Shown: one piece after another, positions 1 to 64,000 of the stretch
Layout: the number at the start of each line of letters is the position of its first letter
Numbering within the stretch: position 1 is the first letter of the stretch
Origin: the human T2T-CHM13v2.0 reference genome, Homo sapiens
DNA length: 64,000 bases
NCBI RefSeq assembly: GCF_009914755.1
Contig: NC_060932.1
Reading direction: 5' to 3' (one strand)
Notes under the pieces: model-generated
Told to the model about the DNA's origin: nothing
Seen by the model: the letters and a program-made list of their open reading frames with translations, nothing else
Databases searched by the model: none
Program-made: the position numbers and the translations under genes

Positions 1-659
1 CAGGCCAGAGGCCCAGATTGTCCCCCTCCACTAAGGTGGTCGCCAGTCGACCAGGCGTGGCTGCATAGTAGCTCTTTTCCAGGATTCTACAGCCTGCAGT
101 AACAAGACGTGCCAAGCTCTCTCTGCTATATCCCGAAATCCAGCACCCTGTGGGTCAGCCCGCAAGGGCCATCCAGCTTCTGTCTCCCAACACTAAGTTC
201 ACTTCGTGTCTCTCACGACAGGGAGGAAACAGCATTCCTTGGAGACCTGAAGGGATGCGATGAGCTTAAGAATTTTCGAGAGCTTATCAATCAGTCAGCC
301 CTTGTTCATCCCTGTGCGGATGTGTGGTGGTACTGTGGTGGACCTTTACTGGGCACTCTGCTGAATAACTGGAGTGGCACTTGTGCTTTAGTCCGTTTGG
401 CTATCCCTTTCACCCTGGCATTTCATCAACCAGAGGGAGAAAAAATAAGACATCATAAAGCGAGAGAAGCCCCTTATGGGTCTTTCAACTCTCACGTCTA
501 TTTGGATGCAGTTGGGGCCCCTCAAGGAACACCAGATCAATTAAAGCTTGAAATCAAATAGCTACAGGATTTACGTCAATATTTTAGTAGGTGACAGTTA
601 ATAAAAGTGTAGATTAGATAAACTACATCTATTACAACCAACAGCAACAAGCTTTTCAT

Positions 660-1170
660 GAGTTAAAAGAAAAACTCCTGTTGGCCCCAGCCCTGAGTCT
701 ACCTGACGTGACAAAACCTTTTACACTCTATGTGTCAGAAAGAGAAAAAATGGCATTTGGAGTTTTAACCTAGACTGTGGGGCCCTGGCTAAGGGCAGTG
801 GCCTATCTCTCTAAACAACTATAGGGGGTTTCCAAAGCCTGGCCCCCGTGTCTAAGGGCCCCGGCAGCAACGGCCCTGTTAGCACAAGAAGCAGATAAAC
901 TAACTCTTGGACAAAACCTGAATATAAAGGCCCCCCATGCTGTGGTAACTTTGATGAATCCCAAAGGACATCATTGGCTAACAAATGCTAGATTAACCAA
1001 GTACCAAAGCTTGCTGTGTGAAAATCCCCACATAACCACTGCAGTTTGCAACACCCTAAACCCCAGCACCTTGCTCCCGGTATCGGGGAGCCCAGTTGAA
1101 CATAACTGTGTAGAGGTGTTGGACTCAGTTTATTCTAGCAGGCGCAACCTCCGAGACCATCCTTGAACAT
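660..1170 (+). pseudogene. Retroviral pol fragment (RT thumb/connection region), disrupted
   Basis: Translates to [26 protein letters not shown] and HHWLTNARLTKYQSLLCENPHIT..CNTLNPSTLLP, typical gammaretroviral-like pol; internal stops. Confidence 0.75.
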
Positions 1171-1844
1171 CAGTAGACTGTGAGCAGTACGTGGATAGCA
1201 GCAGCTTCGCCAACCCCTGCAAAGTGACTCTGAGGAAGACGACAAGCCCTGCTCCAGTCACGCCCAGAAGCTGACTGGTCCATGCACGGCCGAAGCATGA
1301 GGAAACTCATCGCAGGACTCATTTTCCTTAAAATTTGGACTTGTACAGTAAGGACTTCAACTCACCCTCCTCAGACTGAGGACTGTTCCTAGTGTATACA
1401 TCAAGTCACTGAGGGAGGACAAAATGTTGCTACAGTCCCATTATTTTACGGTTATTATAAGTGTACTGGAACTCTAAAAAGAACTTGTTTGTATAATGTT
1501 ATTCTATACAAGGTATGTGCCCAGGAAATGACCAACCTGATGTGTGTTATGACCCATCTGAGCCTCCCATGACCACAGTTTTTCAAATAAGATTAAGAAT
1601 TAAAGACTGGTGGGGGCTCATAAACAATATGAGTAAAGTGTTAGCCAAAAAAAACAAACAAAAAGAGGTGCCCAAACAAGTCACCTTGAAGTGTGATGCC
1701 TGTGCTGTCATTAATACTAATAAGTTAGGAATAGGATGTGGTTCTCTTCATTAGGAAAGAGGCTGTATGGCAGAAAATAAGTACATTTATCATGAGTTAG
1801 GACTGTGTGGAAATGAATGTAGTTACTGGTCTTGTGTCATTTAG

Positions 1845-2295
<451 letters not shown>

Positions 2296-2668
2296 ATAAC
2301 CCTAGAAATTCATGGGGCTGGACTGGATCTTCAAGTAAATATTGTGGTTTGAGGAGAAGTTTATAAACGCTCTCCTGAGCCAGTATTTCAAACCTTCTAT
2401 GATGAACTGAATGTGCCAGCACCAGAAATTCCAGGAAAAATAAGAAATTTGTTTGCAATTAGCTGACCATGTAGCCCAGTCTCTCAATGTCACTTCATGC
2501 TATGTGTGTGGAGGAACTATAATAAAAGATCAATGGCCACGGGAAGCCCAAGAATTAGTACCTACAGACCCAGTTCCTGACGAATTCCTGGCTCAGAAAA
2601 ATCACCCTGATAACTTCCGGGTCCTAAAAGCCTCAATCACTAGACAATACTGTATAGCAAGAGTAAGG

Positions 2669-3065
<397 letters not shown>

Positions 3066-3365
3066 TCAAACCATACTAAGAAAAATCCATTTAGTAAATT
3101 CCCAAAGTTGCAAACCGTGTGGACCCATCCGGAGTCCCACCGGGACTGGACAGCCCCCACTGGATTATACTGAATGTGTGGGCATAGGCCTTACACCAAA
3201 TTACCCGACCAGTGGGCAGGCAGTTGTGTGATTGGCACTATTAAACCATCTTTCTTCCTACTGCCTATAAAGACAGGTGAACTCCTGGGCTTCCCTATGT
3301 TTCCCGCGAAAAGAGAAGCATAGCTATAAAAAAATAAGAAAGATAATAAATGGCCCCCTGAGAGA

Positions 3366-3653
3366 ATGATGGAATATTATAGGCCTGCTACTTGGGCACA
3401 AGATGGCTTGTGGGGATACCGGACCCCCATCTACATGCTCAACCAAATCATACGGTTACAAGCTGTCTTAGAAATAATCACTAATAGGACCGGCAGAGCC
3501 TTGACTATTCTGGCCCGGCAAGAAACTCAGATGAGAAATGCTATCTATCAAAATAAATTGACTCTCGACTACTTGCTAGCAGCTGAAGGAGAAGTCTGTG
3601 GGAAATTGAACCTTACCAATTGCTGCCTGCACATACATGATCGGGGCAAGTAG
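3366..3653 (+). pseudogene. ERV env TM fragment with immunosuppressive domain and CX6CC motif
   Basis: [27 protein letters not shown] matches ISD (LQNRxxLDxL) + CX6CC; env frame broken by stops and Alus. Confidence 0.85.
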
Positions 3654-3893
3654 TTGAAGATACAGTTAAAGACATGACGAAACTGGCACATGTGCCTGTA
3701 CAAGCGTGGCACGGATTTGATCCTGAGGCCATGTTTGAAAATGGTTCCCAGCGCTAAGAGGATTTAAAACTCTTATAATAAAAATTACAGTAGTAATAAG
3801 AACCTGCTTACTGATCCGTTGTTTACTACCTGTACTCCTTCAAATGGTAAAAGGTTTCATCACTACTCTAGTTCACCAGAATGCTTCAGCACA

Positions 3894-4213
<320 letters not shown>

Positions 4214-4331
4214 TCAGCACAAGTGTACTTCATGAATCACTATCGCTCTGTCATGCAGGAAGACATAGCTAGTGAGGAAGAAGGTGAGAACTCCCACTAA
4301 TAAAATGAGTGAGAGTCTCAAAGAGGGGGAA

Positions 4332-5004
<673 letters not shown>

Positions 5005-5065
5005 CATACACCTTTTATAATATTATAGATTTTTTTCTTCCCAATGTTTTAAGAGATGGGGTCTT

Positions 5066-5838
<773 letters not shown>

Positions 5839-6232
5839 TGAAGCTATGACACAGGTGCCCTCCCTACAGTCTTTCCCAGTCCTGCTGGGTCTCAAGTAGC
5901 CATGTGGCACCCAGGGAGGCTGTCAAGGCTGTCTGAGGCCCGAAGTTACATCCTAGATTAGAGCTCAGGACAGAAGACAGAGCTGTGAAGGCGATGCCTG
6001 GAGGATCCAACCTCTCCCAGAATAGCCAGGAGGCAAAACTGGCGAAAGGGGACCACATGGGGCTGGATTCTGCTTGGGAGCTGCTGGTCGAGGCACTGAG
6101 AACGTGTCCCCAGACCTCACCATGGCCACCTGTCCAGCCCCGATTCCAGAGGCTCAAAACCAAAAACATAAGTAACAGCAAATCAACAAGTATTAAATTA
6201 TATGTAACTAACAATTTTGAAGACATTCCTAT

Positions 6233-6829
6233 TGACATAGGATGTTGTTCTCAGTCATTCTGCAAGCCAGGGACCTCCGGCCAGCGACGCCCCGCCAGGG
6301 CCTCGCTTGACACACTACCTGCTGCAGGAGACAGCCCGTCAACTCCCCCGAGTTCCCGAATGCTTGTCCACGGCCAAGAAGAATGAGGAGGCTCTGACAA
6401 TCGAAGAGTGAGCAAGGCGGGGAATTTCACTGGGTGACGGGGCAGCTTTCAGTGGAGAGGGGACATGGCGTGGTCCCCCTACATGAAGGCAGGAAAGTTC
6501 CCCGTGTTATGGACTCAGAATGGGGAGGGCGTGCTGATTGGTTTGTGAGTAATGCAAAAAAGGTTAAAGCAAAGGCACCACTGAAAGGTGGGCATGACAG
6601 TGTAGAAAGCCAATTAGAAAAGGGTAGGTATATGTAAAATAGGTAAAGGGTGGGACCAATCAGAGGAAAGTGCGCCAGACAGGAAGACAGGCTCTCAATC
6701 CTGTCTGAGGATTCGACTTGCAGCTTGGCTTTCAGGCTTTAAGCTGTTTTCAGCGTCGAGGTGGAGGTTTCACTGGGGACCTGCCCCCATTTGGCTGGGC
6801 ATTTGGCTGCCTGCCTCCTGTCGCTATCA
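6233..6829 (-). mobile_element. ERV1 LTR, LTR27/LTR28/LTR1-like
   Basis: Minus strand begins TGATAGCGACAGGAGGCAG..CAAATGCCCAG..GGTCCCCAGTGAAACC, ends ..TGTCA. Confidence 0.6.
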
Positions 6830-6998
6830 CTCCTTTACCAGTGAGGACTAAACTGAACTTTTTCTCTCTTGCTCAAGTTCTTATCTAAAGGGCCTGGGGA
6901 GTCTGCCCTACAAACCATAAAATGTCATCAGATAGGTTTTATTTAACCCTATATAATTGGCTTAGTTTCCAACCTGACTCTGGCATAACGTCACATGA

Positions 6999-7326
<328 letters not shown>

Positions 7327-7491
7327 TATTTTACTTTTAAATATATTTCTTGGCTATACTTTGGATGCTTTCAGGTCATAGGTGGATTCAAAGATTTTCT
7401 GATTGGCAATTGGTTGAATAAGTTAAGTGATTACCTAAGACCTGGAATCTATAGAAAGGCGTGTCTAGGTTTGAACAGTTGGCCGCCCTTG

Positions 7492-8431
7492 TGTGGGTGG
7501 AGTATTACATAGGTGCCGAGGCAAGAGACTGAAGCCACAAACTGTTTCAGTATAATAAAGAAAATAGTTAGAATAAGAATAGTCATAATACAAATTAGAT
7601 ATAGAGATGACCATGAACAATTATCAATCATTATTATAAACATTATTAATCATTAGCTTTTACCATTACTCTTTGTTGCATTACTAATATAACCTAGGAA
7701 TAACCAGCGGATATAGGGTCGGGTGCTGAAGGGACATGGTGAGAAGTGACCTAGAAGGCAAGAGGTGAGCCTTCTGTCACTCCCACATCAGGGCTGCTTG
7801 AGGGCTCCTTGGTCAAGCGCTAACGCCAGTGTCTGGGAAGTCACCCGTTGCTTAGTAGACTGCGAAAGGGAGTCTCCTTTCCTTGGAGGAGTCAGGGAAC
7901 ACTCTGCTCCACCAGCTTCTTGTGGGAGGTTGGATATTACCCAGGCCTGGCCGCAGTCATCCGGAGGCCTAAACCCCTCCCTGTGGTGCTTCAATGTTCA
8001 CGCTCCTTGTCCACTTTCGTGTTCCTCCTGTACTCCTGGTTCCTCTTTGAAGTTCGTAGTCGATAGCGGTAGAAGAAATAGTGAAAGTCTTAAAGTCTTT
8101 GATTAATGCTAACTTATGCTGCCTTCTCTCTCTGCTTCCGCTACCTAAGAGGGAAGGGCCCCCTGTCCTGTAATCATGTGACTTGCTTCACCTTGTCAAT
8201 CACTTAGAAGATTCACCCTCCTTACCCTGCCCCCCCTTGTCTTGTATGCAATAAATATCAGCGCGCCCAGCCGTTTGGGGCCACTACCGGTCTCTGCGTC
8301 TTGATGGTAGTGGTCGCCCGGGCCCAGCTGTTTTCTCTTTATCTCTTTGTCTTGTGTCTTTATTTATTACAATCTCTCATCTCCGCACACGGGGACAACA
8401 CCCGCTTAGCCCCGCAGGGCTGGACCCTACA
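7492..8431 (+). mobile_element. Solo LTR13 (HERV-K HML-4 type)
   Basis: TG...CA ends (TGTGGGTGG..GACCCTACA), AATAAA ~8249, perfect 6-bp TSD CCCTTG at 7486-7491 and 8432-8437. Confidence 0.88.
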
Positions 8432-8550
8432 CCCTTGATTGGCTGGAACTGGGTGACTGGCAGGAGAGCAAGTGACAGTCTGTTCACACCTCCAGTTAGG
8501 TTACAGTTCACTTTGTAGGATAAACCTTTAGGCCGACTTTAGGTTATGAG

Positions 8551-8706
8551 GGCCGGGATCGGTGGTTCACGCCTGTAACCCCAGCACTTTGGGAGGCCAA
8601 GTCAGGCGGATCACCTGAGGTCAGGAGTTCAAAACCAGCCTGACCAACATGATGAAACCCCCGTCTCTACTAAAATTACAAAAAAATCAGCCGGGCGTCG
8701 TGGCGC
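8551..8706 (+). mobile_element. Truncated Alu (left arm + start of right arm) abutting the ZNF707 promoter
   Basis: GGCCGGGATCGGTGGTTCACGCCTGTAA..A-linker..CAGCCGGGCGTCGTGGCG then non-Alu GC-rich sequence. Confidence 0.85.
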
Positions 8707-8709
8707 TTG

Positions 8710-9100
8710 GCTGTGACCGGGGCGGGGCCTGCCGGCTGCGGCGGAACCACAAGCGGTGCGGGGCGAGGCGGGCGGCCTGGACGGCCTGGAAGGCCAGCGC
8801 GCACCACCGAGACGTGGGCTCCTAGAGGGGCCGGAAGCTTTCGGATAACAACTTCCGCTCGGGAAGTTTGTAAAAGTCTGGGCTACCGGCGCGGCGTAGT
8901 GGATGCAGCATCCTAGTGGAGGACGCCCCTGTGGTGAGTGCGCCCGTGTCCCCCGCCGCCCCTCCGTCCCTGGGTCGTGGGCTGTCAAACCTTCTAATTC
9001 TGCGGCCGCCCCAGGGCTGTGAGACCCAGCGTCGCGGCTGCTGGGACAGACCGGGGAGGCTGCCCGTGCCCTCGGCTATTCGGGGGCTGTTCTTCAGCTT
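8710..9100 (+). promoter_or_regulatory. ZNF707: ZNF707 CpG-island promoter and non-coding first exon (donor GTG/GTGAGT after 8933)
   Basis: CpG-dense, GC boxes (GGGGCGGGG), ETS-like CCGGAAG/ACTTCCG, consensus donor at 8934. Confidence 0.8.
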
Positions 9101-9633
9101 CTTCCGGCTCGGCCTCCTCTTCTCTCCTCGCTCCTTACACTTGCAGGTTTGTCAGGACCCGGTTGCGTATCCTCTTGAAGCTGGTTTCTTCCTGGCCGAC
9201 CCCGTCCGCGATCGTGACCTTAGTTATCCCTCATAGACACTTTCCACACCTGTGTCTCCAGCCCTATCGCTCCGATGAGACCCGAGCGCTTAGACTTGAT
9301 TCATAACACCCAAAGCTCCCCGGCCCCAGGCTGAGCTCCTGCAACCTCCACACCCCACCCTCTGGTCCTCCCAGGCATTCCACCGCGAAGGAGAGGAGGC
9401 AGAAACCCGAGATTCGCTTCTTCTCCTTTCCTGCCCACGCCCAGCCACACAGTCACTGGTGCGTTAGCTCCATAACTGAACCATTTGCCTCCTTGCCATT
9501 CCCACCCTGTAAGTCCCAATCCTGGCCGTCTTCCTCTCTCACCTGAACGCCTCCCTGTCTTCTCCCCACCCCCATCCTGTTTTGCTGCTTTCTCATTTGT
9601 TCATCACAGAGGATCTTTTATAAAATGTAGCTT

Positions 9634-13310
<3,677 letters not shown>

Positions 13311-14495
13311 TAATATCTCTGTCAGGTTTTCGGTTTGGGTTTTGCTGGCCTCATTAAGACAGACTGGATAGCGTCTGCTCTTCCTCTGTTCACTAAATAG
13401 CTTCTAAGATCAGTACTGTGCTTCCGTAGGCTTTGGTGGAGTTTACCAGGGAATCCAGCTGGGTGTGGTATTTTCTGTGTGGGAAGGGTTCCAGTTACAT
13501 TTTCAATTGCCTTATCAGATGGAAGGCTTCCCTTTCTTTTGTCAGTTTCATGATACTGTGTTTTTCATCGAGTTTGTCTGTTTCATCTCAGTTGCTGAAC
13601 CTGTTTGCATGAGTTGCTCCTGACGGCCCTTTAGGATACTTCCATGTCTGTAGGGTCTAGAGTGACATCTCCTCCCCTCCCCTGACGAGGTAACCAGGCA
13701 TGGGCTATCTTCCTCCAGCTGGTTCTGTCTCTTCTCAGGGGTGCCTGTGGGGCTGGCCTCTTCTGCATCTTGGGGCTCTGAGCTTTACTCACGAAGGAGG
13801 CAGGACCCACTGTGGCAGGAGGGCAGTGGGATGCCAGGGTGGTTCTCCACAGACCTGGGGGTAGAAGCTGGATCTCAGCGGGCCGGGGCCCTAAGGTTTA
13901 GGGGATCTTGTGGCTTGATCTGGAGACTCAGTGAACATTATTGGGGTTTCTCGGGGCTGCACCAGGTTTTCACTTGGGGGAAGGCTGCGAGGTGGCCTCC
14001 TTGTAGCGTACCCGAGAGCATCCTCCTGGCACAGTGCTGTGGGAACGGGCTGCCCGCCTGTCTCCTGAGGAGGAGCCTCCGCTGCCTCAGTTGCGGTTAG
14101 ACTCTCCAGTCATGTGTTTGCAGCTAAGCTGTTGGCTTTCAGCCAGCAATGGCTGGCCTGTCCTCCTCTGGTGACAGGCCTGGCTTGCTGTCTGGTATTT
14201 CAGAGTTCTTGTTTGTGGAGGTGGCACACTGTACCCAGCTGTCCCTTAAAGATATGTTGGCCCCTCACCACTGCCAAGTTTCCCCACACCTGGTGGCTGT
14301 CAGTAGTTACAGAGCAGACCCTGTGTGTGCATCACTCATTTTTCCTGAATTCCCCGTGATTTGCTGAGTGGGGGGCTCCTGGGGTCAGGTGCGGGGGGCA
14401 TTCCCAGGCCGGCTATACCCGCTTACATTTCTTGTCTCCCCAGATCTGCCCTCCTTGGCACTGTGCTTCCCCAGAGGGGTGGCCTCGCTGTTCCC

Positions 14496-14510
14496 ATGGA
14501 CATGGCCCAG
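14496..14510 (+). CDS. ZNF707: ZNF707 coding exon 1 (MDMAQ)
   Basis: Acceptor CAG at 14441-14443, ATG 14496, donor CAG/GTGAGC; the four exons total 1116 nt = 371 aa + stop. Confidence 0.88.
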
Positions 14511-14676
14511 GTGAGCCCTGCTGCTGCCGAGCGCAGCCTCCCTTCTGCCCTGCTGGCTGCCTGAGACCCCAGCACACACGCGGGGAGGGTCTGTGGCAGT
14601 GGCTTCCCAGGCACTGTGCCCGTGTCTGCCTTTCTGCCTTCTCTCTTAAGGGGTGGGGAAAGAAAAAGAAAATTGG

Positions 14677-14972
14677 GGCCAGGCGCAATGCCTCACGCCT
14701 GTAATCCTAGCACTTTGGGAGGCTGAGGCAGGTGGATCTCGAGGTCAGGAGATCAAGACCATCCTGGCTAACACGGTGAAACCCCATCTCTACTAAAAAT
14801 ACAAAAAATTAGCTGGGCACGCACCTGTAGGCCCAGCTACTCGGGAGGCTGAGGCAGGAGAATTGCTTGAACCTGGGAGGCGGAGGTTGCAGTGAGCCAA
14901 GATCGTGCCACCACTCCAGCCTGGTGACAGAGCAAGACTCCGTCTCAAAAAAGAAAAAAAAAAAGAAAAGAA
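14677..14972 (+). mobile_element. Alu SINE
   Basis: Full dimer with A-rich tail. Confidence 0.9.
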
Positions 14973-15273
14973 AATTGGATTCATTGACACTAGGAGAGTA
15001 GTGGCTGTTGTAGGAAAGTAGACTAGATTCTCTTAGTCCACTAGAGCTACCGTAACCAAATATGACACAGTGGGTGGTTTACACACATGCACTTCCTCTG
15101 TTCCAAAGGCTGACGTCCAAGATCAGATGCTGCAGATCTGGTTTCTGGTGGGGGCCACTATTGTGCTGTGTTCACGCGTGTGCGGGGAGGGAGCCGGGGG
15201 GCTCTCTGGAGTCTCCTGTGAGGACCAGGTCCATGGGTCAGGGCCCCTCCCTTCTGACCTCACTTAACCTTAA

Positions 15274-15609
<336 letters not shown>

Positions 15610-15986
15610 TGAGCACAGGGTGAGTGCTGGGAGAGCTCTGCCGCTGCCTCTGGGCCCAGCTCGTCCAGGACAGTAGTGGGGCCTCCCAGCTGAGGGGGCT
15701 CAGGAGCTAGAAGTTATTGGCTTATGTAGACAGAGGGGCCCACTCAGCGTTTCTCTCGGGCTCCCTGGAGGCAGCCTCATCTTCCTTCCTCTGACCTTGC
15801 CAGGGCCTTCCGTGGGCCTTGGTGTCCAGGCCCCTCCCTTCCTGTCATCTCTGCTTTGGGGTGGCTTCTCCAGGGCCTCCCGAGGGCTGGCCTGGCGTCT
15901 TAGGCTGATGCACAACTGCTCTGAGCCTCGACCCTCACTTTGTCCTCAGTACAAGTAAAACAGAAACTTTTCTCTCCTTTGAGAAG

Positions 15987-16100
15987 GATTTTGCAGCCCC
16001 AGACCAGACCTCGTCTCTCGCCTGGAACAGTGGGAGGAGCCGTGGGTTGAAGACCGGGAGAGACCTGAGTTCCAGGCAGTGCAGAGGGGACCCCGGCCAG
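15987..16100 (+). CDS. ZNF707: ZNF707 KRAB-B exon
   Basis: FCSPRPDLVSRLEQWEEPWVEDRERPEFQAVQRGPRP; AAG/ acceptor, CAG/GTGAGT donor, phase 1-1. Confidence 0.92.
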
Positions 16101-16673
16101 GTGAGTGCTGGGCTGTCTGGGCTCGGCGGGCCCCGTCCCTGTGGCCCACAGCTCCTGGGTAGTGCTCAGCACGCTGCAGTGACCAAGGGTGTGTCCTTCC
16201 CATGGGAGAGCAGACACACAGCTGCTCTCTAAATTAGACAGGCATTAGAGACGTAGGGGCAGCCACGCTCCTGCCCTGATGGACACTGGCCGGGGTTGGG
16301 GCTCGCAAGGCATAGTGCTGCAGGATGACATACAGCTGCAGCTCGGAGGGGCCTGAGGCTGGAGTGACACTTGAAGCCTGCACCTAGCCACCCAGGTGCT
16401 GTCCGGCGGAGGCCATTGGTGTGGGTGTCTGACCTCCCTGTGATGGCCACGTGGGGTCCCAGGCCTGGTACTGACTGCACGTGAGGGTCTCCAGGTATGT
16501 GGCTCTGGGTAGGAGTTTGCTCCACGTCCTTGTTTGCAAAACTGGGACAGTGGCCATGCTTCCCTCCATTAGGTGAGGGTTGCTCTTGGGGCAGTTGTCA
16601 GCAGGGTTTTGCTTTTTACTTACATTTTCAGAGTGGGATGGAGCAGCTATGTGAACACGAGCCCTGGGAGGTC

Positions 16674-17295
16674 CCCGGGTATGTGGAGTCCCCGACTGTG
16701 GAGTGTCAGGTTCCTAGGTGTGTGGAGCCCCCGACTGTGGAGTGTCAGGTCCCTGGGTGTGTGGAGCCCCTGACTCTGGAGTGTCAGGTCCCCGGGTGTG
16801 TGGAGCCCCCGGCTGGGGAGGTGTCGGATCCCCGGGTGTGTGGAGCCCCCGGCTGGGGAGGTGTCGGATCCCCGGGTGTGTGGAGCCCCCGGCTGGGGAG
16901 GTGTCGGATCCCCGGGTGTGTGGAGCCCCCGGCTGGGGAGGTGTTGCATCCCCGGGTGTGTGGAGCCCCCGGCTGGGGAGGTGTCGCATCCCCGGGTGTG
17001 TGGAGCCCCCGGCTGGGGAGGTGTCGGATCCCCGGGTGTGTGGAGCCCCCGGCTGGGGAGGTGTCGCATCCCCGGGTGTGTGGAGCCCCCGGCTGGGGAG
17101 GTGTCGGATCCCCGGGTGTGTGGAGCCCCCGGCTGGGGAGGTGTCGCATCCCTGGGTGTGTGGAGCCCCCGGCTGGGGAGGTGTCGCATCCCCGGGTGTG
17201 TGGAGCCCCCGGCTGGGGAGGTGTCGCATCCCCGGGTGTGTGGAGCCCCCGGCTGGGGAGGTGTCGCATCCCCGGGTGTGTGGAGCCCCCGGCTG
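16674..17295. repeat. 40-bp GC-rich minisatellite (VNTR) in ZNF707 last intron
   Basis: Unit CCCGGGTGTGTGGAGCCCCCGGCTGGGGAGGTGTCG(G/C)ATC, 12 full copies 16791-17270 + partial, preceded by three diverged 39-bp units. Confidence 0.97.
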
Positions 17296-17673
17296 AAGGG
17301 AGCCATGGCTCTGAGGCTGAGTGGTTGAGAATCAGGTGGAGCTACCCGTCTTCTAGACGACATCCTAGCACCACCTCCACCCGCATGAGTGGGGCCTGCT
17401 GGCGTGGACAGGGTGAAAGGACATTCTCTTGGCCCAGTTGCTTCTGTTGGTTGGCAGGCATGTGTCGGCTCTCCCTCACGTCAGCAGTGCCGGGTGGCCT
17501 GCGTACCACCGGGGCTGGGGAAGCATCTGAGCTCATCTTGGCTTCCGCTGTTGATACCTGTGGCTCATCTGTGTTTCTTTGAACGAGTTTTCCTGATCAC
17601 TCGTAACCATGTGGAATGAGCTGAGTCAATGGAAGCCAGTCCACGCACACAGCAGGAGGGTCCTCTGGGCTTT

Positions 17674-17980
<307 letters not shown>

Positions 17981-18056
17981 TCCTCTGGGCTTTGCTGGAG
18001 GCACTGCCTGGCTGTGGGCCACTGGCTCTGTGTAAGGGTGTCTGTTCCTTCCACAG

Positions 18057-18916
18057 GGGCAAGGAAGTCTGCAGACCCCAAGAGACATTGTGATCATCCA
18101 GCTTGGGCTCACAAGAAAACCCACGTGCGGCGAGAAAGAGCCAGGGAAGGAAGCAGCTTTAGGAAGGGCTTCAGGCTGGACACGGATGACGGGCAGCTTC
18201 CCAGAGCTGCTCCAGAAAGGACAGACGCCAAGCCCACGGCTTTCCCGTGTCAGGTGCTCACGCAGCGTTGTGGGCGGCGGCCGGGCCGCAGAGAGCGCCG
18301 GAAGCAGCGCGCAGTAGAGCTGTCGTTCATCTGCGGCACGTGCGGGAAGGCGCTCAGCTGCCACAGCCGGCTGCTCGCTCACCAGACGGTGCACACGGGA
18401 ACCAAGGCCTTCGAGTGCCCCGAGTGCGGCCAGACCTTCCGGTGGGCTTCAAACCTGCAGCGCCACCAGAAGAACCACACGCGCGAGAAGCCCTTCTGCT
18501 GCGAGGCCTGCGGGCAGGCGTTCAGCCTGAAGGACCGCCTGGCTCAGCACCGCAAGGTCCACACCGAGCACAGGCCCTACTCGTGTGGCGACTGTGGGAA
18601 AGCCTTCAAGCAGAAGTCCAACCTTCTCAGACACCAGCTGGTGCACACCGGGGAGCGGCCGTTCTACTGCGCGGACTGCGGCAAAGCCTTCCGGACCAAG
18701 GAGAACCTCAGCCACCACCAGAGGGTCCACAGCGGGGAGAAGCCCTACACCTGTGCCGAGTGCGGCAAGTCCTTCCGGTGGCCCAAGGGCTTCAGCATCC
18801 ACCGGAGGCTGCACCTGACGAAGAGGTTCTACGAGTGCGGCCACTGTGGGAAAGGCTTCCGTCACCTGGGGTTCTTCACGCGGCATCAGAGGACTCACAG
18901 GCACGGGGAGGTGTAG
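18057..18916 (+). CDS. ZNF707: ZNF707 final exon with 7 C2H2 zinc fingers
   Basis: Acceptor CCACAG/, seven CxxC..HxxxH units with TGEKP-like linkers, TAG at 18914-18916. Confidence 0.96.
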
Positions 18917-19686
18917 GGGCGCCCGAAGCGTGGGGTGCTGCGCCTCTGCGGGAGTACTGGGTCCTGAGGGAGAGCTGCAGTGAGAAGTTGCTCTTCAGCC
19001 TGGAAAATCAACCTGAATTCAGAGAAGCCTTCTTAGTCCTCAGAGCTCCCCAGTCCCCCGAGAAGTTTACTGGGAAAACTGCCAGGTGGGAGAAGCAGAG
19101 CCATGGGTACGCCGGAGATGGCGGGGGCTCTGGAGATGGCGGGGGCTGCGCCCCGGCGCCGGGCATCCTGGGGATGTGCTGAGAGTGTGCGCGACCCCGG
19201 AGCCACGTGCCAGGCCGGGCTCAGAGGCGGAGAAGCCTGCCTGGTGCCCACAGCCGTCTGGCTCAGGGACTCCACCCTGGCCCCGAGTCGCCGTCTGCTG
19301 GGCCTTTCCTTCCTGGCTCTGCACCCCATGCTGGCTGCCCGGTCTGGCTTCCCTTCTTGTCTCTGTCTTGGGCGAGGCAGCTGTGAGCATTGCACAGAGG
19401 CAAAGACCCTCCTGCAGCCTCTGCGCTGGGCCGTAGAAACAAGAGCCTTTGTAATACTGAACCTCATTCAAGGATTAGGAGTGGTGGTTAGGTCAGGGCC
19501 ACCCCCAGTGCTGCAGGAACGGCCTCCACCCAGCTCTGTTGGTCAGAGCCTGGGTCATGCACCTGGAGTTGGGAGATCAAGCTGGGTCTCAGGGCAGTGA
19601 GGTGGCCATATCCACCACATCGCATTTCGTGGGGGAAGAGGTGACCTCTTTGTTTTAAACTTAAGGTGTCTGCTTATCCAGCCAGA

Positions 19687-19692
19687 AATAAA
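19687..19692 (+). terminator. ZNF707: ZNF707 polyadenylation signal
   Basis: AATAAA ~770 nt after the stop, GU-rich downstream. Confidence 0.7.
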
Positions 19693-19771
19693 AATCTGCC
19701 AGTGGTGTTCCCAAGGGAAGACCCCCGTGGGAATGGATCGGGACACTGCCGTGTTTCAGGTTAGCCAATTA

Positions 19772-20689
<918 letters not shown>

Positions 20690-21539
20690 CTAGCGGTGAT
20701 GGTGACACAGGGTTACGGAGGAATCCTCACTCAGATGCATTTGGACGTCTTTGTGGGGAAATGACGTGGCGCCTGGGATGTACTTTACGATTCTAATAAA
20801 GAGGAGAAAGACACAACAGTATTGGCTGAATGTTGACAGCTGTTGAAGCCGGGAGGTTGGTGTGCTTGAAAGTTCCCCAAATCTTTTATTTGCAGCATGA
20901 GTATGAGTTTCTTCGTGCTCACGGAAGATTGTAGAGAGCAGCTGTCGGTCATGGAGTCACAGGGCTGCCTTACCAGGACACCACCGGCAGCCCCACAGAC
21001 AACACAGGTTTATTCTCTCCAGCTCTGCAGGCTGGAAGTCCGAGGTAGAGGTGCCAACAGGGTCCGTTTCCGGCGAGCGCCTCCTGGTTCAGAGGCATCC
21101 TCATGTCAGGAGGGGCTTTGGTGTCACCTTTTCCTTGTGAGGGCCCGGATCCCATGACCCCTATCACCCCATTGAAGCCAAATCACCTCCCAGAGACCTC
21201 CTCATACCATCACGTCGGGCCTAGGGCTTCCACATGGGAATTTCAGAGTGACCATTCAGCCCGTAGCAGAAGCTCCTCTGGGTCTGTCCTGGCCCACAGA
21301 CCCTGTGTAGGAAAAGCACTTGCCCCTGCGGGGCAGGCCCTGGCAGAGCCCGGTGAGGCAGTGAGGGCCCTGCAGGATAAGTGGAAATCTCCCCAGGGGG
21401 GATATGGGGGTGCCTTTCTCTTACAGAGTCCAGGCTGGTAAAAGCGCATGTGTGTTTCGTGTCTGGTTTGTCCCCTGCCCAGCGGGCGCCGTTGGAAGGG
21501 CCTTCAGGTGCTTGAGCACAGGTGGGGACGGAGCAGCTG

Positions 21540-22815
21540 GTGTCTCGGCAGTAGATGCGGCGGATCATAAGGACTTGGGTTTTGAGCGCCCTGCAGGAAG
21601 CCACTGGCCGCGTCCAGGGTCACCTGTGCCTGGTCGTTAGTCCCTCACAATGCTGTCACTTTGTGACGCTCTTGTGCAGGATTAAATGTGAACAGCAGAG
21701 ACGTGGGTGATGCGCTGCCTCGTCAGATGATGGTCAGTTGTCCAAGCGGGCTGCCTTGCTCTTGGTGGCCTCATCATCCAGGGCTCACACACTGGATGGT
21801 TGGGCCACAGTCGCGGTACCCCCCGGGCTGCAGGCTTTCCACCCTGCTTAGCAGGGCTCCAGGGCTCCGGGTAGAGCAGGGGGTCCCTCCCTTGGCACTT
21901 CCCCAGGGAGGAGCACGACCGTGCTCAGCTGCGGTCAGGCTGCTGCTCTTAGCTGTCTTTCCTTCTAACACTCAGGCTTCCCTTCCTGCCTCCTGGGTCG
22001 CTGAAGAAGGTCAGGTCCACAGAAAAGGCCTGGGGAGAGAATGGTGGTGAGGAGCCCATGGGGGTGTGAGGGGCCGGGAGGCTCTGCATCTTGCCCTGTT
22101 GGCCTCCTCACCACCCAGGCGGGGGTGGGGTGACAGAAGGGGCTCACAGCAGGTGTCCCGTAAGGAGCATCTTCCTTCCTGGGGCCAGCAGCCGTCACTC
22201 CCTGTGAGCCTGTAGAGCCGAGTTTTCTCTGCATTTATCTTGGGCAGAGAATGCATGAAGCTACTTCGCGGCCAGAATGGGTGCACAGCAGGGTCCGTTG
22301 ACAGCCATGCCTGTGACCTAGCCTTCCACCCCTCTGTCTCCAGGGGACACTTGCCTGGCCTTTGTGTTAGCGCTCAGCACACATGTGTCCAGTGTAAAGT
22401 CCACCAAGATTAGCAGGGCATGGTAGCTGCCGCCTGTAATCCCAGCTTCTCAGGAGTCTGAGGCAGGAGAATTGCTTGAACCTGGGAGGCGGAGGTTGTA
22501 GTGAGCCAAGATCGTGCCTCTGCACTCCAGCCTGGGCGACAGAGTGAGACTCCATCTCAAAAAAAAAAAAGTCCGTCGAGAGAGCAGGTGGCGGATGCAG
22601 CTGAGAGCTCCAGGAATGGGAGGGCCACGTGGTAGCCACTGGCAGCCTTGACTGAAAGATGAAGGAGTCCATGGTGCTAGGAGGAGGAGTTGCATCCCAG
22701 CAGGCTCAGCTCCTGGAGCTGCCTCTCTGCACTCTGAAGGGAGGCCCAGTGGCTGCAATATTCTTCTTTGGGAAGTACAATGCCAAGTAAATAAAGATAT
22801 TTGGGGTCATTCTAG
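21540..22815 (+). ncRNA. BREA2: Probable lncRNA BREA2 locus (boundaries approximate)
   Basis: Position just downstream of ZNF707 as recalled for this locus; acceptor-like TTGTGCAG/G at ~21679 and AATAAA at 22790-22795; no convincing protein. Confidence 0.4.
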
Positions 22816-25491
22816 TTACAACGTATCATAAACTCTACTCACTGTTGTTCTGGGTGTTCATGGGGTCCGCCGTGCGTACCAGTCTTACAGGTCCTCAAAC
22901 CCATCGGGACCCTTCAAACGAAGAGTGTGCGTGTGGAGTTGGCAGAACCTGACCCGGGCCAGGGTGGAGGGACAGCTGCGTCACTGAGTGCATGTCCAGC
23001 CCTAATAGCTCGCTTCGTTGTGTTTGTATCTGTGACCTCTTGGGAGCTAAATCACAGGCCCACCAAACGAAACGTTTTGGGGAATGTGAAATGGGTGGGT
23101 TTTGAGCTGGTCCCCAGTGTGAGCTTAATGTTGGAGCCATATTGGATTTTAAAACTTCAGAGGCTCCTTTTCCCGGGGCCAACCATCCTATGTAAAATTC
23201 GAGGGCCGATGGTGGAAGCCTGGAGTCCGGTTACAGTGGTAACTCCATGAGGGGAGACCAGCTGTCATGCACCTGAGCACCCAGAATCACTCACACTCCC
23301 CACTCCTCCCCTCCCCACACGTGCACACTTAGGAAGTGTGGCAGCCTGACTGCAGGAGAGCCATGATACCACACACAATCCAAACAAAGGCAGAGCAGCC
23401 CCGCCTTAGGACAGGTGAGCCTGTGGCCTGCACACCCATTGCCACAGCTGGAGGGCTGTGTCCTTTCCACAGAGGGGTCGGCCAGCCTCGTCTTCTGATC
23501 ACACTACTTCAAAGGTGCTCAGTCCACTCACCCCACCTCCAGCTGCAGTGTCTCCACCGGGGACCACGACCACCATGTCCATGTTCAAGCAATTCTCTGC
23601 CTCAGCCTCCCAAGTAGCTGGGATTACAGGCACCCGCCACCACGCCCAGCTGATTTTTGTGTTTTCAGTAGAGACGGGGTTTCACCATCTTGGCCAGGCT
23701 GGTCTTGAACTCCTGACCTCGTGATCCACCCGTCTCGGCCTCCCAAAGTGCTGGGATTACAGGGATGAGCCACTGTGCCCAGCCACCTCAGGGCCTTTTT
23801 GCAACTCCGGATGTGGGAGATGACAAAACCACCATGCAAAGAGGGGAAAGGGCGGAAACAATTTATTTGAAAAGGAATAAGGAAAGTGAGTGACTAGTTA
23901 AAATTTCAGTATTTGGACACTGCTGAACAGATGTCGGGTGGATCCAGCAGCCGGGGAGCTGTGGTGGGCTGTACGGCGGCCGCCGAGCAGTAGGACACGG
24001 TCTCCATCGCCCATCACCTTCCTTGGGGTTTACTCAGCAACTCGGCTGGCCGCGGCCCTGGAGCCGCATGCCTGAGCATCTAAGGATTTCCTAAAGGGGC
24101 CTGAGGTCTGTCACCTGGACACGTGGCGAGAGACAGGGAGTGACCCTCTCAGATGACTTACAGGTTGGGAGAGGAGAGATGTCTGAAGGGAAATACACCA
24201 AGTCTTTTGTGGCAACTCAACGAAACTGATGGCTTCTGCCTTGTTCTTCAGGGCAGGTCCTCCTGGCCAAATCTGTTCAGCGTGCAGATGCAGACCTAGT
24301 CCTACTCTCTTCCTGATTCCATCTCTCCCTTTAATCCCATAGATAAAATCCAGCCCTAGGCTGGGCGCGGTGGCTCACGCCTGTAATCCCAGCACTTTGG
24401 GAGGCTGAGGCAAGCGGATCACTTGAGGTCAGGAGCTTGAGACCAGCCTAGCAAACATGGTAAAACCCCATCTCTACTAAAAATACAAAAGTTAGCCAGG
24501 GGTGGTGGTGGACGCCTGTTGTCCCAGCTACTCGGGAGGCTGAAAATGCACTTCTCCAATCCCCCTTCGGCTGCCCTTCCTGGTAGGTGCTGAGTGTTGC
24601 TGGCCACAGCCCTCAGGGGCCGCCACCTTTGCTTTGACCTTCGCTGACGCAGATGTCTGTTCCAAGGTTATGCCCCTTCCTGGGGCCACATCCAGGAACT
24701 AGTAGATGGAGGGGTGCTAACGCCTGGCCCCGTGGCTCCTCTCTCAAGGACCATCCAGCTGCAGACCCCCACACAAGCCCTGCCACGCCTGCATGGAACT
24801 CGCCTCTCTCTGCACAAGCTCCCCACAGCAAACCCCCTGCTGAGTGGCCCGGGGTTGGCCCTGGGTGTCTGGCCCCACAGCACAGCGGATCAGACCTTCC
24901 ACTTGGGGCCCAGAACACCCAGGCTCACGTCCTCTTCCTTGCTCGAGTACTGCCCTGTCCTGTCCATACACAGCCAAATCCCCTCGCCGTGGATCCCCGG
25001 GGTTCTGATTGGTCTGATGTGAAGAGAGATGTTCTCTTGCCAGAAGGGGTGGAATGCAGTTGGGGTTCCCTTGGCCAATACATCAGGCAACTTTTGTCTA
25101 CAAAAGAGAGCTAAGTGCACGTTATTTTAGTGAAGTTTATTCCGAGTTACAATTCACACAGGCCTTCTGCTCTCCAGGAAATACAGCACAAAGGGTAAAG
25201 CCCCCTTACTGCCCCTACTCCTGTGGAATGAGCTTTCCTGATGGTGGAGTGTGTCCACTGTGAAAGCTGCCGCTACCAACATGGAGTCGGGGTAGCCCTG
25301 AAGTCCTCAGATACAGAGGCCTGTGACAGGACGCAGCCCAAGACACTCCTGCACGGAGACGGTTCCAGGACCCACAGGGCGCCCTCAGGGTTGCCTACCC
25401 CAGACGGACGCTTGCCCAGCAGTGACTGTCTCAGCCCACGCACTAATTCCAGCTCCTGTAACAGACTCCTGTAAAAGACCCTTGGCTTTGA

Positions 25492-25968
<477 letters not shown>

Positions 25969-26249
25969 TGACACAACAAATACTTGTCCAACACCTGTGT
26001 AGGCACAAACCTGCGTGTGTGTGCTCCTCATCGTGTGGAGTCGTCCTGTGCGCCCCGCATGTGCTTCTTCATTCCGTCTGTGTGCGCTCTTTCCAGCAAC
26101 CGCATGCTGTCCCATGAATGTGTCCTGTGGAAGGAACAGCCTGCAATCCCAGCGTTTTGGTGCTGTGAATTCCGCCGCAGTGAATGTCTTTGCTCTTACA
26201 TCTGTGTGCACACGTGCCTGTATCCCCGCTCTTGCGTCTGTGTGCACCT

Positions 26250-26695
26250 GGGCCTTGCCAGGTTCCTGCAGCTGCTGTAACAGGACACCCCAGACCAGGT
26301 GGCTTCAGACAACAGAAATGAATTCTCTCAGTTCTGGGGGCCTGATGTCCACAATCCAGGCATCAGCAGGGCTGTGCTCCCTCTGAAACCTGTAGGGGAA
26401 GGATCCTCCCTTGCTTCTTCCAGTTTTGAGTGTTGCCAGCAGTTCCTGGCAGTTCTTGGCATGTAGAAAATCACTCCAATCTCTGCCTCTGTTGGCACAC
26501 GCGTTCTCCCTGTGTCTCTGTCTTCATGTGACCAGCTTCTCATAAGGACACCAGTTACATTGGATTAGGGCCTACCCGCATGACCCCAGCTAATGACATC
26601 TGCAACAACCTCATCTCCAAATACAGTCATGTTCTGAGGTACTGGGGGTTAGGGCTTGAACGTAAATTTTTCAGGGGACTCTGCAACCCACAACA
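26250..26695 (-). mobile_element. MaLR LTR (MLT1-type)
   Basis: CAACAGAAATGAATTCTCTCAGTTCTGG..GGATTAGGGCC..TTCTGAGGTACTGGGGGTTAGG, MLT1 hallmarks; similar fragments at ~15030-15370 and ~20960-21270. Confidence 0.7.
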
Positions 26696-26924
26696 AAGGT
26701 ACACAATGGATTCCTAGAGGTCGATCTGCTGAGTCAAAGAGCAGGGCTGTTTTAGATTTAATAGCAGCAGCCAGCCAACAAAATCAGGAGCGTTCCACAC
26801 TCCCAGGCTCTGCAATGACACAGGTGCCCTCCACAGCCCCTTACTCTGGGTCTTCCTCATCCTGGCACTGGCTTGACTTGCCCCTCCCCGTTTCCTGGGC
26901 AGCATGGCTGTCTTCAGACACCCA

Positions 26925-27628
26925 TCGGCATTTGTACTTCTTTGGTGTTCGAGTCGTTTCCTGTGTCTTCTGGTTGGTTGTTGGGTCTTTGGTGTTCAAG
27001 TCGTTCGCCTGTGTCTTCTGGTTGGTTGTTGGGTCTTTGGTGTTCAAGTCGTTCGCCTGTGTCTTCTGGTTGGTTGTTGGGTCTTTGGTGTTCAAGTCGT
27101 TCGCCTGTGTCTTCTGGTTGGTTGTTGGGTCTTTGGTGTTCGAGTTGTTTGCCTGTGTTTTCTGGTTGGTTGTTGGGGACATGCATCGGCATTTGTACTT
27201 CTTTAGTGTTCAAGTCATTGCCTGTGTTTTCTGGTTGGTTGTTGGGTCTTTGGTGTTCGAGTCATTTCTTGTGTTTTCTGGTTGGTTGTTGGGTCTTTGG
27301 TGTTCGAGTCGTTTCCTGTGTTTTCTGGTTGGTTGTTGGGTCTTTGGTGTTCGAGTCATTTCTTGTGTTTTCTGGTTGGTTGTTGGGTCTTTGGTGTTCA
27401 AGTCGTTTCCTGTGTTTTCTGGTTGGTTGGTGGGTCTTTGGTGTTCAAGTCGTTTCCTGTGTTTTCTGGTTGGTTGGTGGGTCTTTGGTGTTCGAGTCAT
27501 TTGCCTGTGTTTTCTGGTTAGCTGTTGGGTCTTTGGTGTTCGAGTTGTTTCCTGTGTTTTCTGGTTGGTTGTTGGGTCTTTGGTGTTTGAGTCATTTCCT
27601 GTGTTTTCTGGTTGGTTGTTGGGTCTTT
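26925..27628. repeat. 47-48-bp GT-rich minisatellite (~14 copies)
   Basis: Unit TTGGTGTTC(A/G)AGTCGTT(C/T)(G)CCTGTGT(C/T)TTCTGGTTGGTTGTTGGGTCT. Confidence 0.95.
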
Positions 27629-27794
27629 TCTTATAGCTCCATATAGAGTTGTCCTTCGTCTGTTTTATTTGTTGTAAATATTTTTGCCAAGATTGTCATT
27701 TGTCTTCCAATTTATGGTGTAGTTTACTGTAAGTTTTTCACACTGATTTCCTGTCTTCACAGAAAATCTTTTATGCCCCTGAGTTTTCTTTTCT

Positions 27795-29530
<1,736 letters not shown>

Positions 29531-31016
29531 TCCTAGATTTATCCACTTACAGGTGTGTTTTTAACGTTTGGATCTTTATTCACAAAGAACCAACCTTCCA
29601 GACTGGCTGAGTGAGTGGGCTCCCTATACTTTTTCTAGGGCCCAGCTGTCCCCCTCCCCAACACAGTTCTTGCCCCAGGGCCAGACACCCTTGCTCCAAA
29701 AAGCTACACACACAGCGACAACCCAGCTACACAGACCCTGTGTGTAGGGAGGTGCACGGGGCCCTGCAAGCCGGAGAAGCTGCCCGCCTCGCAGCAGCTG
29801 CACCCACCTCCCTGCCCGCCCGCCTCGGGCGCAGAGCCCCAGCGTTGGCAGCTCCTCGTGAGGGGACAGAGATGGCTCAGGTGGGCCCACCCTGGTCCCT
29901 GGGGGTCCTCAAGCTCCTGGGAGGAGCACCAGGGCCAGGCCCCGGGAGGTGCTGGGGGGGACTGGGGGCACCCACTTGAGACCCCAACAAGGGAACTCAG
30001 GGCCCCGGGGAGAGGGAAGCCCGGGCTGAGCGCCACAGACCTGCTCAGAGGGAGGAGCCGGCCCGCGGGACAAGGGGCAAAGGAGGCCACCACCAACCCG
30101 CAGAGCCGCAGCCGCCTCCACGCACCCCCGGAACCCACGCCTCCCGAACCGGAAGCGCGGCGCCGCTCTAGCCCTGGGCACTCGCTGGTCGCGTCGCGGC
30201 CACGAGGAAGGTTGAGCGCGAGCTGGGCGGGCGTCCCGCGCAGCCCGGAGAGCTGACCCTCCACGGAGGGGCATTTTAATAACCGCCTGTACACATCCAG
30301 ACGCGACAACTAAATGCAACACGTGACCCTGGAAGATGGGGACAGCCACAGAAACACTTGGGACGGGTGACAAAGTTGTGATGTGAGCGACGATGGGGAT
30401 AATATTCCTCCACAGTAAATGTCCTGGTTCTGATCACTGCACTAAAGCATCGTAGGAGAACATCCCTCTGTTCAGGAAATACACACGAAAGTACTTCGGG
30501 GCTCCGGGGCCAGCGTCTCCAACCGCATCTCAAACGGTTCCGAAGCAACGCTCGTGCACAGCGATACACACGGACCAAATTCACGGGCAGCGTCAGCGGC
30601 CGGGCATCCGGATAAAGGGTCCATGGCGGTCCCTGTGCTATTTTTGCAACTTTCTCTAAGTTGGAAAGTATATCAAAGTTTTAAAATTACTGAAAAACTC
30701 CCAGTAGGTTGAACATAAGACATCCCCTTGGCGCGGAGAACAAAGTCTACGCTTTTCCCCCGGGCCTCACCGTAGCGGCCCAGCTGCCAGCTGCCGCTTC
30801 GTCGCACGTCCGCGCCCGCCAGTGCCCGGGCTTGCTCTGAGCCTGCCGGCTCGCGGTAGGGCCCCACTGAGGGCAGGGATGCGGGGTCCCAAAGGGCATT
30901 CAGGGAAAGCAGGCGCTGAGCTCTCTTGCAGCTTGGAAATTGGACGCACGAATGAGTGGCCGGCCGGAAATGCTAGAGCATGCACGCGGGTGTCAGAGCC
31001 GCCTGGGGGCCACGCC

Positions 31017-31022
31017 TTTATT
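31017..31022 (-). terminator. CCDC166: CCDC166 polyadenylation signal
   Basis: TTTATT on + (AATAAA on -) ~80 nt after the stop. Confidence 0.75.
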
Positions 31023-31103
31023 AACCATTGCATTATCCCCGTAAGCGCCCTGCGCGCCTGACTCGCCCACACTAGGGCCTCCTGGGCCTCACTCTCTGCA
31101 GGT

Positions 31104-32591
<1,488 letters not shown>

Positions 32592-33417
32592 TTACCTGGC
32601 CTAAATATTCTAGGCGCCAGGCCCAGAGGTGGGACGCGCCTCGGGGTCACGAGGCTTTTGGGGAGGCAGATCGGGGCTTTGGGTCGCGGGTCAGGGCAGC
32701 TTTGCCAACCTTCACTCGTGGGCTCCCGCTGGACCTTCGCTGTCCGTCTGGGTGCGCCTAACATTAGTAATGTTGCTGCTCGGCGGGCACGGTCTCTATG
32801 GAGACAGAACTTACTCGTCCTCTCCCACCCCCACCCCGTTACTCTGGCGATGGCCGACTCCTTCATTCCGCACAACTCTCTCATCTTGAGTCGCCCGTGA
32901 CTGCTTGTGAATGTGCCCCCAGAGATAGGGCCTGAGCTGACAAAACTGGGCTTCAGACGGACTCCGGACGTGCTTCTGAATCTCACAGACCCCAGAAGCG
33001 CCCTTCGCCTTCGGTTCAGCAACGGGCCTTCTCCCGGGTTGTCCCCCACTTGAAGAGGAGCTTCACCACGTTCCCCCCCGTTTCCCGAGTGAAATCTCTG
33101 TGTTGTCAGGAGGGAGCGCTTCCCTGGAGCATTCGCCTCTTCAGGGACCCTTGCTTTCCCTGAGCATTTCGTGATTCCTTCGGTGAGGCCCCCGTGGGAA
33201 TTGGGGTTCCTGAAGTATGGAGTCCACTGGGCGCCTAGAGAGCGTTTCTCTCTGAAGGTCCTAAGCGCGCGCGTGCGGCACCCGCTCAGCTCATCCGCGG
33301 CTCTGCAGCTGGGTAGCTTCCCTTCCCCGTGTGCCCGGATGGCTGGAGGACATAGGGATCCAAAAAGGGCTGGCTTTTTCTCCTTTTCTGTTGACTTTGT
33401 GGACACAACATCATTAT

Positions 33418-33985
33418 TGAAACCATTCCTATAGACTTTATTAATCAGGGAAGAAGGGAGGCGAGAAAGGAAAACAAACCCAGCTTGCAGCTCGCTCAGC
33501 ATTCATTGTGAGGTCAGCCTGCCTCCCAACTCCTTCCTCAGAGCTGTTTGGTGCCTGTGGCCCCAGAATCACACAGACCCTGTCACAAGATGAGAGGTCC
33601 CCATAACTGCTCTATAGGTAACAACTTAAACATAGTAAAATGTGAGGTTTTCTATTTGACAGGTCCTGCACACCCATGAAGCGACTGACCCAGCTGGTCT
33701 GAAGCACCCCACGAGGAGGTAATGTGCCAAAGAATGCAGGGTACACATCCTGAGGACTTCATCCCCTTTCCCCGGCCAATTGATGACCCCATTTTACAGT
33801 CCGTCACCCGCCACAATCCCTTTAAAAACCCCAGCCCAGAACTCAGGGAGATGGATTTGAAGGTCCCTCCCATCTCCTTGCTCGGTGTCCGGGGATCATG
33901 ACACTTTCTCTGCTGCAAACTCTGCTGTCTTGATGTATTGGTCATTACTGCACAGCAGGCATCACCACCTGTTGGTCCTGTAAGA
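33418..33985 (+). mobile_element. ERV1 LTR (LTR26-like)
   Basis: TGAAACCATTCCTATAGACTTTATTAATCAGGGAAGAAGGGAGG start, LTR-like TTTAAAAACCCCAGCCCAGAACTC box. Confidence 0.6.
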
Positions 33986-34350
33986 TTTGCCTCCGTCTAG
34001 ACCAGCGGTCCCCAGCTCCCGTTCTGTTAGATGCCTCAGGAACAGTGTGTCCAGCAGCCTTTGACACACAACTTAAATCGACCCCTATTTTGTGTTCTGT
34101 CATCATAGAGTTGAGTTTCTGCCCAGTTTGTCCACATTTGCTGGGATGTGGGCAGATTTGAGGATCTTTGTGAGGGACACAGTTTAGAAAACCACATTTG
34201 CACAGAGGTTTGTGGTGGAGGTCGTCTGGTGGCTCATGGACATGGCTGGGCTTGCTCTGATCAGCCAACCTGCCTGAAAGGTGCAGCAGAGCCTTTTAAA
34301 ATTAAGAACACGATTGAGGCATTTTACTCCTTGTAAAAAAATGTATTTTA

Positions 34351-34718
<368 letters not shown>

Positions 34719-35964
34719 CTAAACTGCATCTGAATGTTGGCTTTAATATATGGGCTTTTAATATGAAAATGGTGCCTCTCCTGTCACAGAAAATTGGGAA
34801 AAGACCACATAGAATCATGAGAAAAACATGACCCTGCATCCCTGCATCCCTGCAGCAGGGGCTCAACTGCAGCAGGGAGTCATCTGGGGTGGGGGGCAGG
34901 CTCATGTGTAGGGGTGCTTAATGCCCAGCGTTGCCTCTTCTGGTTCCTTGCCATGGCCACACCCCAGTGCTCTCCACCCTGCTACCCTCAGGCCTTGTGT
35001 GGGGTCACTGTCCCCATTTGACAGATTGAGAAACTGAGGCAGCAATAGGCAGAGGCCTGCTCACATGGGCCAGTCGGGTGCCCCACAGTCTCAGACCCTG
35101 TACCATCCCAGGCCACGCCACGTCCAGGGTCTGGACTGCTCTTTCCCCTACTCCCAGCCCCACTGCACCCGCGCATCTGCCACTGGAGGGTCTCGGTTGC
35201 TCTTGGCCTTTAAATCCCTGGTGAGGTAAGGTTTTTAAGTTTTAAGTCATCCCTGCCTGTGGGTTTCTTGATTTTTCTTTGCTTTAAATCTCACCAATGC
35301 CTCCTCACAGAGAGATCTGGGAGCCTCCTGCTCTCCTCTGTCGAGGCGTCCTGGAGGCTTTCTTCTTCCCAATTCTGCAATTCCCACTTCTGCAACCCCT
35401 GCCTCACCCACCAACTCCATGGAATAGTTGGGGGAGCCCCGACCGCAGCCCTAGTCTAGTGCGGACACTCCTGTCCCTGCAACCACACCCCCACCCCCCC
35501 AGGCCTCTGCCCAGCCCAGCGCTTTAACTTCTGCCCTGACCCGGGTCTGGCTGCCAGCTGCCCAGCTGTGCCTCTGACCAACAGGGATGAGGGGCAGGAG
35601 GAGACCTGGTTTCTGCTGGGGGGCCACGCTGCATGGGGCGATTCTTTGCGGGGAAGTGGGGAGAGCCTGGCCTTGGGGGCGGGCTCAGATGCCTCCCCAG
35701 GATCCCCCAGGCTTTTCTCTCATTGTGTTAGGAAGGCAGGCGGTCTCTGGGGTTCACCAGGTCCTGCACCATCCATGGGGACAGAACTCACTTCCTGTGA
35801 CACACCTCCCACCCTCGGGGGTCTTCCCCCGAGGCCATGCAGGCCTCCTCAAGTGGCATGGTGGTCTTTGTCCCCCCAGGACCTGCAGTCTCACCCCCCT
35901 CAGATACAGGCTGGCAAACTGGAAAGGCCCTGGGAAGAGGGGCACTGTCTGCTCCCTGTGAGGC

Positions 35965-36245
35965 CCTCCCCGCCCACAGCTGGGCCAGCCTCCCTCCTTT
36001 CACCGCCCTCCCCACAGCCCCGAAGCCGGGCCAGCTTCCGTCCTCCCCACCACAGCTGGGCCAGCCTCCCTTCCTGCCCACAGCTGGGCCAGCCTCCCTC
36101 GTTTCACCGCCTGCCCCACCGCCCCAAAGCCGGGCCAGCCTCCCTCCTCCCCACCACAGCTGGGCCAGCCTCCTCCGGACCCTCACCACAGCCAGGCCAG
36201 CCTCCCTTCCCACCCCTCCGACGCCAGGCCAGCCTCCCTCCTGCC
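35965..36245. repeat. Degenerate C-rich tandem repeat (core CCCACAGCTGGGCCAGCCTCCC)
   Basis: ~8 imperfect copies. Confidence 0.8.
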
Positions 36246-37640
36246 CCCCAGCCCCTTATGCTGGGCCCTGCTGGGGACCCTGAAGGCTGCAGCACAGGGC
36301 CACCTTGGGTCTGCTCCTGGGGCTTGTGGGCTCCCACAGTCTCCCCAGGTGGCCCCGCCCACCGTGCCCCTGTCTTCCCGCCCCTACTGCTTTGCATGTC
36401 CTGCCTGATTCATCTCCTGAGACTGGGGTGAGCCCTGCACTGAGCGTAGCCACGGGGGTGGGGCTGTGTGCCTGGCACACCGAGTGTAGCCCTCCCAGCA
36501 GCCTCTGTTCCCATTTCACAGATGGAGAAACCGAGGCAAGGTGAGTTGTCCAAAGCCCCCTGGAACTGCTGGGGCTGTGACTTGGACCTGTGAGGGGTTC
36601 CTCCCACTTCTCTGCACTCCCTCTGGTGGGGTCCCCTCCCCCAAGCTGCCCTGTGCCCCGGGACCAGGACATGGCCAGTGCATGTGCCAGGGCTGCCCGC
36701 CCACCCGGCAAGGCCAGCTCCACCTGTGGAGTTGAGGATGGGCTGAGCCCACTTGCAAGCCCAGGACCCATGGGGCAGCTCCACCCTGTGCACCTTGTCC
36801 CTTGTGCAGCAGCTCAGAGCTGGTGGTGACAGCCAAGGGGGCAAAGGGGACGACTGACCACAAGTGAGGCCCAGTGGAGCTGCCCACCCCGTGTATCCTT
36901 TGGTTGGGGTCAGGTGCTGGGGCCCCAGTCCTCTTTGTTTCAGCACCCTGGGCCCAACCTGAACCTGTCCTCTGCCCCATATCCCTGGCAGGCCTCCCTG
37001 CACCCCCACCCACTGGGGCTGGCTTAGGCAAGGGTGTTTGAGACAAAGACCCTGCCCCCATGGCCAGGTACCTCAGAACCCAGGCCAGATCCACACAAGG
37101 CTCTCGGTCAGTCCCAGATGGAAGCTCCAGTCCCAGGCCGTGACATGCATCAGCTCCCACACCCAGGATTGTCCCAGAGAAAGCGCTCTGCCCTCCCCGT
37201 CCACAGCACCACGAGGGCCATAACTGCACTGCCACACCTCTCCAGGTATGAGCATGAGGCCCGATCCAGCAGGCCCTGACCAGGTCATTCCTGATCATCC
37301 CTAACCAGGGCAGTGGGGGGCTGGGGTGTGGTCCAGGTGGGCCTGCATGGGGCCCCTTGGGAGTCACCTACCTCTGTGAGGAAGAGGATGGCCAAAGGAG
37401 GGTGTCCAGGGTCCAGAGCCCCTACACAGGCTTCAGTGATGACACCTGCACCCAGTTCCAGAGACATCCCTGAGAGGCAGCCATCAGGGGTGCCCAGCTG
37501 AGGACACGCCTCCTTGGGGACCCTCATTCCTGAGTCCATGCCTCCAGATTCACGATCTCAGAGACAACCACATCCGCAACTGGCACGTGTCCCCACCGAA
37601 GGGGCTCAAGTAAGTGACTGGAGTGACCAGGGTGGATGGG

Positions 37641-37865
37641 CCTGGAGTACCTGGGTCTATAGCCCACGCCCGGAGCAGGAAATGGGGGAGACCTGGGGTA
37701 CCTGGGTCTGTAGCCCACACCCAGAGCAGGAAATAGGGGAGACCTGGGGTACCTGAGTCTGTAGCCCACATCCAGAGCAGGAGAGAGGGGAGACCTGGAG
37801 TACCTGTACCTGTACCTCAGCTACAGTATCTGAGTCTGTAGCCCACATCTGAAGCAGGAGAGAGG
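37641..37865. repeat. 51-bp tandem repeat (3 full + partial copies)
   Basis: CCTGG(A/G)GTACCTG(G/A)GTCTGTAGCCCAC..AGCAGGA repeats starting at 37641, 37692, 37743, 37794. Confidence 0.88.
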
Positions 37866-38367
37866 AGAGGGCCATTTTGGAGTCCACCAGGTAGCCCCAG
37901 TAGGACAGGGAGAGGCTGTGTATGAGATGGGATGGGTGGTGGGCCATGGCTGTGACACTGGAGGGGACAGGGCGGGGATACCTTCTCAGACTATGACACT
38001 CAGAGGCAAGGTAGGATCTCGGCCCACACAACAGCACACGGATGGTGCCCTTATGGGAGAGAGCGGGGCCATGCATGGGGCCTGTGACAGCTTGGGAGGT
38101 GGGGGCCAGGGGAGTTTGGTTTCCTGGGTTACGGAATGCTGGGTGTGTGTGAAGTAGGAGGCACCAGCCACACTGTTTCACCAGGGGCTGTGATCTGGGC
38201 CCCACCCTTGTGACTCTGGGGCTTCTGGATGATGACCTCTCCCCAGACCTCACCCATGATTTCCCCGTGGATTGGTTAAAAATTCAATGCAAGGTCCAGG
38301 TCAATAATGCACCCAAAATAAAGCTGAAAGTTACAACCGCATGCAACAAAACTTATTGTGACTTAGC

Positions 38368-40375
<2,008 letters not shown>

Positions 40376-40569
40376 AAATAATAATATACTATTAATACTT
40401 CACATGTAACTTAAGAACCTTACAATACATATTCTCATGTTATTTTGTAATAGTATAAATGTGTATTTCCATTATCCCCCTTCACTTTTTGCTATTGGTG
40501 TCATGCATTTTACTTCTACAAGTTATAGAGTCCACAACAGATAGTTCTTGTTTCTACTTTAGTCAGCTG

Positions 40570-40815
40570 GGCTGGGCGTGGTCCTGCGAGGAGGTGGGCG
40601 GGGCGCACTGTGGGGCGGGGCCGGTGGGGACGTGGGCGGGGCGCATTGAGGGGAGGGGCCTGCGGGGAGGTGGGGTGGGCCCACTGTGGGGCGGAGCCGG
40701 GGCCTGCCGGGGGCGGGGGGTGTTGGGAGGGGCGCCCCGAGGGGCGGGGCCGGGCCGCCGTCGGTTCCCACGGCAACCGACTCAACAGTAAGGCCCCGCG
40801 GGCGTCCTGGCCGCC
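40570..40815 (+). promoter_or_regulatory. MAPK15: MAPK15 CpG-island promoter with multiple GC boxes and an RFX X-box-like site (40764-40777)
   Basis: Repeated GGGCGGGG; GTTCCCACGGCAAC; GCCGCCATG Kozak at 40816. Confidence 0.8.
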
Positions 40816-40881
40816 ATGTGCACCGTAGTGGACCCTCGCATTGTCCGGAGATACCTACTCAGGCGGCAGCTCGGGCAGGGG
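40816..40881 (+). CDS. MAPK15: MAPK15 (ERK7/8) exon 1
   Basis: [22 protein letters not shown], donor GTGAGT; the 14 exons sum to 1635 nt = 544 aa + stop. Confidence 0.93.
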
Positions 40882-42131
40882 GTGAGTGCCTGGGGGTGCG
40901 TCCGCGCGCCGAGGGGCGCGGCAGATCTGCGGAGAGAGGACCTGCGGGGCGCGGCCGGTCCCCTCGGAGGCCTGTTCCGTCACACACTGGCGTCCTGCCT
41001 CCTCCGTAGGCGGGAGAGGTGGTCTGGAGCCCCTTCGTGCCTCAGTTTCCTCATGGGGTAACACGATCCTGACTCCCAGGAACCTGGCTCCTGGAGGCAG
41101 GTGACAGCCAGGGCCGCCAGAGGCCTCAGGCAGAGGGATCCTGGCGCCCCACTCCCCACGCGTCCACAGTCGCCCGCTTCCCGGGTGCACACGACGCTCT
41201 GGGGAGGCTGGGCCCGCGCCCGGGTCACTGAGAGGAAGGGCGGACCCCAGGCTCAGGAGCACAGGGGCGAGGCCCGAGAAGGGCCTGAGCGGTTATGGGG
41301 TGGGCGCAGAGTGAAGGGCAGAGCCTTGTGTATCTGTGTGTGTGTGTGAGCATGTAAGCCTGTGTGTGTGTGCGTGGGTGTGTGGGGGGGTGTTCGAGGG
41401 TGCCATGGGGGAGGGGAGGAAGAGCCTTCCAGGCAGTGCAGACGGTAAGTGCGTAGGCCCAGTGCAGGGTTGTGTATGTGCAACTGGATAGGAGATGGAG
41501 AGAGACAGGTGAGTGGTGAGGGTCCGATCGTGTGGGAGCTTTGGGGAACTTCCAAGACTTTGGTTTTTACTGTTGCTGAGGCTGGGAGCTGTAGCAGCTG
41601 CTGGTGTCACTTTACAAGGCCCACCCCTGTGCTGAGGACCTACCGTGGGTGTGCACGGGAGCGGCAGACGGAGATGAGTTAAGGGGTTAGCGTAGCCACG
41701 CAGCGAGAGATGCCAGAGGCTGGGACCAGGGTAGGGGCAGAAGAGACCGTGGCAGGGGCTAGATTCTGGAGGAATCTGAAGGTAGGGCCAATGGGATTGG
41801 GGGTGGATGGGGTGTGAGAGAAAGGGAGGGAGAGTGCCTGGGCAGCTGGAAGGATGATAGGGCATCCCCGAGCTTCATTTCCTGCCCAGACGCTCCCCTC
41901 TGTGGCCTCCTTTCCTCCAGGGCCTCGCCAGCTCTCACCCTCCCTTCCCTCTACCTCCCCTCCTCTGGAAGATGTCGGAGTCTAGGGCAGCCTGCAGTTG
42001 CGGGAGCCCACACTCCCATCCCCTCTCGGGACCCAGGATGGGAAGGAGGAGCCTCATGTCTGTAGGGACAATCTGGGTGGGCAGGGGATGGGGGGAAGGG
42101 GCTGGCCCTGTGTGACGGCACTCCTTCCCAG

Positions 42132-42230
42132 GCCTATGGCATTGTGTGGAAGGCAGTGGACCGGAGGACTGGTGAGGTCGTGGCCATCAAGAAAATCTTT
42201 GATGCTTTTAGGGATAAGACAGATGCCCAG
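42132..42230 (+). CDS. MAPK15: MAPK15 exon 2
   Basis: [33 protein letters not shown] (VAIK catalytic Lys). Confidence 0.95.
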
Positions 42231-42484
42231 GTGAGTGTGTGGGGAGAAGCGTGGGAGAGGATGGGGGCAGGAAGGGGCAGCCCCTTGCCCTGGTGCCTGG
42301 AAGCTCAGGTGGGAGCTGGAGCCCAGTCATAGCAGATGTTCTGGCCTGTCTCGGAACACTGCCCCCTTGCCACGCCTGGTCTGGTGGGTATTGGGTGACA
42401 GACATCAGCTCCTTTGGGTCCTCTCAGGACATGGGCTTCCTTCTTGCTCCACCCACCCACACACCTGTGTTTCTGTCTCTTCAG

Positions 42485-42514
42485 AGAACATTCCGGGAAA
42501 TCACGCTCCTCCAG
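42485..42514 (+). CDS. MAPK15: MAPK15 exon 3
   Basis: [10 protein letters not shown] (alphaC Glu), AG/GT ends. Confidence 0.92.
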
Positions 42515-42649
42515 GTGAGTGGCCTGGGCCCTCCAGTCCAATCCCCTTGCCCAGGTACAGATCTCTCCAGACAGGAGAGAAACTGGCCTTCTTGGGCCCC
42601 AGAGCACAGCCCCTCCTGGCCTTCCAGCCGCCTCCGACTCTCTCCCCAG

Positions 42650-42740
42650 GAGTTTGGGGACCATCCCAACATCATCAGCCTCCTTGACGTGATCCGGGCA
42701 GAGAACGACAGGGACATTTACCTGGTGTTTGAGTTTATGG
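42650..42740 (+). CDS. MAPK15: MAPK15 exon 4
   Basis: [30 protein letters not shown]. Confidence 0.95.
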
Positions 42741-43212
42741 GTGAGTGAGGCCCCGGCCAGCGCCCCAGCCCCACCTCTGTTCTGTCCTGACGCCGTCTGC
42801 GGGTCCCTCTGCGTGTCCCTCTGCGTGTCCCTCTGCAGCTGGCCCACAGTGGCTTGCTCCCTCACCATGTACCCTGGACTCAGGGACAGACAGCTGACTA
42901 GTGTCAGCCTCCAGAGCCAGCAGCGACCCCTTTCGTCCCACCTGCCCCAGGCTCCTGCTCTGACCACAGTTTGCAGTTGCGTTCTCCTTTTTCTTCTCAT
43001 TTTATGAAACAAAGGCAACATGAAATAAAGTGTTAAAACTCCTGCAGACCTCACCGCTGTGCCCACAGGCAGTGCACAGGATGGAGGAGCGGGGCGGCCA
43101 GGCCGTGGGCTGGTTCAAAGTGGGACAGACCTGCCAGGTGCCCCTCTCCCACTCCCCCCAGGTTGCCCCCCCAGCCCCCCACCCCCGACTGCAGTGCGCA
43201 CCCTCTCTGCAG

Positions 43213-43343
43213 ACACTGACCTGAACGCAGTCATCCGGAAGGGCGGCCTGCTGCAGGACGTCCACGTGCGCTCCATCTTCTACCAGCTCCTGCGGGCCAC
43301 CCGGTTCCTCCACTCGGGGCACGTTGTGCACCGGGACCAGAAG
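43213..43343 (+). CDS. MAPK15: MAPK15 exon 5
   Basis: [20 protein letters not shown] (catalytic loop). Confidence 0.95.
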
Positions 43344-43430
43344 GTGCGGTTCCCCCGCCCCCGCTATGCCACGTGGCCCGGCTCCCGGCCCCACCCAGCC
43401 CCGGGGCCTCAGCCTGCCTCCTCTCTGCAG

Positions 43431-43594
43431 CCGTCCAATGTGCTCCTGGATGCCAACTGCACAGTGAAGCTGTGTGACTTTGGCCTGGCCCGCTCCCTGG
43501 GCGACCTCCCTGAGGGGCCTGAGGACCAGGCCGTGACAGAGTACGTGGCCACACGCTGGTACCGAGCACCGGAGGTGCTGCTCTCTTCGCACCG
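43431..43594 (+). CDS. MAPK15: MAPK15 exon 6
   Basis: [25 protein letters not shown] (DFG, TEY, APE). Confidence 0.96.
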
Positions 43595-43779
43595 GTAATA
43601 GCGAGACATCCCCAACCCCCCTCCACCTCCCTGCTGCCCTCCTGCCCAGCCAGGGCTCCCAGGCCTCCCGTACTCCGACCCTGCCTTGGTCCACAAGTGT
43701 TCCCCCATTCACCCCCCAGCAACCCCACCCCCACCTCTGCCTCTGGGTCTCTCCATGCCTACACCGCTTCCTGCCCCAG

Positions 43780-43919
43780 ATACACCCTTGGGGTGGACAT
43801 GTGGAGTCTGGGCTGTATCCTGGGGGAGATGCTGCGGGGGAGACCCCTGTTCCCCGGCACGTCCACCCTCCACCAGCTGGAGCTGATCCTGGAGACCATC
43901 CCACCGCCATCTGAGGAGG
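43780..43919 (+). CDS. MAPK15: MAPK15 exon 7
   Basis: [30 protein letters not shown]. Confidence 0.95.
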
Positions 43920-44666
43920 GTGAGCCAGGCTGCTGGGGCTGGGCACCAGGAATGCTGCAGGTCAGACAGCACAGCTGTGGGGAGACAGCAGCTGACAGGC
44001 TAGGACTGTGCTGAGAGGAGGGACGGGGACAGGGAGGATCCAGAGGATGGGGCAGGAGCCCCAGGAAGACCGACTGGTGATGGGGGCCCAGGAGGAGCTG
44101 CTGGGGGTGGGTGTGGGCAAGGCAGCACCTGGCACAGTCACCATGAGAGCCAAGCAGTGACCGTGAAGGGGCCAGCAGGCTGGACAAGGTCCCCAAGGGA
44201 TTCGGGTAGCAGGGGCAGGGACTGTCACTGTGCCGGGAGCTGGGGTGTGCAGAGACAGCTGGGCAGGAGAGATTCAGGTGCTGAGGGAAGAGGTGGAGGA
44301 AGGCAGTGGTAGAGGGGCCATGGGGGTCACTCTTGAGGGTGGGGGCAAGAGGGAGCTGCACCGCCAGGCATAGCTGCTTGTCTGGGTGGAGCCTCCTGGG
44401 CCGTGGAGGTGGGCGCCAGCATCCACTTCTGTGAGCACACCCCAGGGCCAGGTGCCCGAGTGTGGAGCAGGGGTCATGTGCGGGTGCTCCCGTGCACAGG
44501 CTGGGTGGCACGCCCTGGTGATGGGGTGTTTGAGCCCCGCCAGACAGCAGAAACCCTGTAGAGAGGCTGTGCTCCCTGGGGCTGGAAGAGATGACTGGCC
44601 CCAGATGCCCTGAGCCGCCCCAGCCGACCAGGCCTGCCTGGGTCACACCACCTTCTGCTGCCCCAG

Positions 44667-44724
44667 ACCTCCTGGCTCTCGGCTCAGGCTGCCGTGCCTC
44701 TGTGCTGCACCAGCTGGGGTCCCG
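44667..44724 (+). CDS. MAPK15: MAPK15 exon 8
   Basis: [20 protein letters not shown], phases match neighbours. Confidence 0.88.
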
Positions 44725-45139
44725 GTGAGTGGGGGCACTTCGGTGAGGGTGACAGGGTGGCCTATCTCAAGGGAGCAGGGCCACCTTCCTGCAAGTTTAC
44801 TGGGGCCAGTTTGTACCAGTTCAGATTCTGCCTGTTTTCAAGATGGCAGTCCCAAACCCAACAACTGTTGGCCACACTGAAAGCAGGAGCCCCTCTGGTG
44901 CTCCTAGAGGGTGGCCCAGAGGAGCTGTGCCAGGGCGTGGAGAGGAGGGCACCAGGGGGCCGCAGGGGTCTCTCCACCCTGCAGGGGCCCAGACTGCCTG
45001 CAGGTCAGGCACAGGGGCATCTACCTAGACAGGACAGCAGGGTGGACCCCAGTTTGGAAGCTGAGCCCCCAGCCACGAACATGGATCTGAGGAGGGGCCC
45101 TTGGGTCGGGCCCTGGAGACGACACACGGCAGCCCACAG

Positions 45140-45277
45140 GCCACGACAGACGCTGGATGCCCTCCTACCGCCAGACACCTCCCCAGAGGCCTTGGACCTC
45201 CTTAGGCGACTCCTGGTGTTCGCCCCGGACAAGCGGTTAAGCGCGACCCAGGCACTGCAGCACCCCTACGTGCAGAG
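45140..45277 (+). CDS. MAPK15: MAPK15 exon 9
   Basis: [46 protein letters not shown]. Confidence 0.93.
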
Positions 45278-45436
45278 GTGGGGGTGGGAGAGAGTCCCCC
45301 AAGTGCGGGGGGACAGAGGTGGGGGCAGGAGAGAGCCAGCCCATGAGGGACAGCCCCCACAGCAGGGACCCTGCTGTGACGGCTTGAGGGGCTCCCTTGG
45401 CCGCAGCCCGGGCCCCACCTCCCTGGCTCCCTGCAG

Positions 45437-45542
45437 GTTCCACTGCCCCAGCGACGAGTGGGCACGAGAGGCAGATGTGCGGCCCCGGGCACACGAAGGG
45501 GTCCAGCTCTCTGTGCCTGAGTACCGCAGCCGCGTCTATCAG
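45437..45542 (+). CDS. MAPK15: MAPK15 exon 10
   Basis: [35 protein letters not shown]. Confidence 0.9.
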
Positions 45543-45667
45543 GTGCTCCGGCTCTCGACCCCTATCATCCCCTGTCTACTGCACCCTGGAGGCTGCCTCC
45601 TATGTCAGAGACCCCCAAACGCCCCATGCCCAGGCTGTGACCTCTGAGCACCCTTCCCCTCCCGCAG

Positions 45668-45848
45668 ATGATCCTGGAGTGTGGAGGCAGCAGCGGCACC
45701 TCGAGAGAGAAGGGCCCGGAGGGTGTCTCCCCAAGCCAGGCACACCTGCACAAACCCAGAGCCGACCCTCAGCTGCCTTCTAGGACACCTGTGCAGGGTC
45801 CCAGACCCAGGCCCCAGAGCAGCCCAGGCCATGACCCTGCCGAGCACG
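45668..45848 (+). CDS. MAPK15: MAPK15 exon 11
   Basis: [20 protein letters not shown] ends. Confidence 0.88.
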
Positions 45849-45985
45849 GTGTGTGATCTTTGCTGGCCGCCCACGCGGAGCATGGCCCGGGCCCCTTCTG
45901 CCTGTGCTGCCAACTATGCGCAGCATTCGGTTCCTGACCCTGGGGTTGACCCACTGACCCCGGGGTTGACCCACTGACCCCACAG

Positions 45986-46110
45986 AGTCCCCCCGTGCAG
46001 CCAAGAACGTTCCCAGGCAGAACTCCGCTCCCCTGCTCCAAACTGCTCTCCTAGGGAATGGGGAAAGGCCCCCTGGGGCGAAGGAAGCGCCCCCCTTGAC
46101 ACTCTCGCTG
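45986..46110 (+). CDS. MAPK15: MAPK15 exon 12
   Basis: [18 protein letters not shown], donor GTAAGT. Confidence 0.88.
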
Positions 46111-46188
46111 GTAAGTCATGGTGGGGCGGGCACAGGAGGGACCCCTCCTCTGCACCTTTCAGTGACCCTGTGACATGGCCCTTCCCAG

Positions 46189-46317
46189 GTGAAGCCAAGC
46201 GGGAGGGGAGCTGCGCCCTCCCTGACCTCCCAGGCTGCGGCTCAGGTGGCCAACCAGGCCCTGATCCGGGGTGACTGGAACCGGGGCGGTGGGGTGAGGG
46301 TGGCCAGCGTACAACAG
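46189..46317 (+). CDS. MAPK15: MAPK15 exon 13
   Basis: [30 protein letters not shown], donor GTAAGC. Confidence 0.88.
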
Positions 46318-46511
46318 GTAAGCCCGGCCCAGTCTGCCCCCGTCCCCTCATCCTCCTTTCCCCTTTCCCCTTCCCCCCTGCTTTTCCCTCCCTTCCCCAT
46401 GCTTCCCATTGCCCCTCCAATGTCCAGTTCAAATCTCTCGAGGACCTCAAGGCCTCCCCTCCACTGCACCCCCTCTGATGGCCCCTTTATGTGACCCTCA
46501 ACTGTACACAG

Positions 46512-46688
46512 GTCCCTCCCCGGCTTCCTCCGGAGGCCCGGCCCGGCCGGAGGATGTTCAGCACCTCTGCCTTGCAGGGTGCCCAGGGGGGTGCCAGGGC
46601 TTTGCTTGGAGGCTACTCCCAAGCCTACGGGACTGTCTGCCACTCGGCACTGGGCCACCTGCCCCTGCTGGAGGGGCACCATGTGTGA
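46512..46688 (+). CDS. MAPK15: MAPK15 exon 14
   Basis: [32 protein letters not shown] stop. Confidence 0.9.
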
Positions 46689-46872
46689 GCCGCCCTACTC
46701 CCTTCACCTGGCCCTCTGTTCCTGCCCCAGCCCCTTCCCCAGACCCCTCTCCAGTCTCCTGCACCCCTTAGCCCTCCCTGCTTTGCCTGGCCCGTTGAAG
46801 TTCCAGGGAGCTTGCCCGGGTCTCCTCGGGGGAGCAGATGAGGGCCCTGCCCCCGCCCCACTGACTTCCTCC

Positions 46873-46878
46873 AATAAA
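46873..46878 (+). terminator. MAPK15: MAPK15 polyadenylation signal
   Basis: AATAAA 185 nt after the stop. Confidence 0.8.
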
Positions 46879-47035
46879 GTCATGTCTGCCCCCAACCTAA
46901 GCAGCCATCGTTCCTCCCCTCCCCTCTGAGGTCACAGCATCCACTAGCTGGGGGCCCCGGCCCCTTTCCTGAAGCCTCCACTCCTCTGAGGACCCCACCC
47001 CACCCCCGTCCTGAAACCTCCACCCCAGAGCCCAG

Positions 47036-47054
47036 TGCCGCCCCCTAGAGGCCC
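47036..47054 (-). promoter_or_regulatory. CTCF-like motif between convergent MAPK15 and FAM83H 3' ends
   Basis: Minus strand GGGCCTCTAGGGGGCGGCA resembles CTCF core CC(A/T)C(C/T)AG(A/G)GGGC. Confidence 0.5.
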
Positions 47055-48386
47055 TGCCCACTGCACATCCAGCACTGGGCTTTTCCCTCCAGGTTTGCCT
47101 GGGGCAGCTTCTTGTTCTTTGTCCATCATTTCCTTACCTGCTGTGGCTTCAGGGTCCAGGCTGCCCCCCAGGGTGGTCCTGTGGGGTAGGGACGTAGGGT
47201 CACCCCCTGGCCATGTTTGTGACTCTGAGCCAGAGGAGAGAAGGGGAGAGAGAAGGGGGACACCCCTCCCCCTGCTGTCAGGGACTGCAGCCTGCGCCCC
47301 CTAGTATGGCCACTGCACCTGATCTGTCTTCAGGTCTCCGTAGGTGAGGGTGGGAGACAGACATCTCGCGAGGTCAGGGTTACCTCCTCTTGTCACCCCC
47401 AGGCAAGGTCCCTGGTGTGAGTTCAGGCCAGGGCTGTGCAGGGCTGCAAAGATCAAAGGGGCCCTGTGGGCACAGACCTGTGTCCTAGGGTGCCAGGTGT
47501 CCTCAGCTGCACCTGCCCATGGGTTGGGGTTGGAACACAAGGAGGCAGCTGGAAAGCTCACAGGCTGGAGGAGCTCACAGTCTAAAGGGCGCGGCCTGTG
47601 CTGTCGGTGGCGGAGTTGGGCTGCCAGGCTCACAGTCTGGGAAGCTCATAGGCCGGAGGAGCTCACAGTTTGAAGGGTGCGGCCTGTGCTGTGGTCGGTG
47701 TTGGGCTGCCAGGAGAGGGGCGCTGCTGGGTTGTGGAAGCCATTGCCACCATGGGGGAGGGCGGGGAAGGACAAGATGTGGGTGGGGGAGCTGAGCAGAA
47801 GGTGAGAGCTGGCGCTGCCCTGGTGCTGGACCAGGCACCTGCAAGAGACTCAGAAAGGGAGGCTGGGTTTGGGAGAAGGTTGGAGGAGGCGGAGGAGGGA
47901 TCGGGAGGGCCCGAGGAAGCGGTGAGCCAGTCAGAGACCCAGCCCAGGGGCTGTTTCCTGAGGGGGCTGCCGAGGGAGGTGCTTGTTGAGCTTCAAAAGC
48001 CCAAGGCGCAGGCCCAGGGTGCTGAACAAGCAGGACAGAGAGGCTGTGGGAGAGGAAGCTGCAGAGAGGCCACGGGGCTGCAGGGTTGGAGGCTTGGCCT
48101 CAGGCTGGGCAGTGTGTGGTGGGGCTGCTGAGTGGGGAATCGCAGGTGGGCACCCAGGAGTGTGCCTGCACAGGGGGCATCGGGGACAGGGACAGGAGAG
48201 CAGCGTGAAGTTGGGGAGGCCAAGGTGGGCCTTGGAAGTGGAGCTGGGGGGTCTTTAGTGCCCCCCACAGGGGTGGGTGGTGGGTCCACAGGGGAAATCT
48301 GGGAGGCCACGTGGTTAAAGGCTGCAGGATGTAACTGGGCGATTATACACACTGGGGAACATGCTAGAATACTTTGTGTGTTGTGT

Positions 48387-48392
48387 TTTATT
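48387..48392 (-). terminator. FAM83H: FAM83H polyadenylation signal
   Basis: TTTATT on + ~2 kb downstream of the stop. Confidence 0.7.
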
Positions 48393-49759
48393 AACACCAA
48401 AATGTGCCACATCATGGTTTAGAAGAGGTGGAGGGTGCAGGCAGGAGGCTCCGAAGGCCCAGGCAGGGCCGCCAGCCTCTGGCCTCTCCATGGACTCCAG
48501 CTGGAGAGCCTGTCCGCTCAGCAACACCCCAGGCAGCACCAAGAATAACATGCCCACAAGAACATCATGGCCAAGAGACGCACAGGCGCATCCCGCTTCC
48601 AGGCACCTTTCCCACCTGGCCAGAAGTCCCTGCTGTCATCCCGACTTGCACGGTGGTTTTGGTAACCAGTGGGCTGTGCAGGAGTGAAAGTGGGGTCACT
48701 TTCCTTCCTTTCCCAGCTGCTGGAGTCGGAACTGCTGCCTTTGTTTGGCGGCCTTGTTTCTTAAATCAGTTCCCTCTTAGGATTTATTACACTAAAAAAA
48801 AAATTAGTTTTTGAAAAGAAATAGGAGAATACAGAAACATGAATTTCACGAGGCTATCATCTAACAGTGGGGGCTTTCTACACACGTGGTGCCAAAATGT
48901 GTCATTCTGAGTCAATTGCAATTCCTCTCTAGGAGTGAAAAGAGATAAAAGATAAGCCAAGAACCCTGGACAGATTCTTGGTGTTGGTGACAAAGAGGAA
49001 AGGACCTGAGAATGGGGCTGGTGGGGAGAGGGGGGTGTCTGCTGGATACCAGGAGGACAAGGACCACTCCCACCTGCAGGGGTGCCCAGGACCTAGTTGG
49101 GCTCGGCCTCAGCTGCACCTTGTCCCCTGCCCTCACCTGGCCCCATACCTGTCAAGGATAAGCACTCCACAACCAGCCCTTCTAGCGCCTGGCTTGGGCT
49201 GGGCCTGTGCAGGGGGTGCTCATGAGGCCGGGGCCACAGGTTGTCTGGACCATGTTTTACTGTGCTGCAAAGGCCAGTGCCCCCTCCCCACTCTCACCCA
49301 GTGCTGGCCAGAGCCTCGCTGGAGGAGATGGCAGACCTGGCCAAGGCGCCCCTTCGGGCTTCCCTGTGTCCCGTCCCCAGAGGCCTGCCCTGTCCAGCTT
49401 CCTTGCCACTCCAAGGGGCATCTTCTGGTCCAGCTCCCCCCCCCGCCCCACCCACCCCTTGCAAACTGCCCGCAGCCAGCCCAGTCTTCCCCACAGCAAG
49501 AGACGGGCCTCCAAAAAAGATGCTGGGAGGCAGCGAGCAGGAGAATCCAAGTAGGAAAGGAAGTGAAGCCCAGGCGGGGGAGGGGGGAGACGGGGGGGGG
49601 GGGGGGGGGGGGAGGGAAGGAGGAGACCTTGAGAGAGGGAGGGAGCGGGGAGGGGGGAGGCCCTGAGAACAGGAGGCCCTGAGGAGGAGAAGGGCCCAGA
49701 GAATGAGGAATTGAGGCACAGAGGTGAGACCCTTGCAAGAGGATAGGGGACTTAGCGGG

Positions 49760-50028
49760 GTGCAAGGCTCACGCCTGTAATCCCCCCACTTTGGGAGGCT
49801 GAAGCGGGCTGATCATTTGAGGCCAGGAGTTGGAGACCAGCCTGGCCAACATAGTGAAACCCTGTCTCTACTAAAAATACAAAAACTACCTGGGCGTGGT
49901 AGCATACATCTGTAATCCCAGCTACTCAGGAGGCTGAGGCAGGAGAATCGCTGGAACCCGGGAGGCAGAGGTTGCAGTGAGCCCAGACCGCTCAACTGCA
50001 CTCCAGCCCTAGATCTCAAAAAAATAAA
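49760..50028 (+). mobile_element. Alu in FAM83H 3' UTR (antisense to the mRNA)
   Basis: Alu consensus with truncated right end. Confidence 0.88.
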
Positions 50029-50359
50029 GGGGGCGGGGGGGACTGAGGCACAAAGAGATGGCGGAGCCAGACGCTGCGCCACGCAAGGCTGACGGTGCAG
50101 AGATGAAGGTGCTGAGGGGAGAAAGGCACTGGTGGCGAGGGGTGCAGCCCCAGCGTTGGGGAGGCCAGGGGGCAGAGACGGCAGCTGCCAGGTGAGCCTC
50201 CAGTGGAGCCGAGGTCTGGCGCACTCAGCCAAGCCCCAAGCGGCCGTGGCCTGACAGCCGCTGCTCAAGCACATGAGCAGGGCTCTCTGTTCCGCGGGGC
50301 TTCTGGATGACCGGGGCAGCGATGCGGGCACCCTGGCCTGGGTTGCCAGGCCAGAAGAC

Positions 50360-53162
50360 TCACTTCTTGCTTTTGAACGTGCCCAGGATCTTGGGCACGA
50401 ACTTGCCCACCTTGCTGTCCCTGGTGCCCTCCTCCGCGGGGCCTTCCCCTGCCCCAGGGCTGCTGGCCTCCTCTTTCTTGCAGAAGACCTCGAAGCGGCT
50501 GTACACGCGCTTCTCCTTGCGCATGCTCTCCATGCGGCGCAGCAGCCGATCGCGCTCCTCCGCGCTGGCTGGCAGCGTGCGGCTCAGCCGGCCCTGGGTC
50601 CCCAAGCTGTCCGAGCGGAAGATGGCTGAACACTTGTCCTTGTCGGACATATCTGGGGCCAGGACGCCAGCAGCCGGTGGACGGCCTAGCTCGGGGCTGT
50701 TGTGGGTCGGGCCGGGGCTCGGGGCAGGGACCGCACGGTGCTTCTGGCCGTGGGCACTGATCTGCTCCAGAATGGCCTTCGTGTCATCCCGAAGGTTGCT
50801 GCTGTACAAGGCGTTGGCCGTGGCTGAGGACAGGCGCGCCCGCGGACCCCGCTCTTCTGTGGCAGCCTCCGTGCTGTCACCCTGGCCCAGTGACAGACGC
50901 CGCGGGCTCTCGGGTTGGCCGTTCTCCTGCGGCACTGGGAAGCCACCCTCATCCTCCATGCGCCGCTCGCCCTTGGGGCTCAGCAGCTGCCTAAGACGCA
51001 AGGAGCCTTTGCGCAAGACTTCCATGGGGCCGCTCGGCCCCTCCTCCGCGGGCCCGGCCTTCGGGGACTCCCCGGAGATGGTAAGGGTGAGGCTGCCCCT
51101 GCGCTCCGGCACGGGGGGCACCGGACTGCTCCTGCGCTCCGGCACGGGGGGCACCGGACTACCCCTGCGCTCGGGGTAGGCTGAGGTGGGGCTCCCCTTC
51201 TGCTCGATAAATCCTGTAGTTGGACTTCCTCTTCGAGTGGAAAACCCAGGCGTGGGGCTCCCCTTCCGCTCAGGGTAAGCCGAGGTGGGGCTCCCTTTTG
51301 ACTCATTATGGAGCACCTGGTGCGCTCCGGACCCTTCCAGCGGCAGAGGGCTGTCCAGCCCTTGCGGGGACGTTGAGTGGCTCTGGGCAGAGAGGAAGCG
51401 GGAAGGCAGGCGGTCGGAGCCGCTCCGGCCCAGTGTGTCGAGCAGCTGCGCCGCGGTGAGCGACGCGGCTCCCGGCTGCCGCTCCGCCTCCTGGTGCAGC
51501 TGCTGTGCAAAGGAGTCGCGCAGGTCCAGCAGGCAGCTCTCGAGGCTGCGGCGCTCGCCCCCCACGGCACCTGGGGCCGCCACCTCTTCCCGCCACGCCT
51601 GGGACACGACGGCCTTGCTGTGGCTGGCAACGGTGATGGCGCCCGCGCCGCCGCCGGGATCACGGGCTGGGCCCTTGTACTTCTCCAGCAGCTCCGCCAC
51701 CTTGGTGGAAGCCGCGGAGCGCACGGCCTCTCCGCCGGGCCCCAGCGTCTCGCTGACCGTCTGCTCCTTGTGCAGCAGCTGCACCTTCTCAGTGGCCGCC
51801 GCAGCCCCGGCCGCGCCCTCGGCCTGTGACGTGCTGAAGATGAGCGAGGAGCGCAGCCTGGAGCTGCGCTGGACCAGGGGGTTCAGGCGCGAGCGGAATG
51901 AGTCCTGCTTGGCCAGGCCAGGCTCCTCCGGGCCCTCGCGCTCTGGGCCGTTGCCGCCGCTGCCCGGGCCTGGCACCGGGACCTTGGTGGGGAAGGCTGC
52001 TGGGACGCGGAAGGCCGAGGGGAGCAGGTCGCCGGCAGGTGCCCGGCCCCCGGGAGCCAGCACGTCGTCTTCATAAGCCTCCGCTTCCATGGGCGCCGGT
52101 AGGCCGTCGTCGCCCCCATCCTCGCCGTGGCAGCCGCTCAAGTAGGAGGCCAAACGCCAGCGCCGCAGCCCTGCCCGCCCCTCGGGCCCGCCCCTGCGCT
52201 CCGGCTCCGCCTCGGGAGCGGGGTCTGGGCCCGGCCTCGCCGCGGCCTGGCATGGGAAGCGCTGGGTCAGGTTGGGGCGCGGGGCTCCGCTGGGCTCCAG
52301 GCCGCGGGGTCCGGGCGCGAAGGCGGGGTCCGAGCCGTGGCGCACCTCGCGGGACGCGCTGGACGGCACGTAGTCCAGCCGCTGGTGCCCGTCGGGTCCG
52401 AGCTCCGGGAAGCGGGGCCCGGCGCCCAGGGTGAAGTCATCCGGGTCCGCGAAACCCGCGCGGCCCCCGCGAAGCTTCTCGAACAGGCCTTGCGGGCGCG
52501 CCGGCGTGAGCTGCGGGTCCCACTGGTACTGCTGCTGGTAGAGCTGGTCACGGTGGAAGTGGCTGGTCTGGAAGCGGAAGTCGTCGCCGTAGCTGAGGAA
52601 CGTCTGCCGCGACACCTGCCGCGCGGCCGCGAAGTTCTCCACGGCGCCCGCGCCCTCGGTCGCGAAGCTGTGCCGCTTGAAGGCGTCCATCTCCAGGTGC
52701 CGCGCCTGGAAGAAGCCCCGCGCGCCCGCGAGCTCCCCAGCCGGCCCGGCCTCGGCCTCCAGGCGCCGCGAGAGCGGCCGCAGCCCCGCGTGCGGTTCCA
52801 GCGCGCCCCCCGGCATCCGCGGCGGCTCCTCCCGGCGGAAGGCCGACAGGAAGTGGCGGTCCGGGTCGAGGAAGGAGGGGAAGCCCAGGCCCTCTTCCCG
52901 GGGTGGCGGGAACAGGAGGTGCGCTCGTTTAGGGAAGGAGAAGGGGGTTGGCGCCCCGACCCCAGGGACGCCCACGAGAGGCCCGGCCCCGGCATACGGA
53001 GCCAGGGCATAGGCGTCCATGCGGGCCAGGGCCGCGGCCGAGGGCACAAGCGGCTCGGACTGCGCGAAGAGGATGCGGAACTCCTCGTCGAAGCTGGAGA
53101 CCAGCTCTCCTTGGAACACGTGCGCCAGGCTGCGGTGGATCTTCTCAAAGGACCACATGAAG
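50360..53162 (-). CDS. FAM83H: FAM83H final large coding exon
   Basis: Acceptor CCACAG/C TTC ATG TGG; 932-aa ORF with FDEEF CK1-docking motif ending GTFKSKK; the four coding exons total 3540 nt = 1179 aa + stop. Confidence 0.96.
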
Positions 53163-53405
53163 CTGTGGGGGGGTCAGGGCCAGAGTCAAACCGAGCTGGA
53201 GCGAGGGCACTGCAGCCCCGTGGGCAGCGGGTGGGGCGGGGAGGACGCAGGGATGTGAGGTCTGCAAGGACCTGGGCCCGGCTAGGCTGTGCAGGGGTCT
53301 ACAGGACAAGGGCTCCTGGCGAGGAGGGCCCTGGTGTGGAAAGGGGGTGCTGGGGTTACAGGAGGAGGCCCCAGAGAAGGGGGTGAGGGAGCCCCGCGGG
53401 CGCAC

Positions 53406-53530
53406 CTGTAGCTCCCACTCATCACCACGGCACAGTCCACCAGCAGGAACTTCTCCTTGACGTGGCCCTTGAAGGACTTCCCAGTGCGGCAGTAGTAGGT
53501 GGGGCCCGCCACAGTCCGTACGCGCAGGAA
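53406..53530 (-). CDS. FAM83H: FAM83H coding exon 3 (DUF1669/PLD-like)
   Basis: FLRVRTVAGPTYYCRTGKSFKGHVKEKFLLVDCAVVMSGSYS. Confidence 0.94.
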
Positions 53531-53597
53531 CTGGGGAGGGAGGGGAGTCAGATCTCTCCCACGGGTCCTCCCCAATCTCCCACTCCCGGGAACTCAC

Positions 53598-53762
53598 ATC
53601 CACGTGGTGCAGGTTGACACGGCACTTGTCGGCCATGTCCAGGAAGTGCTGCGCGTTCATCTCATCCAGCAGGATGTAGACTGGGACCCGACGGGCCGCG
53701 GCCTCCAGCACTTCGCTGAGCAGGTCCACATCAGTGAACATGTCCATCACCACGGCCACCAC
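53598..53762 (-). CDS. FAM83H: FAM83H coding exon 2 (DUF1669)
   Basis: VVAVVMDMFTDVDLLSEVLEAAARRVPVYILLD..HVD. Confidence 0.94.
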
Positions 53763-54574
53763 CTGCAGGGGCGGGTCAGGACGGAGAGGAGAGGCCCCTG
53801 CTGTCCCCACACCATTGTCCAGCCTCCCCTCCACACCCGGGAGGTGTCTGGATCACCCACGACCACTGTGAAACAAGCTAGTCCATCCTAGGGAGTTGGC
53901 GCCACATCTGGGAAGATGGGCAGGAAGAAGGGACCAAACAGAAGAGGTGTGGAACGGCTGGCCATAAGGGGGAAACCGAGGCAGGTGCAGGGCAGAGAAC
54001 CCTGGATGAGGGTGGGCCAGGATGGGGCACGGCAAGGGCCCCTCAATCCCCTCCACCCTACAGACGGCTGAGCTGCCCCCATTCCAGGGCAGCTGTCAGG
54101 GCCAAGTGCCAGGCTCCAGTTCTGCCCTGGGACGGGGTTGTTGCCCTGGGCAGGGGAGAAAGTCACAAGCCTTTAGCGTCTGGACCTCATGCCTCAGTCG
54201 CTATGGTTTAACAGCACCTTCCGCCGTCTGCTAGCTGTTTGGTGATGGTTAGAAGCCCTCAGCTGGCCAAGGGCCACCGGGCAGGATGAGAGGTAATTAT
54301 CTGAACAATGAACCCAGGCTGGTGGGGTGCCCACCCATCCCCAGAGCCCCCGAGTTTCTGGGCACTGGCCATGACCACAGGCAAGCAGACCTGTGCAGAG
54401 CCTGCAGCCCCTGATGACCGAGACCTGGCAGCCCTGAAGATCTTTGCCAGGGACCCCCACTCCAGCTGGAGCTCAGGCTCACCCCTCAAGCTGATCATGC
54501 TCATGCATCTCCTCCACCCCCGTGCCTCTAGCCCAGGCCCCTCCCCCACTACCCTCAAGCCCAAGATGGCGCAC

Positions 54575-55021
54575 CTGCTGGGCGGAACGGATCATCCTGC
54601 GGGCCTCATCCTTGATACTGGGGCTGTCGGGGGGCGGTGGCTGCACCAAGGTGGTCACCTCGGTGCCCTGGAAGCCGAAGGTCAGAGGCCAGCCCAAATC
54701 AAGCTCAGGCACGGCCTGGTCTGAGTTCACTGGCCAGTATGTACCCGAGGAGCCATCCATGTCCACGTCGAGAAGGCTGCCTTCAGGTGGCTCTCGGGTA
54801 ACATACTGCGGAGGCCGAAGGTGTCGGCTCACATGTTCCAGCTCTTCAGGGCACAGGAAGTCTGGTGCCCCCTCGGTAGCGAGGAAGCGGCTGTAGGCCT
54901 CCGAGCCACCCTCGGCCAGTGCATCCACCGCCAGGCGGTAGTACTCTTTGTAGTGAGGCGGCAGGTACCCGGGTGCCAGTGGGTTGTCCCCCTGCGAGGA
55001 GCTCTGAGAGCGACGGGCCAT
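54575..55021 (-). CDS. FAM83H: FAM83H coding exon 1 (exon starts at acceptor 55036)
   Basis: MARRSQSSSQGDNPLAPGYLPPHYKEYYRLAVDAL..SGTYWP..IRSAQQ, donor CAG/GTGCGC. Confidence 0.95.
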
Positions 55022-55289
55022 GTTGGGGCCAGGGGCCTGGAGGGGCAGGGAGACACATGACTAGGGGTGGGGGCACTGGGACCACTCCTACCCTCGAGCA
55101 TGGACACACTGTGGAAAGGGCCGTCAGTGACTTGGGTAGGCTGGAGTTTAGCCCATGCCCAGGAGGCCTTCCAGGGCACCAGCCGAACCAGGCTCACAGA
55201 GAGCAACCCAGACCCTAGGATGCCCCTAGCTGAGGGGACACTGGCAGAGGGCTGGGGCACAGGTATCCCAGCCCTGTCTCTCCTTTCTC

Positions 55290-55587
<298 letters not shown>

Positions 55588-57449
55588 TTAAAGACAAACA
55601 ATCCAGGCTGCATTCATCATTATAATATTCACTTTTTTCTTATTTTAAGACATTCACGGACCCCTGGCACTGTGCCTACTGGACAAGCTGGTGCCGCCCA
55701 TGCTGCCCATGTGTCCGTCTCTGACTGCCTGGGAGACTGTGGGTAGGTCACTGCACCTCTCTGGCCTACCTCTACTGCACAACACAGCTGAGGGTCCACA
55801 TGACACCACGCCTAGCCCAAGGTGAGCGCAGCAAACAGGGCTGTGACTACCCTCCTCCTGGAATGGCAACCTTAAGCCCCACACATAGTCCCGGGCCACA
55901 CCTCCTCCCCATCCTCAGGGTTTCACAATTGGGCTCCCACAGCCCATTCTATGACCGCCCAGTCCTGGAACACTGATCCCTAGACTCCGTCCCTGTCTCC
56001 CAGCACCCCCTCCTTCCCTTGGCCTACCTTTGACCTCTTTCTTGTCACTGTCCCTCTCAGATAAAACCTCCCTGGGCCACAGCCCCTTGGTGCCCACAGG
56101 GCCCTGCAGGGCCTGCACTCCACATCGCCCAAATCTGGCTCTCCACTTGCTCAGAGTCCTGTCCCCACCAGCCCCCATCCAGGGCAGCAGGGACCTTTCC
56201 AGGTCCTGGGCTCGCCACCACCATCCATGCTTGGCTGCCCCACAGCCCACTCTGTTCTCCAAAGGGTCCCTGCGGGGGCCTGGCCTCTCCAGAAAGGTGT
56301 CAGATGGGGAGCGCCCAGGGCCCACGCACACAGGGTCACTGAGCTACCTGGGTACCTCTCCCTGGAAGGAGAGCCCTAGGGACTGCTCAGTCCATCCCAC
56401 TGCTCCTCGGGTTGGGGAGGGAGGCAGGACACCTGTCCCCGCCTAGCACACAGGTTCCTGAATGTTGGCCCTGGCTAGGAAGGTGCCCAGAGGAGCGTGC
56501 CCCTGGGCACTGACAGGATGGATGCCGGCCAGCTGGACTACATGGGTGCTAGCCGGAGCCACTTGGCTGAGAATGTTGGGGTCAGGAGGCAGCCGTCCTG
56601 CCTGGTGCCCCTGGGGGTGACATGGAGTTGAGACATGGGAAATACCTGGTGCCACTCAACAGCCCTAGATGCCAACCGGCTTGGGAGAAGCTGTCCCAAC
56701 ATTTCTTTGTTGGGGCACCGTCCTCATGGTTGACATATGGGGCTGGTTAGGGCACACCGCTCTGGTTGTGCCAGGGGCAGATCGAGGCCAACCACATGGG
56801 GGTGAGGTGTAGGCCTGTCTGGCTGGGCCGAGGAGCCCACTCACCATTGCCAGCCTGTCTGTAGGGGCGGTGTCTGACCATACAGGGCAGGGGGAACAAC
56901 CCTGCTGATGTTGTTTGAGGGTACTTCCCGACACTGGGGGGACACTCTAGAAAGGACCCCCACTGTCCCTTTGGATTTCAGTGTCCAGGCTCCAGGCTGT
57001 GTGTAATGGGGGCAGGGACCATCCAGACGGTGGAAGCCCCCGTGGCCAGGAGCCCTCCCAGCAGACATGCCTCGTCCTCACAGGGTGATGCCCAGACCTC
57101 CAACTGCTTCATTCCTCACGTCGTCTCCTTTCATGGGTACGTGTCTCCTGGGCTATGGACGGGGCTGCAGCCACTCCCGAGCCCAAGATGGAGCACCCCA
57201 GTGGCCTGCATGCCCACACATTTGCCTACCAAACGTCTGCCCAAGGGAGGGAGGGCGCGGAACCCACCCATGGGCAATGACTCAGCACGAATCCACTCTT
57301 CTGCTTGCTGACCCCTGACCTCTGACTCGAAGTCAGGGCCCTCAGCTGGCCTTCAAGGACCCCATCCTCTCCACCCTGGCAGGAAGTGGGGTTCCTGAGT
57401 ATCTGGAAGGAGGACCCCATGGAAGGATCTGGAGTTCCTACACAAAGTG

Positions 57450-58760
57450 GGGTGAACCTGTGCCAAGTTCCGATGGGCGCAGGAGGGCGCGGAGGCTCTA
57501 GGCGGCGGAAAGGTGGGGTGCGGAGGACGGGGCTCACAGACCGGAAGTCGCTCAGTGATAACTTGCGGAGTGGGCACCCCAGCCCCCAACGGGGTCAGTG
57601 CACCCTACGAGCTCGCGGCTGCGGCCGCTGGGTGCCCTATCCGCCCACCCCAGCCCAGGAACGTGGGCGCGAGGGGCAGCACTCCCATCACTCGCCCTGC
57701 TCGCCACGCGGGGATCCAGGCCGCACCCTGGCCACCCCAGTCCACGGCGGCCCGGGCGGATGTCCCCAGGGAAGGGTCCAGGCCGTGCCCAGCACCCAGA
57801 CTCCAGCTAGGCCGCGAGGGCGGGAGCGAGTCGGGACGGCCGGGCAGGCTCGACCCGGATCCCGGGCCCCTTCCCCCTCGGCTCTTTTCGGGCCGGCGTC
57901 GTGCGGGGGCGCTCGCGTCCATATCCGCACAGCGGCGCCCCCTGTCCGAGCAGCCCCGCCACCCCGGCCCCGCGCACGCGGCCGCGCTCCACTCCCACCG
58001 CCCCTCTCTGGGTCGCGCGGCCCCGGCCCAGGTGTGGGCGCAAGGGTAGCCCAAGTGGGACCGCGCCAAGGGGCGCCCGCCCCCCGCCTCGCCCCGCCCC
58101 GCTCGGGCCGGGGGAGGGGGGCCCTACCTGGCCAGGTGCGCGGGGTCTCGGCACAGGGGCAGCAGGAGCCGACCGCCGCCCAGCGGCCTCGCGGTCCGGT
58201 CGGTCCGGCAGCCACTCCCTGCCGCGGCCCGCCCGGCCTGATTCACGCGCCCGCCCCCGCCCCGCCCGTCGCTCCTGCCTCCTGCCTGCCCGGGCAGCAC
58301 CTGGGGGCGGGGCAGCCCCACCCGCGGCGCGCCCGCATTCCTGCGCCCCGCGCCCGCCGCCAGCCCCAGCCCGCGCCCCCGGCCCGCGCCCCGACCCGCC
58401 CGTGCCCTGCGGCCGCGCGCCCGGAGACCCCGGCCCAGCGCCGCCGGAGACCGTGAGGCCCGCACTTCAAAGACCCCGACCCCCGGGAGCCCAACTGTTG
58501 ACCCAAGGCTCAAAGTTCCCAGCCTGACCCCTGACCCTCGCCCCGGAAGTCGGGGTGACTCGGAAGTTCCGGCTCAGTCGCTAGGAAACGAGCGAGCCCG
58601 ACGCCAGGGGCGGAGCTCTGGCCTCCTCGCCGAGTTGGGGGAGGCAGGTGCGACAGGTGAGGACGGTGGGGCGGCGTCGAGCCCCGGGCGGGGCCGGGTC
58701 TGGGAGCCCCGAGAGCACAGGGGATCCCCTCACCACACACCGGTCTCCCACCGCACCAGC
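57450..58760. promoter_or_regulatory. Bidirectional CpG-island promoter of FAM83H (non-coding exon ending at donor 58128, -) and IQANK1/FAM83H-AS1 (+)
   Basis: Very CpG-rich, GC boxes; minus-strand donor CAG/GTAGGG at 58128/58127; plus-strand donor CAG/GTGAGG at 58656/58657. Confidence 0.8.
57520..57590 (-). ncRNA. MIR4664: MIR4664 precursor hairpin (FAM83H intron 1)
   Basis: Minus strand GTTGGGGGCTGGGGTGCCCACTCCGCAAGTTATCACTGAGCGACTTCCGGTCTGTGAGCCCCGTCCTCCGC folds into a stem-loop and matches the recalled pre-miR-4664. Confidence 0.8.
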
Positions 58761-59801
58761 GCCCCACACGTAGACGAGGACCCCGCCCACACAGAGGACC
58801 CCCAGACCCCAACCCCCACCACACACACTGATGCCCACAAGTACCTGGGGTCCCCCATCTTTCTCCCTCACCCCCTCACACCGATGCCCACACTTGTAGG
58901 GGACTCTGCCGCAGTGACCCCCCCATGCACATGCGGACCCCGAATGACCTGTGCCTCATGTACACCAACCCCCAAGCACAGGAGACTCCTCAGGAAGACA
59001 GAAGCCACAAGCACACCGAGTCCTGCCCATGCCAGTCACCCACGAACACGCTGACATCCGCACACCTAGGGAACCCCACCTGCATATGAGATTTCTCAGA
59101 CACCAACCCCACACACAAACAGGGGATGCCATATTCACACTGACTCTGAGAGCACAGGGGACCTCCCTCACATACGGAACCCTGTGTACACACAGGGACT
59201 CTGCAAAAACCAAGCCCCAACGGACAAGGGACCCAGTGTGCACACCAAGCCTCATACCAGACGCCCCCCCATGTACACAGCAACCCCCACACACCACCCC
59301 GAGCTGCCCCTGGGTGCTCCAGTCCCCCAGGTCCCCCTCAGGCCCTCACTTAGGGCCCCTCCCCCTCTTAGGCCCTGCCCTACACTGGATCATCTGTCCA
59401 AACCACCACCCCTCGCCCCTGCCACTCCCACCCCAAGGACTGGCCCTGCCTCAACCCTTTCTGATGGTCATCAGTCGCCTTTCTCTTTGTTCCTCTTGCC
59501 ATGTGATCCTATTTTCTGTTTTCAGGGTCAGTCCCAGTTTCATTTGTTCTTTCCCCAAACACTCAGTGCCACCCCACTGGTACCAGCATGCTGGAAACAT
59601 GGGTGGGGGGTCAGACCAGTGCCCAGGCAACTGTGCTGCAGCGGGTGAGGGGCATGGGGCACCGGGGAGGACCCGGACAGGCTGGGGCAGGCAGGAGGAG
59701 CCTCCCAGGGAAATGAACTTGGGGGTCAGCTGTGTGGACTAGGGAGAGGGGTATTGCTCCAGGGCCTGACACCACCATCTGCCAGAGCCGGGACCACATA
59801 A

Positions 59802-60389
<588 letters not shown>

Positions 60390-60578
60390 TGACCTCCAGA
60401 GCACTGTCACCCAGACACTGACCTGTGAGACCTTCTATGTAGCCACCGAGAGACACCCCCTCTGAGGAGAGCCCTTCTTCCAAGAGTGGCTTTTAGGGGA
60501 CCTCTGAGTTGGGATTAGGTGTGATTGACTGAGGGTTCAGAGCCCATTCATTCATCTCAGACCTTGAGCCTGAATCTA

Positions 60579-60885
<307 letters not shown>

Positions 60886-62083
60886 TGAATCTTATACCCC
60901 TGGGGTTGGGGTGGGGGCCTAGGGGTAGCACTCAGAGAAGCCCAGCTTTGGAACACATGGAGGTGGGAAGGGGGCAGGAGCCAGTGGGAGGCGCCTAGAT
61001 GGCCAAAAATGGGTTTTGAAACAGGAGGGTTTGAGTCCAAGTTGGGGATTCTCAGTCTAAGCATGTGTTCTCTGACTCTCTGCTCCATCTGGGCCATCCT
61101 GTGCTGCCCTCTGCCTGCGGCTTTGCTCCCAGTCACCTTCTCCATAGTCACTTCCAGGTTGGATGGTGACAGCTCACCTGGGCTGGGTTTTCCTGTGGGT
61201 CAGGAAGGAGACTTCCCCCAGTACCCTCCCCCACCCCAGCCCCGCCTTCACTGTTGTCACTCCCTTGCTCCAGCTCCCATTTATTCTCTATGCTGGCTGT
61301 GAACACATTCCAGGTTGCAAATCTGGGGTCCTTCAGCACCCAGGCCTGCACTGGGGTCTGTGCTTGCTAAGAGAGCACCCCATCCTGCTCCCCAGACTGC
61401 CCCTCTGCTTAGAGTGGGCCTGGCCTAACACCCCTGGTTGCCAGAGAGCTCCCAGATTCACAGGAGCAGGTGGGATGATGGTGACCGCTCCTCCACGCCA
61501 GGCTGGGGTTAGATCCTAGTTCCCCAAAATAGCCCCAGCTGCGTCTGAGGCCAGCCGCCCTCCTGGAATGAGGATAATGGGCACAGGTGCCGCATGCTGC
61601 TTCCGCAATCTCTAGCCCTGAGTACACTGCACTCCAATAAACGGGGGGCAGGGCAGGTGGACCAGCAAGGCAGCCAGGAAACTGGGTTGCAGGGGTGGGG
61701 GCTGTGCTCTTCAGTTCTGCTACCTACTGACTGCACACCCAGGCCTTCGCCCTGCACCGCAGCCCATACACTGCCCTGGACGGCTCTGGCCCAGCATGCC
61801 TGGGTCTGCTGCAGGGACACCTCTGTCCCTGAACAAGTATCTGCCCTCAGTGCCCATTTCCACCAAGCATTGGGCCAGCCTGGGCAGGCTTGCTGTCCCT
61901 TGGTCTTGCAGTGCCCTGTGTGGCGGGCACCGGCTTCACTTGGCAGATGTGAAGATGGGCCCACAGATACCCTGCATCCAGCCTGGCTTCCTGGGCCTCC
62001 ACAGGCATCCCTAGGTTGCTGCAGTGGCCACCGCACCAACACAACAGTCCGGGACCCCTCCCGCCACCCCATCCAGGCCTTAC

Positions 62084-62671
62084 CTGGCCTTGGGTCTGCA
62101 GTGCTTCGAAGCCCTCACTCCGGAGCTGCTCCAGGGCCACGGCCAGCTGCAGCCCCTCCACGTGTACCCAGGCCTGCTCCTCCTGTAGCTGCTGCAGCCA
62201 CAGCTGCTCCTCCTGTAGCTGCTGCAGCCATAGCTGCTCCTCCCGCCACAGCTGCATCTGCAGCTGGACCTGCCGCCACCGGTCCTCCAGCAGCAGCTGC
62301 TCCTGGGCCAGGCACAGCTGGACCTCATGGAGCCTCAGCAGTTCGGGGCCCAGGGCCGGCATGGGGTCCCCTGCTCCACAGCCTTCCATGTGCCCAGCAA
62401 GGACCAGCACCAGCTCAGACCCCGGAGCAGTGGCCGGCACCGGTCTCGAGGCTGCCTGTGGCTGCTCTGGCCTGGCCACCCTGGGGTGTCCCTGAGGTGC
62501 TGGCTCGATGCTGGTCACGTGCCCTGTAGGGGCCACCCCCGCTTCACCCTGAGGGCCCCCTGGGGTGGGGGGCGGGGGCTCGACCTCAGGGCCCTGCTGC
62601 CCAGCTGCCGGCTGGGCCCTGCCTGCCCTCCTGGCCCGGGGTTTGCGAACTCGACTTCGTTTCCCAGACAT
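62084..62671 (-). CDS. FAM83H: Candidate alternative first coding exon of FAM83H (196 aa, basic/Pro-rich N-terminus + Q/L/E coiled coil)
   Basis: GCCATG start, open frame to strong donor CAG/GTAAGG (phase 0), in frame with acceptor 55036 (APGPN-MARRS); TATAAA on - strand at 62922-62927. Confidence 0.65.
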
Positions 62672-64000
62672 GGCCCTGGATCCAGCGCCTCCTTCACCAG
62701 GTGTCTGCTCCCCAGGGGCCCTGGCTCATGGACCAGCCGGCCTCAGGCCAGCTCAGAGGGCGTCCCTGGAGGCTACAGTGGCCGTGTGCTCCCACGCCAG
62801 GCTTGGCCCCCTGTTCCAGGTCCTGCCCCTTGCTGGAGCCCGCAGCACCGCAGCTCGGGACTCTGGCTCTGCCTATGGGCCTCACTGACCCCACTCGGTG
62901 GGGCCAGGCCACGCCAGGGAGTTTATAGGGACTCCACGGCGCGGTGGCTCGCCTGGGCTGAGAGGCTGACTAACGCGCTGACACGGCGGCACGGGGCTTT
63001 ACAGGCCACGGGCCCTGCCGGCGAGACTGGGAGGGAGGCTGAGAAGCTGGAGGAGGCAGCGCAGCAGCCAGAGTGCCTGCTGTGCGCAGCAACGGGCGTG
63101 CCTGGTCCTGCCCTGGGCGGCACCAATGCCCCCCGCCCCCGCCCCATCCCGGCTCCCCCGGTCCCACAGCTGGTCGAGGGAAACTCAAACTGCAGGCCAC
63201 AGGGCCAGGAGCTGCATCCTGGTCGCACTGACCCTCAGGGCCCAGACCCTCCCTGGCCACAGACAACCTGAGCCCAGCTGGCCATGGGAACCCGCAGCCC
63301 ATGCACTCTGGAGGGCTCCAGGGCAGCTAGCACGCCCACAGGAGCCCCGCTGGGGTTTGGTGGAGACAAAGGACCCAGGGACCCGGTGGGAGCTAGGGCA
63401 GGGTTCGGGCCACTGCACTGCGGCTGGCTGGAGAGACTGGGCCCTCAAAGCCCTGCGTGGCACTTTGTGAACTGATGTGGGGCCCCGAGGAAAGTCCTGG
63501 CGGTCATGGAGGTGGGGCGGGGGCTCTTGGTGCCATCCTGGCTGGGGGCTGGCTGTCCTGCACTGCACTGCAACAAGGGCCTGACTGGATCAGAGCTGCC
63601 TTTGGGTCTCCGGGCTGGAGGTGGGGGTGCAGGGCTAGCCCCAAATGCCGGCGTCCTCTGGGCTTCTTGTTGGGAGGGTGGGCTCCAGGTGGCCTCCTCC
63701 CTAGTGTTTCCCCAGCCCGGGGCTGCTGACTCACGCCCACGCCCAGGGCCCCATCCCAGCCGGCTCAGCCACACTGGCCGGACTGGTTTGCCTGGCGCAA
63801 CCCTGCCTGAAGCAGTGCTCCTGCTCCTGTTCAGTCCTAGTCCCAGAAGCTCAGGAGCAGAGGGACAGCCACCTGCCAGGGGAGTGCCGAATTGGACACA
63901 CAGAGACCGGAAAGGGCCTGGGGGAGGGACGTGGCACAAGGTGGGGGACAGTGTCAGGGGTGGGGCAGGGCCAGCAGGCGGCACTGCCAGCCCACAGGGT

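What the first reader, a model, noticed from the sequence alone, without database searches (positions are those of the whole stretch)
62084..62930. Upstream TATA-driven exon predicting a ~1380-aa long FAM83H isoform with a coiled-coil N-terminal extension, nested inside IQANK1
Seen: minus-strand TATAAA (62922-62927), GCCATG at 62671, 196 open codons (MSGKRSRVRKPRARR.., then LLRLHEVQLCLAQEQLLLEDRWRQVQLQMQLWREEQLWLQQLQEEQ..) ending at a near-consensus donor CAG/GTAAGG in phase 0. The FAM83H exon-2 acceptor (55036) lies exactly 15 nt before the usual ATG (GCC CCT GGC CCC AAC ATG), so this splice would read through in frame: 196+5+1179 = 1380 aa. Known: FAM83H binds CK1 via its N-terminal DUF1669 and associates with keratins. 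Inference: a tissue-specific TATA promoter could make an isoform with an NLS-like basic start and an oligomerising coiled coil in front of the CK1-binding domain. The exon sits in an intron of the opposite-strand IQANK1, so the two transcription units interleave. It may already exist as a minor annotated transcript, but I know of no functional characterisation.
Basis: partly seen in the sequence, partly recalled or inferred. Interest (0 to 1): 0.85.

Follow-up and report, generated by a model that had tools for sequence, protein, structure and literature searches.

The report
Conserved upstream coding exon of FAM83H
This is a real alternative first coding exon of FAM83H, conserved across mammals, that adds about 200 residues to the front of the protein; gene models in many other mammals already include it, but no study of its function was found.

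Summary
On the minus strand these are TATAAA at 62927-62922, ATG at 62671, 196 open codons, the donor CAG|GTAAGG after 62084, and the FAM83H exon-2 acceptor at 55036, 15 nt before the usual ATG. The join is in frame: 196+5+1179 = 1380 aa.

The human sequence alone does not show that the frame is coding. 33% of composition-matched random 2-kb sequences hold an ORF this long, and the codon-usage signal is weak.

Cross-species evidence decides it. 24 of 24 long database hits are FAM83H proteins of 979-1408 aa, from siamang, rodents, bats, ungulates, pangolin, dugong and wallaby. All carry this extension joined exactly as predicted (...QTQGQ|APGPN|MARRSQSS). In 36 read-through ORFs, conservation stops at the donor.

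AlphaFold2 gives a disordered residue range 1-107, which includes a conserved basic start, and one confident helix at 108-194. That helix shows no clean heptad register, so a canonical coiled coil is not shown. Self-association could not be tested.

The extension has no relatives outside this exon and was found only in therian mammals.

It is already annotated as "FAM83H isoform X1" in many mammals, and a paper cites an Ensembl transcript FAM83H-203 that overlaps IQANK1. Human RefSeq lacks it. Promoter use and human expression remain untested. Six literature searches found no functional study.

The parts
62084..62671 (-). Coding part of the alternative first exon of FAM83H: 196 codons from the ATG at 62671 to the last exon base at 62084.
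   Evidence: Translation. 97% identical to the N-terminus of siamang FAM83H isoform X1 and 62-82% identical to 20 further FAM83H long forms. Single copy in the human genome.
62612..62671 (-). Residues 1-20, a basic cluster (MSGKRSRVRKPRARRAGRAQ, net charge +9), NLS-like.
   Evidence: charge. Conserved at 75-100% in the 12 models that reach the start and visible in the alignments. Nuclear import itself is an inference.
62351..62611 (-). Residues 21-107, a Pro/Ala/Gly-rich linker predicted to be disordered, with short conserved islands (GHVTS, RPEQPQ, GSELVLVP, MEGCG).
   Evidence: AlphaFold2 pLDDT mostly below 50. 55-71% identity in non-primate placentals. P68 and E69 are invariant in alignment A1.
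62084..62350 (-). Residues 108-196, a Leu/Gln/Glu/Trp-rich segment predicted as one long helix (108-194).
   Evidence: AlphaFold2 pLDDT 94-98 over residues 111-180. The same helix (108-198) is the most confident element in the meerkat long form. 79-96% identity in non-primate placentals and 72% in wallaby.
62174..62256 (-). 30-nt tandem repeat that encodes the EEQLWLQQLQ units inside the helix. The copy number varies between species.
   Evidence: period 30, 2.3-2.8 copies; the segment between EDRRRQ and EQAWV is 14-42 aa long in 22 of 25 sequences.
62082..62083 (-). GT of the splice donor (CAG|GTAAGG), phase 0.
   Evidence: Conservation of read-through ORFs collapses here.
62672..62899 (-). 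Inferred 5' UTR, from a CA dinucleotide 28 nt downstream of the TATA box to the ATG. The TSS position is an inference.
   Evidence: Read from the sequence. At least 57 nt upstream of the ATG is included in the Mastomys, Hipposideros and Kogia models.
62694..62729 (-). Upstream ATG with an 11-codon uORF. It is out of frame with the main ORF in human.
   Evidence: The same upstream ATG is in frame in the Mastomys, Hipposideros and Kogia models and adds 19 residues there.
62922..62927 (-). TATAAA, candidate core promoter element.
   Evidence: the only TATAAA between 40460 and 64000. Function not tested.
63115..63144 (-). Three GC boxes and an inverted CCAAT (63127-63123), about 190-220 nt upstream of the TATA box. 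The local CpG observed/expected ratio peaks at 0.72 (62900-63099).
   Evidence: PMC12757458 reports a 207-bp CpG island 4,700-4,900 bp upstream of the canonical TSS, which corresponds to about 62916-63116 here.
55037..62083 (-). First intron of the long transcript (7,047 nt). It contains the canonical FAM83H exon 1 and its CpG island, MIR4664, and IQANK1 exons 1-2 on the opposite strand.
   Evidence: Hub gene table.
55022..55036 (-). First 15 nt of FAM83H exon 2. They are 5' UTR in the canonical mRNA and are read as APGPN in the long isoform.
   Evidence: A 5-residue linker (A/V/T-P-G/A-P/A/G/H-N/D/E/K) is present in 23 of 24 long models; wallaby has 6 residues.
54575..55021 (-). Coding part of FAM83H exon 2, starting at the canonical ATG, which becomes Met202 of the long isoform.
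   Evidence: Hub table.

Best explanation
Positions 62084-62671 on the minus strand are the coding part of a conserved alternative first exon of FAM83H.

How it works (splice and translation): a transcript that starts upstream of 62729 is spliced from the donor after 62084 to the ordinary exon-2 acceptor at 55036. It probably starts about 28-31 nt downstream of the TATAAA at 62927-62922, but that is inferred. The splice skips the canonical promoter and exon 1, MIR4664, and the first two exons of the opposite-strand IQANK1. Translation from ATG 62671 then yields a 1380-residue FAM83H: 196 new residues, then five residues (APGPN) read from what is 5' UTR in the canonical mRNA, then the full 1179-residue protein.

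Anatomy of the extension:
- a conserved basic cluster at residues 1-20
- a disordered Pro/Ala/Gly-rich linker of about 85 residues
- a Leu/Gln/Glu/Trp-rich helix of about 87 residues, whose length changes between species in steps of 10-11 residues

Shown here: the sequence features, the in-frame join, conservation of frame, junction and helix across placentals and a marsupial, and the loss of conservation exactly at the donor.

Inferred: the promoter and the TSS. It is also inferred that the helix binds a partner or self-associates, and that the basic cluster favours nuclear or nucleolar localisation. Together these would place the CK1-anchoring SACK1/DUF1669 domain somewhere other than the keratin-bound canonical form.
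For: 1; a search for longer proteins with the 196-aa exon gave 24 hits at E<=0.001 (5.6e-113 to 2.3e-13). All 24 carry PF07894 (SACK1). [quoted passage not shown] Lengths are 979-1408 aa.
2; in all 24, the extension ends ...QTQGQ (or a close variant), followed by a 5-6-residue linker and MARRSQSS. This is exactly the predicted exon-to-exon-2 join.
3. (15 of the 24 models): the helix segment is 79-96% identical to human in non-primate placentals and 72% in wallaby. That is as well kept as FAM83H beyond the SACK1 domain (81-86%; 69% in wallaby).
4; 40 short proteins or ORFs cover the exon alone. Many come from six-frame ORF calls on unnamed contigs and so do not depend on any gene model. All are alignable up to the donor.
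5; in 36 of 43 short sequences that extend at least 15 residues past the donor, identity to human is 82% (1172/1427) in the last 40 residues before the donor. After it, identity is 44% (319/723), far fewer positions can be aligned, and stops come at varying distances.
6; the donor is the best in 1.1 kb (8 of 9).
7; the helix is predicted with pLDDT 94-98 on its own and 83-95 inside a 979-aa long form.
8. PMC12757458 (passages read) states that an Ensembl transcript FAM83H-203 overlaps IQANK1, which the canonical transcript (ending at 58216) does not. It also reports a small CpG island 4.7-4.9 kb upstream of the canonical TSS.
9. The hub table lists a RefSeq 'enhancer' feature at 62202-63067.
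Against: - No transcript, CAGE, ribosome-profiling or peptide data could be consulted, so use of the exon in human is not shown.
- Human RefSeq (hub table) has one FAM83H transcript, without this exon. Among primates, only one long model (siamang, a one-member cluster) turned up.
- Many of the long models may be computational projections from one another or from a reference annotation. They prove an intact frame in those genomes, not transcription.
- No orthologous DNA could be fetched, so dN/dS or PhyloCSF-type tests were not done.
- Human-only signals are weak: ORF length is not significant and codon usage is only marginal.
- Three singleton short ORFs (P0064, P0066, P0067; bovid-like) switch in and out of the conserved frame. 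A 32-member near-identical cluster (P0036) is intact, so sequencing error is the likelier cause, but real decay in some lineage is not excluded.
- The helix shows no continuous hydrophobic seam.
Confidence: 0.8

Rival explanations
1. The exon is a genuine conserved FAM83H coding exon in mammals generally, but in human it is silent or used so rarely (one cell type or one developmental stage) that the long isoform has no appreciable role.
For: Human RefSeq has no such transcript (hub table). Only one primate long model was found. None of six literature searches found any mention of a long isoform. The promoter region is only weakly CpG-rich and has a TATA box, a type usually restricted in expression (established knowledge).
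Against: The human frame is fully intact and 97% identical to siamang, with start, donor and acceptor phase preserved. An Ensembl human transcript overlapping IQANK1 is reported. RefSeq marks the region as a functional element (hub table).
Confidence: 0.25
2. The stretch is a non-coding regulatory element (an enhancer, an alternative promoter or its RNA). In this reading, its open frame is a by-product of GC-rich CAG/CTG-type sequence, and the long-isoform models are annotation artefacts propagated between species.
For: The RefSeq 'enhancer' feature 62202-63067 covers it (hub table). ORFs of this length are common here by chance. Antisense ORFs of 311 and 314 aa overlap it. The codon-usage score is marginal. 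Part of the frame is a 30-nt tandem repeat.
Against: The frame is open from Met1 to the donor in many species despite several indels, all in frame. The moderately diverged linker (55-71% identity) keeps the frame too. Alignability ends exactly at the donor. Six-frame ORFs from unnamed contigs, which do not depend on gene models, show the same. The upstream 5' UTR is conserved in sequence but not in frame, the contrast expected between UTR and CDS.
Confidence: 0.08
3. The ORF belongs to an independent small gene: an unspliced 274-aa product in human, or the exon spliced to some other downstream exon. Some annotations model it this way (hyena and tiger 'KMT2D-like'; whales and fox 'uncharacterized').
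For:: stand-alone models of 217-239 aa exist in NCBI annotations of at least seven species. The human frame stays open for 78 codons past the donor.
Against: The tails after the donor are unrelated between species and end at varying distances. The human read-through tail has a negative codon score of -0.42. The conserved phase-0 donor matches the phase of the conserved 15-nt linker in front of the FAM83H ATG.
Confidence: 0.05

Closest known systems
Predicted 'protein FAM83H isoform X1' and equivalent long FAM83H models in other mammals (for example siamang P0001, 1369 aa; Mastomys P0003, 1408 aa; Pteropus P0004; wallaby P0023)
   Same: They have the same N-terminal extension (97% identity to human in siamang, 62-82% in 20 others), the same junction to MARRSQSS, and the same three-part layout of basic start, linker and helix.
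   Different: Those are models for other species. Human RefSeq has no counterpart (hub table). The copy number of the 10-11-residue repeat differs. Human and siamang have Trp where the others have Arg in EDR(W/R)RQ.
Canonical human FAM83H (NM_198488.5, 1179 aa), a scaffold that anchors CK1 through its SACK1/DUF1669 domain to keratin filaments
   Same: The long form contains all 1179 residues unchanged. SACK1 (PF07894) follows directly after the extension, at 215-484 in the siamang long form.
   Different: The long form uses a different promoter and first exon about 4.7 kb upstream, reads 15 nt of the canonical 5' UTR as protein, and adds 201 residues with no Pfam family.
Ensembl transcript FAM83H-203
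   Same: PMC12757458 says it overlaps IQANK1. That requires a start upstream of the canonical exon 1, as proposed here.
   Different: I could not see its exon coordinates or its protein; the supplementary figure is an image. Identity with this exon is therefore an inference.
Leu/Gln-rich helical regions of proteins such as KMT2D (the name NCBI's pipeline gave the stand-alone hyena and tiger models)
   Same: Similar composition: in residues 108-196, 21 of 89 are Leu and 21 of 89 are Gln.
   Different: No detectable homology. There was no Pfam hit and no PDB sequence hit at E<=0.5. The only fold match was vimentin at E=8.6. No hit outside this exon appeared among 1.84 billion cluster representatives.

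Membership tests
FAM83H long isoform (isoform X1 type): alternative 5' coding exon | Sequence orthology of the exon to the N-terminal extension of annotated FAM83H long forms | tested here: met
   24 of 24 long hits are FAM83H-family proteins (PF07894), with E from 5.6e-113 to 2.3e-13.
FAM83H long isoform (isoform X1 type): alternative 5' coding exon | Same strand and upstream of FAM83H exon 2, with donor phase and acceptor phase giving one open frame into the canonical ATG | tested here: met
   phase-0 donor after 62084, acceptor at 55036, and 15 nt before the ATG.
FAM83H long isoform (isoform X1 type): alternative 5' coding exon | The same exon junction in orthologues | tested here: met
   24 of 24 models read ...Q(T/A)(Q/P)(G/D)(Q/P) + 5-6 residues + MARRSQSS.
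FAM83H long isoform (isoform X1 type): alternative 5' coding exon | Human transcripts that contain the 62084->55036 junction | not testable with these tools
   No RNA data were available. The only indirect support is the FAM83H-203 remark in PMC12757458.
Protein-coding exon under purifying selection | Frame kept across species, with in-frame indels only and conservation ending at the splice site | tested here: met
   Exception: three singleton ORFs with frame switches.
Protein-coding exon under purifying selection | Excess of synonymous change (dN/dS below 1, PhyloCSF positive) | not testable with these tools
   No orthologous DNA was obtainable.
Canonical (heptad) coiled coil | A long uninterrupted alpha-helix | tested here: met
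   helix 108-194 (108-198 in meerkat), pLDDT up to 98.
Canonical (heptad) coiled coil | A continuous a/d hydrophobic register (3.5-residue periodicity) | tested here: not met
   the best register has 12 of 25 a/d positions hydrophobic against 11 of 25 for two other registers; the whole-helix hydrophobic moment does not exceed shuffles at 3.5, 3.6, 3.67, 3.33 or 3.75 residues per turn (fraction of shuffles reaching the observed value: 0.30-0.87).
Canonical (heptad) coiled coil | Self-association | not tested
   The complex prediction never ran (see Tried and rejected).
Classical monopartite nuclear localisation signal | A K-(K/R)-X-(K/R) basic motif (consensus recalled from general knowledge) | tested here: met
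   KRSR and RKPR occur within residues 4-13, and the cluster is conserved. Import activity cannot be tested here.
TATA-box core promoter | TATAAA with a transcription start about 25-35 nt downstream | tested here: inconclusive
   The motif is present and locally unique, and a CA dinucleotide lies 28 nt downstream. No TSS data were available.
SACK1/DUF1669 (PF07894) | A match of the extension itself to the family profile | tested here: not met
   the 196 residues match 0 Pfam families at E<=1. The domain lies downstream, in the canonical part.

The most novel reading that the evidence does not exclude
The extension is a module specific to therian mammals, born from a GC-rich CAG/CTG-type repeat. 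It makes a functionally distinct FAM83H: the conserved basic start sends it to the nucleus or nucleolus. The long Leu/Gln/Trp helix, whose length is kept in helical phase by 10-11-residue steps, multimerises it or docks it on a partner. In some tissue, CK1 would then be anchored away from keratin filaments, from a promoter regulated independently of the canonical CpG-island promoter shared with IQANK1.
Probability: 0.25. Interest if true: 0.6.

Novelty: already known. Interest (0 to 1): 0.35.

Why it matters
All FAM83H studies seen here use the 1179-residue protein: amelogenesis imperfecta genetics, CK1 anchoring, keratin organisation and cancer over-expression (PMC12757458, PMC11986100 and PMC9276658; passages and abstract openings only).

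A conserved 201-residue N-terminal extension would have several consequences:
- Variants in 62084-62671, now scored as IQANK1-intronic or upstream, could be coding changes in FAM83H.
- Residue numbering and start-codon assumptions would differ for that isoform.
- Knock-outs or knock-ins built around the exon-2 ATG would behave differently for transcripts that read through it.
- A second, TATA-type promoter interleaved with IQANK1 (formerly FAM83H-AS1) would need to be considered when expression of either gene is interpreted.

It is not a new kind of biology. Alternative first exons that give N-terminal proteoforms are common, and this one is already modelled in public annotation.

Tried and rejected
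- **Self-association of the helix.** It was never accepted because the queue was full, and the last attempt gave no usable answer. There is no verdict, so oligomerisation remains untested.
- **Orthologous DNA for dN/dS.** Scans of genome contigs and viral contigs with A1 found no locus. No mammalian genome other than the window's own is held.
- **Paralogues.** The exon is single copy in the human assembly: 1 match at E<=0.01 among 60 scored candidates.
- **Distant relatives.** A profile search of 1.84 billion cluster representatives gave 12 hits, all of them this same exon. The ESM Atlas gave no usable hit. A PDB sequence search gave one chance-level hit, ribosomal protein S16 at E=0.58. Foldseek against the PDB gave only vimentin at E=8.6. 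Pfam gave none. Rfam gave none in 61000-64000.
- **Depth of origin.** A search with the wallaby N-terminus found only therian FAM83H (13 hits). Absence outside Theria is not proven.
- **Bacterial-type promoter scan**. Irrelevant to a human locus; nothing was used from it.
- **Full-length fold of a 979-aa long form**. The overall model is poor (mean pLDDT 41.7). It was used only to see that the helix persists.
- **Literature.**
  - Searches for FAM83H with an Ensembl transcript id I recalled (0 papers), 'FAM83H-203' (1 paper), 'alternative promoter' (10 papers), 'longer isoform', 'transcript variant' (31 papers, 15 listed) and 'N-terminal extension' (1 paper, by its title on METTL3 and non-coding RNAs in colorectal cancer, not opened) found no description of the long isoform.
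  - For one search, in the two FAM83H-titled papers the phrase occurs only in reference lists.
  - A six-term search was badly designed and listed no FAM83H paper.
  - PMC12903956 and PMC6058387 (passages) were not relevant.
  - Supplementary figure S2 of PMC12757458 is an image; only its legend could be read.
Full report
**1. The observation**

On the minus strand the window reads TATAAA at 62927-62922 and an ATG at 62671 in the context GCCATGT. From there, 196 codons stay open to 62084, followed by GTAAGG.

- An in-frame TGA lies 19 codons upstream of the ATG. Whatever the TSS, this ATG is therefore the first usable in-frame start, unless another exon splices in between.
- The FAM83H exon-2 acceptor (...CCTCCAG|GCC) puts the first exon base at 55036. 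Fifteen bases (Ala-Pro-Gly-Pro-Asn) precede the canonical ATG at 55021.
- A script that joined the two stretches by coordinate read straight through.
- A 30-nt tandem repeat at 62174-62256 encodes the EEQLWLQQLQ units.
- By the hub gene table, the exon lies between IQANK1 exon 2 (60287-60375) and the next IQANK1 exon beyond 64000.

**2. Is it more than chance?**

From the human sequence alone the case is weak.

- The region is about 70% G+C.
- 32.8% of 500 Markov simulations of the 2-kb stretch hold an ATG-ORF of at least 196 codons.
- The window has 18 such ORFs, most of them outside annotated coding sequence.
- Two antisense ORFs of 311 and 314 aa overlap the exon.
- A codon-usage log-odds score, trained on the four annotated genes of the window, ranks the proposed frame first of six. 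The value is only 0.076 bits per codon (helix part 0.25). Known genes score 0.11-0.65 and nine chance ORFs range from -0.56 to +0.25.

Some features do stand out locally.

- The donor matches 8 of 9 consensus positions. The next best GT in 1.1 kb matches 6 of 9, and 20 annotated plus-strand donors average 7.35.
- The TATAAA is the only one on either strand in the last 23.5 kb of the window.

**3. Cross-species evidence**

*Long forms.* Searching the 196 residues against longer proteins returned 24 hits at E<=0.001.

- All 24 carry the SACK1 domain PF07894.
[quoted passage not shown] The pig hit is named 'Scaffolding anchor of CK1 domain-containing protein' and the sheep-hybrid hit 'hypothetical protein'.
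- They come from siamang (97% identity), donkey, Mastomys, Phodopus, gundi, guinea pig, seven bats, camel, pig, sheep, meerkat, puma, pangolin, hedgehog, rhinoceros, dugong, an elephant shrew and a wallaby.
- In every one, the extension ends ...QTQGQ or a close variant, followed by a 5-6-residue linker and MARRSQSS. The predicted splice is therefore the modelled splice throughout.

*Degree of conservation.* Segment-wise identity to human was computed on 15 of the 24 models. The nine left out (P0005, P0007, P0008, P0013, P0017, P0019, P0021, P0022, P0024) were mostly partial or truncated.

| Segment | Identity to human |
|---|---|
| Basic start (residues 1-20) | 75-100%, where the model reaches it |
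| Linker (residues 21-107) | 55-71% in non-primate placentals |
| Helix (residues 108-196) | 79-96% in non-primate placentals, 72% in wallaby |
| SACK1 region (canonical residues 1-290) | 93-96% in non-primate placentals, 90% in wallaby |
| Rest of FAM83H | 81-86% in non-primate placentals, 69% in wallaby |

The helix is thus held about as tightly as the body of the protein.

*Short forms.* A second search at similar lengths found 40 short proteins.

- One is the 274-codon human read-through ORF.
- Many are six-frame ORFs from unnamed contigs.
- A few are stand-alone gene models (hyena and tiger 'KMT2D-like'; whales, fox and a bat 'uncharacterized').
- All align up to the donor and then diverge.
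- In 36 of 43 short sequences with at least 15 residues past the donor, identity to human is 82% in the 40 residues before the donor (1172/1427). After it, identity is 44% over far fewer alignable positions (319/723), and stops fall at differing distances.
- The first residues after the donor (Val-Arg-Pro-Gly) simply spell the donor consensus.

*The 5' UTR as a control.* Upstream of the ATG the sequence is conserved but the frame is not. The upstream ATG at 62729 opens an out-of-frame 11-codon uORF in human. In the Mastomys, Hipposideros and Kogia models it is in frame and adds 19 residues. That is the behaviour expected of a 5' UTR next to a CDS.

*Evidence the other way.*

- Three singleton bovid-like ORFs (P0064, P0066, P0067) switch in and out of the frame. 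A near-identical 32-member cluster (P0036) is intact, so I read these as sequencing errors, but I cannot prove it.
- Many long models may be projections between annotations, so they show an intact frame rather than transcription.
- No orthologous DNA could be fetched, so no synonymous/non-synonymous test was possible.

**4. Anatomy of the extension**

- No Pfam family matches it.
- AlphaFold2 on a 24-sequence alignment gives low confidence for residues 1-107 and one continuous helix at 108-194, with pLDDT 94-98 over residues 111-180.
- In an otherwise poor model of the 979-aa meerkat long form (mean pLDDT 41.7), the same helix is the most confident element.
- The first 20 residues carry net charge +9 and contain KRSR and RKPR, which fit the loose classical NLS pattern (pattern recalled from general knowledge).
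- Of the helix's 89 residues, 21 are Leu, 21 Gln, 14 Glu and 5 Trp.

The helix is not a textbook coiled coil.

- No heptad register stands out: 12 of 25 a/d positions are hydrophobic in the best register, against 11 of 25 in two others.
- The whole-helix hydrophobic moment does not exceed shuffles at any of five periodicities.
- Hydrophobic residues lie all round the helix. That fits a bundle, a partner-bound helix or condensate-type Leu/Gln interactions better than a two-stranded zipper (inference).
- The repeat part varies from 14 to 42 residues in 22 of 25 sequences, in steps of 10-11 residues, about three helical turns. Such steps would keep the two conserved flanks in the same rotational phase (inference).

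Self-association could not be tested because the complex prediction never ran.

**5. Relatives and age**

- The exon is single copy in the human genome.
- A profile search of 1.84 billion cluster representatives found only this exon (12 hits).
- The Atlas, PDB sequence and Foldseek searches gave nothing significant.
- A search seeded with the wallaby N-terminus found only therian FAM83H.
- The extension therefore looks like a therian invention with no detectable ancestry. Absence in other vertebrates is not proven, because representatives of their clusters may lack the exon.

**6. Promoter**

- Besides the TATA box there are three GC boxes (63144-63115) and an inverted CCAAT (63127-63123).
- The local CpG observed/expected ratio peaks at 0.72 over 62900-63099.
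- PMC12757458 (passages read) reports a 207-bp CpG island 4,700-4,900 bp upstream of the canonical TSS, which maps to about 62916-63116.
- RefSeq marks 62202-63067 as an enhancer (hub table).
- A CA dinucleotide lies 28 nt downstream of the TATA box.

None of this shows where transcription starts. The promoter assignment is an inference at roughly even odds.

**7. What is known**

- PMC12757458 states that IQANK1 overlaps 'the FAM83H-203 transcript' in Ensembl. The canonical transcript ends at 58216, short of IQANK1 (58576), so FAM83H-203 must start further upstream. I could not see its exons.
- Six searches of the paper library found no description or functional study of a long FAM83H isoform.
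- The two FAM83H cell-biology papers I opened work with residues 1-1179 (PMC11986100 and PMC9276658; abstract openings, passages).
- Those papers report that C-terminally truncated FAM83H and CK1 move to nuclear speckles. This makes a nuclear-targeting N-terminus a reasonable thing to test, but it is not evidence for it.

**8. Verdict**

The feature is already present in public annotation of many mammals and apparently in Ensembl for human, so it is not new. What is missing is any functional work. Interest is moderate to low: 0.35.

Noticed in passing
window 31104-32519 (minus), CCDC166: The whole gene span is one uninterrupted 471-codon ATG-ORF. The annotated 96-nt intron 31980-32075 is therefore in frame and stop-free. 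Its donor reads AAG|GCCAGT, that is GC rather than GT. Retention of this intron would simply add 32 residues.
   Followed up: no
window 62694-62729 (minus): There is a conserved upstream ATG in the 5' UTR of the long transcript. In human it opens an 11-codon uORF out of frame with the main ORF. In the Mastomys, Hipposideros and Kogia models it is in frame and adds 19 residues. It may regulate translation.
   Followed up: partly
window 62174-62256 (minus) and orthologues P0001-P0024: The copy number of the 10-11-residue EEQLW repeat differs widely between mammals: the segment is 14 aa in pangolin, 20 in pig, sheep and dugong, 30 in human and 41-42 in Glossophaga and meerkat. The 30-nt unit appears prone to expansion and contraction.
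   Followed up: partly
window 62275-62277 (minus), residue 132: Human and siamang have Trp in EDR(W)RQ. Every other species aligned, including wallaby, has Arg or Gln at that position. This looks like an ape-lineage substitution in the most conserved part of the helix.
   Followed up: no
proteins P0064, P0066, P0067 (unnamed contigs): Three singleton bovid-like ORFs alternate between the conserved frame and other frames of the same sequence. The cause is probably indel errors in low-coverage contigs. Real decay in some ruminant cannot be excluded.
   Followed up: partly
window 55037-62083 (minus): The first intron of the long transcript contains the canonical FAM83H exon 1 with its ~80% G+C CpG island (57500-58750), MIR4664, and IQANK1 exons 1-2. 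Transcription from the upstream promoter would therefore run through the shared bidirectional promoter.
   Followed up: no
window 32579-33502 (minus) and 57419-58456 (plus): These are further long ATG-ORFs (307 and 345 codons) outside annotated coding sequence. Their codon scores are -0.09 and +0.25. They are probably chance ORFs in GC-rich DNA.
   Followed up: no
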